Shown here piece after piece: positions 1-17,955 of a DNA stretch of 17,955 bases. This DNA comes from Octopus sinensis. Lineage: Eukaryota. The DNA lies in NCBI RefSeq assembly GCF_006345805.1, contig NW_021824718.1, positions 1-17,955 on the forward strand, written 5' to 3'. Below the pieces are notes generated by a model, which made no database searches, was not told the DNA's origin, and worked only from the letters and a program-made list of their open reading frames with translations. Numbering within the stretch: the stretch's first letter is position 1; each line of letters opens with the position of its first letter. The translations under genes and the position numbers were made by a program.

Positions 1-584
1 TTGGACCCACCGAGATTACAGATAGACTTGATTTCTATATGTGTTTCACGTACAAGCTTTTTATCTCTCTATACTTTTTACTTATATTTCTTATATATTT
101 TTTATATATACTTTTACATATTTATAGAGATATTGGTTTATAGTTTTATTGCTCATATATTTTTTAAACATAATTTTTCTGTATTTTGCCTTACGCCGTG
201 CTTTTTCTTGTGCATATGCGTATCTAGACGTGTGTATGAAACTTTTTTGTGCGCGCGTGTGTGTGTATGCGAGCGTGTATGCTGGTTTGTATATATTTTT
301 TGGCGTATATGTGGGTGATCATGTGTGTGTTTCAAGTGAGGGTTGATGAGTATATACATATAGGCGCATGTACTTGGGTGTGCGGGCGCGCATGTGTATG
401 TATGGACATGCGCACTTACGCGTTTACTATGGACATTTTTGCTCCCTTACCATTACTCCCTCCCCTTACTTAGCGGTCATTCCAATAGCTCTTTTATCTT
501 CATAACGGTCAATCACAGTAATTTCCCTTTATTTTTTAGCCCCGACATCCGAAACTCGAATAATTGTCACATATTATATTTATA

Positions 585-745
585 ATATATATATATATAT
601 ATATATGATATATATATAATATACATACATACAACCCACACACCACCATATACATTAACACACTCACGCACACACATACACGCACGCACACACACACACG
701 CACACACACACGCACACGCACACACACACACACGCACACACACAT
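585..745. repeat. (TA)n and (CA)n microsatellites
   Basis: Direct reading of the sequence. Confidence 0.95.
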
Positions 746-827
746 GATGGAATCTATCGTCGAAGCCGACGTATGAGCGTTCAGCTTTTGCCGAAAGATC
801 TGCACAAAGGATTTGTTTATTGTGATC

Positions 828-965
828 AAATGCTCGTGCCGCTCATTATCTGAAGAGGTGCCCTGTGTGCCACGCGTCAGGTGCCGAAGTGATTGCAGAG
901 CAACATGAGACGAAGTGTTTTGCTCAAGAACATAACGCACCGCCCAGTCTAGGAATTGAAACCAC
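828..965 (-). mobile_element. Fragment of a tRNA-derived, CORE-like SINE (family D; 5' part missing)
   Basis: Minus strand reads GTGGTTTCAATTCCTAGACTGGGCGG (B-box-like; resembles the head of the SINEs at 3194-3537 and 14243) then GTTCTTGAGCAAAACACTT, similar to the CORE-type CCTTGGGCAAGTCACTT. Confidence 0.55.
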
Positions 966-1055
966 TTACATACACACAAATTTATATAGAAAGGCGGTTT
1001 ATTTGACGTGTTATATAAATAGTCCGATGAGGGTTTCTTTATGTTTAACGCTTTC

Positions 1056-1057
<2 letters not shown>

Positions 1058-1093
<36 letters not shown>

Positions 1094-1250
1094 TAGGTAG
1101 CATATATATAATATATACATAAATATATATATATATATATATACATATATATAGTAATACATACATACACACGCAAAATATGCATGTGTACATTTTTAAA
1201 TATATCTTTAAAAAATGTATACTATCTATCTATCTATCTATCTATCTATA
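1058..1250. repeat. (TA)n and (CTAT)n microsatellites
   Basis: Direct reading of the sequence. Confidence 0.95.
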
Positions 1251-1299
1251 ATATTTTTTTCATTGATTTGCATTTGAGCGAAGGCTTCCAGCAGTCTCG

Positions 1300-2930
1300 A
1301 GCATTTAGTTCGGTAAGTAGCGACGTGTACGTTTTCAAACAGTTCTTTACACAACATGTGCTGTAGAATAATTTGGTACTATTTAAAATATATGAATATA
1401 TACAGAGAAAGTAATCGATGAAGCGTTGTTAAAAATTAATTCAATCATTGCGCATGGCAAGAAAAAGCTATATGCAAGAGCATCAAATGATATTGCTAAG
1501 ATGAGATACAGCGGTCATCTACTGCAATGATATAGTTTCCACATACTTAAAATTATTTTTCAAGTAACGAGCGAACGAGGTGGGTTCTACACAGGAGCAG
1601 GACTTACTAACAGAGGAACCCTATCGTTCTTGAACTGATAAAGATTTTAGTTTAAAAATCTTGGGCATTCTATTTCACTGAGCTCTTTCATAGATTTATG
1701 CAAAGAAATATTCATTTTTATTTAAAAAAATTGTTTCCTGGTATCAATACGAGTTTATATTTGTTACAGTTGACGTCAGTAAATTCTTTTCTACTCTAGG
1801 CACAAGGTCCGAAATTTTGGGGGAGGGGGCCAGTCGATTAGATCGACCCCAGTACTTGACTGGCACTTAATTTATCGACCCCGAACGGATGAAAGGCAAA
1901 GTCGATCTCGGCGGAATTTGAACTCAGAACGTAAAGACAGATGAAATACCTATTTCTTTATTACCCACAAGGGACTAAACACAGAGGGGACAAACAAGGA
2001 CAGGCAAACGGATTAAGTCGATTACATCGACCTCAGTGCGTAACTGGTACTTAATTTATCGACCCCGAAAGGATGAAAGGCAAAGTCGATCTCGGCGGAA
2101 TATGAACTCAGAACGTAAAGACAGACGAAATACCTATTTCTTTACTAACACAGAGGGGACAAACAAGGACAGGCAAACGGATTAAGTCGATTACATCGAC
2201 TCCAGTGCGTAACTGGTACTTAATCTATCGACCCCGAAAGGACGAGAGGCAAAGTCGACCTCGGTGGAATTTGAACTCAGAACGTAACGGCAGACGAAAT
2301 ACGACTACGTATTTCGCTCGGCGTGCTAACGATTCTGCCAGCTCCCCGCCTTAAAGACATCAATAAAATACAACCACTGATCAGCAACACCCAACAAATT
2401 TAAAAGCGTTCTGGAATCAAAATGATTGGTTGACGTTGGATTAATCTTATAATTTGTAGAAACGTTTTTAGTGATATTTCTGGAGAAAGTTGATTTGCAA
2501 ATATTTTCCAACATTTATAATTTCAGAAGTATAAACAGAAACGGTAAAAAGCGCCCTCTCGCAGTGGACAAAATTTAGCTTTGTGATTGATTCCTGAAGT
2601 TGAAAGCCTTCAATAATAAAAGAAATTTGAAAATCATATGCTGATAAAATATATAAAATTTGGAATTTATAAGAATTTTCTGGACAAATTAGATTTCGTA
2701 ATTGCCTTTCTTCTCTTTTTACTAAAAGTCACATTTTCTCCTCAAATTAGTAAGTAGGTTTCTTTATCAAAGTATAGACATCAGTTTCTTTAAATTTTTA
2801 ATATTAAATTCCGAAAGCAGATCAAAAGCAATTTGAGTTTTTACGTCATTTCCGCTGTTTATGATATATTCCACCTGGTTTGGCAATGTATATACAACCA
2901 TTAAATGCATGGCGAGCAAGTATAATTTAT
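1300..2930 (-). pseudogene. Decayed Penelope-like element (PLE) reverse transcriptase remnant, interrupted by the SINE at 1784-2352
   Basis: Collinear minus-strand motifs, translated by hand: ETDVYTLIKKPT (starts 2788), HKAKFCPLR (2585-2559), VSVYTSEIINVGKYLQINFLQ (2542-2480), LYFIDV (2373-2356); beyond the SINE and in a single frame: TNI (1764-1756), YLKNNFKYVETISLQ*MTAV (1566-1507), QRFIDYFLCIY (1428-1396). The order matches PLE RT motifs (Y..L..DPT, HK..PLRP, DV.SLYTNI, NN.F, RF/YIDD). Many stops and frameshifts; spacings fit only approximately. Confidence 0.5.
1784..2352 (-). mobile_element. tRNA-derived SINE family A (Meta-SINE-like body), internally triplicated
   Basis: One head (AGGCGGGGAGCTGGCAGAATCGTTAGC, 2352 downward) followed by three copies of the body GAGTTCA(A/T)ATTCC(G/A)CCGAG(A/G)TCGACTTTGCC...GGGGTCGATA(A/G)ATTAAGT(A/G)CCAG with periods of 184 and 169 bp. 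Ends CCTAGAGTAGAAAAGAA. Same family at 5185-5507 and 8581-8783. Confidence 0.9.
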
Positions 2931-3024
2931 CTACACATCTTAGCAAGAAGCATGAATGCATGTATTGGCAAAATAAAGAGAATTTATAAATGTTTAACAC
3001 AGTATCTTTCTCTCTTTCTCTATC

Positions 3025-3190
3025 TGTTTGTGTGTGTGTGTGTATATGTATATATGTGTGTGTGTGTGTGTGTATGTGTGTGTTTATATTTATATATATA
3101 TATAAACACATATATATATAAGTACATACATAACGCATATACACACATACAAACACACACACGCACACACACACACAAACACACACACAT
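3025..3190. repeat. (TG)/(TA)/(CA) compound microsatellite
   Basis: Direct reading of the sequence. Confidence 0.95.
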
Positions 3191-3193
3191 ATC

Positions 3194-3537
3194 GTGGCAC
3201 TCCGTCGGTTTCGACGACGAGGGTTCCAGTTGATCCGATCAACGGAACAGCCTGCTCGTGAAATTAACGTGCAAGTGGCTGAGTACTCCACAGACACGTG
3301 TACCATTAACGTGGTTCTCGGGGAGATTCAGCATGACACAGAGTGTGACAAGGCTGGTTCCTTTGAAATACAGGTACAACAGAAACAGGAAGAAAGAGTG
3401 AGAGAAAGTTGTGGTGAAAGAGTACAGCAGGGTTCGTCAGGTGTTTTCGCTCAATAAACACTCACAACGCCCGGTCTGGGAATCGAAACCGATCTCATGA
3501 CCGCGAGTCCGTTGCCCTAACCACTGGGCCCTTGTGC
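3194..3537 (-). mobile_element. tRNA-derived SINE family C, near full length
   Basis: A box TGGCCCAGTGG-like (GGCCCAGTGGTTAGGG) and B-box-like GTTTCGATTCCC on the minus strand; head about 90% identical by eye to the copy at 14243-14350; 3' end ...CGAAACCGACGGAGTGCCAC. Explains the ORF 3194..3457. Confidence 0.88.
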
Positions 3538-3559
3538 ATATATATATATATATATATAT

Positions 3560-3595
<36 letters not shown>

Positions 3596-4388
3596 CCTAT
3601 ATATATGTGTGCGTGTGTATGTTTCGTTGATGTATATCGACATAGGAATGGCAAAGGAATTACAGACACACGCCTGTCACCGCCATCGAAACCAGAAATA
3701 CTATGACGAAGCGGTTGTGACGTTATAAAAAAAAACAAACTAACATCTCCCATCCAAGGCTCTTGCAGTCACGACGCTACAGTTTACTAGTTCCTCTATA
3801 AGATAATTTGTACATTAGACAAACTGAATATCCATTTTTTCTTATGCAAAAGAGATAACAATTTGTACAATTGATATTCGTCTTTCTCAACTATTGCTAA
3901 TTATTTCATTCCTGTTATTTTATTTTTTTATTGTCTAACATCAATATGGTTTTGATGGAGAAAACTTGAAAGACAACTCAGCCATGCCCACACCACCTTT
4001 TGATATTTTATGCTGATATGCGGCATTAGTATTTTAGTTTTTGTTATTGTTTTAGCTGTTAATTAACTTCCGGTCAACCGTAGCCAAACGGACCAATGGT
4101 CAAAGTCGCACTAGCGTTGACTGTCCTATCTTTGGCTGTGATACAGTCGATATATAATGCTCTGGTGCACAACTTCTTGGTTTCAAGGGTAGCTGTGCGT
4201 GACTGTGGTTCTGAACAGGTTAATCACCTTTCTAATCTCTGTTGATCACTTGTTTTGACCAACAGGACGAAAGTTTCTTAACCAATGAGAAACAAGCGCT
4301 GAAACGCCGATGCAAGAAGTTTGTGGACCACGACAGGGGCTATATTGAAGAATAAACCTCATCTGGTTACATTTCATGAGAATATCTT

Positions 4389-4540
4389 GGTTGTGTGGTA
4401 AGTAGCTTGCTTGCCAACCACATGGCTCTGGGTTCAGTCCCACTGTGTGGCAGCTTGGGCAAGGGCCATCTACTATGGCCTTGGGTCGACCAAAGCCTTG
4501 TGAGTGAATTTAGTAGATGGAAACTGAAAGAAGCCCGTCG
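4389..4540 (+). mobile_element. tRNA-derived CORE-like SINE family B, head + CORE only
   Basis: GGTTGTGTGGTAAGTAGC (A box region), GGGTTCAGTCCC (B box region), CTTGGGCAAG (CORE-like), ending GGAAACTGAAAGAAGCCCGTCG then TA/TG repeats; paralogous to 10749-10905. Confidence 0.88.
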
Positions 4541-4689
4541 TATATATGTGTCGTATGTATGTGTGTGCCAGTTCAGTTGTTTGGCCTCATGTTAGCCTTG
4601 GTGGAGCAGACCTTTGATCGAAGACAATCAGCCGTGACTATTCCTTCTTTTGATGCAGTACAGTTTATATACTGTCTTATCCTTTATAT

Positions 4690-4894
4690 TTTCTTTGTGT
4701 CAGTCATTAATCTGCGGCCATGCTGGAGCACTGCCTTGAAGAATTTCTAGTTGAATGAGTCGACCCTAGTGTTTACTTTTTTTAAAAAGCATGATACTTA
4801 TTCTGTCAGATACTTTTGCCGAACCACTAAGTTAAGGGAACGTAGAATACCAACGCCGGTTGTCAAACGGTAGTCACACACACACACACACACA

Positions 4895-4925
<31 letters not shown>

Positions 4926-4951
4926 CACACCACACACACACACACACCACA

Positions 4952-5008
<57 letters not shown>

Positions 5009-5165
5009 CGATGGTCTTCTTTCAGTTTCCGTCCACAAAATCCACTGACAAGGCTTTTGTCAACCTGAGGCTATAGTAGAATACGCTCGCCAAAGGTATC
5101 ACACAATAGGACTGAACCCTGAACCATGAGGTTGGAAGCAAGCTTCTTACCTGAGAGCCACGCCT
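4690..5165 (-). mobile_element. SINE family B, full composite form: head + CORE + internal (TG)n + 3' module
   Basis: Head/CORE at 5010-5165, (CA)n at about 4875-5005, 3' module at 4690-4870 (GGCCATGCTGGAGCAC..., GCCGAACC(A/G)CTAAGTT) matching 12914-13105 and 15227-15390. Confidence 0.85.
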
Positions 5166-5184
5166 GAGCCTCGACGCAGCCACG

Positions 5185-5507
5185 CCCGTATTTTTGCGGT
5201 TATCTTCCAGTTCAAACTGACTCGAGATCGACTTTGCTTTTTATACTTCCGGTGTCGATGAAGTAAATACTGAAAACTGGGGTCGATATAAGTGACTTGC
5301 CCTTCCCTTTAAAACTGCTAGCCTTCTGTCACAATTAGAAACTTTTAATTCGGGATCTTTTCATTCTGAGCTCGAATTCTACCGAAGTCGACTTTGCCTT
5401 TCATCCTTTCGGTATCGATAAAATAAGTACCAGTTGATATCCGGGGGTCGATGCAATCTTTTAGCCTCACCCCCTAAACTTATTAACCTAATGTCAAAAT
5501 TAGAAAT
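5185..5507 (+). mobile_element. Two diverged tandem copies of the SINE family A body
   Basis: GATCGACTTTGC...GTCGATGAAGTAAATAC...CTGGGGTCGAT (about 5185-5343) and GTCGACTTTGCCTTTCATCCTTTCGGTATCGATAAAATAAGTACCAG...GGGGTCGAT (about 5355-5507). Confidence 0.75.
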
Positions 5508-5519
5508 ATTTCCCTTGTT

Positions 5520-5945
5520 GTTATTTAACTCCAGTTAAATCCAGTTCGAACAGATGTAAGATCAAAGGCAATCCAGTCATAACGATGGCAATTTTTTAAT
5601 GCGCCAGAATCCAGGATGCGTTATTTTTTATTTTTACTGTCATTTAGCCCCAGGTAAACGGTGGTTAAACATGTCTAAGATCAAAAACAAACCAGATACG
5701 ACAATATCATCTGATATAAAGTTTGTATACTCTCTTTGTTTTGAGAATATGTTGGTCAGCTTCAAGTAATCCATGGACTAATTAATCTATGATCAAAAAC
5801 AATCTGGACATGCCCATACCAATTTTGATATGGTGCAGTTGACAAACTGTCTTAAAACTGAGTTACTGGTGTTGTTTAACCGCAGATTATTCGTGGTCGG
5901 GCAAAACTATAATCAAGTGGTTTCCGACAATGATTGCACAATCTT
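5520..5945 (+). repeat. Degenerate four-unit tandem array (period 112-120 bp) of a ~75-nt module
   Basis: (G/A)ATCAA anchors at 5560, 5679, 5791 and 5911, each preceded by TTTA(A/G)C(C/T)C..AG-like sequence; related single copies at 4062-4133 and 4580-4651. Confidence 0.55.
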
Positions 5946-6164
5946 TCTTTATCTCATAGTGTATGGTTTGAAAGAGCTTTGGCTGCTATTTCGTGCAGGG
6001 TGAGCGATCGCTTAAAGCCTCCATGTATTTTTATACACATGTTCCAAATATCCACGTGTGAGGCTGGTTGTCGAAGACTTTACGAAACGTCAATCCATAA
6101 AACGGTCAAATTTTTTTCTTTGTTTTCTCAGGTCTTCGATAACAGCTCACTTTACGAATATATG

Positions 6165-6250
<86 letters not shown>

Positions 6251-6460
6251 ACGTGCGTGTATGTATGCATATATACATGCGCATACACACATACGCCATA
6301 TCTGTATACATATACATATGCTTATATATACATATATATATGTATATGTATATATTATATATATATATATATAATATATATATATATATATAATATATAT
6401 ATTATTATGTTATTATATATACATACACACACACACACATATATATATATATATGAATAT
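6165..6460. repeat. (CA)n of about 42 units followed by compound (TA)n microsatellite
   Basis: Direct reading of the sequence. Confidence 0.95.
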
Positions 6461-6754
6461 AATGCATATCATATAATATTAAATATCCAAGTATATAATG
6501 TGTGTGTGCATACACATTCTTTCATCCCTTTTTTGACACCCTTTTAGGTCCATCGGCAAAATGCTTTTATTTCTCAGATAAGCAGCCTAGCCCTGTTTGC
6601 AGGAAAATATAGAAGCACGGATGTCAGCCCTATGCGGCGCATTGTCAAGGACTTTTACGATAATGACATATAGTGACATGAAAGCTTGTATTGGAATCGA
6701 CAAGTTTGTCAAAGTTACTCCAAAATGGGAGAGTGGGGGAAATGTAAAGAAACG

Positions 6755-6755
<1 letters not shown>

Positions 6756-6787
<32 letters not shown>

Positions 6788-6935
6788 AAAATAATAATAA
6801 TAATAATAACAATAATAATAATAATAAATAATAATAATAATAATAATAATAAAAATAATAAAAATAATAAAAATAATAATAATAATAATAAAAAAATAAT
6901 AATAATAGTAATAATAATAATAATAGTAATAATAA
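6756..6935. repeat. Imperfect (AAT)n microsatellite
   Basis: Direct reading; produces the poly-I/N/L/Y ORFs at 6645-7013. Confidence 0.95.
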
Positions 6936-7364
6936 TGTTAATTGATATACTAGGAATGATAAAAAATTATGAAAACGCATATATATCATAAGGTTCATTA
7001 CTTTACTACACAAAATAGCAAAAAATAAATGCTATTAGTCAGCTATACGTTTCATACCAGCTACTATCATCATTTCAGTAACGTAAATAACATAATATAT
7101 TCTTCACACAATCAATATAATCTGCATATATTCTACATTACTGCTATCAAATACTATAACTCATAAATTAATATATGCATTTGAAATAGCTTCAGATTAA
7201 AATACTGGTCTCTTTGGAACAAAAATATTTCATGTAGCGCCATTCAATGTTTGTATATATATATATATATATCATAAATTTCATACACACTGGTATACTA
7301 CAATACATACTACACAACATAGATTCTTCGTAAGTGCTGCTGGCCATCTGCCGCCTATCGGCTC

Positions 7365-7565
7365 TCGATAGATAGATAGTTAGATAGACAGATAGAGAGG
7401 CAGACAGGCAAACAGACAGCCAGATAGGTAGATAGATAGATAGATAGACAGATAGGCAGACAGTCAGATAGATAGATAGATAGACAGATAGATAGACAGA
7501 TAGATAGTTAGATAGATAGATGACAGACAGACAGACACGCAGTCAGTAAGATAGACAGATAGATA
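7365..7565. repeat. (GATA)/(GACA)n compound microsatellite
   Basis: Direct reading of the sequence. Confidence 0.95.
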
Positions 7566-7597
7566 AATATACAATTATTCAATTTCCCTTCTTCATT

Positions 7598-8520
7598 GAA
7601 CCTTTCCAAGGAGTCCTCCCTCTCATCGGAACTTTCCAGGAAGTACTCATCCACCTAGGAACTTTCCAGTAAATCATCCCTCTCCTCCCCGTCATTGGAA
7701 CTTTACAGAAAATACTCCCCCTCATCGGAGGTATCCAGGAAGTCCCCCCTCTTCCCATTCCTTGGAATTTCCAGGAGGTCACACCCTCCTCCTCTCCACC
7801 ATACATTGGTACTTTTCAGGAGGTCATCCCCTCCTCGGAACTATTCAGGAAGCCATTCCCCTCCATCCCTTCCGTCCGTGCCTGGAACTCTCTAGTAAGT
7901 GCTTTCCTCCGCGGGACTTTGCAGGAAGTCCTCCGCCTCATCGGAACTTTCCAGGACTTTTTACCCCTCCCATTTCTTGAAGCTTTCCAAGAAGTCCTCC
8001 CACTCCTCGGAACTTTCCAGGAAGTACTCATCCACCTAGGAACTTTCTAGGAAGTCATCCCTCTCATCCCCTGCCTCCATTTCCTCGGAACTTTCCAGGA
8101 AGTCCTCCACTTCCTACCTTTCCTTGTAAATCTCCAGAAAGAACGCCCCCTCTTTGGAATTTCTTGGAAGTCCTTCCTCGCTTCCCATTCCTTGGTACGT
8201 TCGAGGACGACATCCCCCTCTCCTACCTCCCCTTCCTTGGAACTTTCCAGGAAGCTATCCAAAACCTAGGAACTTTCCCTGAAGTCACCCCACCTCCACT
8301 TCCTCCACTTCCTTTGAACATTCTAGGAAGTTACGAACCTCCTCCCCTTCCTTCCCCCTAGACACTTTCCAGGAAGTCATCGTCATTTCGCCTTCCTTAG
8401 AACTTTACAGGTAATCTCCCTGCTCTTCGGAACATTCCAGGAAGTCCTCCTCTTCACCCTTGGAACTTTCCAGGAAATACTCCCACGTTTCCCATTCTTG
8501 GGACTTTCTAGGACGTCACC
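7598..8520. repeat. Minisatellite of 26 units, core GGAACTTTCCAGGAAGT, C-rich spacers, period 29-48 bp
   Basis: Core starts counted at 7598, 7628, 7658, 7697, 7727, 7764, 7808, 7837, 7884, 7913, 7943, 7978, 8009, 8039, 8087, 8125, 8156, 8194, 8239, 8269, 8315, 8360, 8399, 8429, 8462, 8500. Confidence 0.95.
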
Positions 8521-8580
8521 CCTCGACCTCTTCCTTATTATTATTATCATTATTATTATTATTGACATTTAATATATATT

Positions 8581-8783
8581 TCTTTACTGCCCACAAGGGG
8601 CTAAACATAGAGGGGACAAACAAGGGACTAAGTCGATTACATCGACCCCAGTGCGAAACTGGTACTTTATTTATCGACCCCGAAAGAATGAAAGGCAAAG
8701 TCGACCTCGGCGGAATTTGAACTCACAACGTAACGACAGACGAAATACCGCTAAGCATTTCGCCCGGCGCGCTAACGTTTCTG
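8581..8783 (-). mobile_element. SINE family A, single copy missing about 12 nt of its 5' end
   Basis: CAGAAACGTTAGCGCGCCGGGCGAAATGCTTAGCGG...GAGTTCAAATTCCGCCGAGGTCGACTTTGCC...GGGGTCGATAAATAAAGTACCAG; its tail matches the linker between units at 1950-2020. Confidence 0.9.
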
Positions 8784-8802
8784 ATCATATAGTGATCGTC
8801 AT

Positions 8803-9360
<558 letters not shown>

Positions 9361-9599
9361 ATTCAGCGATCTAAAATGTCATTGTTCTCTATTGGAAGTG
9401 AAAGAATAGTTCAGAAATGTTGATTTTCAATGATGCAAGTCTCTAGTTTTTCTTCTTGGGATTATTATCATTATTATTATTATTATTGGTTGATACTAAG
9501 AAATGTTGAAAGTGAAAGTAAAATACAAAGCGAAAGAGAATATGCAAAAGAAAAAAAAATATCAAACAAAACAGCACTCCTAAGACAAGGAAATAAAAA

Positions 9600-9765
9600 A
9601 GCAACAGAAAAAAAGAAGAAAAAAGACAGGAAAAAGAAAAAAAACAGAGAAAAAAGAAGAAAAAAGACAGGAAAAAGAAAAAAAACAGAAAAAAGAAGAA
9701 AAAAGACAGGAAAAAGAAAAAAAACAGAAAAAAGAAGAAAAGAGAAAAACAGAAAAAAAAAGCAA
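9600..9765. repeat. A-rich purine minisatellite, about 3.5 units of 39-41 bp
   Basis: GACAGG anchors at 9625, 9666, 9705 within AAAAG/AAGAA runs. Confidence 0.9.
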
Positions 9766-9978
9766 AAGGAACAATAAATTAATAAATAAAATAAAAAGCG
9801 TAATAAAAATGATATTGAAGTAGAGAGGTGTGATATCTTTAATCTCATATAATATTATTGGCTGGCTAATGAAGATTTTTATCCAACATACTATCACATT
9901 TCCCAATAGCTTGCTGGAAATGCAATATAAATCACAGATTAAAAACAATTATGTAATAAAGAAATTAAGATACCGACG

Positions 9979-10022
<44 letters not shown>

Positions 10023-10748
10023 CAGATGTGTCTTCACTCTCGCTCCGGGGATTTGGGATTTTTTTTACCCTGGCCAGGAAAAAGAAAAAAATATTACTTT
10101 TTAAAAATAATTTTCAAAACGGAACTTCTCTCAGACTCGTGGGACATCTGCCGTATACTAAAGAGAATTAAAACACATTTCTGGATACAAATGTATTTAT
10201 CTGTTTTAATCTATCCAACATCTTGTTATGGCTTTATGTCAAGCAACTGTTGATATCAAAACATGAAAATAAGCCTATCTTCAAAGAGAATTAAAAAAGA
10301 AAATCCAGTCAAGCATATGGCGAAAAATAATACTTTGACATTAAAAAAAATGCCGTCAATGTTATCAATTTGTATGTTACAGTTTACGTTAACAACAACA
10401 ACAACAACAACACAACAACAACAACAACGACGACGACGACGACAACAACAACGTACGCCAAAACAAGTCATTTTTAAAGAGCTAAAATTTTAATCTTGAA
10501 CTACACAAACAGGACGGCATTATTTCCTTGACTAGGATTGCTAGAAACAGTAAGACGTGGCACTAGATAGAGTTAGCCGAGAAAAACTCTACATGGCAGA
10601 TATACGTAGCCAAAGAAAATACTTCCTTGCATGCTGATAAATTAAACATAAGAGCCTAGGCTTGATATACAAGGTATGTATAGATGTATACATGCAAACA
10701 AAGAGGAAACAAAGACTGATGACTTTCAATGAGTATTTAGATATTTAT

Positions 10749-10984
10749 GCGCAGGCTGTGTGGTAAGAAGCTTGCTTACCAACCACATGGTTCCGGGTTC
10801 AGTTCTACTGCATAGTACCTTGGGCAAGTGTCTTCTACTGGGGCCTCGGGCTGACCAAAACCTTGTGAGTGGATTTGGTCTGCGGAAACTGAAAGAAGCC
10901 CACCGCATGTATATATATATATATATTTGTATAAATGTGTGTGCGTGTCTGTCTCCCCCACCATCGTTTGACAGCCGATGTTTG
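10749..10984 (+). mobile_element. SINE family B: head + CORE + TA/TG + start of the 3' module (truncated)
   Basis: GCGCAGGCTGTGTGGTAAG, CCGGGTTCAGTTC, CCTTGGGCAAGTGTCTTC, GGAAACTGAAAGAAGCCC, then CCCCCACCATCGTTTGACAGCCGATG. Confidence 0.88.
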
Positions 10985-11044
10985 TTGTTGTTGATGATGC
11001 CTGAAGTGGTGAATGTGCTCCGCGGTACACGACCTGGGACTTAC

Positions 11045-11102
11045 CCTGAAACGAGGTTTGGATACTGTTTGAACACATTTTTCTTATCCTTAATTCTTAC
11101 AC
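11045..11102 (-). CDS. Candidate 58-nt internal exon, (G)VRIKDKKNVFKQYPNLVS(G)
   Basis: Acceptor AAATTTAG|G (AG at 11104-11103), consensus donor CAGG|GTAAGT (GT at 11044-11043); stop-free in the phase 1 to phase 2 frame (2+54+2 nt); phase fits the exon ending at 11457. Confidence 0.5.
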
Positions 11103-11120
11103 CTAAATTTAAATTTGACT

Positions 11121-11131
11121 ATATATATATA

Positions 11132-11185
<54 letters not shown>

Positions 11186-11400
11186 TTGTGTGTGTGTGTG
11201 TGTGTGTTGTGTGTGTGTGTGTGTGTGTGTGTATAATACGTATATATAAGGACAGAGTGAGATAGCTAGAGAGATAGACAGAAATATAGAGATAGATAGA
11301 TAGATAGATGATAGAAAAAGAGAGAGAGGGGGAGTGAAGGAGGGAGGGAGGAAGATAGATAGATAGAGAGAGAGGGAGAGGGAGAGAGAGAGAGAGAAGA
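11121..11400. repeat. Compound (TA)n/(TG)n/(GATA)n/(GA)n microsatellite
   Basis: Direct reading of the sequence. Confidence 0.95.
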
Positions 11401-11456
11401 AATGTTTGAATGAAGTTCTTGAAAATGAGCGCGTTACATCTCCCGAAATGTCAGAC

Positions 11457-11799
11457 CAACGATGGCGTCTGTAGTGAAATCTAGAGTTAAACCAGCATTT
11501 TTACATTGAATGCAGGGAGCATTAAGAAGCCAATTAGAAGTAATTGTACAGTAAGAACAAAATAAGTCTATGATTAGTCTTATATTCATTGCGTCTGCTA
11601 CCGAAAACAAAAGCTTTCGAACAAGTTTCGATATTATTAAAAACCTCATCAGTAATACATTGTCTGCAGCTTTGTGTAGCAAAGTGTTGATGAGAGAATC
11701 TCTAAAGTTATGTACATTATCGCAGACTGGTTGGCGCAAAAAGTAAAAAGAGACAGAATTGTTTTGATTCGGGGAATTAGTTTTACTCAGGAACCGAAT
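11457..11799 (-). CDS. Candidate 343-nt exon resembling the C-terminal part of an ANF-receptor/iGluR amino-terminal-like domain
   Basis: Lies in the 123-codon stop-free ORF 11434..11805 in non-repetitive AT-rich DNA. Acceptor TTTTTTGCCATGCAG| (phase 0; alternative strong acceptor ...CCAACCAG| starting 11726). Translation includes LFSVADAMNI, LFC...W..., and AGLTLDFTTD (compare GLTG.i.Fd at the end of iGluR ATDs). The donor GTTG|GTCTGA is weak. Confidence 0.5.
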
Positions 11800-12080
11800 C
11801 TGCATGGCAAAAAATATTTTAGTTAGGTCTTAACGGATTCCAAATAGAATTAATGAAGGCAATTAGAAATAATTATGAGGCGAAGTAATAATTAGACATT
11901 TTAGTCATTCAATATTCTTTAAATTATTTTAGTGAGTCAAATTTTACACCACTCTTCAGGTGTGAAGAACTGTATAAGTAATTTTATCTTCTGACACAAA
12001 ATATTAGTAAAGCAGAGCCGTAACCAATTCTGAACTAAGAAAATCCATTGTTTTCATTCGATTCTATTATTCGGTGATAT

Positions 12081-12199
<119 letters not shown>

Positions 12200-12405
12200 C
12201 GCTCATCGAAGTCGACTCTCGACTCGTTGATCAGTGTCCTCCGGTTCTTGGATGCACATGTCCTCGTAGTTCATCCTGGACCGCTTCTTTCAGATTGGCT
12301 ATGTCCATTCCGGTATCACTCTTGATGGTATCAAACCAGCGGGTTCTTGGTCGGCCTCTTCCTCTCTTGCCACTGACCATTCCGAGCATGATGCCCTTCT
12401 CTGCG
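12200..12405 (-). mobile_element. 3' fragment of an RTE-clade (BovB-like) LINE
   Basis: Minus translation EKGIMLGMVSGKRGRGRPRTRWFDTIKSDTGMDIANLKEAVQD matches the characteristic RTE ORF C-terminus (EK.LMLG..EG.R.RGR.R.RW.D.I); followed by a short 3' UTR ...ACGAGTCGAGAGTCGAC... and a (GATA)n tail. Confidence 0.88.
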
Positions 12406-12450
12406 TGTGTTTGTGCGTGGCTGTGGGTATATATATATATATAAAGATAC

Positions 12451-12837
12451 TTCCCTACTGGAGCCGATTGCAGCAACTTTCCAGTTGAATTGGTGCGCTA
12501 TTTCCTGCACATGATTGCTTGGTCCGGAACTCAAGTAAAGAAAACTACCAAGGATATAAATACGACAGCTGAAACAAGTCCAGAGTAGCTGTAGTTGCTA
12601 AGTGGCAGAAAGTGGAACCCTTCCTCAGGCTAAAATCAATTTGATTCTCTCTTGCCCACGCGTGCAAAACGTACACATCAAGGGGTAAAACGTTTGTGAC
12701 TCTCAGATAAGTACTGATGATAAAGAAGTGTTTCCACCATTGCAATGAGGTTAGAAGAGCATTGAAAAGCTCGGAGTAGCTCCGGCAATTGTTTCGTGAG
12801 GGCAATGTACATCTGATGTTTATTTCGTAGGTAAATT
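12451..12837 (-). CDS. Candidate 387-nt exon (one +1 frameshift) resembling the central part of an ANF-receptor/LIVBP domain
   Basis: Poly-T tract then CACACTTAG|AA (phase 1). Frame 1 is open for about 97 codons: EFTYEINIRCTLPSRNNCRSYSELFNALLTSLQWWKHFFIISTYL...ENQIDFSL. A second frame opens at 12597: ...CRIYILGSFLYLSSGPSNHVQEIAHQFNWKVAAIGSSRE, ending at donor GAA|GTATCT (phase 0). Removing one base between 12597 and 12548 gives 386 nt = 2+128x3. Confidence 0.5.
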
Positions 12838-12913
12838 CTAAGTGTGGTTACCACTTGAAAAAAAAAAGAAAAAAAGAAAAAAGAGAAAACCCAATATATA
12901 TGTCGACCATATA

Positions 12914-13104
12914 TTCTTTTATTTGTTTCTGTCATTTGACTGTGGCCATGCTGGATCACCACCTTTAGTCGAACAAATCGAACCCAGGACTTATTCTTTG
13001 TAAGCCTAATACTTATTCTATCAGTCTCTTTTGCCGAACCGCTAAGTTACGAGGACGTAGATATACCGACATCGGTTGTGAAGCGTTGGTGAGGGACAAA
13101 CATA

Positions 13105-13147
<43 letters not shown>

Positions 13148-13159
13148 CACAAATATACA

Positions 13160-13199
<40 letters not shown>

Positions 13200-13354
13200 T
13201 GATGAGCTTCTTTCATTTTCCGTCAACCAAATCCGCTCGCAAGGTTCTGGTCGGCTCGAGGCTATAGTAGAAGGTACTTGTCCACGCAGTAGGACTGAAC
13301 CCGCGACCATGTGGTTGGTAAGCTAGCTACTCACCACACAGCCACTCCTGCACC
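12914..13354 (-). mobile_element. SINE family B, full composite form with internal (TG)n
   Basis: Head AGGTGCAGGAGTGGCTGTGTGG at 13354 downward, GGGTTCAGTCC, CORE-like body, (CA)n at about 13106-13195, 3' module ending ...GGCCACAGTCAAATGACAGAAACAAATAAAAGAA. Confidence 0.9.
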
Positions 13355-13434
13355 TTTATATGTTTAAAATGAATGACAATATAGCTCCTTATTGCGACTG
13401 ATGTGTTTCATTCTAGTAGAAAAGCATCGGAGTA

Positions 13435-13507
13435 TTGATGATGATAATCATGGAGATGGTGATGATGACGATGACAATGACGATGATGACAATGATGATG
13501 ATGATGG

Positions 13508-13558
<51 letters not shown>

Positions 13559-13661
13559 CGAGGATGCTGATGGCAATCCGATGGTTCTCTAATAAGAAGG
13601 ATCTTGTCAATAAACCACTGCGAGGAATATGTGTGTTTGTCTAAACACACACACACACACG

Positions 13662-13699
<38 letters not shown>

Positions 13700-13750
13700 C
13701 ACACACACACACGCACGCATGCACACACACACACACGCTCACACACACGC
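13435..13750. repeat. (GAT)n (13435-13570) and (CA)n (13645-13750) microsatellites
   Basis: Direct reading; source of the poly-D/M/H ORFs. Confidence 0.95.
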
Positions 13751-13816
13751 ATATTGACTAAATTTGAGCAATACTAAAAAGAATAGAAACCGAATGTCTG
13801 TTATATATATATATAT

Positions 13817-14064
13817 ATCACCGTGATCACCGTGACCGACCAGGCTATCAAATGTTGTTACACATCGCTGGTCACAATGGGTTCGCATTGTTTTAGCCTT
13901 CGAATAACGCCACCCCGATGGCTAAGCGAGCAAGCCAACAGAAGAAAGAGTGGTACTTTTAGGTGTTTTCGCTCAATAAACACACAAAACGCCCGGTCTG
14001 GAATCGAAACCGCGATCCTGCAACCGCGAGTCCGCTGCCCTAACCACTATGCCATTGCGCCTCC
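13817..14064 (-). mobile_element. SINE family C head with internal deletion and an alternative 3' tail
   Basis: Head at 13961-14064 (GGAGGCGCAATGGCATAGTGGTTAGGG...). GAAGAAAGAGTG is shared with 3389-3400, but the distal tail (13817-13945) differs from 3194-3385. Confidence 0.8.
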
Positions 14065-14091
14065 ACACAGACACACACACACACCACACAC

Positions 14092-14165
<74 letters not shown>

Positions 14166-14242
14166 ATATGTATATATATGTATATATATGCATATATAAT
14201 ATAATCTATATATCTATATATGCATATATATGCATATATATA

Positions 14243-14460
14243 GGAGGCGCAATGGCCCAGTGGTTAGGGCAGCGGACTTGCGGTCGGAGGATCGCGTTTC
14301 GATTCCCAGACCGGGCGTTGTGTGTGTTTATTGAGCGAAAACACCTAAAAGCTCCACGAGCTCTTTTAGGGGATGGTGGTGATCCCTGCTGTACTCTTTC
14401 CACCACTCTAAAGGCGGTGGCTCCAGCATGGCCGCAGTCAAATGACTGAAACAAGTACAG
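14243..14460 (+). mobile_element. Chimeric SINE: family C 5' part (14243-14408) fused to the family B 3' terminus (14409-14460)
   Basis: GGAGGCGCAATGGCCCAGTGG...CCCTGCTGTACTCTTTCCACCAC directly followed by TAAAGGCGGTGGCTCCAGCATGGCCGCAGTCAAATGACTGAAACAAG, the reverse complement of 12925-12970. Confidence 0.85.
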
Positions 14461-14792
14461 AAAAAAAATATATGCATATATATACATATATATATACATA
14501 TATATATCTATATATATATATATATACACACACACAAAGTATCCGGAAAACATGTTGCTTCTGCCAGTTGATTGCATTCCAGTGTTCAGTTGAGCCTTCA
14601 TCAGTGTAAACCCATTTAACGATTTCATAATCCGCGAGAGGCTATTTATATACACCTGTACAACCCAAATAATCTATACTGCATGGAAAAAGCAGGAAAT
14701 ACCGAATATATGCTTAGAAAAGATTTACGATGCCAAGAGAATTGCCGAATTACCAGAGGGCTACAACGAGTTCACCTCAATAAAGAACTTAC

Positions 14793-14848
14793 CAGAAGGG
14801 AGAATATGGTTCAGAAGAGTATGATTCAAAGTGTTATTGAGAAATATT
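14793..14848 (-). CDS. Candidate 56-nt exon, IFLNNTLNHTLLNHILPS
   Basis: CCTAAT (branch-point-like) TCGTTTTGCACGGTAG| acceptor; consensus donor CTG|GTAAGT (GT at 14792-14791); phase 2 to phase 1, and its last G joins AA at 12837 to give Glu. The 5' boundary is uncertain. Confidence 0.4.
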
Positions 14849-15159
14849 CTACCGTGCAAAACGAATTAGGGAAACGGTTCGCTAAAAATGAACATGGTCT
14901 TTATTGATTTGTCCTACTTGGAGTTATTTAGCAATAAATTTCGGTTCGTAAATCGTTTGTGAACATGTATCTAATATTTCCGGTTTATTCTCTATACAGT
15001 AACAACCTCAAACGGTTTATTAAATCTGCTCTTGATGAAGTTGATTAGCCACAGAGTACGCCCAGAGGATAATATTCTATTTAGACAAATTAGGATGCAC
15101 ATTGTCGAATACACGAGTGTCTATTTCTTATACATGCATCACACACTCTGACTGTCTGT

Positions 15160-15226
15160 CTATGTATGTATGTATGTATGTATGTATGTATGTATGTATG
15201 TATGTATGTATGTATGTATGTATGTA
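15160..15226. repeat. (TATG)n microsatellite
   Basis: Direct reading of the sequence. Confidence 0.95.
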
Positions 15227-15522
15227 TGCTGGGGCACCGCCTTGAAGGATTTCTTTTAGTCGAATGAATTGACCACATTACATTTTTGAAAGCCTCGTAC
15301 GTATTCTATCGATTCTTCGGCCGAACCGCTAAGTTGCGGGGACATAAACGCACCAACGTCAGTTGCTAAGCAGTGTTGGTGGACAAACATACACACACAC
15401 ACACACACACAGAGGCTTCTTTCAGTTTCCGCCCACCAAATTCACTCACAAGACGTTGACCCGCAGTGGGATTGAACCCAGAACCGTGTGGCTGGTAAGC
15501 AAGTTACTTATCAAACAGCCAC
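15227..15522 (-). mobile_element. SINE family B composite copy, with a ~45-nt deletion in CORE and both ends trimmed
   Basis: GTGGCTGTTTGATAAG...GGGTTCAATCCC head, GGAAACTGAAAGAAGCC, short (TG)n, 3' module GCCGAACCGCTAAGTT...GCACCGCCTT. Confidence 0.82.
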
Positions 15523-15802
15523 TCGTCGGTGTCCACGTCAATTGACGGAACTGTTAATACGTATACTCAGCCAGATCAGCAGCCTCTGAGAACTGGTGTG
15601 ACACATTTGCATAACATATGTGTTTAACGCTTTATTTATTATCAGCGACATGTCAGTGGAGACCTCAGTTCAAGCAGAATATTTGCCAACCTATATAAGT
15701 AAGCTTATAAACACGACAAATTTAAACTATTTCTCGGTAAATTGAACGAAATGATAAACTGCCTTTATCGATTTTCGAATGTTATTCATCAGAGGCCTCT
15801 AC

Positions 15803-16070
15803 GTCATCTGTGTAATCCCAGAGAATAAGCAAACCGCGTGGACGATTATTCTCGTCTGCTTTTCCCAGTTTTTTTCCTTGTCTTTCCTGCTGTCTTTCTA
15901 TTCTACACTCTCTACCAAAGAACTGCAACGCTCTAGGAAGCGTCATAACAATTAACTCTTCCAGAGAACTGAGTATTAAGGACGAAATATGGTCACACAG
16001 ACATACACGCAAACACATGGAAACAAAATGAAAACCAAGACAAAGAAAAAAAATGGAGAAACGCACACAT
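15803..16070 (-). CDS. Candidate first coding exon with a hydrophobic, signal-peptide-like start
   Basis: ORF 15782..16066 in unique DNA: FSIFFLCLGFHFVSMCLRVCLCDHISSLILSSLEELIVMTLPRALQFF...GLLILWDYTDD; in-frame ATG at 16018; an ATG at 16070 would join this frame if the T8 run lost one base; donor GAC|GTAGAG (phase 0). Linkage to the downstream exons is not demonstrated. Confidence 0.3.
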
Positions 16071-16224
16071 CAATTCATTTAGCCAGAGCCGACTAATAAA
16101 AACGAATGGAATTATACATATTCGTGCACAGGCAGAAAGACAGATACGCCGATACGTTTTTATAGAGAAATGCAGGCGCACAGAATACGGCAATAAAGAC
16201 ACGGCTACACGCAGCTATCATATA

Positions 16225-16557
16225 CATGCACACACGCACACACACACGCACACACACACACACACACACAGACGATTGCACAATGTGTATGTGTGTGTGT
16301 GTTTATATACATACACTCATACATATATATATATATATATATACAAATATATATGTATATATATGTATACACATACATATATGTATATATATATATATAT
16401 ATAATGCATAAATGGTTGCCTATACACAGAGAGATGAAGTAAAATTATATTGTGTAGGTACATATCCATTTATTACACACACACACATGTATGCATACAT
16501 TCATACATGTATATAATTATATATACGCAAGCATGCATGTAGTTATATGCATATGTA

Positions 16558-16601
<44 letters not shown>

Positions 16602-16614
16602 CATACTCGCACAA

Positions 16615-16660
<46 letters not shown>
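16225..16660. repeat. Two blocks of (CA)/(TA)/(TG) microsatellite
   Basis: Direct reading of the sequence. Confidence 0.95.
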
Positions 16661-16664
<4 letters not shown>

Positions 16665-16824
16665 GTCTGAAAGTAATGAAGACGCGCTCCAGCTTGAGTC
16701 GTGGTCGTATCGCTGTGAACATTCTCCATTAGTCTGCAACTATTGACGGCAATTGCTTCTCACTGTTAACTTTTTCACTGTTTTACTTTGATGTCGGAAT
16801 AAATCAGTAATTGGAACACCTACA

Positions 16825-17210
16825 CACCACCAGCACCACCACCACCGGCACCTACGACACTACCGCCGCCACCGACACTAATACACTAGTATGACCACCA
16901 GCACCACCACCACCGCCACCTATGACACTAATACACTAGTATGACCACCACCACCACCACCACCAACACCATCGCTGCCGCCGCCACCACCACTTCCACC
17001 ACCACCACCACCACCACCACAAACACCACGACTACCACCACCACCACCACCACCACCACCACCGCCACCGCCGCCACCACCACTACTACCACCCACACCA
17101 ACACTAATACCACTAGTATGACCAACAGCACCATCGCGCTGCCGCCGGCACCATCACCACTGTCGTCATCATCATCGTTATCCTACCCTCCTCCTCCTCC
17201 TCCTCCTCAT
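16825..17210. repeat. (ACC)-rich degenerate repeat with three copies of ACACTAATAC(C)ACTAGTATGACCA
   Basis: Motif copies near 16866, 16925 and 17100 embedded in ACC/GCC triplets. Confidence 0.85.
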
Positions 17211-17239
17211 GATTATCGTCATTATCATCATCAAAAGCA

Positions 17240-17955
17240 ATCGTCTCTTCTTTCTCCCTTCCTCCTCTTCCTTCTCTCCCTCTTCCTCCTTCCTTTCTTC
17301 CTTCCTCCACTTCTTCCTCTCCCTCTCTATCCTCTCCTTCCTCCTTTTCTTCCTCTCCTTCATCATTCCCTTCTGCCTCCTCTTCTCCTTTTCCTCCTTT
17401 CTTTCTCCTTTTCCTCCTTCCTTTCCTTCTCCTCCCCTTTCCTCTCTCCTCCCCATTCTTCTCTTCCATCTCTCTCCTCTTCCTCCTTCCTTCCTCCACC
17501 TCTTCCTCCCCTCTCTATCCTCTCCTTCCTCCCTTTCTTCCTCGCCTTCATCATTCCCTTCTGCCTCCTCTTCTCCTTTTCCTCCTTTCTTTCTCCTTTT
17601 CCTCCTTCCTTTCCTTCTCCTCCCCTTTCCTCCTCCTCCCCATTCTTCCTCTTCCATCTCTCTCCTCTTCCTCCTTCCTTCCTCCACCTCTTCCTCTCCC
17701 TCTCTATCCTCTCCTTCCTCCCTTTCTTCCTCGCCTTCATCATTCCCTTCTGCCTCCTCTTCTCCTTTTCCTCCTTTCTTTCTCATCTTCTTCCTTCGTT
17801 TTCCCCTCCCCCCTTTCCTCCTCCTCCTCCCCATTCCTCCTCTTCCATCTCTCTCCTCTTCCTCCCAGTCTTTCCTCCTTTTTCCTTCTCTCTTCTTCCT
17901 ATCTTCCTTCGCTATTCTCCTTCATCCCTCATTCAGTTCTCTCCGCTCTCCATCC
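17240..17955. repeat. Polypyrimidine/polypurine satellite, about 3.5 units of 188-189 bp
   Basis: CATCATTCCCTTCTGCCTCC anchors at 17361, 17549, 17738; the plus strand is almost entirely C/T. Confidence 0.92.

What the first reader, a model, noticed from the sequence alone, without database searches (positions are those of the whole stretch)
7598..8520. Minisatellite whose core overlaps Rel/NF-kB-like, STAT and ETS sites, repeated 26 times
Seen: core GGAACTTTCCAGGAAGT. GGAACTTTCC is intact in 8 units. TTCN3GAA occurs in 12 units (7 TTCCAGGAA, 2 TTCTAGGAA, plus TTCTTGGAA, TTCCAAGAA, TTCCCTGAA). The core is better conserved than the C-rich spacers, and a block at 7614-7669 recurs 381 bp later (higher-order duplication). 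Known: TTCN3GAA is the STAT GAS element, GGAACTTTCC is one base from the classic kB site GGGACTTTCC, and (C/A)GGAAGT is the ETS core. Inferred: a homotypic cluster that could act as a signal-responsive enhancer or factor sponge; several variant cores still satisfy the GAS spacing. The core is also a near-palindrome and the minus strand is G-rich, so structural or recombination explanations are equally open.
Basis: partly seen in the sequence, partly recalled or inferred. Interest (0 to 1): 0.7.

Follow-up and report, generated by a model that had tools for sequence, protein, structure and literature searches.

The report
Decaying minisatellite with GGAA-type core
This is an ordinary, old, non-coding tandem repeat (26 units of about 30 bp) that grew by unequal exchange and is decaying at random; it resembles STAT, NF-kB and ETS binding sites because its core is made of alternating GGAA and TTCC, and nothing shows it was kept for that purpose.

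Summary
There are 26 units at 7598-8532. GGAACTTTCC is intact 8 times and TTCN3GAA occurs 12 times with the stated variants. The 381-bp recurrence is real.

The regulatory reading fails the one test the sequence allows:
- The 65 core substitutions are spread evenly over the 17 positions (chi-square p=0.80).
- TTCN3GAA survives in 12 units against 10.2 expected (P=0.25). The kB-like 10-mer and AGGAAGT are also at expectation.
- Between paralogous units, cores have changed at least as fast as spacers.
- The strict kB consensus GGGRNNYYCC is not met by the core.

There is no G3+ quadruplex motif, no hairpin beyond shuffles and no coding frame.

The array is about 2.3 copies of an 11-12-unit higher-order block, with a more recent 95-bp exchange tract at 92% identity. 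I read it as a neutrally decaying minisatellite shaped by unequal exchange and 3-bp slippage in its C/T-rich spacers. It lies between a (GATA)n tract and a SINE tail.

I could not test whether other copies exist in the host genome, because a positive control showed the databases do not hold that genome. Binding was not testable either.

The parts
7598..8532 (+). Degenerate minisatellite. 26 units of a 17-nt core (GGAACTTTCCAGGAAGT) plus a C/T-rich spacer of 12-31 nt. The consensus 30-mer is GGAACTTTCCAGGAAGTCCTCCCCCTCATC.
7598..7978 (+). Higher-order block A (units 1-11).
   Evidence: It aligns unit-for-unit with block B and mirrors its spacer-length pattern. Permutation P<5e-5 for all 11 pairs and 0.007 without the first three.
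7979..8428 (+). Higher-order block B (units 12-23). It holds one more unit than block A: unit 4 of A looks like a fusion of units 15 and 16.
8429..8532 (+). Units 24-26, apparently a partial third block. Units 25-26 resemble units 4-6 and 16-18.
   Evidence: families D10, D11, D12; by eye
7596..7690 (+). Young exchange or conversion tract. It is 92% identical to 7977-8071, while the rest of the two blocks is about 70-77% identical.
   Evidence: D5; (first 3 pairs: 8 mismatches in 99 columns; other 8 pairs: 59 in 266)
7977..8071 (+). Partner of the young exchange tract, 381 bp downstream.
   Evidence: D5; D10
7367..7565 (+). Left flank: a (GATA/GACA)n microsatellite. It is not part of the array.
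8535..8795 (-). Right flank: a SINE-like element on the minus strand. Its (TAA)n tail, read as (TTA)n 8535-8563 on the + strand, abuts the last spacer of the array. Three other copies of the same family lie at 1794-2302.
   Evidence: D8. The orientation is inferred from the B-box-like GAGTTCAAATTCC motif.

Best explanation
This is a non-coding, neutrally decaying minisatellite. Its proposed history has five steps.

1. A roughly 30-bp unit (a 17-nt GGAA/TTCC-based core plus a 13-nt C-rich spacer) was amplified head-to-tail.
2. The units diverged by point substitution everywhere. The polypyrimidine spacers also changed length by slippage, often in 3-bp steps.
3. An already-diverged block of 11-12 units (about 380-450 bp) was duplicated by unequal exchange, giving about 2.3 higher-order copies.
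4. A later exchange or conversion re-homogenised the first 95 bp of the two blocks.
5. Decay continued. A SINE now abuts the 3' end.

The matches to STAT-GAS, kB-like and ETS motifs follow from the core's composition: GGAA-c-TTTCC-a-GGAA-gt. Each motif re-uses the same three tetramers, so they are not separate features kept by selection.

Shown here: the anatomy, the block structure, the uniform substitution pattern, and the absence of structure and coding signals. Inferred: the order of events and neutrality.
For: - Units and periods.
- Block structure: blocks A and B align unit-for-unit. Spacer lengths are 13,13,22,13,19,28,12,30 in A against 13,13,31,[22],12,22,28,13,29 in B.
- Paralogous spacers are 0.67 identical against 0.52 for random pairs (P<5e-5). 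The result still holds without the first three pairs (0.605 against 0.508, P=0.007).
- The 65 core substitutions are uniform across the 17 positions (chi-square p=0.80). Retention is at expectation for GAS (12 against 10.2, P=0.25), the kB-like 10-mer (8 against 5.9, P=0.13) and AGGAAGT (9 against 8.8, P=0.56).
- Between paralogous units the core has 43 mismatches in 186 columns and the spacer 24 in 179 (Fisher p=0.02, in the direction opposite to core constraint). Spacers differ mainly by indels: 29 gap events against 2.
- 18 of 26 periods are multiples of 3, as expected from slippage in CCT-like spacers.
- No G3+ G4 motif on either strand, and DNA folding is no better than shuffles.
- Stops occur in all six frames and there is no Pfam match.
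- No Rfam or tRNA hit.
- The window is packed with microsatellites and SINE-like copies, with no long ORF or RNA-family hit that points to a gene.
Against: - Redundant homotypic site clusters can function with very weak constraint on each site. Uniform decay therefore lowers the case for binding or enhancer activity but does not exclude it.
- With 26 non-independent units, the tests would only detect strong constraint.
- The spacer alignments contain gaps and are low-complexity, which flatters spacer identity.
- I could not examine the host genome, an orthologous locus, population variation or chromatin data.
- 13 TTCN3GAA in under 1 kb is a dense target for any GGAA-reading factor, whatever its origin.
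Confidence: 0.74

Rival explanations
1. The array is a homotypic transcription-factor binding cluster. It would act as a signal-responsive enhancer, or as a sponge, for STAT, Rel or ETS factors that read the GGAA/TTCC core.
For: - 13 TTCN3GAA lie in or at the edge of the array, against 5.1 expected for the whole window.
- 9 [CA]GGAAGT and 8 GGAACTTTCC are present.
- There is precedent that minisatellites can carry functional factor sites. The HRAS1 minisatellite binds rel/NF-kB proteins (Trepicchio & Krontiris 1992, PMC312374, cited in PMC8096271). GGAA microsatellites act as EWS-FLI1 enhancers (PMC6075149).
Against: - There is no positional constraint. Substitutions are uniform (p=0.80), and motif survival is at the level expected from random hits.
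- Cores diverged at least as fast as spacers after the block duplication.
- The strict kB consensus is not met by the core.
- The three motifs overlap and share tetramers, so their co-occurrence is one coincidence rather than three.
- The motif density follows automatically from repeating one unit.
Confidence: 0.09
2. The array is the internal tandem-repeat region of a dispersed mobile element or multi-copy repeat family. If so, its sequence reflects that element's history and not this locus.
For: - The window is dense in SINE-like and other dispersed repeats.
- From general knowledge, internal minisatellites are common in transposons such as SVA and Helitron/Helentron-type elements in molluscs. 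This was not tested here.
- Genome-wide copy number could not be measured.
Against: - There is no second copy or fragment of the unit anywhere else in the 18-kb window. The only matches are low-complexity C/T hits with E>=0.37.
- No terminal inverted or long direct repeats bracket the array.
- The flanks are a microsatellite and an independently inserted SINE.
- No related array was found in the viral, prokaryotic-genome or metagenome collections.
Confidence: 0.12
3. The array is a structure-forming element (hairpin or cruciform, G-quadruplex or i-motif, or triplex) that acts as a recombination or replication-pausing hotspot.
For: - Strand asymmetry is strong (C 36%, G 15% on the + strand).
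- Pyrimidine runs reach 22 nt.
- The core is near-palindromic.
- The block duplication shows that unequal exchange did happen.
Against: - No (G3+N1-7)x4 motif on either strand. Only weak two-G runs are present.
- Single-strand DNA folding energies are indistinguishable from dinucleotide shuffles, with z from -0.54 to +1.16.
- Only one pyrimidine tract exceeds 14 nt.
- Unequal exchange needs only tandem homology, not a special structure.
Confidence: 0.03
4. The array is a live or recently dead coding repeat, that is, an exon encoding a proline-rich 10-residue repeat.
For: - The consensus 30-mer is open in 5 of 6 frames.
- The + frames have only 4-7 stops per 311 codons, against about 9 expected, with open runs of 125-126 codons.
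- 18 of 26 periods are multiples of 3.
Against: - No single frame stands out, and every frame has stops. Eight units shift the frame.
- No Pfam family matches.
- A full HMMER scan of 1.84 billion proteins gave only one weak hit, a translated 62-bp tandem repeat from a barn swallow contig. That repeat is not significantly similar at the DNA level.
Confidence: 0.01

Closest known systems
Classical non-coding minisatellite (VNTR-type tandem repeat) with higher-order structure
   Same: - Head-to-tail units of about 30 bp in an array of about 0.9 kb.
- Strand-asymmetric base composition and variable unit length.
- Block duplications of the kind unequal exchange produces.
- Decay by random substitution.
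   Different: Copy-number polymorphism, which defines a VNTR, could not be checked. The units are already about 25% diverged from each other, so the array looks old and not actively homogenised, apart from one 95-bp tract.
Human HRAS1 minisatellite, whose 28-bp units bind rel/NF-kB family proteins (Trepicchio & Krontiris 1992, PMC312374; cited in PMC8096271)
   Same: A minisatellite with a unit of about 30 bp that contains a kB-like sequence.
   Different: Binding was demonstrated experimentally for HRAS1 and nothing of the kind is known here. The core misses the strict kB consensus. No neighbouring gene was identified. There is no sequence relationship.
GGAA microsatellites used as neo-enhancers by EWS-FLI1 (e.g. 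PMC6075149)
   Same: Repeated GGAA cores create dense ETS-type targets purely by repetition, without having evolved for that purpose.
   Different: Those are pure 4-bp repeats bound by an oncogenic fusion protein in human tumours. This is a 30-bp unit with one ETS-like core per unit, in an invertebrate-looking genome, and no binding data exist.
62-bp tandem repeat in a Hirundo rustica contig, annotated as hypothetical protein RMC22975.1 (L004 1974-2922)
   Same: A C-rich spacer plus a GGGAATTCCTGGAAG core, containing TTCCTGGAA. It is open in several frames and so was called as a protein.
   Different: Its unit is twice as long, its copies are 92% alike (a young array), and the host is a bird. 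DNA similarity to the window's array is at chance level (E>=0.06 against 1 kb). It is a convergent look-alike and not a relative.

Membership tests
Minisatellite | Tandem head-to-tail units of about 10-100 bp | tested here: met
   26 units with periods of 29-48 bp. TRF detects parts of the array with periods 30 and 69.
Minisatellite | Non-coding | tested here: met
   Stops in all six frames, frame-shifting unit lengths and no Pfam match.
Minisatellite | Copy-number variation between individuals (VNTR) | not testable with these tools
   No second individual or host assembly was available. Exact-protein look-ups found no other contig.
Higher-order repeat | Units at a fixed multi-unit offset are more alike than neighbouring units | tested here: met
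   Pairs at an offset of 11-12 units have spacer identity 0.67 against a null of 0.52 (P<5e-5). Without the young tract the values are 0.605 against 0.508 (P=0.007).
STAT-responsive GAS cluster | TTCN3GAA present in multiple copies | tested here: met
   12 in units plus 1 at the left edge.
STAT-responsive GAS cluster | Half-sites preserved beyond neutral expectation | tested here: not met
   12 observed against 10.2 expected (P=0.25). TTC/GAA positions average 22.7 of 26 conserved, against 22.3 of 26 for the N3 positions.
STAT-responsive GAS cluster | STAT occupancy or signal-dependent activity | not testable with these tools
   No chromatin or binding data.
kB enhancer | Match to GGGRNNYYCC | tested here: not met
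   One match in the window (7738-7747, minus strand, across a core/spacer junction), with 0.96 expected. The core GGAACTTTCC lacks the third G.
Transposon-internal tandem repeat | Terminal repeats or other element parts flank the array, with dispersed copies | tested here: inconclusive
   There are no bracketing repeats and no other copy in the 18 kb. The host genome could not be searched, and the SINE positive control shows the protein databases lack it.
G-quadruplex-forming minisatellite (CEB1/CEB25 type) | Four or more runs of G3+ within a unit | tested here: not met
   Zero G3+ motifs on either strand.

The most novel reading that the evidence does not exclude
The array is a lineage-specific repeat-born enhancer or factor sink. 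In this reading, 13 GAS-spaced TTC/GAA sites and 9 ETS cores recruit the host's STAT, ETS or Rel proteins cooperatively. Redundancy among the 26 units hides per-site constraint, and copy number tunes a nearby gene.
Probability: 0.06. Interest if true: 0.5.

Novelty: new member of a known kind. Interest (0 to 1): 0.12.

Why it matters
As it stands it matters little. It is one more degenerate minisatellite in a repeat-dense, apparently non-coding stretch.

Its use is as a caution. A repeat unit built from GGAA and TTCC tetramers will automatically match STAT, NF-kB-like, ETS and similar motifs many times over, and motif density inside a tandem array is not evidence of regulatory function.

If the array were shown to be bound and active, it would be an invertebrate example of a repeat-born enhancer. 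That is an interesting result but not an unprecedented one.

Tried and rejected
1. Other arrays in public collections. A two-core pattern (25 specified bases) found nothing in prokaryotic genome contigs. In viral and metagenome contigs it found only 11-12-nt GGAACTTT(T)CCA iterons of small circular elements, which have a different architecture.

2. Translated-ORF route to other arrays. The search for homologous proteins with the TSWKVP-frame ORF found nothing. A positive control using an ORF from the window's multi-copy SINE also found nothing. The database therefore does not hold this host's ORFs, and the negative result says nothing about copy number.

3. Exact-protein look-ups to identify the source contig found nothing on record.

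4. A full HMMER scan of 1.84 billion representatives gave one hit at E=4.5e-5. It is a translated bird tandem repeat, rejected as chance or convergent at the DNA level.

5. Rfam and tRNA scans of the window found nothing.

6. A literature search for the core string gave 0 papers. Searches on cephalopod repeats found nothing about such a repeat.

7. G4, i-motif and hairpin ideas were rejected.

8. The coding-repeat idea was rejected.

9. The host organism was not established. The microsatellite density and the SINE suggest a cephalopod-like invertebrate genome, but that rests on my recollection and was not tested.

Full report
**Observation**

The region 7598-8532 is a tandem array. Periods run 29-48 bp, and 30 bp is the commonest. 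With up to 3 mismatches the core matches 20 times, all on the + strand inside the array, against 0.03 expected from dinucleotide shuffles.

- GGAACTTTCC is intact in 8 units.
- TTCN3GAA occurs in 12 units, as 7 TTCCAGGAA, 2 TTCTAGGAA and one each of TTCTTGGAA, TTCCAAGAA and TTCCCTGAA.
- AGGAAGT occurs 9 times.

A 13th TTCN3GAA sits at the left edge. Only one lies elsewhere in the window, against 5.1 expected window-wide. The reported 381-bp recurrence is real and longer than stated: 7596-7690 matches 7977-8071 at 92% (D5).

**Surroundings**

The window has no convincing gene. Its ORFs are translated microsatellites, and there is no Rfam or tRNA hit. It is saturated with micro- and minisatellites and with several dispersed SINE-like families.

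The array is bounded on the left by a (GATA/GACA)n tract (7367-7565). On the right, (TTA)n 8535-8563 runs into a SINE-like copy (to about 8795). That copy belongs to the family present three times at 1794-2302. Its B-box-like motif reads on the minus strand, so I infer that the (TTA)n is the SINE's tail abutting the last spacer.

No repeat brackets the array. No other copy of its unit exists in the window, where the only matches are chance-level C/T low-complexity hits. The host was not identified. A cephalopod-like genome is my guess from memory, not a result.

**Internal anatomy**

A global alignment of 7598-7978 against 7979-8428 pairs the units one-to-one: 1-11 with 12-23. Unit 4 looks like a fusion of units 15 and 16.

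The spacer-length series is mirrored: 13,13,22,13,19,28,12,30 against 13,13,31,[22],12,22,28,13,29. Private variants are also shared. Units 9 and 21 share TCTAG, and units 5 and 17 share the spacer CTTCCCATTCCTT.

Paralogous spacers are 0.67 identical against 0.52 for random unit pairs (P<5e-5). The signal survives removal of the first three pairs (0.605 against 0.508, P=0.007). Units 24-26 look like a partial third block (D10-D12).

So the array is about 2.3 copies of an 11-12-unit higher-order block. The first 95 bp of the blocks are much more alike (92%) than the rest (about 70-77%). This points to a later exchange or conversion event.

Eighteen of the 26 periods are multiples of 3. Spacers differ mainly by indels, with 29 gap events against 2 in the cores. 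That is what slippage in CCT-like polypyrimidine tracts produces.

**Test of the regulatory reading**

They do not.
- The 65 core substitutions are spread evenly over the 17 positions (chi-square p=0.80).
- The TTC/GAA positions are conserved in 22.7 of 26 units on average. The figure is 22.3 for the N3 positions and 21.75 for the rest.
- I redistributed each unit's substitutions at random. Expected survivors were 10.2 TTCN3GAA (observed 12, P=0.25), 5.9 GGAACTTTCC (observed 8, P=0.13) and 8.8 AGGAAGT (observed 9, P=0.56).

The claim that the core is better conserved than the spacers holds only across all units: 87% against 69% in the 30-bp units. Between paralogous units the picture reverses. 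That comparison measures change since the block duplication and does not depend on anchoring the alignment on the core. Cores show 43 mismatches in 186 columns and spacers 24 in 179 (Fisher p=0.02, opposite to core constraint). Gapped low-complexity alignments flatter the spacers, so I read this only as no evidence that cores evolve more slowly.

The strict kB consensus GGGRNNYYCC has one match in the whole window. It lies across a core/spacer junction, at chance level.

The three motif classes are also not independent. The kB-like site uses GGAA(1)+TTCC(2), the GAS site uses TTCC(2)+GGAA(3), and the ETS site uses GGAA(3). That these factor families all read GGAA-type cores is established knowledge and was not tested here.

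**Structural and coding rivals**

- No (G3+N1-7)x4 motif exists on either strand.
- Single-stranded DNA folds of array segments and of a consensus trimer are no more stable than shuffles, with z from -0.54 to +1.16.
- Only one pyrimidine run exceeds 14 nt.
- The consensus unit is open in five of six frames. This explains why the + frames have few stops (4-7 against about 9 expected) and open runs of about 125 codons. Every frame has stops, eight units shift the frame, and there is no Pfam match.

**Relatives elsewhere**

Pattern scans of the viral, prokaryotic-genome and metagenome collections found nothing related. They returned only unrelated 11-12-nt GGAACTTT(T)CCA iterons in small circular contigs.

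Searching translated ORFs found nothing. A positive control with an ORF from the window's multi-copy SINE also found nothing. These databases therefore do not contain the host genome, and the negative results say nothing about copy number. Exact look-ups failed as well.

A full HMMER scan of 1.84 billion representatives returned one protein at E=4.5e-5. It is a hypothetical protein of Hirundo rustica, and it is simply a translated 62-bp tandem repeat with core GGGAATTCCTGGAAG and a C-rich spacer. At the DNA level it is not significantly similar to this array. I treat it as a convergent look-alike. It also illustrates how such repeats get annotated as proteins.

**Comparison with known cases**

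The closest kind is an ordinary non-coding minisatellite with higher-order structure. A second precedent is GGAA microsatellites acting as EWS-FLI1 enhancers (PMC6075149). Those cases rest on binding experiments, and no such experiment exists for this array. The literature search found no mention of this core.

**Verdict**

The regulatory interpretation is not supported by the only sequence-level test available, though binding itself remains untested. The recombination history is supported, and the structural and coding readings are rejected.

The best explanation is a neutrally decaying minisatellite shaped by unequal exchange and spacer slippage (confidence about 0.74). The main open question is whether the unit is unique to this locus or belongs to a dispersed family, and answering it needs the host assembly. 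Interest is low.

Noticed in passing
window 1794-2302 and 8565-8795: A SINE-like family has four copies. Three lie head-to-tail at 1794-1949, 1978-2133 and 2147-2302 (76-94% identical). One lies next to the array on the minus strand with a (TAA)n tail. A head-to-tail SINE trimer is unusual for independent insertions and suggests local tandem duplication.
   Followed up: partly
window 17280-17885: A C/T-rich 188-bp higher-order repeat is present in 3.1 copies, with two copies 94% alike. It is built from CTCCTCTTC-type subunits of about 9-12 nt. It has the same polypyrimidine flavour as the minisatellite's spacers but no significant similarity to them (E>=0.37).
   Followed up: partly
window 13950-14064 / 14243-14357; 4389-4547 / 10754-10912; 13027-13124 / 15314-15411: Further dispersed repeat families are present. 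One is an 88%-complementary inverted pair separated by an (AT)n tract. Two are direct pairs at 80-81% identity, and each copy of one of these pairs is followed by (AC)n. They are probably other SINE or MITE-like elements.
   Followed up: no
L001 1-120 and 5025-5141; L003 4270-4395; L002 1739-1800: Small viral or metagenome contigs of about 5 kb, one with terminal redundancy, carry 8-10 tandem 11-12-nt GGAACTTT(T)CCA iterons next to an ORF start. They look like replication-origin iterons of a small circular replicon. They are unrelated to the window.
   Followed up: no
L004 1974-2922 (Hirundo rustica contig QRBI01000003.1): A 62-bp tandem repeat (15 copies, 92% alike) is annotated as hypothetical protein RMC22975.1. 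Its neighbours are a (GGAT)n tract of about 1 kb and an 82/165-bp satellite. The protein is a translated repeat, so the annotation is an artefact.
   Followed up: partly
window 7598-8532: CpG observed/expected is 0.48 inside the array against 0.85 for the whole window. The spacer/core junction reads TCGG in 8 units and TTGG in 7 more (TAGG in 3). This is consistent with CpG decay, and possibly with methylation of this stretch.
   Followed up: partly
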